This document shows, piece after piece, positions 1 to 64,000 of a stretch of 64,000 bases of DNA. The notes beneath the pieces were generated by a model, which had not been told where the DNA came from, ran no database searches, and saw nothing but the letters and a program-made list of their open reading frames with translations. The DNA is from Podarcis melisellensis (lineage: Eukaryota): NCBI GenBank assembly GCA_964234715.1, contig OZ174279.1; one strand, given 5' to 3'. Made by a program: the position numbers and the translations under genes. Each line of letters starts with the position of its first letter. The stretch's first letter is position 1.

Positions 1-174
1 GACTGGAAAGCACTGGACTAAGACCTGTTGACAGTCATGGGCTGGTAACACAGGTTTTATTTGGCACACCTTTTTAATCCAGTCAATATATAGCTGCATC
101 AATGTTTAATATAACAGACAAAATTAGCAGTGAGAATTTAGATAAAATCTGTAACTCAAAGGGTCCCTCTGTTC

Positions 175-311
175 CAGGTATGGAGAACCTCTGGCCTTCC
201 AGATGTTGCCAAACCACAACTCCTATCTGCCCCAGCAAGCATAGCCAGTGCCCAGGGATGATGGGTATTGTAGTTCAGCAATTCTGGAAGGCTAAAGCTT
301 CTCCACACCTG
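175..311. mobile_element. hAT-type palindromic MITE (diverged)
   Basis: CAGGTATGGAGAA...TTCTCCACACCTG termini; same internal ACAACTCC/GATGATGGG core as younger copies. Confidence 0.75.
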
Positions 312-1124
312 TTATATCCTGAAGGAGGCTTGTCTTACTGAATATACAAACTGTACCTTACTTTCTGGAAGCAACCTGCCATTCAACCTCTATTCTTCTC
401 TTAACTCAATCAGTAGGAGGAGGATCAGTAACCTTGGAGTATCCTGTTCCTTCTAGGTACTATGTATTAATTAATTCCGCTCAATTAAAATCAGCAGTTT
501 TGCTCATTTGTGTGCATTTTTCTTCTGGCCAACACATTAGAAAAGTATATTACCCCCTGCATATTTTCCAGGATTTGGTCTCATAACTCTCTCCCCCACG
601 TTGTGGGAAAAGTTGCTGCTGATAAGAAGATTGGCATGAAAGTTCTGATAACAGATATACCACTGTGTTCACTTCCAAAGGAGAGGGCGATTGCTCAATC
701 TTCAGAAAAAAGAAGAAAACAATAGGTGGCATTTATAGTTTCTTTAAGAAAAAATCCTTTTGGGATCATTTTTGAAAAAGCATGTTAAAACAACCTTAAG
801 ACGCACCTGTAGTATGTTGGAAATGTGGCCTTTGGCTTTAAGAGGGCTGGACTTAGGACCTAAAAGCTAAGCATTTCAAAATTCGTTTTATTGAACCTGT
901 TTCCTAGCTAGAATGCTTGGTGGGAAAGACTGGCCCTCTCGTGAGTGCCCCCTACACTACAAATAAAATGGTTTTAAACAGGTCTCAGAACAATTTATAA
1001 GTATAATGGCTTCCCTAAAGAACTTGAAGATTGTATTTTTATAAGGCTGCTGAGCTTTGTTTGGTAGACACATTTTCTTCTGCCTTAAAGTTTCTTGGGT
1101 TGCACTGGAATTGCATAAAACAAA

Positions 1125-1253
1125 GGAGGGTAACCTGTGGCCTTCCAGATGTTGTTAGACTCCAACTTTCGTTAACCCCAGCTGGCATGACCAAAGGACT
1201 GATATGATGGAAGCTGTAGTTCAGCAACATCAAGAACTGCATTTCCCCCACTT
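1125..1253. mobile_element. hAT-type palindromic MITE (diverged)
   Basis: AACCTGTGGCCTTCCAGATGTTG...TGTAGTTCAGCAACATC, same family core. Confidence 0.65.
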
Positions 1254-3221
1254 TTTCTTTTTTAAAAAAATTATAATGACCTTATAGGAATTGCAAATCC
1301 TAAAGGAAGTGGGTTATGAGTTTGTTTTTAGTGCTCTTAATCTGCTAAGATCATCAAGTTGTCTAGTTGCCATACCCACATACATCCCACTTTGGCCTGT
1401 TTTGGGCCCCCATCCATCTACATTTCAGATAGAACTGATTGCAGGATCAATGCAGGTTGTGTATATATGTATGGTAAGGGTAGGGTTCATAGTATCCATT
1501 CGAGTATGACTTAAAAACAATGACCTATTATGTTATTTGAAGCTTGTCAAAACCATGGTGGCACTGGAATCTACTAGGTATTATTACACTTCCCACAAGG
1601 AAACCATTGCATCATGACTGCAAAAATCAGGACGCAGTGGAGGAAAGTTACTGGAATCTATCTCAAATCTGGACAATCTAGCAGCAGTGCCAAGTATTCC
1701 AGGAAAATATGTCTTAAAAGGACAGTGCAGGCTAATTTGATATTTATAATACTATTCTCCCAAGCAGAGGTAAATGGAAAGACTACTTCAAAACAAAACA
1801 AAACAAAGCATATCCTCCCTTTTTAAAAAGTGTAGGGGACACCTATGATATTTTCTTTACATAGATACTGATGGAAAACATAGTACTTAATTAACAGCAA
1901 TTAATGTGACTGCAGCTGCTACCAATGCATTAAATTATCAGGATCTTTTTGCATATTACCTAGAAGTGATGACAGAACTGTGAGTCTCTCACACAAAGAA
2001 ACTTGCGTGAGCATCCCCATGCCAAATGCATGTGCTGTGCCCACACTGGGAGCGCATGAATTTGGCTTCCCTTTTCTCATGAGAACTGGAAATGTGGAGA
2101 GAGTGTGTCAGTTGTTTGCCACTGCTGGGTAATAGACAAAGTGATCCTTACAGGGCTTCAGTCCTTTAACTAGAAGGGTAAATGCTCCTCCTAATCCTAG
2201 AGTGTTCCTATCCAACTCATTCTAAATGCACACTGAAAGCATTGCAAACTAGAGCTGGAGTCTCCAGCAGGGAACCTCACAGCATGCAACCCGCATGGAA
2301 GTTAACTAGTTGGTGAAGGAGCTGCAAGGGATTAGGTCTGGTCTAAACGGACCCAATTAGATTAATTCTGTAATCTTCGCTGCTTCCTTGGTTTTGTTTC
2401 ATATTGCCTTTGACACTACGCAGATAACAATTCTAAATGTATATGAATATATATGTATTAATATATGGGGGGAAATAGCTTCTGATATTTGTTAGATGAA
2501 ATTATGTCCTGTATCTTCCTCCTTATATGATAAAGTAATTTCTTACTGAAGTCGAGAAGGAAGTCTAAGGTGGTGTGAGAAACATTGTCCCCCAGGATGA
2601 GCATATTATTTTTAAAAAAAATTTGTGGGGGTATCCCATTGTGACATCTGTTCAGAAAGGCTTTGGAAGACTTACAAATATCTACAAAACCTCTAACTAG
2701 AGACTTTAGTACAGTGGAATGTGTGTGTGCGCAGCATGGGTGACAATCATCCCAACTTAACTTCTCTAAATAAGTTCTGTTCCCAGACTGAAGCTTCCAA
2801 GATGCTTCATTGAATTTTTTTGGGGAAGCTTTCCTTTCAAAATGTTAATTTCCTACCCACCTGGAAAACACCTACAGTCCATTTATTCTCCATCTATGCC
2901 AAATCTGTATAGTATATTAATCTCTTGGCACTACATGTCAGCTACTCCAGCTTCTTCGCAGCTCCTGTCAGGCATTCTTTAGCTCAGACAGAGCGTAAAT
3001 CATCTGGGCATTGGGATCACATCATTAAGACCTGTACAGCACCTGGCACTAGGCTGACACTAAATAATAGGAGCCTCTCATAAAAGATGATATATTCTAC
3101 AGGCCAAATTAAGCAGGGGCTAGGATATGTCTGCGGAATTTAATAAACAATCAGTGCACTTAGGGGGACCTCCAACTTTCATTGCTACATGCAGAGGATG
3201 ATTTTCTTGTTGCTTGCAAAG

Positions 3222-3266
<45 letters not shown>
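3222..3266. repeat. (ATA)n microsatellite
   Basis: Pure ATA tandem run. Confidence 0.95.
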
Positions 3267-3299
3267 TGCTTAGATCCATCCTGCTCCCATCTTGCTGCA

Positions 3300-4700
3300 C
3301 CTGTCAGCAGTCCCGTTTCGGATATTGGGCAAGGGTTGCAGTTCCGTGGTAGCGCACGTGCTCTGCGCGCAGAAACCCCTGGTTTGATCCCTGCCATCTC
3401 CCGCTAAGCCAAGGAAAGGCCTTGCCGCCTGAAACCTCGGAGGAGGTGCTCCTCCTCCGTGCAAATGCTGGAATGGATGGACCAAGGGCCTGATTCGGCA
3501 GCAGCCCGCTTCCCCGTCCCCTCGTGGTGCACAAGGTCTTCTCTTTCCCGTCTGTCGCTTCACTTCACCGAGCCCCGGCCGCCCTCGGCAAGGCAGCTGG
3601 TAGGTGTACCCAGTGCGGTACGCCGCCGGTAATAGGTTCTATACATATGCATGCAGTACGCATTGTGAGAAAGCAGGTCCTGTGCTTATTAGATAGGTAC
3701 ACCTGGCCACGTTTCTTACCCCCCCTTCCCGGCGTGTGTGTAGTGTGACCCACTGTGACTCACCCCCCCCCCCCGACATCTGGCAAGCGGAGCAGGGGAA
3801 GCTCAGCAATGGCTGGCTTCCCTCCGGCAGGGCGGAGGCGCTCCTAGTGGCTCCCGGCTCGCGAGTAAGTACGACCGCGGGGGGGCCCGAGCGAGCGGCC
3901 TGCTTCGGGGGCCCCTCCGCCGCCGTCGCCCCTTTAAGGGAGGCCGGACGCGCTGTGTTTAATGTATCAAATTGTGGCGGGTCACGTGAGGCCCCGGAGA
4001 AGGGGTTGAGCAGCGCCGCGGCAGTAGCCGCTGAGAGTCGACCGAGCCGGGCAGCGAGGGGCTGGCGGTGGCTGCGGCGGCTGGGGCTAGGCAGGGCTGG
4101 GCTGGGCGCAGACCCGGCGGAGGGGAGGGGAGCGAGGCGAGGCGAGGCCCGGGACGGAGGCAGCGGCTCCCTCCGGATTGGACTCCCCATTCTCTCCCTC
4201 CTTCCTTCTTTTCCTCCCTCCCCCCCTTTTTTGTCCTTGCTCCTCTGGAGGACTTCGCGTTTCGTGATTTATCGGAACCGATTGATCGATCGATCGGCTT
4301 ATTGATCGGTTAAAGGGGCCCTTGCTGCTCGGGCGACACGAAGCCGGGATCGGGTTGAGCCGCTGCTCCTTTAAAGCCGAGCCGGGGAGGGCGGGGGGGG
4401 GGAGAGGAGAAGGGGAAATCCTGCGATGCGCCCTTGATCTTTAGTCATCCTTCCGCCCTTGAGTTCCTTCATACCCCCCACCCCACCCCCACCCCTCTCC
4501 CCCCTTTCACACCGACCCTAATGCGCTTTCACCGCCCCTGGGAGAAGAAGAGGAGAGGAAGAGGCGGCGGCGGCGGCGGCATCGCTACCTATTCCTATAG
4601 GCAACCCCCCTTCACCTTGATTGCCACCCCGTCGATCTACGCAAAAGACCTCGATTAATTTTTATTGTGCCATCCGCTCTCTTTCTCCCTCTCTCTCTCT
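3300..4700. promoter_or_regulatory. TRIM8: CpG island, likely TRIM8 promoter and non-coding first exon region
   Basis: GC-rich and CpG-dense against CpG-depleted flanks; GC boxes, E-box GTCACGTGAG at 3981-3990, 5'UTR-like GGCGGC runs; ~2.2 kb upstream of the ATG. Boundaries approximate. Confidence 0.85.
3327..3515 (+). mobile_element. tRNA-derived SINE (Squam2/Anolis SINE2-like), CpG-rich copy
   Basis: A-box-like GGGTTGCAGTTCCGTGGTAGCGCA and B-box-like GGTTTGATCCC; body colinear with the copy at 22695-22886 (CTGAAAC...GATGGACC...GGCCTGA). Family name from recall. Confidence 0.7.
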
Positions 4701-5774
4701 CTCTCTCTCTCTCACCCCGGCTCGTTCTCGCATTATTTTGCAAACCTTGAGGGGAGGGGGCTAATAGTTTTTTTTTAAAATGGGCTGTATGTATGCTGGG
4801 GAAAGAGAGCTCTTCGCTTAGCTCCCCCATCCTGCGCCTTGCATCAGGAAAAGGTTTTTTTTTTAATAAAAAAAATCTATATAGGGTTTTGTTTTCCCCC
4901 CGGTTGGGGGTGTATTGAATCTGAATAATCAGACATATAAACCTATTTTCCACCCCTATCTCCCAGTTTACGTGATCCGGAACGTCTATATTATTCCCTG
5001 CTTTCGTTCTGCGTGATAGCGTGGCAATAAGATACCTCTCCTCTGCATCCGACACCCTCCCCCCTTTAATTTTCGTGGGGTCTTTTTCTCTCGGGTTGAA
5101 ATCGTGGCTCTATTCTATGTTGTTTGTTTCTCTTGCATGTGGCAAAGGTGAAAGATCGTCTGATCCATTGGTCTGCTACTTAATTCTTGTTGTTTGTGAC
5201 TGAGGGAGCATTAGAAAGAGGTGCGGAAGATAGAGGTGCGTGCCTGTCTGTATGTGTTTGTGTGTATATATAGATATATACACTATATATATATTTATAA
5301 ATCACACACACACGCACACACAGTTTTTAAAATAGAATTTTATTTAAAAGATTAGGGGAGACCCAAGATGGCTGGAGGTGGTTGTGAGGAGTATGTAGGG
5401 TTTTTTTTGATCTGATGATAAAAGCTAAAAGGCACAGCAGCTGCGGCTGTATAAACTCAATTTAAAACCCTCCCCTTCCCTCCCTCTCTTCTCTCTCCCC
5501 CCCCAATCAGGCGCACACTTTGCAGGGTGGTGCCATCCACCCCTTGTACCCCCCTCCTGTGTTTTTTTTAAGCAGGTTTGTTTCTACTTTCTAAAATAGA
5601 ATTTAAAAATCTACCAATTAAAAAAAATCAGCTCAAAATGGCTGAGGACTGACTGTGTCCTCTTGGAATTGTACATTTCAGCAGTTCCCTTTAAGCTGCT
5701 GCTGTCTCTCCTCTCCTCTCCTCTCTCTCCTCCCCCCTCCGGTTTTTTTTTTTTTTTTTTTTTTTTTTTTGCAG

Positions 5775-6863
5775 GCTGGTTCCAAAAGGAGAAATAGCTT
5801 TCATGTCAGAAGGAAAACAGAGAAGCAAAGGGGAAGAGGCGGGGGCTGGGCTCTTCATTAGCAGTTGAGAAATTCCTATTCAGTTTGATCAAGGCATACT
5901 TGTTTTCCTTCCAGCAAGAGCAGCCCATCACTTTCCAAAAGACCAAGGGTTTTTGGAAGTGGGGGGAGGATTGTTTCCATTTCAGTCCTGCTAAAATAAA
6001 AACCGAGGCAGATTTTAAGAAGGCAGAAATCCCACGAGGTATTGTGAGCAGGTTGATTCTCTGGGCTGAATTTGTCTTCAGTGGTTTCCACCCTCCCTGG
6101 GTTGTCCTCCCCCTCTTCTCTTCATTCCTATTTGTGAAAGGAGCTAAGGATGGGAGGGTCCCTTTGGCTCTGGGCTGGAATTTCATCCGAATGATTGACC
6201 CGTCTTCCTACTGAGATTGCACTCTTCCAAAGCCAATGAAGAACATATATATATTTTGCACCATTCAGCTGCATTAGAAGTTAGCTGGTCTTGCGTTTGG
6301 ATTGTATCTCCCAACTTTTTTGTGGTTTAATTAAAGACTTGCATTCTGAACTCTTTGATGGGAGGACAAATAATTTGAAAAGCGATTCTTTTGAGTTTGG
6401 TCAGGAGAGAGACAAGTTCTTTTAAAATATCAAATCTTGGGCAGAAAGAGACAATAATTTGGCAGTGTTTAACTTAGAAGGTTTATATGGCATTTGGACT
6501 CCATTCTGGATTTTGTATGGAATTTTTTCAGTTCTCGGTAAGTTCTTTGCTTTTGCTTTTTAGAATCAAAACTTAAAACTTTAAGTTAAAGATTGTTTGA
6601 TTTTAAACCTTGCAAGCTTTTGTTGTTAACTTACTTGTACCTATTGGATCGTGCTGCTGGGTTTTCCGGTGTGTGTCTCTGTGTGTTGTTTTACCTGGAA
6701 TCTTAGGAGATAATTCTCAATTTAATTTTATTTTTTTTGTTCATTAGCAACTTAGTGGCCTTTCTGTTGCAAAAGTGGAAACTCATCACCATCTGCGTTA
6801 GTAGACCAAAAACTGACTTTTTAAAGAGAGATTGCTGAAAATAAAAATCTGTTGGTGTGAGAC
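5775..6863 (+). other. TRIM8: Putative long 5' leader of TRIM8 with uORFs and a possible internal intron 6538-6747
   Basis: T-run plus GCAG acceptor ending 5774; internal donor TCG/GTAAGT at 6538 and T-rich acceptor TTCATTAG ending 6747. Confidence 0.5.
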
Positions 6864-7433
6864 ATGGCTGAAAACTGGAAGAACTGTTTTGAAGAAGAAC
6901 TTATATGCCCCATTTGCCTGCATGTCTTTGTGGAACCTGTCCAGCTTCCTTGTAAGCACAACTTTTGTAGAGGATGCATAGGAGAGGCATGGGCCAAAGA
7001 GACAGGGCTTGTGCGTTGTCCTGAATGTAATCAGGCCTACAACCAAAAGCCCAACCTTGAGAAGAACTTAAAGCTGACCAACATTGTGGAGAAGTTCAAC
7101 TCTCTCAACCTGGAAAAGACTCCCTCCGTCTTACACTGTGTCTTCTGCCGGCGTGGGCCACCTTTGCCTGCCCAGAAGATCTGCCTGAGGTGCGAAGCTC
7201 CCTGCTGCCAGTCTCATGTTCAGACACACCTGCAGCAGCCCTCCACAGCACGTGGGCACCTCCTGGTGGAGGCGGATGACGTCAGGGCCTGGAGTTGCCC
7301 CCAGCACAATGCCTACCGGTTGTACCACTGCGAGGCTGAGCAGGTTGCGGTTTGCCAGTTTTGTTGCTACTACAGTGGGGCACACCAAGGGCATTCGGTG
7401 TGTGACGTGGAGATCCGGCGCAATGAGATCAGG
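6864..7433 (+). CDS. TRIM8: TRIM8 coding exon 1 (RING, B-box1, B-box2; aa 1-190)
   Basis: MAENWKNCFEEELICPICLHVFVEPVQLPCKHNFCRGCI...VEIRRNEIR is recognisable TRIM8; C3HC4 RING; Kozak GACATGG; donor AGG/GTAAGT at 7434; 570 nt, phase 0. Confidence 0.98.
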
Positions 7434-8110
7434 GTAAGTGTGGAAAATTGCCTCCATGTTGTTGCTGGTTTTGGTCTGGAAGGTACTAGCAGAGTGTGTG
7501 GTGCCGTGCAAGAGAAGCTCAAAAAGTAAATTCTCTGCCACAGAGTGTATCCAGTTTATAAAAGACCAACCCCCCCACCCAAACCCATTAGATCTGCCAG
7601 GCCTGATCAGAGGCCCAAGAAGGCACTGTTGAGACAAGGTAAATAATAACTGGTGGTGCAATGAAACCGTGTGTCCCCCTCCCCTCCAGTTTTCTCGATT
7701 GCACATCAACTGGATCAATATTGGCCCAGCAGCTCTTTTAAACCTCTAGTTCTGCCAGGAACAGTTTTATCCTTAATGAGAAAGGCTGCCTCTTCTACTC
7801 AAATGGTGCCTTTTACAATAAGGAGCCATTCTGTCTAAAGGTGACCTTACTATTTCTGTTTATTTATTATTATTTTTTTGCAAGGCCTACAGAAAATATT
7901 TTCCCATCGGTGCCAATAAGGGTTTTCTGTGGGTTGCTGTGTGCAGTCTTGCTCCACCTTTACCAGTGCTTGTGCTGACATCTTAGATGTGCTGAAAACG
8001 AGGAAGTAAACAAAAGCTGACATGATCTTTTCAGGCCTCATTAGAAATGCATCAAGGGAAATAGACCCTCACTGAACAGGATGTGATGGGGGAAGGGAAG
8101 CGGGTAAAGC

Positions 8111-8111
<1 letters not shown>

Positions 8112-8142
<31 letters not shown>
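8112..8142. repeat. (GT)n microsatellite
   Basis: Pure GT run. Confidence 0.95.
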
Positions 8143-8143
<1 letters not shown>

Positions 8144-11100
8144 TGCTTTCAATTTGAATGTAGCCATTCAAACAATAGTGGGGGGATGGGGTGTGTGGTG
8201 GTGGTCTCTGAGGTTGTTTGTCACCCTGTGAAAACAATAGGACCTTCAAATCTTCTAACTGCTCCGCAAACAATTGGGAGAATAGGAGGAAATCTGCTAA
8301 AGCTGCAGGTCATTTGTATATAGTTAAGAGATAAGCACAGGCCTATTAGCAGGTATAAAAGGGTTCTCCCTGTAGATAATTCTTCTCAGTAGTCAGCAAG
8401 TGCTGCAAATGATGCTTGGCAACTCCTGCCCCCACATTGCTTTCTCCCCCCCTTTTTAATTAAATAAGCCTCCCTTTGCTCTCTGGCTTGCCCTGGGAAC
8501 CTTTTCGACAGGCCCAACCCCTCTGCTGCTCTCCCACAAGAATGGAGCAGAGGGGAAATCCAATGGACTGGGCGGCTGAGTGCTCTGAAATCTGGTTTTG
8601 GGCAGCTTTTTCTCCTAGGGGTTGGGAGCCAGGCCTTGATTACAATGCAGCTCTCCTATTGTAAGGCTTGTCAATGTCGACTCTCCATCTTCCTCCCTCC
8701 CTTCCCTGTCCTTTCTGGGCCAAGCTGCTGAGAAGGGGGAAAATTCCATATGACCTCCGTCCCTCTCTCATCATTGCCTTGGTTTCATGCTCTGGAGGGG
8801 AGAGGTGGGAGGCCATTTCTCCTTTCTGAACCATCCAGATGGGAAGGCTTATCCCAGTGACAAGCCATTCTTTAGGGTTGGAAGAAAGAGAGTTTCATTG
8901 GCATGGCTGCCTAAATGCCCAGCAGGTTCAGGGTAGCATTATGTCCCATCAGTGGAACAGTGTTTGGGGCAGCGAGGGTGGGGTGTGTGTGTGGAATGGC
9001 AAAGGAGTTATTTGCAATTCAAAGATCTGTGGCTTTTGGATAATAAGTTGAAACCTGAGATAATGGCATTATTGGTTGGTGTTGCACATGCAGAAATTGG
9101 GGGATTGGGACAGAATATCTCCATAAGGATCCATGAAGGTTGACTGAGGGATGCGTCCTCAGGGTCATTTAATGTAGTTGCAGCAGCGTGGCCTGGCTAA
9201 TAGTGGGAAAAAAGGTGACTGAAGACTGTTAAAAGAATAGATTTCACCCATAAGCACGCACACACACCACTTCCATTTACACATGCTTATGGTTCTAATC
9301 TGCATTGGTGAAGGAGACCTTGGAAGTAGGGAGGGAGATTTTACAGCAGGTTACTTCAGATTTACTTCAAGGAGCATAAGTCAAACAGGCAGGCAGGTGT
9401 CTGAGGCAGCATCTTCCCCAAACCTGGTTGCCTAGGCCTTCCCCCCCCCCTTGTTCCTCTCCGCTTAGGCCCCTGCCTCTTCTTTCTGACCCGATCCTGT
9501 TGCCTTGAAACCTCAAAGCGGCGCAAACAGGCCCTCAGCTTCTCTTCAGGCATCGTTGTGTAGGATAAATATTTAACAACAAATGAAGAGTGGTGCCTGT
9601 AAAACAGGGACAACTTCCTGTGTATTCTAACAGTGCCAAAATGACTCACGATTTAGCCATTAAAAAGCGGAGTGGGTGGAGGGAGAGAGAGAAAGAAAGA
9701 AAGAAAGAGAGGAGTTGTAAATAAAATTTGCTATCTCATTATTTTCCAATTGGACAGCCAGGTCCTTGCGGGGATTTTCGGGGCAGAAAGAGGAGCCTGT
9801 GAGCTTGAACAGGAAGGCTGTTTTCTCCCCCCTCCCCCCCCCGTTTTCTTTTTGGAAAGCCAAAAGATCTCCTTGGAGGTGCCAGCGGTTCCACCACGCC
9901 CACACAGGAAGAAGGAAGATCTAGCTAGGCTGCTAGGAAGCTCAAAGGGTTGGTTTCTCCCTTCCCCCTCCTTTCTTTCTATTAATAGGCACCCATGAGG
10001 GAGAAGAGGGAGGAATGCTGGGTTAAGCAGAAAAGATGCCTTTTTCCCCCAGATCTGGGAGAGGCCTGGTGATGACGTGACTGGTGAATTGAGACTGGCA
10101 AATCCCAGTGGCAATTCATTTTAGAGAGAGCTTGTTCTTAATGAGTCAATTTTTAGGAATTTTTTAGCTGGGTCCACACCCATCTTTCTGCTAGAAGTTT
10201 CTGTTTGGGGTTTCTTTCTTTTGCTGAAGGCTTTTTAATGTGGAAGCTACGGCCAGTCTCCTTTTAGTCTCTCTCTTCTTTTAGTAGTTGGGCCGCATTC
10301 TGCTCAGGTTGCGCAAAATTCCTTCCAGAATCTCCACTGGGGATTTGCCTGAATAAGCAGGGATGGCCTGGACCAGCTACAGCGGCTGAACTCTGTGTCC
10401 TTGTTGTGTTGGGATGGGCAGATCTGGGTTCTGTTCTCTCTTCTGCTGGCAAAGAGTTTGCCCATTGTACAGTGTAGCTTGTGTGCTTCTCTTGGCTCTG
10501 CCAAACCTACCACCTTTTGGGTGGTAAGCTACTTAATGCACGAAGGCTCACTTGTCTCCTATAGCTCTTTTTAACCACCCCTGAGCTTGTGTTTGCCACT
10601 TCTCACTGAAAGTAATGAGGTTTTTAAAGTTGAGGCTTCCCATGCAATAATATCTGAATAGAATATTTGCTTAAGCTCTGAAAGAGCTGAGCTGCTACAT
10701 CACTTTGCTGCTCCCTGAAAGAGCACTGCTAGCTTAGAGGTATGCCCATCCCAGTTGTCTTTTCACATAATATGCGTCTGAATGGAGCCAAAGTATACGT
10801 TGTCCCTCTTGCTCTTGCACATTCCTTTTCAAGAGTGTCCCTTTCCCCCTGCCCTTCCTTTGTTTTCCTCTACTGTTGAAATTTCAGCTGTAAATGAAGT
10901 GGGGGCAGGGACTGGCATCTCTTGCTTAGGCTCTTTCTTCATAAAGCACCATGTGTGTTGTTGGTGATATAGCTGCCAGTATCTGATGCAGTCTGCACCT
11001 CTTCCTGTCTTGAGTGTTGCTACATTCCCAGTTTCTTTGCTTGAAGGTTAGTACTTCATTAAAGAAGCATCAGCCTTGCCACTGTATCTCTCACACCACC

Positions 11101-11164
11101 TTTGACTAGCATGCTGAGATGTTCCTCCTCCTGATTGTTCTGTTGCTCTGCAAAAAAGTGTGTG

Positions 11165-11168
<4 letters not shown>

Positions 11169-11235
<67 letters not shown>

Positions 11236-11244
11236 TGTGTGTGT
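11169..11244. repeat. Compound (CT)n(GT)n microsatellite
   Basis: CT run followed directly by a GT run. Confidence 0.95.
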
Positions 11245-11457
11245 CTGTCACCCCCCCTCCTTTTTGAAAAATTAAAAATCCCGTTTCTATATGCTCCTAT
11301 GTGGCAATTTCCCTGGAAACCTCTTTTATTTTTTTGGACAGCCATGTGATTTTAGGCTGCACAGATTTCATTGTGCAAATTAAGCAATCTCTATCATGCT
11401 TTTTAAAAGAAAAAGAAAAAAGAATAGAAAAAGGCATCCTGTCCTATGAGAAGGAGG

Positions 11458-11458
<1 letters not shown>

Positions 11459-11492
<34 letters not shown>
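11459..11492. repeat. (ATT)n microsatellite
   Basis: Pure ATT run. Confidence 0.95.
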
Positions 11493-11494
<2 letters not shown>

Positions 11495-12099
11495 TATAAC
11501 CCAGTTTTAGTATAAACTTTATTGTGCCCCTTCCGCTGTCCCTTCCAGGCCATTTTCCACTTCAGGGGCTCCCCCCATGGACCTAATGTTCAGAAATGAA
11601 ATGAGGCACACTGGTACAAGGGCCCCCTAAACTGTGAACTAGCATTAGGAGAGGTATGGGGAGCTGTAGTCCAGCAGCTCCCATAATCTCTGAGCAGCAG
11701 CCATTGTGGCTGTGGATGATGGATGTTGGGAGACTAGCAATGTTGGGCGGTTGGCAGGTTCTCCCGTCCTGCTTTAGGAAAAGGCAGCTAAGATCTAGAC
11801 AAGGGTCTAGGGCAAAGATTAATAACGAATGTTTGACCTTTAAACAATGGAATTCATGAGTGGTAAAGTTTAGGGTGCATCTTCTTGGAGTGTTTCTGCC
11901 AATACTGGAGGGCTATTTTAATGGCTTAATTTTGGGTAAAGAAGTGGCAAGTACAACAGGGAGACACTTAGCTGGTGGTGGGAGGAGAAATCAAACGCAA
12001 ACTCCTGGATTGTTGCCAGGTATGTTAAAGGGCGCATATATACACTGCTGAGCCTTTAGTCCGTTTGTCTTGTGAGCCTGTTTGTCTTTTTTTAAATGA

Positions 12100-12185
12100 A
12101 TGAGAACCTAAGGAGAGCCTGCTGGATCAGGTCAAAGGTGCAAGCTAGCCCAGCACTGTGCATTCACGGGGACCAACCAGATTGG
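12100..12185 (-). mobile_element. LINE 3' tail fragment (L2/CR1-group-like)
   Basis: GAGAACCTAAGGAGAGCCTGCTGGATCAG is the reverse complement of the tail at 39760-39790. Confidence 0.55.
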
Positions 12186-12214
12186 GGGGTTGCCGTGTCA
12201 AGATGCTTGCAGTA

Positions 12215-12444
12215 CAGTCATACCTCGGTTTACAGACACTTCAGGTTGCGTTTTTTTGAGTTATGGACCTACCAAAACCCGGAAGTTCCAGAACGGGTTA
12301 CTTCCGGGTTTCGGGGGTCGCGTATCTGCAGAAGCGCCGAATCGCAACCTGCGCATGCACAGACGCGCCACTGTGGGTTGCGAAGGCTGCAGGTTGTGAA
12401 CGTGTATCCTGCACGGATTACGTTCGCAGCCCGAGTGTCCACTG
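12215..12444. mobile_element. Tc1/mariner (Tigger-like) non-autonomous element
   Basis: TA|CAGTCATACCTCGG...CCGAGTGTCCACTG|TA: imperfect TIRs, TA target duplication, retained CpGs. Confidence 0.8.
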
Positions 12445-13436
12445 TACTTTACAGTTCTGCAAAAAATAAATATGGACTGCCCTGTTCCAAACATTTAGGG
12501 AGAGCCATAGCATCCACCGGGCGTGCAGATGGTCCTAGTTTCAATCCTTGGCCTCTCTGGGGAGTGTTGAGAATGTCCCTTGTTTGAAACCTTGAAGAGT
12601 TGCTCCCAGTCAGTCAGGGTGGCAACTTTAGCCCCAGGAATCGAAAGTGACCCTCCACACACCTCTCTAGTTGCATCACACCTGACCAGCCCTGCTCCGT
12701 GCCCCCTTCAAGTACTTGCTGGAATGTGTCTTAGAACTCTTGTGATGTGCCTTGCTTGGATGGAGAGAGGGGCATGTAGAAACTTTTTGACTTTTGTGCA
12801 GCTGGAATGTTGTGAACTGTAGAGATGAGCTGCCTCTGTTGCTCCACCCACTTGGCTTCTGGCCTTGCCCAAAGCTCCCCTGGTGCAGAAGATGCTGAGC
12901 CAGGCAGGCCAGGGGTCTGTCTCTGTATTTCGCAGCTTCCGATGTGCCTAGAAAATTGAGGGATGTTTATTGTGCTTCAGTTAGGGGCTGCTTCGTCTAG
13001 CATTTGTGTGTGCTGCAATAAATACATGAAGTGTGTAAGGGAGATGCTGTCAGGGAATGGCAGAGCTGTGTTGCAGACATAGCGATGCTCCTACCTGAGG
13101 CTCATCCAGGGGAAGGGGCCAGTGGTTTATGTGGTTTTGTGCCCACCCGTGAAGCAGGAGCCGGGGCTGTAGCAAGGGGGAGAGTCCGAGCAGGTGCAGG
13201 AAACACCAGAAGCATAGGAAGAGACTGTTGCTGAGAGGAATAGCCCCCACACCCCCTTCCTTGCTGTATCCAAGGCCCAGGAGGGGCTTGAAGAGGCTGG
13301 CACAGTGGCAACGTCTGTGCAGAATGCACAGGTTGCTAGGCCTGGGTATGCTCAGGGCAGATGTGTTCTCCACGCACACTGGGAGATGGTATTTCACGTG
13401 TCTGGAAACCTGGTGTAGATGGTGCAAACAAGATTG

Positions 13437-13578
13437 TCATAGAATTGTAGAGTTGGAAGGGACCACGAGGGTCATCTATTCCAACCTTCTGCAATGCAGG
13501 AATCCTTTTACCCAGTCTGGGGCTCAAACCCACATTCCTGAGATTGAGTGTCTCATGCCCTGCCAACTGAGCTATCCC
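13437..13578 (-). mobile_element. SINE with tRNA-Lys-derived head and CR1-like 3' tail
   Basis: Minus strand GGGATAGCTCAGTTGGCAGGGCATGAGACACTCAATCTCAGG...GGTTTGAGCCCC, then ...GGTCCCTTCCAACTCTACAATTCTATGA. Confidence 0.8.
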
Positions 13579-14699
13579 CAATGTGAAACAGTTTTTTTCT
13601 AATTCCCTGCAATTATTTTCCTTTTTGTTGGTGGCTTCTGGGCATCAAGAGAAATGGTGACAACCAGAAAATATTTTTATAAAGTAAGTTAGTGCCAGAA
13701 TCATGATAAAACTGCAGTGGGTTGTCCTCCTAGGAAGTAGCAGAGCTGATAGTGAAATACCAGGAGGTGGTACTTGTGTCAACCCTAAACAAGGTGAAAA
13801 ACAAGCATGCATATTTTAAGCATGCACCCTCTTGCACACTGTCTGCTCGTAAACAGAACTCTCAGTTTTGTTTGTTTGATACACAGGTATAATTTCAACA
13901 CTTCAAATTCCTGACTGCCCTTTACGAGAAACTGTGTTGTCTTTGCCTGAGGGAAGGCCTCTTACATACAGACTGGTATGGGCAATTTCCCCAAACAGAC
14001 ACAATAGAAATTTGTGACAAGCAGAAGCCTTTTAAAAAAAAGTTGTGCAATAATTTTGCATACTGTTGACATTGAGCAAAAATGCATAGGGAATAGCTTG
14101 CACCTATAATGTGGATATTGTAGTGGGATTGCAACAAGGTTGTGATCAAATAAATTTGGACTTCATCTTTGCTTTTCAGTTTCCACAATTCTAGTTTATC
14201 CTGGAGAGTAGAAATATTCTAAGCAGGGGTACAGGACTCTAAAAAAGAATCTGACTGCTGCCCAGTTCTGTTCTTAGGCCTTCTGGAAAGATCAGACTTC
14301 TGGACTATTTCTGGTTGCTGGGAGTTAACTCTTGTAGAAAAGGTCTATAACCTATTTTGGCCTGATGCTGAAAATGCAAGCAGAGGGGATCTCCATTTCA
14401 CTGCTAATTTGAATGTTCAGTGTCATCACTGGTGGGTTAAATTGAGGCAAAGGATTTTTATCGAACTACAAAATGTTATTTCACTTATGATGCCAAGATA
14501 TCCACGTTATCCATGACTGTTTCTTGTGAATGGTTCGCTACCCCACTACAGGTGTTAATACATTCATCTCAACAATGTCACCAGTCTGCTTTTGTAGAAG
14601 ATTTGCCTATTTGACATACATTTAAGCTCATTATTACTGCCTATAACTTTGTTTCTCGTTGCCGTTCAGTTTTCTCCTTCGTATACCTGCCAACTAAGA

Positions 14700-14810
14700 T
14701 TTCAACTGATGAAGTGGGATTCAGTCCACAAAAGCTTATGCCATTATACATTTGCTAGTCTTTAAGGTGCCACAAGACTTTTTGTTGTTATGCTGCAGGA
14801 GACTTAACAC
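14700..14810 (+). mobile_element. Penelope-like element terminal fragment
   Basis: CTGATGAAGTGGG...CCACAAAAGCTTATGC...TAGTCTTTAAGGTGCCACAAGACT resembles the reptile Penelope terminal repeat (from recall). Confidence 0.65.
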
Positions 14811-14979
14811 TTCTGCTTATTTTATTTATTTTATTGCATGTTTCTGTTGCTTTTGACTTATTGCTTATTGTGGCTTTTAAGTTCACCATGGATAAATCTG
14901 TTAATTAAATTGCATTTGTTGCAGGCACCATCCTAAGGTGCATCATTAGCAAAAACAAAAAAACTTCAGCAGTGTATCA

Positions 14980-15151
14980 ACTGCCATGATTCACAATTAA
15001 GATAAATTTTGTGCTGAACCAAACCTCACAAGAGTTCAGCTTTTTTGCCACTAAGAGTTCAACTTGCAGAGGAGCTGAACTCTTGTAAGGGCTTGGTACA
15101 GTAGTCTATCTCATTGCAAAACAAATAAATCTTCATTGTGAATATGGCCGT
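14980..15151. mobile_element. Old palindromic MITE with long internal hairpin
   Basis: Ends GCCATGATTCACAATTAAGAT / ATCTTCATTGTGAATATGGC; internal inverted repeat 15012-15103. Confidence 0.6.
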
Positions 15152-15785
15152 CCAGGAGACACTAATGAAGAAACCAATTTGCTAGAACAATACCTCCATC
15201 AAGCATGTCAGAACTATTAAGAATGAATGTTTCTTGCTGCTAAAAGCTACTAACTGCCCTAAACTGGGCTATGGAAAATATTTAAAATTCCAAGGCATCA
15301 GAATCAAAAGTTTTCATCAGCAGCACTGGAACTTTATGGTTGTGGAATACATCCAACTTTGACTTCTGGTGTTGGATTGGGCCAATGTGGGAAGTCTGCA
15401 GCCATTTCCATTAGCTTATAGGGAGCTTCTGACCTTTAGTCTTTATACCTTTTGGGCTAAGCATGGAACCTTAGTATCATGTCCTAAGAGATACTGACTG
15501 CTTTTGGGCAGTTGCCTGCTTTGGAAGCTCCCGGTTTGAAGTAATCACAAATCATAGTTTGCCAATTTGGACACAAATTAAGCTTTAGTTTGCAGTTAAA
15601 ACAGGAAGTAATGAATGAGGGGTGGGAGGAGCCTTGGCTTGGGGGATCAACACTGAAGTCTGGCTTCTATTGTCTTTCAAAAATTTATTCATCTTTGAGC
15701 TATTTCCTTCTTGATGCCTTGAATTCGTAGTGTTAAGGGAGCTACATCTTTACTGCGTATTTTGCTTGCTGAAGAATTGTGCTCA

Positions 15786-15972
15786 GGCTGCATGCACACC
15801 ATGAATTTAAAGCACAGTCCCTGCTCCCAAGAATTCTGGGAGCTGAAGTTTGTTCAGGGTGCTTAGAATTGTAGCTCTGTTACGGGTAAACTACAATTTC
15901 CAGAATTCTTCCTTCCTTTCTTTTTAGGGGAGGGGAAGCAAGGTGCTTTAAATGTAGAGTGTGTACACAGCT
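15786..15972. mobile_element. Palindromic MITE
   Basis: GCTGCATGCACACCATGAATTTAAAGCAC ... GTGCTTTAAATGTAGAGTGTGTACACAGC inverted termini; related to 50073-50339. Confidence 0.65.
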
Positions 15973-16619
15973 CAAGGTATGTGTTTCTTTAAAAGTCAGC
16001 CCTTGATTGCCTACAATGATTTGCAGCACTGAACTGGTTTAGTTTTCATTTTGCGAATTTGCAGCCATTGAAGTGTATTGGTTTTTTTGAAGACCTTTCT
16101 CAGTGCTTTTAAAAGTGATTTGAAAAACTACAGCATGAAATAAACACATCTTTAAAAATTCCCTGTTCTCTTTATGTGTGCCTATACTTTTACAGCAAAT
16201 GCAGTAGACTTAATGATATGGCATAGGCACAATTTAAAATGCCATTCTTTAGCCACATGTAGTTCCTCTTAAACTTGGTCCTTTAAAAGAGGGGAGGCCA
16301 AGGGGAGGCAGAATATTGCCTTAAGGACTCTTTAGACCACACCACTTGCTAGCCCTGCTTATTGCCCCTCTCTGTGCTTTTGCCTTGCTTACTCTGAATG
16401 TGTCTTTGATAGTGGAAGATAAATAGATAATGTGTGTTCCTGCCTTTTGCATGGCTGGAATGTAGTCTGCTCTCACATGCATTACTTTGCCCACTCTTGC
16501 CTCTGGCTCTCCCTATCACCTGCATGCAGCCCACCTAAAGTTTCACCACAAGGGAATGCAGTCTTTGGCTAGAAAATGGTTCCTAACACCTGAGTCACAG
16601 GGATACACATAACTTTAAA

Positions 16620-16770
16620 ACAGTTATGTGGAACATTTGGCCCTCCCAGACATTGCTAAACTGCAACTCCCATCGTCCCTGGTAATTGGTGAATCTTGCA
16701 GAGGCTGATGGGAGTTGAAAGTTCAGCAACACCAGGGAGAAGAGGAGAGGCAAAGGTTTTCTACTCTGCC
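16620..16770. mobile_element. hAT-type palindromic MITE (diverged)
   Basis: GGCCCTCCCAGACATTGCTAAACTGCAACTCCCATC...GATGGGAGTTG core. Confidence 0.6.
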
Positions 16771-19700
16771 TCTAAAGCCATAATATTTGTAAGCTGTCTT
16801 TTAAAAGTAAAAAAATATTTTGTGCATGAAATCCCCTCCCCCTCTCAGCTTTATCACTTGTGTCTGGCATTGTAAGCATTTTGTACACCAAAGCTTTTAT
16901 GAAAGCTCAGTATTCGCCTCATAGAAGGGAAATTGTCTTGCTGCATCAGTTCTGCTGTGGGTAGCATGCAGGAAAGATGCTTCTGAGTCTGAAATGCCCT
17001 ATATACCATGATGTATCTGTTCTGTAGGAGACAAAGCACCTTCCTTCACATTGAATGAAAGGGATGTGAAATTAACATGGAGATGGGGGCAATGGGTCTA
17101 CCAGACAGAAATGCATTTTTGTGAGCAAAGCATGTCAAAAGGAGCCATCTTTGGGGAGAGATCTTGAACTGAATACTTCAGCATTGCAAATGAGTAGCAA
17201 GGAAGGGAGAGAGAGAGGCAGCCAGAAACCTCAGCATGAGCAGGCCTGGCATGTTTTGCCTATCTGGGCAGAGGAGGTGTTAGCAAATTCACTGCAAGCG
17301 TCCTGTTCTCTCACCTTATATCACTTGGAGCAACTGACCACTGCAAGCCCTACCACCCCTTCTGGTGGCAGGATACCTCAGGTGGGCTTTTGTGCTTGAG
17401 GAGTTCTGGCAGGAGTGCATTATCTTGCTGAAAAAGAGTCCTGTTCACTTTTGGTGCTTTAAAAATGCAGAGTTAGTCCAGCTCCACCCAAACTATAGGG
17501 CAGCCAAGCAGCGAGAGAGAAAACAGAATCCTTAACCAGAGACTGTCTCTAAGGGGCTCCTGTGCTTGAAGGGTGGTACTTAAAACCCCCTTAAAGCATT
17601 GATGGCGGTGTCATGTTCTCCGCATAGGCATAATCTTGACAAGGGTGATCTTCCTCTTCCCCAGCCTTCCCTGTCTTTGTTTTCCTTCCCCCCTCTTTTT
17701 TGTGAGTTAACATACTTGCACTCATGATTATAATCTTGCATGGGCGGTAGGAGCATAAGTTTCCTCCGGCTGGCCTGTAAACGTGCTGCCATCTGCTTTC
17801 CCAGCTCCCTTTGCTGCTATGCCTGTCACTTTAAATGTTAAGCTGCAGGCTTTCTCTTCCCTCTTCCCCAACGCAGCAGCAGAAGCTATTCCAGTCCTGC
17901 CTCTCCCTCCCTGAGAGAGGCCCAGCCCTGCTGCTGCTCTCACGTCCCTTGGCCTGCAGCACCCTTGATGTTCCCCTGCTTGCCCTGCCAAAGGAGTGCT
18001 GTTGTATTCTGAGATTTCTCTCTACTGGGAATGCTGACCAAATGCTTAAAAAAATTGCAATGACTTATTAGGCCTTGGGTGATCTCTGCAAATCTGCCAT
18101 CAACCACCAAGCCCTCCTCCTCCTCCTCCCTCCTCTCTTCTCCGCCCCCTCCCTCCCTGACTGATTGGTCTGGACAGCTTCTAAATTCTTTAAGCTGGGT
18201 TTTTGTTTTCATGGAAATTTAGGGAGGCAGGAAATTAAATTTATGAGATAGCAGGAAGGACTGCTTCATAGGAATCTGAGAGATTATGGTCTCTTTTTAA
18301 CTATTGCAGATACTGGTGACATTGCAGCCAGGGTCTTAGTATGCTATAAGGATGTAAGTGCCCTGGGAATTCTGACCTCGTCTAAAAATAGATTTTGTAT
18401 TTCCCCGGGGTTGCACTGTTTCTTCCCACCTTTTTAGTTGTCATGGCCTTTTTGTATGGTTTCATTTTAGATAACTAGTCTTCGCTTACCCCACCCTCAC
18501 AGGGTTGTTTTTTTTTTTTGTTTTGTATTGCGTCGCTAAGCAAAATAGCCAGGCTTCAGTGCATGCTAGGAAGGGAAGGTTTGTAACTACGGATGCAGGG
18601 AGTTTCATGAAACAAATAAGATGCATGGACAGGTCAAGGGTGGTTGCATGTGGCAGGAGTTGGCAGAGGAGGCGGCTTCTGAATTGGGCAGTGCTGTACA
18701 ATATAGATTGTTTATCCATGTAAGTTAGGCCTATGAGGGGTGTGGGTGTGTATGTATATGTATATATGTATATCCATAGCTGTCTGTCTTATCTATCTGT
18801 CTATATCTATCCATCTATATGCACTCTTTTTTAAAACTTATCCCTTCATCATTATACCATCTGTGGGAGAGGGAGAGCATATGGGAGTAAAAGTGAGCAC
18901 CCTCAAGTGACCTTGTGGGTAGATGGGGAAGATGGGGATTGTAGCTTGTGGCTTTCACTTTGCGTGCCCATTCTCATCAAGCCATGCTTGAATGGAGTGC
19001 AAAGCAGAGAGTGGTCGTCTACTGCCATCACTTAACATTTGCGTAGCGCTCAAAGATATGCTAGGCACTATTTGACAAGGTGACAATTTGGCCTTCCCCC
19101 TGGAATAACATTGGCTCCCTTTTGCTGTCTAGACCTACAGATCTACACACAGCCTATAGAAAATACCTTTGGCAGTGATAAATTTTGGTGCTGTGTCAGT
19201 CTGACCCTGGGTTGATCTATACCATTTAGTGCAACCGTTGGAGGAGCAAAGGCATGGCGAACCATTCTTTCCCCTGTATGAATCCTATTGAAAAGGCCAA
19301 AAGCACCTTAATTTAAAAGTCTAATTTTCTCCTCCTGAACAGAGGAACTCGATGGCAAAGCTTGACATTCTCGCTGACCTCCCACTAATTAAATGGACAG
19401 AAGACGCGCTTTTTAGTATAGGCTGCATTGTTTGGAAGGCTCATTCTTGTTTATTCATTCTCTCGCCTTGCGAATTGTGCTTTCGTGTACAGTCCCCATG
19501 TGGAAAAATGATTTTTCCTGATTTCTCTCCGCTTGTCTTTCTGCGCTTCCCCCCTTCACTGCAATTGCTCTTGATCCGAACCTCTCGCAAAGGCCAGCAC
19601 ACTGCTTTTTCATGCATTGAAACGAGATAGAGGGAGTTAAGGGGCTGCCTGATAGCAAGCACAGTTGTGATTGGCTGTGAGCAAGAAGAAAAGGTGGTTG

Positions 19701-21831
19701 CTTCCCTAGAGCTTCACTGCTCCTGGCTCTTTCATCCTCCCCTGCCCCCATCTTGTGTGTCCTGATAGCTTGATGTCTAGTATAAGTAGGCAGTTGACCC
19801 ATATGTTATGGGGGGGGCGGGAAGCAAGGGCCTTTCCCTTGTGAACTGCCTTGCCACTCACTTGCTGATCCTCCCTCTTTAATTTGCAGTGTCCCAATGT
19901 ATTCTCTCTTTGTAGCATACTTCAGCCATGCAGGAAACCAACAAGATTCGGAGCCACTTTTTTTTTTTTGCAGTATTCTGGACTGTACCATTGTGTGGTG
20001 CAGGGAGAATATTTTTGAGTGCTTCCCCTTCCATCAAGTTTTCTCCATGACTTGCCTGTCAAAAAGACTATCCCGAGCATATCTCTCTGATACGTTAGAT
20101 TTCCACCCGCAGTATTGCTGTTGTTGTTTTACTGTGCAGAGTACTAAAATTCTCCCTTTTTTGCCACCCCCCTTCGTTTACAATCTAAGATGGTACAGTC
20201 TAGAATTCTGCCCCAGTCTGTCACATCATTCTTTGTAATGTGTAGTTCAGATTTTGGGGGTTGTGAAGGTGATGCAGCAGGCAAAACAATCTTGATTTGG
20301 GTCTCTTTCAAGGCATGCTTCTAGGCCTCATAGCTGCAGAACATTTGGTTTTTGCTTAGCGGAAAGATGTGTTTGGATGTTGATAGCCTTTTAAAAAATA
20401 ATTTGAAGGTGATAGCAATTCTCTGCATAGTGGAAACAAACAGAAGTGAGAAGGAGGGAAAACCTTGAAATGTCCTTTCCAAAAACCGTGCGAGGGAGAA
20501 CGCCGTTGAGGGTTCAGCAGCCTATGAGAAGAGCTAGTCTGGACACTGTTTGTTGAGTAATTTCAGTGCTGCTTAGCCTGCTGTGGGCATTGTGACTGGG
20601 GAAAGAATGCTTTGAATGACGAGCCTATCTGTAGCTCTGTCTGGATTAAAAACATGTATTTATGAACAGCTTTTAAAGTCAGCACTTGGGGGCAGGGAGG
20701 AGAGAGGAGGAGGATCCAGCTTGGCAGGCATCTGCTTTTGCTGTGGCCTCAGAGATGAATGGGGCCCAGGGTGGTTTAGCTGCAGAGTTCGTTTCTTTGG
20801 CGACTGTGCTCGCTTGGTGCTGCTTCTAGGCTTAAGGAGAGAAGGCTCTGGGCAGTCCTAGGGGGACACGTGGCCCAGGAAATGATGCCAGTGTGGTGTG
20901 TTCGCTGTTAAAGATTAAGTGGTGTCCCCCCACGATCAAAGTGCCCAGCCCTGAAATGAGCAGGAATTTGCTTCCTGTTGATCTCAGGAAGGTCAAACAG
21001 CTGCTTTCTAGGCCTTAGAAGCCACCTGTGTACTCGAATGTAAAATAGGCTCTTCATTAAACACTGGTTTTTTTTTTTATTTCATTCTAAAGTGCTGGCT
21101 AAGTGAAAGCTTGGTATGAGTTCTGTACGGTATGAACACAGGCCCTCTTCTGTAGATTTTGCTTCTCTTTATTGTACGGGTTCCAAAATGTTCAGCTGGA
21201 TGCAGCATCCGTAGTGGAGACTTTTCTAAGTGGCAGAGAAGATCCTTCCCACACGCTTTTGGTCTCAGGCGGTTTGACTTTTTCCTAGGACAGTTGACTG
21301 AAAGGTAGCACTAAGCACAGCTATGCCTTCTCATAAATAATGTGCTCTCAGTAGCTGAAATCCTATATAATTCCCACTGCTCCTCTTTCCCTTCATGCTT
21401 GCAGAAATGGTTTTAGAATAATCCAGTATTTGATTAACCAGTAGGGCTTTATTGACTTGCCAGATTTAGGATTTAGCCTGACCGGTCTCTGCAACCTTTT
21501 CTCTTCAGCCATGATTTCCTGAAACATAGCCTTCCTTTCCCCCCTTTTCTCTTTTGAATGTAACTAAAATAAATAAGCCTGCAACCTCTGGGGCATTAAG
21601 AAGAATGCTGCAACCTGTCAAAGCTTGCAAGAATCAGACACTCCTCTTGAGCAGTAGACAGAATGCTAGTGGCTACTGGTTAGTGTGGGGGGTTCCTAGG
21701 CTCTCATGGCAATCAAAATGGTGAGATGGTGGCAGTGTTTGTGCTGTTTGGGGAGGAGAGCTTTTTTTCAGTAACCCAGAGGGAAAGACATCTATCTCAA
21801 GGAGTTAAAAGGTTCAGAGATTGGTTCCACA

Positions 21832-22000
21832 GAGCTACTGCAGTGGCTAAGAGATTGAGCGGTGAACTAGGAAATATCAGATTCAAATCTCACCATGAAC
21901 TCAGTAGATGACTTTAAACAAGCAGCCTTGGCCTGCTACCTTTTATGCAATAGGAAGATGATTGTAGTGACCTACTCTACAGGGTTGCTGTGAATATTAT
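21832..22000 (+). mobile_element. MIR/CORE-like SINE (diverged)
   Basis: AGTGGCTAAGAG...GATTCAAATCTC...GATGACTTT...CCTACTCTACAGGGTTGCTGTGA. Confidence 0.55.
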
Positions 22001-22258
22001 TGAGAAGGTATAAGAAGTACTTTTATCACTTTAAAGTACCGTACCATAAAAATGCATGGTATTCTACTGTAACTATAGAAAGGTGAATGTGTTCCTTTTG
22101 AACAAGATAGCAACCTCCACTTCTTTGCATGTGTCACGTACGTAGGTACATCTCCACATTGAATCTGAATGTTCTCCATATCTACGTGTGGCACGTATCT
22201 TTCTCAGCCTGTCTCCTTGTGGTGGTCTTCTGGAATAGTGGTTTTAATCTACCTAGGT

Positions 22259-22383
22259 CAGGTGTGGGGAAAATTTGCCCTCCCCGTGTTTCAGAACCCA
22301 GCATTTCAATCATGGTCAATGGCTAGAGATTATGGGAGTTGTAGTTCAGAAACACCTGGAGCGCCGCAGGTTCCCCACACCTG
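22259..22383. mobile_element. hAT-type palindromic MITE
   Basis: CAGGTGTGGGGAA...TTCCCCACACCTG TIRs; partial 8-bp TSD ACCTAGGT/GCCTAGCC. Confidence 0.75.
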
Positions 22384-22694
22384 GCCTAGCCGATATTCTG
22401 CTCTGTTGTGTCTATGAAGTATTTATTTAAAGGCTAATGTGGCATAGTACTATCCAAATTACCATGGCTTGGCAAGACCTCTGCTGGTAGAGCGTTGAAT
22501 TTATTTGGAGTGCTACTTTGAGCAATTATTTTTGTTGAGCTATTTTAAATGGAATTTGCCAAAAATCTACACTTCTGACATGGGTTGTCATATGTCCGGA
22601 TTTCCCCAGACATTTCTTTGCCTCAGTATGAGTAATCCAGACTGATGTCTTGACCCCTCCTCAAGGGCAGAAGAGGTTCAAGATGCTTTGAAGA

Positions 22695-22886
22695 AGAGCT
22701 GTAGCTCAGTAGTAGAGCACAATGTTTTGTGAATAGAGGTTCCAGGGTCAATTGCTGGTGTGCCCAGGTAGGGTTGGGAATATTCCTTGACTGAAACACT
22801 GAGGAGCTTCTGCCTGCCAGTGTTGGCAATATTGAGCTAGATGGACCTATGGCCTGACTTAGTTTGGTATAAGTAGCTTCCAATGT
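22695..22886 (+). mobile_element. tRNA-derived SINE (Squam2/Anolis SINE2-like)
   Basis: GCTGTAGCTCAGTAGTAGAGCA head; tail GAGCTAGATGGACCTATGGCCTGACT...AGCTTCCAATGT. Confidence 0.75.
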
Positions 22887-23053
22887 ACCAGTCCAAGATC
22901 TCTGGTGTCACTTATTTGTACTATAACTCAACCCGTCTTGATGCTCTTATGTTAGCAGAAGTGCTCATGTCAAGATATCTCATTGCCCTTGTTACTCTCT
23001 CATCTAATGGGAGAACAAATGTTGATTGCATGTTTTGAGAAGTCTGCACATGA

Positions 23054-23165
23054 AATCATACAATTGTAGAGTTGGAATGGACCCTGAGGATCAATCCCCT
23101 GTAATGCAGGAATATGTAAGCTTGGTGTTATCAGCACCATACTCTAACCAACTGAGCTATCCAGC
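23054..23165 (-). mobile_element. SINE with tRNA-Ile-derived head and CR1-like 3' tail (internally deleted)
   Basis: Minus strand GCTGGATAGCTCAGTTGGTTAGAGTATGGTGCTGATAACACCAAG, then ATTCCTGCATT...GGTCCATTCCAACTCTACAATTGTATGATT. Confidence 0.75.
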
Positions 23166-24649
23166 CTGACTTGATCCCACATGCATGTTTAACTACTCTA
23201 ACAATTTGTAGCAGAGATGGCTGCCTGGGGGCCTTCTACAGGTTGAACTCCCAGCTTCCATCAGCTTCAACCTCCATAGCCAATGTTCAGGAATGATGGG
23301 AGTCCAATAGCATTTGGAAGACCATAGCTATCAGAATTCCTTGGACTCCATATTGGACTCCCTATTCCTGATTAACAGGAAACCATAATAATTAAGGACT
23401 CCTAATACAACATATACTAGAATGATGGAAAGACAATGAATTATGATGTCCTAAAGTAAAAAAATCCAGCTACTTGGCAAGTTCGCTGTGAACGCTAAAT
23501 CCATTGCTCTTGAAACTAGAGACTGTACTGGCAAGTGTTTTGTCATATGGACTATTGAATGAAGCCATATATTATGTGAAGCTTCAAGGCAAGGACTATT
23601 CTGGTGCTCCCATGCTCCACTGCTTTCCTTCTAGAAACAGAATGTAAGGACCAGCTTTAAACTAAGCTACCTTTCCTTGCCTCTTCCTCCAGTAACGCAA
23701 ACTTTTCTCATTGAACTTTATAATGGCTGGGTGAGCATCCTCTGGGGGCTTGTGCTTTTCAGTCTGATGTGTGTATTATACTTCGTTAAGCTTAGATGTC
23801 CTTTAGACTTGTGGTTCCGTGCCTGTGGCATGTGGACTCCTTGGCGGAGGTGGGGGCCAAGCATGGCGTTTTCTCAAAGTGTCTTCAAGCAATGTTCCTC
23901 CAACTAGCACTTGATTTCTTCCTCCACATTCTTCATTTTCACAGTTGCATCTCCAGGGGAGCTGCATTAACATTGAGGAGCTTCTGATCATTGGAAATAA
24001 GGGAGGCTTTGGCCTGTGCCTTCCTTGTTTTTCTTTGTTGGTGTGGTGTGAGGTGTACTTAGAAGAGCCTGCCCTCTCTGCTTTGCTGCTTTGTCTGCAG
24101 AGGTGTGTTGCACCTGTGGTTTTCTGGTCTCTTATATTGCACTACGTGTAGGACTTATTGGTGGAAGGTGGAATACATAGCACAGCAGCTGGAAGGCCCT
24201 TAATTTGAGTTTAGGCAGCTCTGTGGATCGTTGGAAGAATTTCTGGCCTCCTAATTACTTATTGCGCTTGAGTTCCTTAGTTTTAGCATTATTGGAGATT
24301 ATTTCTGGTGCTTTATTAGGATAAATCCTTTGCATGCAGGTTATTGAGGGGGGTGTTTCTGGCTTTTTTCTGGCTTAGGTCGTTTTGGGGGCAGATTTTT
24401 AGGGGCTCTCATTCCATGTTACTTTTGCTGCTCAAGCGTGCAGGCTTATGAAAAAGGAAAAAATACAAATACTAAATATAAATAGAATAGAATAGAATTA
24501 AATTAATTGTCTATGTAAATAGCTTTATGTACAGGGATTTCATTGAAGTATACAATTGATAGCCCTGATTCTATGTGTAGGAATACATTACATTAATAAC
24601 AACGAATGTCTTCATTTTAATTATTTTGGGGATTACTTCAGTTGAGTTC

Positions 24650-24920
24650 CCTTGGAAATAAATACATTTGTATTTAGTTCAATTGGATTAGTTGGGTTGT
24701 TGGTCACTGGGTATACTGGGTATGTAAGTGAATGAATTTATAATTATAAATACAGTTATATTTCATGCCTTTTTGAATTGATTAATTGCATCAATCAGTG
24801 CATATACTGGGGAAATAAATAAATGAATTTATATTTATGAATACATTTTATATTCAATAACTTTTTGAATTGTTTGCTTTGTTGATAGGTATATTGGAGA
24901 AATAAATGAATGAATTTTTG
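24650..24920. repeat. Degenerate AT-rich tandem repeat, ~87-91 bp period
   Basis: TATA(C/T)TGG...ATGAATTT recurs at 24712, 24803 and 24890; CTTTTTGAATTG occurs twice. Confidence 0.7.
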
Positions 24921-25830
24921 CTACCTTCTTTGACTTCAGCAACTCATTTAAAAGCATTATTGAGTTCATAATAGTTTTTTGTCATTATATGTATTTCCAA
25001 TTAATGGAGCCTAAAATTACAACAGTTAGTATGTTGGGATCTGTAAATTTTTTTGAGATTGAAAAGAGGTCCTTGTGCTCAAAAATTTGGCAACAGCTCT
25101 TTTGGGCCATAGCTGAGCTTTCAAGCCCAAGTGACTACTTTTCACTGGGCAGTTTTGAACTAAGTTTTATTCAAAGTAGACCTATTTAAATTAATGAATT
25201 AAAATTATTATTTATTAAATTTGTATACCACTTTTCATCCTCCGTAGATCTGAGGGCAGTTCACAGCAAAAAAAACAACAACACAAAATATATTATAAAA
25301 ACAGGAACAGGAACAAAAACAAAACAGTACGCCCCGCTCCTACAACCCCTCACTTAGTTTATTCAGAAACAAATGGCTAGCACAGCATTCTTGGTTTGTG
25401 TGGCTCCAGGAGGTGGTATGGTGTTTGTGCAGACAGTCTCCAGTTAACTTGTTTACACAGTTAACTTGTTTGCCTCCTGGTGCTGTAGAGTAGTCTTGTT
25501 CATCTTGTGGAGTAGCAACTAAGAGAAGCAGTGACTACTCGATTGAGATCCGCATCAATCTAGCTTTATGCCACATTCAACCCCCTATTTCATATAAAGT
25601 GCCCATTCACATGTTAATTCCCAGGAAGCAAACTTGTTCTAGTAAGAATCTTGAGTTCTTATGCAAGTCCTTTGGCCTGTCTCAGTATGAACAAAAACTG
25701 ATCTGTGCATAACGTTTAATTGAGCACCGTGGTATCTCATTGATCTACCCAATCCCATTCCTTCTAATCTATTTCTGGAAACAACTGTGTGTGGTGCACT
25801 GTGGTCGCATGAATCCAGTATATCCTACTC

Positions 25831-25968
25831 CAGATGTGGGGAACCGTTGACCTTTCATATGTTGCTGAACTCCAGCTCCCATCAGGCCCAGAAAGCATGG
25901 CCAATGGCTAGAAAGGACAGCAGCTGTAGTTCAGCAACATCTGGAGGATCAAAGTTTCCCCACAGCTG
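25831..25968. mobile_element. hAT-type palindromic MITE
   Basis: CAGATGTGGGGAA...TTCCCCACAGCTG; TSD TCCTACTC/GCCTAGTC (6 of 8 match). Confidence 0.75.
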
Positions 25969-28682
25969 GCCTAGTCCATTCAGAGTTTATACTCTGCATA
26001 CATTTCTCCTTTCCACATGGGAAGAGCTAGAGGATCCTGCATCTCTTCATTTTGAGTCTCATTTGCAGAGCAAACACAGACGATAGTTTGCCACTTCCAG
26101 TGAAATGCTAAGCTAGTTTGCCTGAAATCATCGTGGTAGGAACATATTAGCTGATTCAGGCACATAATGCCAAACCACCATTTAAATACAGTCATTATGA
26201 GCTTCTTGGACTTAGGGGCTAGCAAGTTATTAGATGCTAAGATCCAGGAGATGTCCTGCTTGCCACCATTTTGCAAATGGCTCCAGCCTGAGGGAGGTTG
26301 TCTTTCCACTGAAAGTTCTCTTCATCTGAACCTTCTTAAATGGTTCCTACAGCAGAATACTTAGGAACAGGCCCCTCTAAGGATAAATTATTTAATCACC
26401 CTGCAGTTCCTTTTTCTTTAGATGTGTTTACCGTAAGATGCAGGAATCTCTCCAGCTGAATTAAAATATAAACAGAGAGCGTTCATAGGAATTAGCCTTT
26501 TAGTTTAGTTTAGGTGAAGTCAAAGAAAAGGCAATGAGTCTAGATATTGTTGGGGTACTTGACTGACGCGCTTAGTAAAATAAAAACAAGTTGCAAGGGG
26601 TGCGTGGAAGACCATAAGTTCTTTCATGACCACACAAAGCTCACCTGGCATAGTGGCAGAGAGGCTGAGGTGCTGCTGGTTCATATTCCTCTTTTCCTAT
26701 TGACAAAGGTGGGATCTGCTTTGGGTGAGCAGGCATGGCTCTCAGTCTGCAATATGGGCAGGATACTTGTAAGGATCACTGAGGGGCTGTCTGTAGAGTG
26801 GTAATATTGTTGGTTTGAAAGGCAGACCCAACTTGCAGTTGGAAGAAGATTGTGGTATGCAGCTTGAATGAAAGGAGGACTGGAGTTCCTGGCTAAGTTT
26901 GAGTGTAACATGGTGCACATTGCAAACACCTCCCAAAGAGCAGGAGGCTTAAGTAATCTGGTTCTTGGCTTTGACTCTGTGTGTAATCTTCTACAGCCTG
27001 ACTCCCTCTGCCCCACCCATCCGCAGAGTGGAGGATGGTGGTGGTTTTTTTACGTGCATCCAGGCTGAGCTGAAAATACATCAGCTGTAGATGGATCCAG
27101 ATGAAACAGTTGGCAGACAGGGAAGTTCTGGATGACTGTCTCTTCCCTCTCCCTCTCTGAAATATGAGTAAATGTTGGCAAGCCAACCTGCTTGTAGATT
27201 CTGCTCCTTTTGGGGAGCCTTGTGGTTTGTAGTCCCCCTCCTCCCAATTCCAGCAATGTACATTTTTGGAACACCTTTTTCTTACTGTACGCGGAGGAGC
27301 TGGTAGAGTGAATCAGAGCAAGAAGCTCTGCGCTGTAGATTTGCTTGGGTTGCGCTGCCTCCGTTCAGTATTATTTAGCTTCCCTCTAATTAGCTGGCTT
27401 TAAAAGTCTGCCTCTTTCCAGAATGCATTTTTCACTTGTCCTACTTACTTCCTGATAGGTCTTTCTCCCCTCCCCCTTGCTGGTTTTCCCCCCTTCTTCT
27501 TTTTTGCTGACACTGCAAACAAGCATGAGGTTAGATGCTCAACCGCACACAAACGAATATTGATCTTTTCCCCCCTTCTTTTTCTTTTTTCTTTTTTGTC
27601 TGGAGGTTGGGAGGGTTTCTTCTGCCTTTGCAAGGGAAGGGACTGCCTTTGTGCCTGAGAAGGAGAAGCAGCGTTAAGGAGGTTCTGGGAATGTTCAGTT
27701 GGGTCTTCAGAGGGGATGGCCCTAATCTGCAGAAACAGCAGCCCAAGCTCACTGGAAGCAGGCAAGGATGGCCTAGCCCAGACAAAGGGACTCCTGTGTG
27801 TGTGAGAGTGTGTGTGTGCGCCTGCCTGCCTATCCCTTTGTTCTCTTGTACCATACGCTGACACTGAAAGCTGCTTTCCTATGGGCTTGGGGGTAGGGGG
27901 AGGAGACGGGGCAGGGTGTCTGGATTGCAAGCAAAATAAGATGAAAGCCAGAAGATCTCTGGCTCCATTGTGACCCCAGTGGTGGTGGAAAAACCGCAGG
28001 GATACTTTTGAATCTTCCTTGTCTCTTCCCAATCAGCTTATTAATGCACATTGCTTAAAAGAAATTCCCCTCTATCTGAGGGACCTGAAGTTAATCAGCA
28101 TTCTCCCATGGAAGAAAGGTTTTATCATGGAAAGGCAGGCCTATGTGAAGAGTCTTGTGTTGGTTAGCTAAATCATCATTGGGCTTGTGTTCCCAACAAA
28201 AACACTGTCCAGTTTCTTAGTTGTGTTAATTTGATAATCACCCAGCTCTGGAAATTTAGATGACTGATTTTGTTGTTGTTTACCAGACTTAAGGCCATGT
28301 TCTCCAACAAACAATCCTAGCAGCCCATATGACGGCTACCACATGGCCTTGTATGGTAGATGGCCTTTTTGCAAGGAAATGTTAATTGACAGACTGATGC
28401 TTCTTCTGTGCCCCCTGCTCTCTTACTACTACTTTCTTAAGACACCCTGAATTTCCCACGTATCCAGAAGAAATTACTTTGAAGCTTCAGACTCCTTGGT
28501 GGATAAGTGCACAAGTTTGCATTTGTGCCTTGCTTCCCAAGCTGGACCTAGATGACAATGTCACCTGCATTATACAGAGTTAGTCCTTAGATCCATCTAG
28601 CCTGGTTTCTCCAGGACTGTCTGGCAGCAGCTCTCCAGGGCTTGGGGCAGTATTCTTGGGCACATTTATTCATACCTTATAC

Positions 28683-28820
28683 CAGTGTTTCTCAAACTTG
28701 GGTCTCCAGCTGTTGTTGGGTTACAACTCCCATCCTCCCTGTCCACTGGTTCTGCTATACTTAGGGATGATGGGAGTTGTAGTCTAATAACAGCTGGAGA
28801 CCCAAGTTTGAGAAACACTG
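28683..28820. mobile_element. hAT (Charlie-like) palindromic MITE
   Basis: CAGTGTTTCTCAAACTTGGGTCTCCAGCTGTT ... AACAGCTGGAGACCCAAGTTTGAGAAACACTG near-perfect inverted arms. Confidence 0.9.
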
Positions 28821-28947
28821 CCATACTCAAATTTAATTTAACAGAGAAAGCAAGCTAGTAGATTTTATTACAATATATGAAATCAAATATTTATGTATTT
28901 TGCCTTTAGAATATGTTCCAGCTCTGAATACTCTTACTCATCTAGAG

Positions 28948-29083
28948 CAGTGTTTCCCAACCTTGTGCCTCCAGCTGTTTTTGAACTACAATTCCCATCA
29001 TCCCTTGCCACTGGTCTTGATAGTCAGGGATGATGGGAGTTGTAGTTCAAAAACAGCTGGAGGCACAAGGTTGGGAAACACTG
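28948..29083. mobile_element. hAT (Charlie-like) palindromic MITE, young
   Basis: ~58-bp inverted arms with one mismatch; perfect 8-bp TSD ATCTAGAG at 28940-28947 and 29084-29091. Confidence 0.93.
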
Positions 29084-30736
29084 ATCTAGAGCTCATTCTG
29101 TTTGACAACTGTCCCTTTTGCTTACCAGGCTTGTTAGCTTAATCATCTTCATTATTCAAGCATGTTTAATGCAGGCCACTATCAATTTTATGCTCTTTTG
29201 ATTTTGGCCACAGTTAGATAAGTTTAATAGCATTTCCACGTCAAGCTGCCCAAGACTCTGCTCCAAATAGTGCTTTGTGAGGTTGACCGCCTAAAAAGCA
29301 GCATAAAGGTACTTAAAATAAATACCCAAGAAGTGGTAGCAGAGGATCCATGTGAAAAATAAATAATTATTTGGACAGTCTGTCGAATCCTTTTTGAGAC
29401 CACACGGCCATCAGCACAATTTAGGAGGCTATATTTTATATCCTAAGAGTGCTGAGAACCTCAAGGCAGTTAATAGTTTACCCCACAAAAGTGAGTAGTT
29501 CAGTTCACTAAATTCACTTCAGTGAATAGTTCACAAAAGGAAGCTTGCAATTGGCTAGATCTGGTGTATCTATTTTTGTCAGGGGAATCTCAAAGGCATA
29601 ATCTGACCAGGTGACAGTCTGTCCCATATTCTTGGAAGACCCTTACAGAAATGTTTACAGGATATATTCATGGATATGGTGTCTGATAAGAGTGTCTGTT
29701 CAGCTGGTAGCACGTTTCACATGATCAAAGAACTAATAATAATGATAAAGGTCTGCCCTTGAACCTTGGTTCATGTGGATCGCCTAATGCTGAACTGGCA
29801 GCCCCAGTTAATTGGTGGCTAGGGAGTCAGTTCTCTAACATATGAGCCACAAGTGAATTTGAACTACCACCAATTATGTGGTAGAAATTTGCTTCCCCTG
29901 CTTTAGTTTGTAACATGTCCATAAGATGATCTCTTGAGTAATGCATGTGTGAAAATGTATTGCATACTGTACTGTCTGGTTGCCTTGCACAGTAACGGTT
30001 ATAGGAGACGGTTTGTATTAGTGCCAAAGGAGTTGGTGGGACATTTGGGTGAGATAGGCAATCTTCATTCCCTTTGCGTCTGTAGAATCAGTGCTGATTC
30101 TCATTGGAAATGAGAGTCCATGATGGATGAAGGAGATAAGGCTGCAACTGAATAGCTCTAGTTTATGTTAAAATTAATTTTTGAAATAATTAGTAGAACC
30201 ACTAACATTACACTGTGGCTGCCAACATAATTGTTAGTAGATTGCATGACTTTTGAATTTGAAGAACTTCACATGTGAGGTGGGGGTGACCTTACAGACA
30301 AATATTCGTACATTCCAGGATATCCACAGCCACAATTCCCAATGTCTTGCCTCTGGGCTGTTTCCCTTCTTAATATCCCATTCTATGCATTAACTCAATG
30401 GTTCTTTCTCTGTCCAGTTCTCTTTCACCCTCGTCCATCTTCAGTTCCCTGCCTGGTTTGATATGGAATAGTTATAACCTCATGGAGAAGGTATTAGGCA
30501 TAGAAAAATTCCTGGGGGTGGGAGTTTGCATGTGTGTTGCCAATGGCAGTAGCTCACAAGGCATCGTGCTCTTTTTTAATCCTTTGCTTCACAATCACAG
30601 GGACTGATAGTAATAATAGGAGCCAGCAAAAATGGGGGACGTTTTGTTGGGGTGCTTGCTGTATAATAATGCCAGCTGCTTTCCTAATTCTCTAATTAGA
30701 AGCAACCTGACTTTGCCATTCCCAAGATAGGAAGGG

Positions 30737-30767
<31 letters not shown>

Positions 30768-30791
30768 TGCGCGCGCACATGCGTGTATGTG
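30737..30791. repeat. (GT)n plus (GC)-mixed alternating purine-pyrimidine tract
   Basis: 55 bp of uninterrupted purine/pyrimidine alternation. Confidence 0.9.
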
Positions 30792-32692
30792 GTAGTTAAG
30801 AAATAGCCTGTGTTGAAACCAAAAACCCCTTTCCTACAGCTATAAGCGCTGGGAAATGCAGGAAGTTAAAAGGCCAAGAAACTGGAGGCATAGAAATAGC
30901 CCAGCATGGAGCAGCAGCTGGCTGGCTGACATGGGGGCCATGTGACAGAAGGGGAGGAGTGCTGGGTGGGGTGGAGGAGAGAGAAGAAGCCGTTTTGTCA
31001 TAAGCAAACTAGTGGCATTCGAGAAATCTGGGAATAAAGCAAGTCCAGAGGAAACCTTGCAGCTGACTGGAATTGCCTGTGTAGCTGCAAAAGGAAACAT
31101 GAGTATGGCGCAGTTAGCCATCGTGGCACAGGATTTCTGTGTGTGTGTGTTTGTGCTCACATAGGCAGACAGACTTCAAACACAGCATGGTAAAGGTGCA
31201 GTTAGGCACCTTGAGATGACTCTTTGGGTTCAGTGCAGTTGTGATGCTGAAACAAAGCGAAATTCAGCTTAATGCGAATCCTTACAAAGATGCCACGCAT
31301 GTTACTCTGAACTCTTTGTAAGACAAGGCACGGTACAAGTGTAATAAAACAAAAGGCAGCGTTGGGAAGTGACTCAGCAGACTAGAACTCGAGAAACTGA
31401 TCTTAAGACTCCACAAAGATCAAAAACTGGGTGGAAATTGCTTCTGGGTGTTGAGATCAATGGTGTCAAAGTTGGTAATAAATCAAAGTAGATTGCATTC
31501 TCGACTGTGATTGGTTTTCAGTGTTAAGGAGGAAAATAGTGTAATTAATATTTTGTTTTTCTCATATCACGTAACCCATCACAGCAGTTGCACAAGCTTT
31601 GTACAATTCATAAAGTTTTCTAGATCATCACCACTATAGAATTCTACATGCTGCAGATGGTTCTGATATGGCCACTACCTTTAACATGGTCTCTCTTGCA
31701 CCATGCAACAGTGGCTGCACTGAGAGGCATGAGAGTTGTAAATTTTCAGCAGACAAAATCCCTGAAAAGGGATCTGTGGTATAGTTAAGATAACTTATTC
31801 CTTGCTTGCTTGCTCACTCTTTTAAAAAGTGTGAGGTAAAGCATGCCAATGAATTGGTGTAACAAGGGCACAATCTAAACTGGAAATAAAATGCTTAGTT
31901 TTGCGTGATGAGCAGCACAAACCTCTGCATGTTTACTCAGTTCCACTGTTTCAATGGGACTTACTTTCTAATAAGTGTAATTAAGATTGCATCTGTGTGA
32001 TAACAACAAAAAACTGAGGCTGCAATCCCATACATACTGGGGCACAGTGAGACTTTGCTTCTGAGTAAACCTGTTTAAGATCGAGTTTGGAAATGAGTTT
32101 GCTATTCCTTTGCCTTATCACAAAGGTTTTAGCCAAGTTAAGCTAACCTTGTTGGTTAGCAACAAACATGGAGTTGGGTGATGGTTCACAGATCTGGCAG
32201 TAGTCAATCCTGTGGTAAAATGTGTATGAGAGCACCCCGAGTTCAAAGTACAGCATCCAGCCATTTGACAATACTGAGTGTATTCTGTCTATAGAAAGTA
32301 GGCTATTTTCCCCTTGCCAACTCACAAAGGTCAAACAAGTTAGGCTTTCCCCCTTTGAGTCCCCTGTTAGCAATGCAAGCCACTGTTCATGGGAGGTGCC
32401 CCAGGCTTGGCTGAGGAAAGCCCACCCACCCCAAGCTCAAGTTATGGCAAGTAATGCTTTGTGACATCATAATGAAGCTGTGACTTCCAGAGGAAGAGGG
32501 CACCCCCCCTCTCAATTAGAGCCCCTATAAGTGTAGCAACACAGAAGAAGAAAATACTGCACAATAGAAGCCTCCGTTCCATATATGCCATATATGCACA
32601 GCAGCTACTGAGCTCTGGTGGAGTAACCCTTCTTAGTGCTTGGAATGAGTCCTTTCCAATTTGCTGAATTATCTTGGTTCTAGAACCACACT

Positions 32693-33079
32693 TAGTGTTA
32701 GAAACTGAGATATGCAAGCTAGGAGCTAAATGGCACCTTAATCCTAGGTTTTGGGCGCAACAACGGAATATCTAGGCGTGCTTTTTTAATAACAAGAATA
32801 AAAAGCTGAAAATGAATGAACTGTAGCTAAAATATGTTCATTTTTCACACGGTCTAGTCCTTCCTCTGCGCACCCCTCTAATATACGTAACAGGGTCTCT
32901 TCTCCAATCTTCAGAGAGTACCTGAAAGTGGGGAGGCAGAAGAAGGTCCTCCTTTCACTCTTGCAGTTTTAATCTGAAATTTTAGGTACAGTACTGCACC
33001 CAGAGCTCAGAAACTGCTCGCATTAATGAAATTTGCTGTCGCAAAATGCTCCTTGAACAATGGGAGTTCTGAACACTTG
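32693..33079 (-). mobile_element. Non-autonomous hAT element (~387 bp)
   Basis: Termini TAGTGTTAGAAACT / AGTTCTGAACACTTG; perfect 8-bp TSD ACCACACT; reverse complement of 38057-38445. Strand is relative to that copy. Confidence 0.88.
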
Positions 33080-33431
33080 ACCACACTTTCCCTTTGTTCA
33101 GACTGTGGACTGAGTTTACACTGCATTTTTATCCACATAAAATGTACTCCATTTTAATAACCTCGTTTTGGAGAAGTTGCATGGTATTTTCAGTTCAGGG
33201 AAGCATTGGTACTTGGAGCAAGGAGTTGTTTGAGTTTATACAAGAAGGTTTCTGGTAAGAATCCACACCATGTACATACCCTTCTAGACCTGTCAGCTAA
33301 AATTATATGGACAATTGGCTGTGTATTCCAATTGCTAACCATGTTGGGTGTGGTTAGACTATGGCCGAATCAGATAGTTGTATGCTTCAGCCTCCTGACT
33401 TCTATAAAACAAGAAGCAGTATCCCTTAAAG

Positions 33432-33611
33432 CAAGGGCGGGGAACCTGTTTTGAGAGGGTTGCATTCCCTCTGTCTTCCTTCCAGAGACCACATGTCATT
33501 GATGGGTGGGGACAGAGGTAGAAGTGGACAGAGCAATGAATGCAACGCTTGCTTTTGTACGGTAAGCTCCAATCCACATCCAGCTTCTGGCCCTGAGGTT
33601 CCCCACACTTG
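33432..33611. mobile_element. Non-autonomous hAT-type element
   Basis: CAAGGGCGGGGAACCT ... AGGTTCCCCACACTTG termini; a related decayed copy lies near 16450-16592 in opposite orientation. Confidence 0.6.
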
Positions 33612-33699
33612 GCATTACAAGGTGGCTGGGAGCAAAAAATAAATCAAGAATGTTAAAACCCTGTGTTGTTTCCAGTACTGTACAAATTGCACTATAGTA

Positions 33700-34049
33700 A
33701 AGGTAAAGGGACCCCTGACCATTAGGTCCAGTCGTGACCGACTCTGGGGTTGCAGCGCTCATCTCGCTTTATTGGCCGAGGGAGCTGGCGTACAGCTTCC
33801 GGGTCATGTGGCCAGCATGACTAAGCCGCTTCTGGCGAACCAGAGCAGCACGCAGAAACGCCGTTTACCTTCCCGCTGGAGCGGTACCTATTTATCTACT
33901 TGCACTTTGATGTGCTTTTGAACTGCTAGGTTGGCAGGAGCTGGGACTGAGCAACGGGAGCTCACCCCATCATGGGGATTCGAACCGCCGACCTTCTGTT
34001 CGGCAAGTCCAAGGCTCTGTGGTTTAACCCACAGTGCCACCTGCGTCCC
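33700..34049 (-). mobile_element. Sauria SINE, full length
   Basis: tRNA-like head on the minus strand (GGGACGCAGGTGGCACTGTGGGTTAAACC...GGTTCGAATCCC), ACCTTT-type tail, perfect 12-bp TSD TGCACTATAGTA (33688-33699, 34050-34061). Confidence 0.93.
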
Positions 34050-34514
34050 TGCACTATAGTAGCTATGCTTTAAACTGAGTTTAGAATAGTCTTCCTCTGA
34101 AAGTGGAATGGCTTCCAGGTTCTGCTGTTAACATTTTCTCTGCTGGAACAGGTAAAGGGTTTGCTTGTGTCAACAGAAATGCTGAGAATTCATCCTGGCT
34201 CCTACTGAAAAGCCTGATCTCTGTAAGGCCTACTCTACTTACTGTAGAGGCCGTGCTACCTACTGAAGGTCTAAGATTGTCTACTTACTAGACAATGGTT
34301 AGTAATGGTTTGTTCTTCTTGTGCTGTATATGATTATAACAAGAAATAGGCAGTTGTGCATAGTTATTTGCTGCAAGTAGACTGTGTCCTTTGGTGCATC
34401 TTAAGCGTTGCCTACTTTTCCAGAACCCACTCCCCAAAGTTGTGTGGTGGTGCTGTAGCTATACTGCTCAGCTTGCCTCTAATGTTTAGAAGTCCTACTT
34501 TCTGCCTTTATATA

Positions 34515-34670
34515 CAATATTAGAAGACTTCTGAAGGCAGCCCTGTTTCGGGGTTTTTTTAATTTTTGATGGTTCTTTATGTTTTACTGTATGCTGTAAG
34601 CTGCCCAGAGGGGCTGGGGAAACCCAGCCAGATGGGTGGGGTATAAATAATAAAATTGTTGTTGTTGTTA
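34515..34670 (+). mobile_element. LINE (L2-like) 3' end
   Basis: AGAAGACTTCTGAAGGCAGCCCTGTTT...TGTAAGCTGCCCAGAG...GGGGTATAAATAATAAA plus (TTG)n tail. Confidence 0.65.
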
Positions 34671-34944
34671 TTTCCCCTTCCAAACTCTTAATAAGGAGAG
34701 CACACTCCTGATTAAGTTTATTTTCTCCCTCAGTTAGCAGGTATCTAGGCTGAACATTTGACCCTCCTGTGCACAATATGCTTAGCAAAACTTCCCTTTG
34801 TACTTTCAACCTGTGGATTTTTGACCCTCCTATGCAGGAGAGCCTTTAAAGCAAACACAACCATTTTACAAACAACAACTAAACATATCATGGTTGAAAA
34901 TCCTATTCCTATATTGTGGTTTCCCTGAATTAAAGCATCCATAT

Positions 34945-35064
34945 CAGGCGTAGGCAAACTCGGCCCTCCAGACATTTTTGAGACCATCATCCCTGACCAC
35001 TGGTCCTGTTAGCTTGGGAGTTGTAGTCCCAAAACATCTGGAGGGCCGAGTTTGCCTATGCCTG
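34945..35064. mobile_element. hAT palindromic MITE
   Basis: CAGGCGTAGGCAAACTCGGCCCTCCAGA / TCTGGAGGGCCGAGTTTGCCTATGCCTG; perfect 8-bp TSD ATCCATAT. Confidence 0.92.
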
Positions 35065-38056
35065 ATCCATATAGTTGCTGCTGTGATGGGCAGGTGTGCA
35101 TGGTGGAGCAAACACCCTCTGCAACTATCATGTTCAGCCCGCTGCAGTTGTGCTGTGTGGAAAGTAGCGCACAAATATAATGAGTGTTATTTGGACAGTC
35201 TGTGTGACAGCACTAAGTGTTGCACCGCTCTTACTTTCTTAAAATGTAATAATTTTTATCGCCTTATGAGATTCTTGTGTTGCATGCTGGAGGGAGTGCA
35301 AATGCTCATATAGTCATGAATTGGCAAATTGACTTTTAACTTGGCAAACATATGCAATTCTGTACCCTTGTTCTGCCGTTTGGTACATCTCCTGCTTTCA
35401 AAGATATTAGGCAGTTTAGTGAGTGTTAGTGTTTTTAAATGCTGTGAGTAGCATCCTCTACTCTTCCTGCATTCACTAGTAGTCAAAAAGGGCAAAGCAT
35501 TGGAAGATTGTAGTGCAATTTGAAGTAGCTTATCTGGCATGATTTCAGGGAAGAGTAAAACCTGCAGGTGGAATTCCAATTTTGGTTCTCTACCCTACCC
35601 ACTAGCCTTTAGCAATGGATTTCCATGGACATATACTTGCCTTCTTGAATTTTGATGGGTTGTGCTGGAGTTCTGCTGTTCCTTCAATGTTGTCAGCTGC
35701 TTGTTTCATCTAAGGGCCACAACTGCAAGTGTGCATTCTGTCTTGAGATAGGACATGTGGTTTGGTACAAAACTGTTCAAAATGCCATGCAGAGAGGTTG
35801 AAATGTTTTTGCAAGAATGCAGAGTGTTGGCTTACGGGTGAAGTATTGTGAGAGTGCACAACACTTGCATGAATGGTGAGCAAAGTTAACTAAAGGATCT
35901 GATGTTGGCAAGTGATGTGAAAGGGTCAGTGCCTGAGAGAGCTGTTGCCGGTCAGAGTAGACAGCACTGGCCTATACAGATAAAATAGACTTTACATGTC
36001 CATTATTGGAGAGTGCAGAGTCATGGGGCTAGAAGGCAGACCAAGCTTGTGTTGTAGAACTGCTGCTGTAGATAGGACTACCTCTGCCTTCTCCTCAGCA
36101 AGGCCTTAATCTGCTGTGGTGGGCAAGCATGCGTGCCACAAGGAGTTGTCTACAGAGCAAATAGCCAGATGGTTAAAACAAGCCAAGCCACATAATTGGG
36201 TAAAGCCATCTCACTCTCAGAAAAACAAAAACAAAAACCTGCCTATGGGTCATTATCCAGAGAGGGGGCGCACCAACCTGTCCACAAATCTGGAAGCCAT
36301 TCAGAACCAGAGTGTAAATGTCTTATCTGCTCAGTTCGCCAAAATTCACATGCTGCCTTCTAAAGAAATAAAAGAAAATGCCATCTGTTTACTTGACTTA
36401 GAAAACATGTTAAGCATGATGATTCTGGTCTATCCAGTTCACTTTACTCAGGCAGTATGAAGGCCCCAATGTTGTTTTGTGCTGCTTTTCATTTCCCCTG
36501 GCTTGTACTGACAGGCCCAGAAAGGAGTTCTCCCCACTCTGGAGAAACTTGGTCTGTTCTCTGCCCTCAGGAAGGGGCCCAGAGAGCTGGCGAAGCAAGA
36601 GGTGCTTTCCTCCTCAGGGTTCTCTCCACTTCTGCCAATCCCTGTAGATGAGCAGCCCTCCTCAGTGCTTCGATCAGTATTGTAAAACCTTAGTTGCGTG
36701 CTTGTTTAGAAATATATAGATCTCTATCATTTTGCTTTTTAAAATCAACAGCACAAAAACCCGTGCTGCAAGCTGCAGCCAGCTGCTGGTTGGCAGCTTT
36801 GCTGGAACATCTGGTGTTCCTGGGCTGTTCTAACGATAGGATTCATAAAAGATTATAATTCAGGCCTTTAGAATTCTGAACAACCACCCCCTCAAAAAAG
36901 TAAAATCCAAGCTGATTTTTTTTATGGCGTTTTTTTAAAAAAGGAGACAGCTGGAGGGTGTGTTAGCAAAATAGTCAGGATGCTTCAGCAACTTTGTAAT
37001 TAGCACTGCTACAGGGAGGTTGAATGGAAAATCTGTCCTGATGTGGAAATCTCCCTTCTAAAAATTGCTGTGGGCCCTGCCTGTGGGCTGCTCTATCAGA
37101 GGTCCAGCCCAAAAAATTAAGTGTTCTTGTTTCTGATTTATGGAGGGGAGCAGGCATGTCTTTTAACATAGCATTGGGAGGCAAAGATCAAAGGTTCCCA
37201 GGCTACTTCATGGAGGAGTTTTAATGCATACTTTATGCAGCAAATCTTTTAATAAAATTATATAGGAGGGCTTCCTTTATATGTGAGGGGGCACACAAAC
37301 ACTCCCGTTGTGTGGTAGTTGCAGTGTCATGCATGCTAATTGAAACATGACATTCCCAACAAAACAAAACAAAAAGCACACTGCCCTGGTATATCTTGCT
37401 TGGTCCTTGCCCAATCCATAGACTCAAAAAAAGATGCCTAGATATCTGGATTCTCCTGCAGCAATTGCTTTATAAATGCAGGGCAGTAACCAGGGTGTGT
37501 TTTTTAATGAAAAGAATGAATAGATAGAAGCTCGAAGATGTGGACACGAGCACCATTTCTGCACATAGGTTCCTATGTTTAATGCCAGTTTTACACCCTA
37601 GGTGGAAAAAATATTTCTAAAAAGCATTCATCCAAGGAGCTAGCATTCAGGTTTTAAGAGGCAGTGTTTAAAATTCCTTGGTACTAACTGCATATTTTGA
37701 AGCTGCCTAGGTAGTCAGGTGCCTGGGATTTTTCCAGCCATGCCTATATTCAACACAAATTCCCAAATAAGTTTTCAGGTCAGATGACAGATCAAATGCA
37801 TGTTGCAAGTGCCTCAAAGGTAGTACAAGCCTGTAGGGTTTTTACTATTTAAAACTCAGTCCACAAAGCCCCACCCTCCCCCACTCCGGACATAACAAAT
37901 GGAATCTCTTGGTTACAGAAAGTGTTGACTGGCTGGGCATTGACACATTGATGCTTAGGGCTACAAATCCACTGCTGAGTGCTTTCTGGATATGTAGCTT
38001 CTGACTTGGCTGAAATGTGAGGCCTGGTAATTGGTGGGGCTGGGGTGACATCTAAT

Positions 38057-38445
38057 CAGTGTTCGAAACTCCCATTGTTCTAGGCACATTATGCGACCGG
38101 GAATTGCATTAGCGCGAGCAGTTTCTGAGCTCTATGTATAGTACTGCGCCTAAGATTTCAGATTAAAACTGCAGAGTGGAAGGAAAGGAGGACCTTTTTC
38201 TGCCTCCCCACTTTAAGCTATTGAAGACTGGAGAAGAGACCTTCTTAAGAATATTAGGGGGGTGGGCAGTGGATGGACTAGACCATGTGAAAAATGAACA
38301 TAATATTTTAGCAGCAGCTCATTCACTTTCAGCTTTTCATTCTTGTTATAAAGAAAGTGTTCCTGGACATCCCGTTGTTGCGCCCATAACTTCGGCTTAA
38401 GGTGCCATTTAGCTCCTAGCTTGCATATCTCAGTTTCTAACACCG
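38057..38445 (+). mobile_element. Non-autonomous hAT element (~389 bp)
   Basis: CAGTGTTCGAAACT ... AGTTTCTAACACCG; perfect 8-bp TSD CATCTAAT. Confidence 0.9.
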
Positions 38446-38881
38446 CATCTAATGCTAAAGCATGACTGCAGCTAAGCAGGTGTGGACCTGATTAGTCCCT
38501 TGGGTGGGGGACTACTGAGATACCTAACATGCCGTGATAAGATACAAGTGTGTGTTTTTAAAAAGCTCCTATAATCAAGCACCTAGTTTGACCTAGTTTC
38601 TTAGCAATGCTAAGGAAGTAATGGACACATGCTCGTTCAGAAGTCCTTGTATGTTTTGCTTAGCAGGTGGCTCTTTTACAAATGGCTTCTCAAACGTTCT
38701 CTGTGTGAGATTGTGACAGGGTCTCAAGACCAAAGACTGCTCATTCCAGGCTGTGCCATTCTAGCTGGCACATTTGCTATGCCCTTCACCCATGCTCCTG
38801 ATCAGCTGATCCAGTGCTTTTCTTTGCCAACCTGTTGATGCATAGAGCTTTCAGCTTCTGGCAACATGAAAAAATAAAATA

Positions 38882-39129
38882 CAGTGGTACCTCGGGTTAA
38901 GTACTTAATTCGTTCCGGAGGTCCGTTCTTAACCTGAAACTGTTCTTAACCTGAAGCACCACTTTAGCTAATGGGGCCTCCCGCTGCCGCCGCACCGCCA
39001 GAGCACAATTTCTGTTCTCATCCTGAAGCAAAGTTCTTAACCTGAAGCACTATTTCTGGGTTAGCGGAGTCTATGTATGTAACCTGAAGCGTATGTAACC
39101 TGAAGTGTATGTAATCCGATGTACCACTG
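38882..39129 (+). mobile_element. Tc1/mariner (Tigger-like) non-autonomous element
   Basis: TA|CAGTGGTAC...GTACCACTG|TA; internal TAACCTGAA repeats. Confidence 0.9.
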
Positions 39130-39644
39130 TATAGGAAGGAGCTTGCTGTCTGATCCTTAGCCTATTAATGCCATTTCTTTAAGTGGTGTTTAGAATCGGG
39201 GTCTCAGTGCACAACCTTCCAAAAACAGTTACAACGAGGTTTGCCTGGTTCTCTTAAGTATACGTGCTCTGGAAATATGAAACTCAGCTGCTGAGGAAGG
39301 GACACAGAGCAGACCTAGGAGGTGTACCCATCCGGTCAACAGATGCAGGAAGTCTGATAGGGGACCCGGTCTGCCTCAGGAGCAACATGGCCTCTGACTG
39401 CAGCTGCCCTGACCCTGAGGGCTCCAAGAAGAGAATCTGAGGAGCAGAAACAAAAAAGAGGCAGGAAGCTGGACCTCCGTGCATGCGTACTTTCCTTTCC
39501 TGAGCTTGGCAGTACTGCACATCCAGCCTCTAGGTTCAAAACACCATGTATTGAATGCTTTAAATATTTATTTTCATTGTATGTAGTTCTTGTTTTATAG
39601 ATGATGCCAACACTTGTGATTTGATCGCTTTCTTTTCAAAGAAG

Positions 39645-39795
39645 AAGGCAAGTTGCTGGAAACCACAGGAGGAGAGAGTGCTCTTGTGTTTGGGTCTTGC
39701 TTGAGTTTCCCACAGGCATTTGGTTGGCTGCCATGAGAACAGGATGCAGGACTAGATAGACTATTGGTCTGATCCAGCAGGACTCTTCTTGTGTA
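39645..39795 (+). mobile_element. LINE 3' end fragment (L2/CR1-group-like)
   Basis: ...GGTTGGCTGCCATGAGAACAGGATGCAGGACTAGATAGACTATTGGTCTGATCCAGCAGGACTCTTCTTG. Confidence 0.6.
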
Positions 39796-41267
39796 CAGGT
39801 TATTGTCTCAAACACAGTGTCAGAAGTATTCTGCCATTTTGAAGCCCAAGTGTTCATAGGCACAGGGCTGAGCCTGGGTCTGATAATTCTATTATCTTCT
39901 ACTTCTCTTGTGCGGGGAGTTTTCTGTTGCTGTCGGAAGAGTAGACAGGCATGCAAACTCCACTTGCATCCTAAAGTGGTATAATCTGGAAAAGTGTGAC
40001 TTATTGGTTCTTTAAATCCTGCAAATGCCCTTGGTTTCTATGGAACAATAGAACATAATTTGTTGTGCTTATAATTTTGGATTAAGGAGTTTTTTAAACT
40101 GTGAATTTAGCTTCCACTGGAAGACAAAAACAACAACAAGTTGCTAGTCATTGAGTGAAGAGCTTGTAAGAAATGAATAAGTCCATACAGTGATCCAAGG
40201 AAGAATACCACACTAAATTACCAGCACTTCCTTCATTTTGATATGAGTAAGGAAGTTCGAACACTACCAGTGTTGATTGATACAAGGTGTGCACTTAGAT
40301 TGCTCACATTCAGGAGATAAGGAAGATAATTGCATTTTGGGCTTTCAGTGGGTCAGTTAGTCAAGGTTAAAGGGAGACTTCCTCTTCTGCAAGTCACATT
40401 TATATACAATATCTGGGCCAGATCTTTGAACTGTTTAAATAACTAGCTCTGTCAATGTTAATAGAACTGCAGTAGCATCTGCACCCCAGGAATCTGGCTC
40501 GCTTCTGAAGGTTAGGCAGACTTACAAACAGGCCATCATTATATATGATAACAGAACTTTTACATGGCTCAGCCACGTAGTATATAGCATGTAGTCTAAA
40601 TGTAGATTGTCACAAACACAGTAGCTCTTGATTCTTTAGTTGTGTGGCACCAGTTCTGCATTTCAGGGTTACTTTAAGATAGCTTAACCTCTGCACGGGC
40701 CTTTATTTCCTGGACCCTGAGTGTTTACCTGTTTCTGCCTATAAATTATAGATGGTAGACTGCTTGCTTTGAAGTGCAAACTGGTGGACGTTTAGGAGCA
40801 AAGCTTTGAAAAGTTCAGGTTAAAACTAGCAGGGCTTAATTAGAGAGAATAAGAGTGCCCAGTTCAATAGTAAGAAAGTAGATTAACTGTTCTTGCAAGG
40901 GCCTTTTGTATTGTTCAGTTGTAATAATGGTAACCCTAAGAGGAGAATCTAATTGCTTTCTGCCCTTGGGGAGGGGAGCATTCATATGTGTGTCTTCCTC
41001 TCTGTGCAGTTACCACTTCCTTTCCTAGTGGTTTCTTATGAATTATCCCCTCCCTATATGTCTATCATCTGCACCAGTGTTCTGGATTTGTGAGATTAGC
41101 TGAAGTCTATATGTACTGTGTGCCTGTCCGCACACACACTGCAGAATTTAAATTGGATTTTCTTCCAAGTAAGCTCTAACCTAGGCCCGTTTACTCTATA
41201 GTTGAATGGGGCTTACTTCTAGGTGAGTGTTCATAGACCTGCAGCCTAAATTTCTCTAGATTCCCTT

Positions 41268-41300
41268 TCCTCCTCCTCCTCCTCCTCCTCCTCCTCCTCC
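41268..41300. repeat. (TCC)n microsatellite
   Basis: Pure TCC run. Confidence 0.9.
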
Positions 41301-42247
41301 ATATTTGGTTCTCTATGGGTTTCCCTCATTCCCCAACCTACCTTCTGCTTCTCTCTCTGCCTGTGTGTACATGTGTGCCTGCACTCTCTCTCTCCCTATC
41401 CTCCAGCTTTCACACGCACCAGCAAGGAAATCTTTGAACAGCAAGTGCAGGAAAAGATTTTATTCCTTCCCCCCAGAGTTAGAGGGAGTGCCTGTACATG
41501 CCATCCTGCCAGTGGGATATCTTTGCACCATTTCATGCCCACATTGTAACCTCAGCTCCTGATCCAGCAAGTGGGCAAGGAGTGACTGCTTGATTTGTTT
41601 TCCTCCTCTGATCTCTCTGAGCTGCTTTTCGGCAGAGCAGATTCTATTCCTTACTTAGCAGAGGGTAATGTGTGCTCTTTTAGCCACTTATCTGCTTACT
41701 TGGCCACCAGCCTAATGTTGCTGTGATTGACAAGGGGCCATACCGCTGACCTCATTCCCCTCCCTTCCCCCGTAGAGCCGATGCACATGGTGGCGCCCTC
41801 CTGTTGCCATGGTGACTGGGGCCAGAGCAAGTCCTGTTCCCACATTGCCTTAGGATAGATGTGTTGCAGTTTGATGCAGGCCTTTGCATTAGGGGGTTTT
41901 ATGGTTGGCAACATTCCACTCTTTTGTTGAGTGAGGGAGTGTAATCTAATTACAATCCAAGAGACAAGGTCCTCAGTGGTCAGTATCATTTTTTCCTGAC
42001 TTCCCTGTCTCCCAAAGTGGGGGAGGAAGCAACAGCTATTGTGCAGAACTGCAGTTCATGCTAAGCAGAATTTCACTCATGGACAGGAGCTGAAATGGGC
42101 AAGGAAATGTTTGTCATTCAAAGTTGTTGGATAAGGGCTGTCCTACCTGTACGGCAAAGTGATGTGATTAGCCAGGACTGTGCCACTTCAGATTTGATGA
42201 GTGCATTTTGAAATGGGCCCTCATATTTTGCAAAATATATCCATGTA

Positions 42248-42490
42248 CAGTGGTACCTTGGGTTACATACGCTTCAGGTTACAGACTCCACTAACCCAGA
42301 AATACTACCTCGGGTTAAGAACTTTGCTTCAGGATGACAACAGAAATCGTGTTCCGGTGGTGCGGCAGCAGCGGGAGGCCCCATTCGCTAAAGTGGTGCT
42401 TCAGGTTAAGAACAGTTTCAGCTTAAGAACAGTTTCAGGTTAAGTACGGACCTCCGGAACGAATTAAGTACTTAACCTGAGGTACCACTG
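42248..42490 (-). mobile_element. Tc1/mariner (Tigger-like) non-autonomous element
   Basis: TA|CAGTGGTACC...GGTACCACTG|TA; reverse complement of 38882-39129. Confidence 0.9.
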
Positions 42491-43829
42491 TATAGAGAGA
42501 AATCCATTAGCACATAATGGAGGAGAAGAGAGTCTAGCCTGGTTGTCTCCCTTGTATGTTAGTTTTCTGTGTTCAGGGAGTGGGGGGGGGGGCATTCCAA
42601 AACGACAAAAGTGATGTGTGATTTTATTGCATGACTCTAGATTCCTCATAAGAATTGTTGTATGTAAGATTATTATGCAAATTTGTGAGAACGATGGGGA
42701 TCCAGGAACTGCTTGCAGATGGTTCTGCCTAACAAAGGATTGACTGTGCATTCTTGGGGGTTTTAATTAGTCAATCCCGAGTTCATGCTTTTCCCGTAAC
42801 AGGTTTGCGTAGGAACCTTGCCTGCCACCTCTTCCTGTCCTTCATGAGCCCCACCCATGCAATCATCTAATGTGATCAGGGTCACATCATACCAAAAGCA
42901 GAAAGCAAGCCTTGGCAGAGCCTCAAGCAAATGCACTAAGCCACAACAGATTGTTTCCTCAGTTTGGCTAATAAATCTGACATAGGTACTAAGGCCATAG
43001 GGTGCGATGGCAAGGTAATTAGCCAAACCCAGGGGAGACTTGGATGTATACAATTCCCTGCCTGTCCACAACCGGACACTGGTTATGTCTCAGTGCGCCA
43101 GAGTAGACCTGGGAGAAAAAGGAGCCAGGAGGAGGAATTGGGGGCCCCTCCAGTGTGTTGTTGACCTGTTCCTGCTAAATCTTTTGTCTGTATTAGGAAG
43201 CACATCACTTGCTGCAGCACTCACCATTAATATTCAAGGTGTTACTTTTTAAATAATCCTGCTGGTGCAAAAAAAAGAAGTGTCAATTACAAATAGAAAA
43301 ACCAACCTGCTGGAAAAGAAATGCAGATCTCTTCCATGGCAACGTACAAAAATATCCAATCTTCCAAGGTCTCAGTGGGCTGAAACCACCTCCCTCTGCA
43401 TTATTTCAAACTGAGATAAGAAGACAATTGGGCTGCAGCCTCTGCAGATTCACTAATTCCTTTCCTGTGCCTTTGAGAAGGGAAATGAGTAAGGTCACTC
43501 AATAAGTTAGTAGCAGAGGTGAGGAATGGCATCCAGGCATCAGAACCCTTTTGATACCCACTATCACTCTTGTTCTATCTACTACCATCATACATTGTAG
43601 TGTAGGTTATCTAGTCTGGTAGATTTGCATTTGCAATGCTGCAGCCTAATGCAAGCAACTGTGTACTATTTATAAGCACTCATCCTGAGATTGAAATATT
43701 CTGAGAACCTGTGTTGGTCCCTACTGGTCATATAATTGGTTGGAGCTCACCTGAATCTTGATCAGATGTGAGATTCTGCTCATATGATAGAGAGCAAATA
43801 ATCTTGTTACCCCGTTCGTATGAAACAGA

Positions 43830-43960
43830 TAGCCAATGTGCTGCTCTCCAGATGTTGTTTGACTCCAGTTCCTATCAGCCTAAGCTAGCATGGCCAATGA
43901 TCAGGGATGATGGGAGTTGTGGTCAAACAATATATTGAGGGTACCATGTTGGCTGCCCCA
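43830..43960. mobile_element. hAT-type palindromic MITE (diverged)
   Basis: CTCCAGATGTTGTTTGACTCCAGTTCCTATC...GGGATGATGGGAGTTGTGGTCAAACAA. Confidence 0.6.
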
Positions 43961-44098
43961 ATGAAAATAACCTCCGCTTTGGGATGCTATAGCAACGTGA
44001 TGAAACCCCTGAGCCACTACTCCTGACATTAGTTGTCCTGGAAACCACCAAACACTCAAAGCTCCTTGCAATAGAAGAACCACCCTACACACAAGTAC

Positions 44099-44234
44099 CA
44101 GGCATAGGCAAACTCGGCCCTCCAGATGTTTTGGGACTACAACTCCCATCATCCCTAGCTAACAGGACCAGTGGTCAGGGATGATGGGAGTTGTAGTCCC
44201 AAAACATCTGGAGGGCCGAGTTTGCCTATGCTTG
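44099..44234. mobile_element. hAT palindromic MITE, young
   Basis: Near-perfect ~58-bp arms; same subfamily as 34945-35064 with the loop in opposite orientation. Confidence 0.92.
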
Positions 44235-45639
44235 CAAATACTCACACCCACACAGTGTGATGGGCATTTGGGTGGTTAATAATATGACCCATTTGAATTA
44301 CTCCATTATCTTTGTAACAAGGTTCATCACATGAGACCTGTTTCTCCCTCACAGCAGGGCTCAGATTTTCATTAGGATGGTTAAAACCTGTGAAAAGTTT
44401 GATCCACTTTCAAGAATTCATTGGGAATCTTGCATATGTGTTTTCCTATCAAAGTTTATTTTTATTTCTGCGTCACCATCATTGTCTGCTGCAGGAAAGG
44501 AAAGGTAGGTAGAATAGCTAGGTTACAGGCTTCATCATGCACCCCCTGTTCTACTAACTTCGTAGATACATACTTTTTATTACACTTTCTCTCTCCCCTC
44601 CAAAAAATCTGGTTTATTTCTTTGACTTTATTTTGGATATCGAGAATTTGAGGCAGTCTGAATGAGGATACAACTGCAGGACAAGAGAGAAGAATTGTGG
44701 GTCTAAACTTTCTATCTGAGTGTCAGGAGAGTTTCTATGGCAGACTGCAAATTTTACTGCAGTGTGAATGCTTTTCAGTGTGCAGTCTCCATGAGCACCA
44801 GCATTCAAGAAGCTAAAAGAGGTGTCTTTGGATTAGCGTTTTGTTTCGAAAAATAAGAGGGAAAGATGAATGATCTTTATACAATGACTAGTTCTCCACT
44901 ATGACTTCTTCCATAGGAATGTCCAGACACAACTATTGGGTTTTTTCTTTTGGAACTGGCTAGGATTTTTGAGGAGGAGTCTGCAGTTGACTGGGTGGCA
45001 CGATGTACAATGAAAGGATCTGGGAAAGCCTTCCTGACCTTGGATTTTTGAAGCATGAAATTTAATTATTGTGATCTTACCATGCATGACTTGAAAGTTA
45101 TGGCCCATAAAATTATCTCGTCTGCACACTTGACTCCATTACATCTCCATGGTGTCATCTCACTTGGGTTGGCTTTGTGCCACAAGACTAAGAGAAAGGA
45201 AGTTCCTAGGCTTGTCCTAGCCAGGTCTAACTCCTGGTCCTTGTTTTTCATATATTATGTCAGGACTCACTTGTTCCATGAGAGCGCCAACAGATGAGCT
45301 CCTCCTCAGAAATGAATGAAATCTGTGATTCACTGTAGGAGTGAGCGTCTTTGTTGACATTGCATCCTATCAGAGGTATCTAAGGTAGCAAACAATTCTT
45401 AGTTACATGTAATTAATGCAGTTTATGTGTCATGTTTTTGAACATGGCAGATGCCAAGCAATAGGTATAGTACATGTTGCATTTATTGCACTGTATGACG
45501 CCTTCGTTTGCCCCACCTACAATAAAACATGTTTCTCCCATATCGGTCTCCACAGCCACAGCAGGCGCTGTAACTCTTCAGTGGTTTGACTTTACCTTGA
45601 AAGGCGCACTCTCCCATTGTCTCCTGAGACAGATGCCAA

Positions 45640-45815
45640 CAGCAGTTGTATGGTGGTTATAGCATGTTCAACTGGGGAGACCCATAAAGCTCACTGGGTC
45701 ACCTTGGCCAATTGCTTATCTCACTGCCTAAGTTATATCACAGGGTTGTTGCAAGGATAAAATAGAGGGGGGTAGCATATTCCCAACGCGCTGGAGGAAA
45801 GGGAGGTCAAAAATT
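45640..45815 (+). mobile_element. MIR-derived SINE (Squam3-like)
   Basis: GGTGGTTATAGCATGTT...AAGCTCACTGGGTCACCTTGGCCA...CACAGGGTTGTTGCAAGGATAAAAT. Confidence 0.6.
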
Positions 45816-47159
45816 AAACTTTTTCAGAGAGGAAGAAATGTCTGGCCATTTCGAACTTCTGGGTAACCAAATCTGCTTATTATACCACAGCGTGTGTTTA
45901 TGGCAGCAAGCAGTTCCCTGTAGAAACATAATTCAGTCTGGCTTTCTTTGCAGCAAATGCTGTTGTAGGTTTGTGGCTGCAAAGGTTGTTTGTCTCAAAT
46001 GCTGCTCATTAATGGGCAAGTGACCTGATTGGCAGCTGCAACAGTACAAAATGCTTCCCTTATGCCAAATATATCAGATGATTATCTTTGTTTTGGAGGG
46101 GGAAGGTTTATGCTTCTGTGATCCATTGGCATCTGATTTTGGGAATACACAGCACCCTGCCTATCCCTATTGAAAGTAGGTGGAGCTCTGTTTGTTTTGT
46201 TATAATGAGAACATGACTGTAGGTTTGTGCTCCAGTTTCGAATAACAAGGTTTTGTTGAAAGGAAACTTTTAAAAGTAATGCTTTGAACTGCAAAATAAT
46301 AATAATAGGATTAATTTCTACATTGGTGATACTTTTTATAAGCAGAGCCTGGTTTTGTTTGGCATTTCACTTTTTTATGTGTCACAGTTAGCAAACTTTT
46401 CTCCAAGATGAACGCTTTATGCACCCAACTGTTGCTCTCAGTGAGTTCTTGATGAAGAATAAGTTTGTCAGAATGAGTGCCCCCGTGGTGTTCAAAACTA
46501 TGACCCACTGCCAAAACAATCATGAACTTGTGAAAAATAATTTATGATTATGTCTTTTCTTTTTTCTAAAAAAGCAAGGCATCTTTGGAAGTTTTTGTTA
46601 CTTGTTTTTTATTGATTTTTTAAAGTGTAAATACATCTGCATAGACTTACAAAGTTGGGTTGCGGATGAATATATAACTTACAACAATTAAACTAAACAG
46701 TCAAAATAATATGAGAGAATGAATGCCAGAGTAATTGCAATTACATTATTTTTTGTCATTTGTTACATATATCACAATTTAATAGAGAAATGATAGGGAA
46801 TCTTTGGGAGTTTTAAAGCAGTCCTGTGAATATGTTTTAGCGAAACAAGTATTACGGTAGTGGTAATATGCAGTATTGATTCATCATAAATGAATAGTAG
46901 CCTGTACAAAGCAAGTAAACGATCTTTTCTGCCCCATTTTCCAGAAACCATTATGCTGTGCCATTGATTTCAGATTTAGGATTTGTCTAAGTGCAGGAAA
47001 GAGGCTTTCAACACTTTATTTCACAACACTTGTGAACTTGTGAGATACAGCTGCGTTACCACCTTGAGCTTGAGGTAAATCCTTGTGTTAGTATGTGAGG
47101 ATGAGTTTTCCCTTCCTGGCGCAAGGATAGTTCTGTTTTGATCTTCTGTAAGCCTCTAT

Positions 47160-47335
47160 GACTTGAGGGGATGTGGGTTCAAATCACCACTCATTCTTGA
47201 AGCTTATAGGATGATACTGTGCTTGTCACATGGTCTCTCAACCCTACCTCACAGGGGTTTTGTGAGGATAAGGAAGGGGGGAACCATTTGTGCTATGAGC
47301 TTTTTGGAAGGGTGGGATAAGATGTGGTTTATATA
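47160..47335 (+). mobile_element. MIR-derived SINE (Squam3-like)
   Basis: GGGTTCAAATCACCACTC...CTACCTCACAGGGGTTTTGTGAGGATAA. Confidence 0.6.
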
Positions 47336-48886
47336 ATAATCTCATAGGCCTGAATCATCCTATTTCCACATCTCTCAAACATTTGTAAAAAGACACTAGC
47401 AACATGAATTTAACTTTTGTAAAGCAAGTGTGAAACAATTGTTAATTTCACAAAAACATGAGTTAATTTCAGCCAGATGTGAATAATTAATAGATTTCTT
47501 ACACTGCTAGGGCTATACTTCCCTTGGTGTCTTTGCTAGAACAAATTTAATTCTGTTCCAGCTTGAATAGTATATATGGTATGTGTGCATGCAGTGACGG
47601 AGTCAGGTTATTCTGGTGGACAAGATTGTCATGTTGCAAGCGGTAGAATTTGTACAGAAAGGCTACCATTTCAAAAGTCCATGTCAGTTTTGGACTGGAA
47701 TCTCCAATAGCAAAAGCTTGTCTGAGGAAGTAGAATGCTACTTCTCCTCATTCAGAAAACTATTGTGTTTAGACACTAGAATTGCGACTGCGGTCTTCCT
47801 GTTCACTATTGTATCATTGGTTGCTGGGGAAACCAGCTATGGTAACTTAAGAAGGGAGATTTCACCCAGTGCAGCAATGGGACTGATGCTGACGGGTGTA
47901 CAATGTCATCCTTCCGTTGCATTTAGGAAGCTTGTTTTGTGCAGGGCTGGGGTGGGGCAACCAATAGTGTATATACTGCATGTGAACCCCCCCCCAACCC
48001 CCCCCCACAGTTTTGTGTTGGCAAAGTCCAGAGGCCTCTTATTAACTGCTGATAATTCCAGCTTTTCCTTCATTAAAGTAAGTATCTGGCTCTCAATTTG
48101 GCAAGATAAATTAGAAGATACTACATTTCTGAGGACTAAAGCTGATGTAAGGTAGCATTAAGAGTATCTGGTAGAAATCTCAGCCAAGCCTTAGGCAAGC
48201 CCACTCATTTCTTAAGCCTCTTCTGAAACACTCCACTTGCATAGACCTTTCCCCAAAGTCTTAGTGTTTGTCTAAGGAACATATAGACTAATAAAAAGAA
48301 GTTTCGCTACTATTATTTCCAGACTTAACCTGACTCACAGATCCAAAATAAGTCTGTGGGCAGCTGTACTTTGTGTTAATTGAATTATATGCAAATTAAG
48401 TTACATGCAGGTTGCCCAAGCTGCCCCTCCTCTAGCTTATTTTTACAATAGGGTTGGCAGTGCTAGGGGAAATTACCACAATTCTGTGATGTAAAAAGGC
48501 AACACACACACACACACACACATAATAGCTGATTACCATTGTGTAATAATAATCTGTGATCTGCTTCTGAGTTTCTGAATGCTAATAAATGTCAATGAAA
48601 CAAAAAGTAGGAATGCATATTAAATTATATAAATGGTAGTATGTGGAAGATCCCTGTGTCTACCCAGGAACAAGTTTCCTTTAAATCAGAGATTTAAATT
48701 GGTTTTCCCCTGCTAAGTTGCAGTTTCCTTCTGCTACATGTTAGTCTGTGTCCTTGTTACCTTATAAGATGCCAGCATTGCCAGTTCACAGTACCAATTT
48801 ATTCAAATCTGATGGATTGCAAAATGTGGGGGGCAATTATTTAGACCCCCATTGTTTTCTTTTTAAATTATTAATCAATATGAGCA

Positions 48887-49101
48887 AAGGGTTAAAGGTA
48901 AAGAACCCCTGGATGGTTAAATCCAGTCAAAGGTGACTATAGGATGCGGCGCTCATCTCACTTCAGGCCGAGGGAGCTGGTGTTTGTCCACAGGCAGCTT
49001 TCTGGGTCATGTGGTCAGCATGACTAAACTGCTTCTGGTGCAACGGAACACCATGACGGAAACCAGAGCACATGGAAATGCCGTTTACCTTCCTGCCACA
49101 G
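48887..49101 (-). mobile_element. Sauria SINE, 5'-truncated
   Basis: Colinear with the 3' part of 33700-34049; perfect 12-bp TSD TCAATATGAGCA (48875-48886, 49102-49113). Confidence 0.9.
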
Positions 49102-50072
49102 TCAATATGAGCACTTGACTATTGGTACATGAAAACAGTGCATCATAAAGTAAGCAAACTCCTGACTCTTCCAGTGACATGTGAGGAGGGAGTGGGAATA
49201 AACAAAAAGGGAAGGGAATAAATTGAAAGCCGCATTGCACAAGCAGTTCTTGCGCAGGGCTTCCGCTGGCAGGGGCCCCTTAGGTGAATCCGGCCCCCAG
49301 GTTCCCATCTGCCTCTTGGACTACTTTTTAAAGTTCCCACTCACAAGAGGGTTTAAAAGAATGAACGGGATAGAGAGTTGTACAGCATCTGATGCTAGAA
49401 TAAAGCTATATAAATTAAATGGCAATTAAGGAGAAGACAATTACCATAGTTGTCCCAAGGCCCTGGAATTACCCTCCTATGGAAAGTATGAAGCTGCTTC
49501 TTTCATTTCTTTCCAGAATAATAATAAAAGCAAACACAAAACTTTCTTATTCCAGAGAGCATTTGTCTATTGAGTTGTGCTGTGCTGTTGCTATTACATT
49601 TTTCCAGTTCTGATGTTAGCTGTTGTAATGAATTTTCTGTTTTAATGTGATTGTTGGATGTTAGGTATATGTGTTAATGTCTTGAGCTGAGGATATTTGG
49701 GATAGAAATATGTATTTTAAATTGAGTAAATAGAAGTGGAATACTGGCTCCGAAATACCAAGATTGGACTATTGAGAACAGTCAGCTAAAACTATTCATT
49801 ACATACAGACTGTGAGAGTAGAAGTTGTCCTGAGAAAGTGAAACATCTCTTATTTGTGTCATTATACCCTTTATGTGGAAGCGTGATCTATTTTTACCTG
49901 AGGTAAAAGAGTAAAAAGGGACTTGAAGGTGTGAGAGGAGTTTCTGACATAACACTGTTCATGTAGTTCCTCCACCCCATAATAATTTGTATGTTCAAAT
50001 GCACATTCACATTAACAGATCTTTTAAAAACCACTCATGCAGAAGTACTCTCAGAGCCTTTCAGCACAGTGA

Positions 50073-50339
50073 AGCCACATCTGCACCATATATTTAAGGC
50101 ACTATTATACTACCTTAACAGTCATGGCTTCTTAGTTTGTTCAGGGTGTTGTTCGGAGACCCCTATTTCCCTCACAATCCTTCACAGGGAAGTGGGAATT
50201 GTAGCTCTGTGAGGGAAATAGGGGTTTCCTAACGATTCACAGCACCCTTAACAAACTACAGTTCCCAGGATTCCTTTTGAGAAGCCATGGCTGTTAAAAT
50301 GTTAAAATAGTGATGTAAATGCATGGTGCAGGGGTGGCC
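50073..50339. mobile_element. Palindromic MITE
   Basis: GCCACATCTGCACCAT...TTAACAGTCATGGCTTC / GAAGCCATGGCTGTTAA...ATGGTGCAGGGGTGGC. Confidence 0.7.
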
Positions 50340-50436
50340 TAAGTGTATTTTTATCGCCCACAGTTCATGTATCTTCCTTGGAGGTTGTGCTTCATTTGCA
50401 ACAACAGTATTTTCCCCGAGCTGTCAAAACACTTTG

Positions 50437-50543
50437 GGTGGTATTCAACAAAGTTTTACTGAGAGTAGGCCTGTTGAAATTAATGTGTGGGGTCCATTCA
50501 TCTCAGTGGGTGCTCGCTAAGTGAACCTTAGTTGAATACCACC
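50437..50543. mobile_element. Short MITE
   Basis: Perfect 13-bp TIR GGTGGTATTCAAC / GTTGAATACCACC. Confidence 0.7.
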
Positions 50544-53425
50544 TAATAATGTACCTGAGGGAAATGTGATGCCCCCCTCAAATAGCACCTCCCTTGTTGT
50601 TATGCTTGCCATGTGGGAATGCGTGGGAATGTCATTGGTAATACAATGTTTCTTGTGAAATTAGTGATCAGCAATTCAGCTTCTCCTTCCCATGCCCTGC
50701 TTACCCTATTCTGTTAACTTACTTCTTTATCATGTTTAATTATTTTCTTCAATGGAAGCTATCTGATTTCAGGCTGTGTAATTTCTCCTCTGCAATGCTT
50801 TCCCAGTAATACTGATTAAAATAGAAAACCACAGCAAGGCTTTTCTCCCCTTTCCCATCTCACATATTAGGTGAGCTTTTATTATTTAAAGTATTTGGTA
50901 CAGGCTAGATCCTGGCTTGGTTCCTGAGTCATTTCTCCATCTCTCCACTCCTCTTCATCTGCAGTTCCCCACCCTATTCCCAAGGGTCTCTCACCCCAGA
51001 AGCAGATTTTCAGGATATACAAGGGGCTGAAGGTGGGGTGGGGGGAGCAGGCAAACTTCATTTCATTCATGAAAAGAAAATCGGGTCTCAGACCTCTTGC
51101 AGCTTTTTTCTCATATGCAAGTGTGCATTTCTAGGAAGGCTGTGGAAGGGATTGGGCAAAACAGTCGCACAACTATTGTCCTTGCAGCAAAACCTCCTCC
51201 CTTGGCATCACGTGCAGATGCAATATTATCACTGGAATAAGGGACCTCCAAAATGCAAATGGCCTTTTGTTCCCTGGTAAATGAGATATTACATTGCAAA
51301 ACACTCTCCCTCTTCTATCTGTGGCCTCCAACATAAGGGGCAGGGATGCCTGAAGAGTGATGCCTGGAATAGACTCCCCAAGTGCTGCAGATTTGTACCT
51401 CTCACATTTGCCTTTTCTATTTTAAAGCTTCTCTCGTTTTCTATTTTAAAGCTGCTTCTCTCCTGAGTGTCACAAATGCTACGAGTACTTACACAAAGCA
51501 TCAGTCTCTTAAAACTGAGAGAGAACCAGAGCCAAACATGGGATGTCCCTCTAATAAGGAACAGTTGAGGTGGATGAGAAAGTATCACCTCTCGACCCTG
51601 TGCTTGACAGGAAAGCGAATGAAGCATGGCCAGGGATTTTTTTTTAGCATTGGCCTTTCTCAGCTCACATTTCCAGAAAGATGTTAAAAATTCAAATGTG
51701 CTCAAAAATGTTAAAAGTGAAGGTATGCGCCTGTTCCAAGTCGCCACCATATTTTATAGCCAGGCAGCGTCCATCTACCGTAATCCCTTTGTTTCTTTAT
51801 TTATGTAACATTTTTGCTCCGTTTGGGGGTGGTTACGAGTCTTAACTGATTCATAGCTCAGCTTTTTGCAGAGCTTATCTTAATTAACTAGCCGAGTAGC
51901 TGAGCTCTTGAAAACAGCTGTGGTTGCACGGAGCAACTTTGCTCAGGCAGAATGCATCTCTCATTTCTAACTAGCCAATGATATTGCCTGAGAATCCCTT
52001 GGTGCACAAATGCAGCAGCACTTTAGATAAAACATTCCAGAAGAAAATAGGGTGGGGGGAAGCAGCAACCTAAAAAGCACTGTAGTAGGCAGATCTCCTC
52101 CTTCCTTAAGAAATAGAGTCTGTGAGTGTGCCTATTGTAGGGCAATGAAATAATCAAGAGCCCACCCAATTCCCATAGAGCTTTCTGCAACCTCCCGGCT
52201 ATTTCCTGCTCCCAGGAGGCCTGAGGTGCCTAGACCTTGAGGTAAAAGCAGAGGAAACAGTAGGGCAAACACCAAATTCGTTCTCACTGCCTAAAGAGAA
52301 GATGGTGGCCTTTCCCTGCAGTGCAATTAATCCCCCTCCCACCTCCCTCTGCCTAGACCCAGAATTAATTACTTGATTAAAAACCCCAAGTGGTAGTTAA
52401 TAATAATCCCCTCAAAATTGGTCTTTGCTGTCATTTCCCCCCTCCCACAAACTCTCTTGCCTGCTCCTAACCAGTTAACATTTCCTCCTGCTCTGTCCTT
52501 CCCCTGTTTTCATTAAAGGTTTGAAACTAGGCAGATTTTTTTCTCCTGAGGGGGATTAGGTGCACTGAGAGAATTAAGGGCAAACGTCTGTGGATTTTCT
52601 CTCTCTCTCTGTGAGCATGCCCTTGATGCAGCGTCTGGAGGTGCCCAGTACCGATCCTGTACTAGCAGCTTTTGGCTGGAGACCAGCTTCTCTAAGCCAA
52701 GCTGTTGAGCAGATGATTCAAACTGAGTAGCCATTTTGGGATTGGTCAGTTAGGTCCAGCTTTCCGCCCTTCTCTCTTTTACAGGAACTCAGTATTTGAG
52801 GGCAGAGTAGGTTTTCCCCATCTGATAATGGTTTTTAATGCACACACAACAACACACAAATTCAAATGCCCTTCCCCAAAAGCCTGGGCAGAAAGATCTT
52901 TGCATGCCAACAAATCAGCATCAGTTCTACTGTCATTTGCATAGAGTAAGGCTTGCTACCACAGAGAAGAGAAAGTGAGCATTTGGAAGGGTTGGTTCTA
53001 AAATGCTTTGTTGCCCTCTGTATCTCTAGGTCTATGTATGCTCAGGTCTGTATAAATACTCTGCTACGGCCTCTGAAATGGTTTGGGTGGGCAGTGTTTC
53101 TGTCGGTGTCCTTCATTCGTTCCCCAACCCTAAAAATATAATAAATATTTATCAGATCCGGCAGAAGTTATCTAATTAGGGAAGATGTGTTCTGCATGAA
53201 AATAAATCCAAATTCCTACCCTAAATAATCTAAACTGCACATTGAAAATTGGGCTGCAACACATTGGAGTAATCCTATTCCCATTGGGGAGCAGCAAGGG
53301 GTGCAGTGCTTCTCCAACAAAGAGTAAACTATGCAGTGTCCTGCCTCCTCAACCATTGATATGGGAGGTGCTCTGTTGGTTAATCATTAGATTAACCATT
53401 AGATGATTAGGCAGGTAGATTTAAA

Positions 53426-53426
<1 letters not shown>

Positions 53427-53460
<34 letters not shown>

Positions 53461-53481
53461 AATAATAATAACAATAATAAT
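53427..53481. repeat. Compound (ATG)n(ATA)n microsatellite
   Basis: Tandem trinucleotide runs. Confidence 0.9.
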
Positions 53482-54618
53482 ACCTAATTAATTTAAAGAT
53501 TAGTACCCAAAAAAGTCATATGTGGTGGGTGCCATTTTAGGAGAGGTATTTCCCCATCTTTCTCCCTATGGAGGGAATGTTTCTTCCCTCCACTGTGCAC
53601 ATATAAAGTGTTGCCTAAAAAGCAAGAAACGTGTTCTTCTTTTGCAACTGTTGTTGTTTTCACTTATGGAATTTATGCAGAGTGGATTGATTTAAAACTC
53701 ATACAATTAAGGAGTTAACTTCAGTCAGATGACGGCTATTAAAAATAAAATAAGAATCCTGTGCTCGGAGGAAATCAAGCAGATCTTATCACCCACCATC
53801 ATGTTTTATAAAGCACCCCAAATTCTTCTGTGTGCTGTTCAATGAAAATCTTAAGAGGATGATGCTCTGCCTTTAGGTTCACACTCTGAATTTGGCCAGT
53901 ACAATGTGATGGCTAAAAGGGTGGGTAGATGGACAGAAGAGGAGGAAACAAAACAAAATATATAGACGTTTGTTTATTTTGGGGGGGAAATGATTCTTCA
54001 TTGGTTCAGAGTCGCCTGAAAGCACATGATGAAGCTCCTCCGCTGAAAGCTCGTGGAAGGCTTGGCTCTGCCTGGATAAGAGCTCTCTTGGGAAGTAGGT
54101 GTAAGATGCTGCGACTTATGTGGAGGTGGAGTGGGCTGCAAGTTTAATAAATAGATTGTCCTTTCCCTCTGTTTTATGGGAGACAGAGTCTCCTACCTGC
54201 CTTATATATATTCAAATGCCCACATGTTTCCAGGACTCCAAGTTCTGTGTGTTCAGTGATCACAACACATGGAACAAATCCAGCCTTGCTTTTTCTATAC
54301 AGCTTTCAGGTGTGGTTGTTTTTTTCCTCATCAATGGATAGGAGCTGATCCATATAGCCATGTTAATCAACATTATCTCCTTGTATACAGCCAATGTGGC
54401 ACATAGGATAAAGTGTCGGATCTCTTTAATCTTGCCCTGCTTTCTCTTTGTCTTTGGAATTGGAAAGAGATTTTTCACAAGGCAGGCTGAGTTGTACGGC
54501 GTGGCTTGCTTATTTAAGCCACGTGGGATCCGTGCCACAAATCTTATTTATTCCCTGTGATGTGCCTTGATCTTTCATTGTTGCCTAGTTAACCTAGTGA
54601 GTCATCATACTATGATTA

Positions 54619-54812
54619 TGGGAGCCGCTGTGATGTAATGGATAGAATGTTTGGCTTGAACCAGGGAGACCTAGATTCAGATCCCTGCTCTGACAAGAAT
54701 CTTCTTGAGTGGCCTTGGGCACATTGCTGTCTTTTAAGTCTGGCCTGCCCCAGAGGGCAGTTGCAAGGATAAAATGTCCTTGGCTTTTTGGAAGAAGGGC
54801 AGGTGCAAATTA
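54619..54812 (+). mobile_element. MIR-derived SINE (Squam3-like)
   Basis: GTGATGTAATGGATAGAATGTT...GGGAGACCTAGATTCAGATCCC...GGCCTTGGGC...GCAAGGATAAAAT. Confidence 0.6.
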
Positions 54813-57591
54813 AACAAACATGTAAACTGCAATTATCCACATGATAGTCGATCAGCAATAGCCACAGCAATTGGATAGAGCTTAATCATCATGTGAAATA
54901 ATTGTTGATCGGTACCATAGCTGGACAATGTTATCTGGGACAAAGGTTTGCATTTTACTGTTAAGATTATACACCAAACACATTTGTTGATGCAGAAGAT
55001 AAAGACTCTGCAGGACTAGTTTATCTGGATCTTTTATTATCACAAAAAGCTCATTTGCCAGAAATGAGATCAACTTCCCCAGCTGCATGAAGTCAACCAG
55101 GAAGCTTTCTCATCCGAAAAGGTGTTTGCCTAAAGCCCTTTCATCTCTCTTACGTCTTCCAAACCAGTGAAGATCCATTATAAATAATGTCCTTCCCCCA
55201 CACTTCAGAAAGGACTGAAAATTGCAATGTCTGGATTAATTTCTGCCCCATGCATTCATTGTGCCATTGTCAAAAGTGCCATTTTATTCCTCCCACCCTG
55301 GTCATTTCTCCAGATATGATAACTGGGCTGGATGAGGGCCTGGAAAAGCCAGCCTAGTGAAGGCACTTAACTAAAAATTGGGCACAATATGGAAGTTGAT
55401 ACCTTCAGTTGATATTACACTACAGCAGGCTTGCACAACTTGTGACCTACCGAGCATGTATACTGATTCATGTTTGTGTCTGTAGAAGACATGTTGAGTA
55501 CCTGGTGGGCTAAATGGGTCACAAGTTGTAGAGGCCTGCACTGGGCGAGATATATGCGTTCCAATATTATTGGTCTCTTTGGTTGCTGTACTATCAGTAG
55601 TATATATTCCTTCCACCACTTAATCTTCCATCTTCCTTCATAGTGTGCTCCTTCCTTCCTTCCTTTTTGCCAGATCAATCTAAAATGTATTACTTGGCAT
55701 TTCCTAAATCGTGCTGTTGATAACCAGAGTCAAACTCTTCTGTTATTTACGATGTCTATCTTCTTAGGTGTGTCAGTAGTACATTTTTTAAAAAGTACTT
55801 TAAAAATGGCAAGCAGCTATATGGTTTATTGATATAAGAATCATGACAATAATAAAAAAATCTCAAAAATTAAATATGAAGTAAAACTGAGGGAAAACTT
55901 ACATAAGCCTCAAACAGGACGGAGTCAAGTAAAATGAAAGCCGAACTCTTGTATATGTTACAGTGTTGCCCATTGTGTTAATAATAACCTTGAAATAATT
56001 AACTGTGAGAGCATGAGACTGTTTTTTTAAAAAAAATGTTTTAGATATGTGTTTGTTTTGTTTTTAAGTGTATTGGCTTCTGTTCAACGTAGTGCTAAGG
56101 TCATGGTTTCCTCAGCGCAAGGATTTTCCTTATACCACAATAATTTATTTCCATGTCCTCCACCAATGCGCTCCACAATCTGTTTTAGGGTTCTTCCAAC
56201 CTTCCAGAGCAGACTCAGAGGACTGTGTGGGGCACATGCAGTGGGAGTAGAGAATGATATTCCCATTGGATTAGTGGGAATTCTTGAAAGGGCTTCTGCC
56301 ACTGCAACTACCGTATTTAGTTGATTAAGGCCCATTATTTTGCTAATTTGTTGCTGTTTGCTGCCCTTGACTCCTGGGGGGGGGGTAGGGTCAGATAGAA
56401 ATTAAATAATTAAAATATTTCTAAATATATTAAGAAAAGCATGAGTGAGATACCTCTCAGGTTTTCTCACACCGAGATTCATACTTTTCAATTTTTGATT
56501 GACAAACCCATGACATTAATACATCTCCAGCATGGAATAGAATTGCCAGTCTACAAGCATGCTTGGGAAAGGTGAGGTTGGTGGGTAGAAACTTTTGCTG
56601 TTACTCTCTGAATATGATAAACTAAGCTTGTTCATGGCTTTGGGGATGGAGTTAAAAACACATTTATTCAGGGATTGATTAAGGATGCAATCGATAATCG
56701 CAGAGGTATCCCAGGAGCTATAGGATATTGTGAATCTCCCTTCACAGGCAAAGGGGGAACTGCATTGCTAGAGATCCTTTCTGGATGACTTCAGAAATTT
56801 CTGAGATTGTAGCTGTGATGGAGGCGGGGCTGAAAACAGGGTAGCTTGTGTGGATGTCTGCTCAACAGGATCCTTGTCTCCCTCATAGCACCAAACAGAA
56901 CCAGAAACCACTGGCACGAGACCATACCTAGTTAATTCCCTTGCTTAAGAGGCAGTTGAAGGGAACAAAAAAGACAGAAGCAAGGGCTTAGGAGATGGAG
57001 GGTACCTCTGTTGTTGATCTCCCACAACTGCCACCAGAAGGGTTGCTTTGCCTGTGGTCTTGAGCCGGTTACCCTGCCTTCAAGGGATCAGAGATGCCTT
57101 TTTAAGGGAACGGGCTAATGGTTAGAAGATGCCTTCAGTCTGATCCAGCATAGTATCCAATACCAAAAGGGAGATCTCACAAGTGAGGAGTGCAGGCCCT
57201 CCATCTTCTCCAAACTGGCTACACCATTGGCCATTATTGTTTTCCCTAGGTTATTTTTGTGGCTAACAAGAAATTTGTTGCTAACAAGAAAACAAGTTTT
57301 TGAGGGGATGGGGACTTCAGGATCAAGAAGTATTGGAGTTCTCCTCATGACATTTTAGCTCTCTGGGTATGTTTTTGAAAGCTCATGTAGGGAACTAGCC
57401 AGGAAACGATGGACGCTGCATATTTATAACACAGGATGGTCCTGAAAAGGCAGCTCATGTGTCTTCTAGAAACTTTATTCTTTTTTTGGAGCTTGGGAGG
57501 GAGACTGCTTTCCTTGTTCTTGTAATGTCACAGTGGCTGTGTGTGGGCATCGCGATGCACCATAGTTTATGCTTTAGCGTGGACATGCAGG

Positions 57592-58176
57592 TGTCAGATG
57601 TAGGTTAGTGATAAAAGAACACAGTGTTGGCGATGTTAACTCTTTAACGAAGAAACCAAAACAGCACAGGCTTAGTGATCCCAGCAGCTCTTCCTAGTAG
57701 GTCTTAACACCCAATGAGGCAGTTGCAAGGACTGAAGGTTCGCACCTTCCCACAGCTGCCTAAGTCCCCACCTCTCCAGGGTTTTTTCCAAGCAATTGGG
57801 GACAGTGTCTGCACGCAACAATCCTCTTCTCTTTTCATTTCTGTGTGTGTTGTGAGAGACCGGGGGGGGGGGGCTAGCTACAGCGGGAAGGGGAGACTCC
57901 CTGGATTCTTCAGCAGCCGGCCTCATCTCTGTCTCCTGGCCCTCCTCCTCTCCAGCCTCTGAAGCAGGACTGCTCTCTGCCTCAGGCTCTTCCTGCTCAC
58001 TAAACCCTGTTGCCTTTGGACACCTCCTTCCTTCCTTCTGCTCCTTCCCCCCCTCTGACCACTCAGGGTCATCCCACCACCAGTCTCCTGGCTCTGAGCC
58101 TCCTTCCCCTGGGGGTTCCCTTGGGGGTTTCCCAGCTGGTGCCTCCCACTACTCTGCCTCCAGCCAATCCATGACA
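57592..58176 (-). mobile_element. Solo LTR-like element (585 bp), possibly Gypsy-type
   Basis: TGTCA...TGACA termini; purine-rich minus strand; decayed polyA-like GTTAAA ~50 nt from the 3' end; no clean TSD (GCAGG/GCGAA). Confidence 0.7.
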
Positions 58177-58645
58177 GCGAATGACTCTCGTTTCACTGTT
58201 TCACTCAGCAGGAGAAACAAACAACAAAGCCAGACTTCACACTCTGTTCAAAGTGGTTTATTTTGCTACAAGCAAGTCATGATGTGAAGCCAAGCTTTTG
58301 CTCTTCGCTCCCCTTTCATAGTTTGTTTGAGGGTTTCCTGGCATGGACATTAACGCTAAACCTGGGCAACCTTGTTTGTTGCTCCCACTTGCGCAAGGAG
58401 ATGAACAAAGCAGTAGTCTTAGTCAATGGGTTTCTGTGAAGAGTGAGAGCTAAGAGTTCTAGAAGACATTTTGACTTATGGCTCTCACTGTAGGTGTGAG
58501 ATGCAAACTCCATTTGATACATTACATCAAAAGCAGTAATGCATAAGTGATTTTAAAATTATCCTGCTTCCAGGTAACTTGTAAACCAGTTCTGGAACAC
58601 ACTTTTTCTGACTCTTGATTTTCCTGTTTGTCCCTTTTCTTGCAG

Positions 58646-58741
58646 AAGATGCTCGTGAAGCAGCAGGACCGCCTGGAGGAACGCGAACAAGACATTGAGG
58701 AGCAGCTCTACAAGTTGGAGTCTGACAAGCGGCTGGTTGAA
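58646..58741 (+). CDS. TRIM8: TRIM8 coding exon 2 (coiled coil)
   Basis: Polypyrimidine tract plus TTGCAG; encodes KMLVKQQDRLEEREQDIEEQLYKLESDKRLVE; donor GAA/GTAACT; 96 nt. Confidence 0.97.
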
Positions 58742-59548
58742 GTAACTTGGATTTCTCTCTTCTTCCCTCCCCTCCCCGGTGTTAGACGCAAGAAGGATGC
58801 TGGGCTGCAATTACCCACCAGTCAAGGAAATACCTTGATAGAGGAACTGGGAAGGGAGAAAGTTTCAGCCAGCATAGCAATAATGGAATCCTAGGTTAGA
58901 AGACCTTATTCTGCCTGCCTGCTGTAGCTCCTAAGCAAACCCAGTAGCCAAAGTTTAAAGGACACAAGGGTGTGAAGTCTTTGGCAGAGAGAGCAAAAAT
59001 GGCTGACTCTGCAAGCATCTCTCCATACAGCTGTAAATCCAAGAACTTGCTTTGTTCAGCAGGGACGGACCTCTCAAGGTTTGGTTCCCATCATCCTATC
59101 CCTCCTGGTGCCTTACTTAAGTAACCCTACTTTCTTCTTCTGTGATGAGGAACAAAGACCAAGAGTCCTCACTCACAGCCTCCTTCTAGTTAATATATAC
59201 CCCATTCTCTTCCTGGTTGCCTGGTGTTCCCTCTGCAATGGCTACTAGTTTAGTTTCCCCCAAACTGGATAGCCACTTTATCCTGTTCCTTTACTGAACA
59301 ACTCTGTATTCTTGTGGCTCCCTCCTAGTCTGATCAAAGCAAAGTCAGTAACCTATGCTTTTTTGTTCTTCAGAAAAAAATTGAGAGCCTGCGTAGGTGC
59401 CCTAGGCATAGCTACTGCATAAAGGAACACCAGTCATTTAGTTTCAGAGTGCATCCTCCCCACCCAGCCTCAGTCACAAAAGATAAAGCAAGTAGGGATG
59501 AAGGGAGGCTAAGAAGAGGCATTTTTCTTCCCCCTTCTATACCACCAG

Positions 59549-59782
59549 GAGAAGGTCAACCAGCTGAAGGACGAGGTGCGCCTGCAGTATGAGAAGATGC
59601 ACCAGATCCTTGAGGAGGATCTGCGCAAGACGATGGAGATCCTAGACAAGGCCCAGGCAAAATTCTGCAACGAGAATGCTGCCCAGGTGCTGCACCTCAG
59701 CGAGCGGATGCAGGAGGCCAAGAAGCTGCTCAGCTCCGTTCAGGTCATGTATGACAAGACTGAGGACATCAACTTCATGAAG
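59549..59782 (+). CDS. TRIM8: TRIM8 coding exon 3 (coiled coil)
   Basis: Acceptor CACCAG; encodes EKVNQLKDEVRLQYEKMHQILEEDL...DKTEDINFMK; donor AAG/GTGAAG; 234 nt. Confidence 0.97.
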
Positions 59783-60337
59783 GTGAAGTGGGGGGTGTTT
59801 GGGGAAGGGAGGGTCTGGTGGAGCACTTAGCAGCAGGAATAAGGGAAGGACATGGAGCTTATGCGACAACCCCGACCCCAAAATGGCCGCTTTAAGCTGC
59901 CATATGCCTCAGCTTGACACAGCTTCACTTTCATCCACAGAAATGGAAGCTTCTGCTTTTCCCTCCTACCTTCCATGAATTAATTAACTGTTTGGCACAA
60001 CTGGGAGTCCCACTCATTCCCTACACTGGGCTACTTACCTGCCTAAAGAGCGTCATGAATGTTGTCTCTTGTGTGGCTAAATTGAGCCCGTAAGGATGAC
60101 CAAGCTTCAGAGGGAAGAGCTCAACCCAGGGTAGTTTCATCTTCCGAAAGATCTCAGAGATGCGGAGTAATGTTTATTTGTCAGGGTTACTTCTTGTTTT
60201 CTACTTGTGTGTAGATACTCAAGAACATGCAAAATGTGTGTGCTTTGTGACATTTTAAATTGTCATATCTAAATTGTGGAAGAACTGATTGGAAAAGGAT
60301 TGGGCACCCCTTTCTTTCTGTGTTACTGAGAGCAGAG

Positions 60338-60495
60338 GGGTGTTGGACATATAGCAGGGAGACTCAAGTTCAAATCCCCCCTTGGCCTTGAGCCGTTCAC
60401 CATCTCTGAGTCTAACCCACTTCACAGAGTTGTTCTGAAGAGAACACAGGAAAACTCAGTGTAGGCTACCCTGAGCTCTTTGGAGGAAGTGGTGG
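60338..60495 (+). mobile_element. MIR-derived SINE (Squam3-like)
   Basis: GTGTTGGAC...GGGAGACTCAAGTTCAAATCCCC...CTAACCCACTTCACAGAGTTGTT...CTGAGCTCTTTGGAGGAA. Confidence 0.6.
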
Positions 60496-62369
60496 CAAGT
60501 AGCACATTATCAGAAATGTGGAGCTGGCGGAGATCTCAGGGCATAGCCATGAATGCATATTAGGCAGCATTCAGGCTGAAGCTAAGGCAGCCTGGCCAGG
60601 CAGTGCCTGGAGCCCTAAGCCTAATCTACCTCACAGGAATGTTATTTAGAATAAGGAGCATCTGGCAACCCAAAGTTAAGGATTAAACTAGGAAGGTGTG
60701 CTAGCTGCCATAAGAAACACCAAGCATTTAAGGCCTGGGGAGGGGGATGATATATATATATATATATATGGACGGTTACTGCTTTGGAGTTAAGTTCCAC
60801 CAGGGAAAAGCTCAACATTTCTTAGGTTCAGGAAGATGGGATTTGCAATTTTAGGTGCTGCTTTGTATAACATGTCATACTAGGAGATTTCCGTTGCAGC
60901 TGGTGGGGCACCGACATGTCCCCAGCAGGTTTCCCTTTCCGGATTCCTAAACTGAATCTTGTCATGTCATGCAGCAGGCTAATGAATACAAGGGGCATCT
61001 CAACTTGTGCTCTGGTGTAAGATATTGCTGAGCAACCCCCTCTCGGGTTAATCTCCCCATCACATAGACCAGATGGCCCACTCCTCATTTTAGAAAGACA
61101 ATATGCCCTTGACCCCTTGAACAGTGCTGTCTGTCAAAAAGAGGCTTTCCAAGTAAATCTCAGCAGCTGATTGGCAGGGTATTTACACCCTACTGGAGTA
61201 TATCCCTTTAGCTGAGCTGATCCACCAATGTTGGCCTAATTGTGCTTCAATAAATATCCAGAACCTGGAGTGGTAGCCTGTAGCAAATGGATTTTTAAAA
61301 TTTTTTTTTGCCAGGGTGCAATATAGCTATATAAAATGGCCTTTGAGCTGGAGGACAGATTTTTTTGTTGGCATTGTTCTGACAGTAGGGAGATGACATG
61401 AGGCTAGAGTGGTGGAGGAAAATGAAAGCAATAGCCTCTGTAATCTTGTGCTTCAGAGTTGGTTTGTTCTGGACTGTAGCTAAAGTGACAAGTTAAAGTC
61501 TAGAATCAAGATGCTGATTTAACGATGTTTGGGGGGGGGGGAGCTGAAGTTCCCATAATAATAATAATAATCATCATCATCTGAATTAAAGAGGCAGTTT
61601 CTGCCTGGCACACCTGGTTTAGAGAGCATATTCACAAGACGAATGAAAACGGCCCTTCTAGTTCCACCTTTGTTATCTTGGAGGACTGGAGCCAAGCCAT
61701 AAATTACTCAGAAGAATTCTTCAAAGTGGCAGCATTTATTTTGCTTTTGTTAAGGTGTTGTGCACTGCTAAGGACTGAGCTTGAAATATGGTGGCAGATG
61801 CTTCCATTCAACAGAGGGGTGCAAAGGTGTTGTTGAAATAATAGACTTTTGGTATAGTAACAGCAACTTAGCATTACATAGTACTTCAAAGTGGATTACA
61901 TATATTATCATTACAACGTTTTTACAACAGCCCTGTAAAGCAGCTCAGCTTTATCTACCTTTAGTTCATTATAAGGAGCTGCATAATTCCGAGCCTAGTG
62001 ACCTACATGGCTCAGTACTGCAGCCCTGACTGGCATAGGACTTCAGGGCCTTGGCTTTGTCAGCCTTAGCCTTGTTACCTAAGATCCTTCTGCTGCAGAT
62101 GCATGGGCTGAATCTGGGATCTCTACCTGTGTGCTTTGCTCTGAGCTGTGGCCTCTCTCAGATAGTGCTGCTGTATCTGGGAAGTACAGTGTGTGGCTGT
62201 TTGTGAGGATGGGTGGTTGAGTAAGAGCAATGTCCTTCATATGAAATCAATGAGGGTGCGAGGGAGACGACAGAGAAATCTACAGAAATGGGAAAAGGTG
62301 CTGCTGCTGTGCCACAAGAGGTCTGCATGACTTACAGCTTCTGATTTCATTTTCTCTATTGCCTCCTAG

Positions 62370-62401
62370 AATACCAAGTCGGTGAAAATCTTGATGGATA
62401 G
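62370..62401 (+). CDS. TRIM8: TRIM8 coding exon 4 (32-nt small exon)
   Basis: Acceptor TTTTCTCTATTGCCTCCTAG; encodes NTKSVKILMD(R); donor AG/GTAAGA; phase 0 to phase 2. Confidence 0.95.
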
Positions 62402-63385
62402 GTAAGAAATCAATTTCCGGCAGTCTGGGTTTGGGTGAAGGAGGGTACATGTCTATGATACAGCTAATCTAGAGGATCTTCTTTGGGGAGAGCAGTAGGT
62501 ATCAAAAGGAGTGTTTTGTACACATCTTAAGCTACTGTTCTTCCCACGGCATTTGGGAAACCTTGCGATAGAGTTCCACCAGACTGTGGTCTACTTCATT
62601 CAGGTGGTCCTCAGCATGTTAAGTGGGGAGGAGTTTGGGAACTGCTGCTTTATCGGGGAGTTACAGTCTTGCTAGAAGTAGGGATGAGGTGCTACTGCTG
62701 AATTCTAGTGTTTATATCTTGAGCTCAGCACAGTGCTAAGAAGAGAAGAAGCCTTATTTACTGTGAAAGAATTAGGATGCATGATCTGTTTAGCTTTCCT
62801 GAAAGAAAGCTGAGAGAAAAATGGATTATAATGCCTCGCCACTTCCACAGGTAGAAAATACTTGGTACTAAAGATATATTTTCATGAATTGGAGGGAGAT
62901 GAGATGAGAACTCATTGACGAGCTGTGCAAAATCCAGCACAGTGTTTTCAGGGGCAATTCTAACCTGCAAGACAGGTTGTTCACACTTTGTAAGAATCTA
63001 GTTGACCAAATCCCACCTCTAAAAGAGTGTATCTTCTTGAACTGCACTCAAGTCATGCCTCTGTCTTATCTGTGGGTCCTGTGTTACTTAGCTGTAGGCA
63101 ATGTGTGTGTGTGTGCAGTAGTGGCGGGGGTGGGTGGGGACTCTTACAGCAATGGGTTCTGCTCTGTAGCTCCACTCACAATGCAAAATAAGAATAAAAT
63201 AAAACTGTGTTAGTGAAACTAGGTAATTTTGATCAGTATTTATGACAGGGAAATGTTGAAAGAGAATATGGTAGTGGTGAATGGAATCAAAGCGAGTAAT
63301 GTGGCGCGACAGGATAGTAGTAGGAGGAAAGTCAGTGCAGTACGTCAGTCTGTAATGTAGTATAATGCCCCCCCTTTTTTTAAAG

Positions 63386-63501
63386 GACCCAGAACTGCAC
63401 CGGAGGCAGTCTGCCCCCTCCCAAGATTGGCCACCTCAATTCCAAGCTCTTCCTGAATGAGATTGCCAAGAAGGAAAAACAGTTGCGGAAGCTTCTGGAA
63501 G
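63386..63501 (+). CDS. TRIM8: TRIM8 coding exon 5
   Basis: Acceptor CCCCTTTTTTTAAAG; encodes (R)TQNCTGGSLPPPKIGHLNSKLFLNEIAKKEKQLRKLLE(G); donor G/GTGAGT; 116 nt. The gene continues beyond the window. Confidence 0.96.
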
Positions 63502-64000
63502 GTGAGTGATGCCTCTCTTGACCCCTCCATCTCCTAGGCACACCTGAACCCAGGAGGGAATGCTCTAATCTGTCTTTATATATGATACACGGCCTTGATG
63601 TTGCTGGTCAGAGTGGTGCTTTGAACTAGCATTCCAAATATCATTGAAAGGGTGAGGGTGGAAAAGGTAGGGAGCAGATGTTCCATGTAATGGTTTTCTC
63701 AGGGGCCAAGTTTATTTTTGCTGTATGTTATTGTTTGAGATCAGTCTCTTGGATTTGATCATTACTTGCCACCAGCTAGCTACCCTGAGATTAAGGCAAG
63801 TGATAAAAAACCCAGAAAATTCTGCAGTCACATGCATTTTCTTATATATATATATAAAAGTGAAGTAGGAAGTAGCAGTGCTGGAATCAATCAGACAGTC
63901 TTGAGCCTCCCCAGCCCCTAGGCGCATGGCTTTCAAAGCAGAGGAGAGTGATCCTAAAAAGGTATGGGCAGTTTGTTAAGGGTAGTTCTTCTTATTCCTG

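What the first reader, a model, noticed from the sequence alone, without database searches (positions are those of the whole stretch)
57592..58176. Solo LTR-like element almost entirely occupied by an acidic, Trp-rich ORF
Seen: on the minus strand an ATG at the 5th base of the element (58172) opens a frame to 57672 (166 codons) broken only by one TAG at codon 8: MDWLEAE*WEAPAGKPPREPPGEGGSEPGDWWWDDPEWSEGGKEQ...SEQEEPEAESSPASEAGEEEGQETEMRPAAEESRESPLPAVASPPPP.... The ORF track shows only its last 84 aa. Acidic residues with spaced Trp resemble an acidic activation domain. An alternative distal frame reads CRHCPQLLGK, which could derive from an RRSPRL-type chromatin-binding/NLS motif partly by CpG decay (inference). 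Knowledge: LTR-overlapping ORFs exist in retroviruses (MMTV sag, HIV nef, foamy virus bel) but are unusual for LTR retrotransposons. This may be an undescribed LTR-encoded accessory protein or transactivator in lizards. It sits antisense, 470 bp upstream of exon 2.
Basis: partly seen in the sequence, partly recalled or inferred. Interest (0 to 1): 0.7.

Follow-up and report, generated by a model that had tools for sequence, protein, structure and literature searches.

The report
Dead LTR encoding integrase's tail
This is a broken, leftover end-repeat of an old lizard jumping gene; its protein-like text is real but is most likely the tail end of the element's integrase rather than a separate gene, and in better-preserved copies it carries a short motif predicted to grip nucleosomes the way the host's HMGN proteins do.

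Summary
Window 57592-58176 is one dead solo LTR of a family with thousands of candidate copies (5-bp target duplications, Sushi-type ends), antisense in TRIM8 intron 1 and shared by related species. The frame is there as described, but its length alone is unremarkable (7-15% of shuffles match it) and it is a patchwork of frames. Across 80 copies the coding history is real: first shared stop at LTR base 415, length variants mostly in threes, net dN/dS between subfamilies 0.38. It is likely not a stand-alone gene. In 8 intact young chromodomain-Gypsy elements of this genome Pol reads through the polypurine tract into the 3' LTR in the same register for 100-218 codons (dN/dS 0.19-0.28); a weakly homologous sister LTR follows a chromodomain in frame and has no ATG there. 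No internal region was found for this very family (0 of 113 flanks), so that link is inferred. Copies read RRSLRL (intact relative: RRSARL), like the HMGN motif; a model docks it on the H2A-H2B acidic patch (0.64 vs control 0.00, 2 of 3 runs). Plant chromoviruses are the precedent. The scan noted LTR-internal ORFs before only in other organisms' elements.

The parts
57592..58176 (-). solo LTR of an old high-copy Ty3/Gypsy family, likely chromovirus (Sushi-like)
   Evidence: 4194 first-look candidates, best 40 scored, other copies 72-79% identical over most of its length; 5-bp target duplications in the family; no shared internal flank
58170..58176 (-).
   Evidence: matches the Sushi 5' motif TGTYANR of PMC3601003 Table 3
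57760..58175 (-). remnant of the family reading frame (about 128-145 codons in other copies), likely the C-terminal tail of Pol/integrase; broken here by one stop and four deletions
   Evidence: same register as Pol read-through in relatives
58149..58151 (-). premature TAG at codon 8 (a 3-base deletion lies just before it)
57793..57810 (-). decayed RRSxRL-type motif (reads RHCPQL here, out of frame with the ATG)
57760..57762 (-). family stop codon TAG (element base 415)
   Evidence: first triplet with a stop in 30% or more of copies in that frame; 77%
57643..57648 (-). position of the family's AATAAA poly(A) signal, altered in this copy (GTTAAA)
   Evidence: window sequence against other copies
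57587..57591 (+). left flank, decayed half of a 5-bp target duplication (GCAGG)
   Evidence: 2 of 5 identical to the right flank, the three differences being A/G transitions
58177..58181 (+). right flank, other half of the target duplication (GCGAA)
58646..58741 (+). TRIM8 exon 2 (host gene; the LTR lies in its ~51-kb intron 1, exon 1 ending near 7433)
   Evidence: the next exon matches TRIM8 at up to 97%; spliced reads 58741-59549 and loose ends matching exon 1

Best explanation
The element is a dead solo LTR of a Ty3/Gypsy family whose U3 once coded for protein, likely the last ~140 residues of the Pol polyprotein (read from integrase and chromodomain through the polypurine tract into the 3' LTR), a disordered acidic tail ending in an RRSLRL motif predicted to anchor the integration complex on the nucleosome acidic patch. 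Shown: solo LTR, coding history of the family, this copy broken, Pol read-through in the same register in young and sister families. Inferred: that this very family was built the same way (about 0.8). Predicted only: acidic-patch docking as the tail's job (about 0.45); nuclear import is the main alternative job. After LTR-LTR recombination the solo LTR keeps the text but has lost the upstream Pol frame, so it decays neutrally.
For: LTR identity: ends match the Sushi att motifs TGTYANR/CNTNACA; 5-bp flanks 64% identical against 28% by chance in 44 copies with both ends, 4-, 6- and 7-bp at chance. Coding history: one frame has no shared stop up to base 415, the other two have 4 and 7 shared stops in that stretch; modal spacings between codon anchors are all multiples of three and 15 of 19 recurrent length classes differ in threes, against 3 of 7 in the 3' part (counted); net dN/dS between two subfamilies 0.38, bootstrap 0.24-0.77, against 2.66 and 0.72 in shifted frames; transversions at 0-fold versus 4-fold sites 0.52 between subfamilies, 1.52 and 1.05 in shifted frames. 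Pol tail: of 20 young elements fetched, the 8 with paired LTRs and an unbroken Pol all enter the 3' LTR with codons starting at LTR base 2, run 100-218 codons, dN/dS 0.19-0.28 in 9 pairs; another family reads chromodomain-PPT-V-M-A-W...acidic...RRSARL-stop, in frame in 19 of 28 loci, RRSARL in 24 of 28; a sister LTR (V-R-D-W-T-E-E-E-W-W, SPRT block) sits right behind SH3+chromodomain+PPT, in frame in 5 of 8 independent decayed junctions and is weakly homologous to ours (nhmmer up to 12.5 bits, best of 600 shuffles 6.2; N-terminal score above 200 of 200 permutations); L143 has our exact 13-base start behind a chromodomain. Motif: HMGN RRSARLSA and Dsup RRSSR bind the acidic patch (PMC12487698); model of H2A-H2B with a natural 37-residue copy of our family scored 0.64, best of 3 controls 0.00 (mark reached by 51 of 78 solved and 2 of 108 mismatched pairs), motif residues on H2A E61/E64 and H2B Q47/E105/H109; runs agree in at least 0% of contacts, partner pLDDT at least 42.
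Against: No internal region was found for this family: 0 of 113 upstream flanks share a junction or carry Pol in the sense direction, although about half were picked for purine-rich upstream DNA. Homology to the sister LTR is weak, and 3 of the sister-type LTRs tested gave no hit; BLASTP of our C-terminal piece against the RRSARL family's Pol is not significant (E 0.53). The ATG is present in 87 of 108 copies with a 5' end and has G at -3 and +4. The RRSxRL motif is absent from two young families and from the sister family, only 4 of 72 copies read it intact, and 9 of 28 loci of the RRSARL family have a G-run change that cuts the tail off; that family's tail has dN/dS 0.56-0.74. One of three model runs gave 0.01, peptides are outside the tool's calibration, controls were not basic peptides, and like complexes are solved, so the pass may be from memory.
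Confidence: 0.75

Rival explanations
1. The U3 frame is a separate small accessory gene translated from its own ATG on a spliced or internally started RNA (like nef or sag; the first reader's transactivator).
For: ATG in 87 of 108 copies in a strong context; two other LTR families also have ATG at this codon; acidic residues with Trp (net charge -23 in the first 70%, 6 Trp); no Pol junction found for this family.
Against: The ATG is inside the att motif; sister and two young families have AGG there yet keep the frame; the frame is continuous with Pol in relatives; no Pfam family, no longer homologue and only 4 short gene-caller products were found.
Confidence: 0.13
2. It is the Pol tail, but its job is nuclear import or non-specific DNA/RNA binding through a basic helix, not acidic-patch anchoring.
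For: All six tails compared end in a basic segment after an acidic or neutral one, but only two have RRSxRL; integrase NLSs are known in LTR retrotransposons (PMC3605345).
Against: The exact RRS[AL]RL word recurs in two families with otherwise unalignable tails; the model places it on the acidic patch.
Confidence: 0.35
3. The open frame is a by-product of GA-rich composition in a non-coding LTR.
For: In this single copy the frame length is within chance; only 1 of 70 copies is open from start to family stop.
Against: Frame-specific stop pattern, indels in threes, dN/dS and transversion ratios below 1 only in this frame.
Confidence: 0.04
4. This particular copy has been co-opted by the host as an antisense coding or regulatory unit of TRIM8.
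For: The insertion is fixed and shared with related organisms.
Against: One stop, four deletions, a lost motif, an altered poly(A) signal; in three raw RNA runs of a related-label organism TRIM8 exons are covered and spliced while depth over the LTR-flank bins is 0-0.3, and reads on the LTR carry other copies' letters and loose ends.
Confidence: 0.03

Closest known systems
Plant chromoviruses whose gag-pol frame runs into the 3' LTR: CRM group A with the CR motif (Neumann et al. 2011, PMC3059260, passages read); Beetle7 and Bingo1-4/7 of Beta vulgaris (PMC3605345, passages read)
   Same: Pol/integrase C-terminus encoded in the LTR downstream of the polypurine tract, and proposed to target chromatin.
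   Different: Here vertebrate elements; relatives keep a true chromodomain before the PPT and add a 100-218-residue acidic tail; no likeness to the CR motif was tested or seen; the tail ends in RRSxRL or another basic helix.
Sushi-clade chromovirus LTRs (PMC3601003, passages and section 12 read)
   Same: att motifs TGTYANR/CNTNACA; AATAAA close to the 3' end.
   Different: The fish-based Sushi model has a T-rich U3 and a TATA-like stretch; this U3 is GA-rich and coding, and I saw no TATA box; the passages searched do not mention an ORF.
HMGN / Dsup nucleosome-binding motif (PMC12487698, passages read)
   Same: RRSxRL word in a disordered, partly acidic protein; model contacts on the same H2A/H2B residues.
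   Different: Here on a retrotransposon Pol tail; the SA of RRSARLSA is not kept; binding only predicted.
LTR-overlapping retroviral genes nef, MMTV sag, foamy bel (recalled, no call)
   Same: U3 doubles as coding sequence.
   Different: Those are separate genes on spliced RNAs; here the frame is likely the end of Pol.

Membership tests
Solo LTR of an LTR retrotransposon | TG...CA ends with a target-site duplication of fixed length | tested here: met
   5-bp duplication, 0.64 against 0.28 identity in 44 copies; window copy itself 2 of 5
Solo LTR of an LTR retrotransposon | Dispersed repeat with unrelated flanks and a poly(A) signal near the 3' end | tested here: met
   AATAAA in other copies
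Chromovirus (Sushi-like Ty3/Gypsy) | att motifs TGTYANR / CNTNACA | tested here: met
   the window copy's 3' motif is damaged by a 13-base loss
Chromovirus (Sushi-like Ty3/Gypsy) | LTR flanks gag-pol with RT-RH-IN and a chromodomain; PBS and PPT | tested here: inconclusive
   Not found for this family (0 of 113 flanks); found for sister LTRs with the same start
Chromovirus (Sushi-like Ty3/Gypsy) | RT phylogeny within the chromovirus branch | not tested
   No RT is linked to this family; no tree was built for the relatives, which were assigned by Pfam domains only
Pol-into-LTR read-through (CRM group A type) | Pol frame continuous across the PPT into U3 | tested here: inconclusive
   Met in relatives (8 of 8 intact, 19 of 28, 5 of 8); not observable for this family
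Pol-into-LTR read-through (CRM group A type) | CR motif and centromeric location | not tested
   Copies found lie along many contigs; CR-motif likeness was not searched
HMGN-like nucleosome-binding motif | RRSxR word | tested here: met
   RRSLRL in 4 of 72 copies, CpG-decay codons in most others; RRSARL in 24 of 28 loci of a young family; lost in the window copy
HMGN-like nucleosome-binding motif | Binding to the H2A-H2B acidic patch | tested here: inconclusive
   Model only: 0.64 against control 0.00, 2 of 3 runs, agreement at least 0%, pLDDT at least 42
Stand-alone U3 accessory gene (nef/sag type) | Own conserved start codon and stop separating it from pol/env | tested here: not met
   In relatives the frame is continuous with Pol and the ATG is replaced by AGG in three families; the upstream side of this family itself could not be seen

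The most novel reading that the evidence does not exclude
Lizard chromoviruses routinely write the end of their integrase into the LTR, and at least two families use that tail to carry an HMGN-like arginine anchor, giving integrase a two-point grip on nucleosomes (chromodomain on H3 tails plus RRSxRL on the acidic patch); thousands of solo LTRs such as this one are fossils of that targeting module.
Probability: 0.4. Interest if true: 0.7.

Novelty: new variant of a known kind. Interest (0 to 1): 0.48.

Why it matters
The copy itself is ordinary decayed DNA. The family-level layout matters: it explains why many lizard LTRs look coding, shows that U3 is under protein-level selection in live elements, and offers a short, directly testable motif for how a vertebrate Gypsy integrase could pick nucleosomal target sites. 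An acidic-patch anchor on a retrotransposon integrase did not turn up in my paper searches, and the HMGN structure paper predicts undiscovered proteins with this motif.

Tried and rejected
Four pattern searches for a PPT or PBS next to this family's LTR (with checks 15, 26, 29, 43, 48, 56) found no Pol junction; 45 of the 145 matches were not listed, and of the 35 matches without a locus I fetched 20. L033 has Pol next to an LTR piece but in the opposite direction. A search with the L143 junction gave only itself and one weak piece. Protein searches: no Pfam family, no longer homologue among 380 candidates, 4 short unnamed products from decayed copies elsewhere, no Atlas hit for the young family's tail. 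No run on record as RNA was listed as a holder of the stretch. The bacterial promoter scan and the PDB look-up of exon 2 were uninformative. The Fisher test counts related copies as independent, so I rely on the count of length classes instead. dN/dS for integrase in the L112-L118 pairs failed because the upstream frame of L118 is broken. Papers on vertebrate chromoviruses in subscription journals and Repbase entries could not be searched and may already note the read-through; no supplements were opened.

Full report
Observation. The element runs from TGTCA at 58176 to TGACA at 57592 on the minus strand, with the ATG, the codon-8 TAG and the peptides as quoted. The host gene is TRIM8; RNA reads define exon 2 as 58646-58741 and join it to an exon ending near 7433, so the LTR lies antisense in intron 1, 470 bp before exon 2. 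The frame length alone is not special: 135 of 2000 dinucleotide shuffles, 308 of 2000 block shuffles and 13 of 80 family copies reach 158 codons.

What it is. A DNA search of the genome gave 4194 first-look candidates, of which 40 were scored; the other near-full-length copies are 72-79% identical; a protein search gave 6454 candidates. From all fetched loci I took 145 distinct copies, 80 near full length. In the 44 with both ends recognisable the 5-base flanks are 64% identical against 28% for random pairs, while 4, 6 and 7 bases are at chance. The ends fit the Sushi chromovirus att motifs (PMC3601003 Table 3). Copies differ by about 25% from each other. Contigs of two related organisms bridge both junctions and hold 13 more bases at the LTR 3' end, so the insertion is old and fixed, and this copy lost those bases later.

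Coding history. One frame has no shared stop before element base 415 (stop in 77% of copies), while the other two frames have 4 and 7 shared stops in that stretch. All modal distances between codon anchors are multiples of three, and 15 of 19 recurrent length classes differ in threes against 3 of 7 in the 3' part (counted). Net dN/dS between two subfamilies is 0.38 (bootstrap 0.24-0.77; shifted frames 2.66 and 0.72), and a CpG-proof transversion test agrees (0.52 against 1.52 and 1.05). Only 1 of 70 copies is still open. The window copy has one stop and deletions of 1, 8, 2 and 5 bases, so its 166-codon frame is a patchwork and misses the family's C-terminal motif.

Whose frame. I fetched 20 young Gypsy elements; five scanned have RT/RNase H, integrase and SH3 domains, three of them a Pfam chromodomain. 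In the 8 with paired LTRs and an unbroken Pol, Pol reads through the polypurine tract into the 3' LTR with codons starting at LTR base 2, the register of our frame, for 100-218 codons; the LTR-encoded part has dN/dS 0.19-0.28 in 9 pairs against 0.04-0.11 for the integrase core. The other 12 were broken before or at the junction or had no paired LTR in the 10 kb fetched. A further family reads chromodomain, PPT, V-M-A-W, about 100 acidic residues, RRSARL and a stop just before a TATA-like box, in frame in 19 of 28 loci, the other 9 having a changed G-run. A sister LTR beginning V-R-D-W-T-E-E-E-W-W and sharing the SPRT block lies directly behind SH3, chromodomain and PPT; 5 of 8 independent decayed junctions are in frame (four duplicated loci counted once, one disrupted junction left out). 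Its homology to our LTR is weak but above controls, and it has AGG where ours has ATG. L143 has our exact 13-base start behind a chromodomain, with one frameshift. For our family itself no internal region turned up in 113 upstream flanks, so its Pol link is inferred, not shown.

Mechanism. In the live element the 3' LTR is part of the genomic RNA, so its U3 would be translated as the end of Pol; a solo LTR has no upstream frame and decays. All six tails compared end in a basic segment. In our family it reads RRSLRL in 4 of 72 copies, with CpG-decay codons at both Arg positions in most others. HMGN (RRSARLSA) and Dsup (RRSSR) bind the nucleosome acidic patch through such a word (PMC12487698, passages). 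A model of the genome's own H2A and H2B with a natural 37-residue copy scored 0.64 against a best control of 0.00 (mark reached by 51 of 78 solved and 2 of 108 mismatched pairs), placing the motif on H2A E61/E64 and H2B Q47/E105/H109; one run of three failed, runs agree in at least 0% of contacts, partner pLDDT is at least 42, peptides are outside the calibration, and like complexes are solved, so the pass shows likeness rather than binding. The motif is missing from three related families, which favours an NLS or general basic tail as a serious rival.

Expression. In two bulk and one single-cell raw RNA runs (6-12% of each read; organism A, which may be only a relative) TRIM8 exons are covered, bins across the LTR junctions have depth 0-0.3, and reads on the LTR come from other copies. 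Nothing suggests use of this copy.

Known versus new. Pol running into the 3' LTR is published for plant chromoviruses (PMC3059260 and PMC3605345, passages). My ten searches (listings and abstract starts only, apart from passages of five papers) found no report of it in reptiles, nor of an acidic-patch motif on a retrotransposon integrase; subscription papers and Repbase were out of reach. nef, sag and bel are recalled, not checked. Verdict: dead copy, real family-level coding LTR, new variant of a known kind, interest 0.48.

Noticed in passing
G000:C4:98.7-105.3 Mb; L176:4435-4705; related pieces L158, L215, L227-L229: A 5' piece of this LTR family is repeated more than 50 times in a cluster; in the one unit examined it lies on the sense strand between a SCAN exon and a KRAB exon of a zinc-finger gene, about 45 bases behind a likely splice donor, with 89 codons still open. 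It was probably copied with the gene cluster; exonisation was not tested.
   Followed up: partly
L112-L139; L086, L087, L091: About a third of young chromovirus copies have a one- or two-base change in the G-run at the polypurine tract that cuts off the LTR-encoded tail; real slippage or assembly error is not resolved.
   Followed up: no
G000:C19: Contig C19 holds a large share of the young Gypsy integrase and chromodomain hits, as a W-like, repeat-accumulating chromosome would.
   Followed up: no
L144 / L175:7498-8339: Two LTRs of different subfamilies of this family lie one inside or directly behind the other.
   Followed up: no
L033: An internally deleted LTR of this family sits next to, and antisense to, the RT region of another Gypsy element (85% to L074's RT).
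   Followed up: partly
L073-L079, L076-L091: Two young families end their LTR-encoded tails with an Arg-rich helix followed by L-x-W/C-W-type residues instead of RRSxRL, a second kind of conserved terminal motif.
   Followed up: no
window 28678-29090, 44096-44234, 25825-25974: Short palindromic, MITE-like repeats with 58-65-bp inverted arms in TRIM8 intron 1.
   Followed up: no
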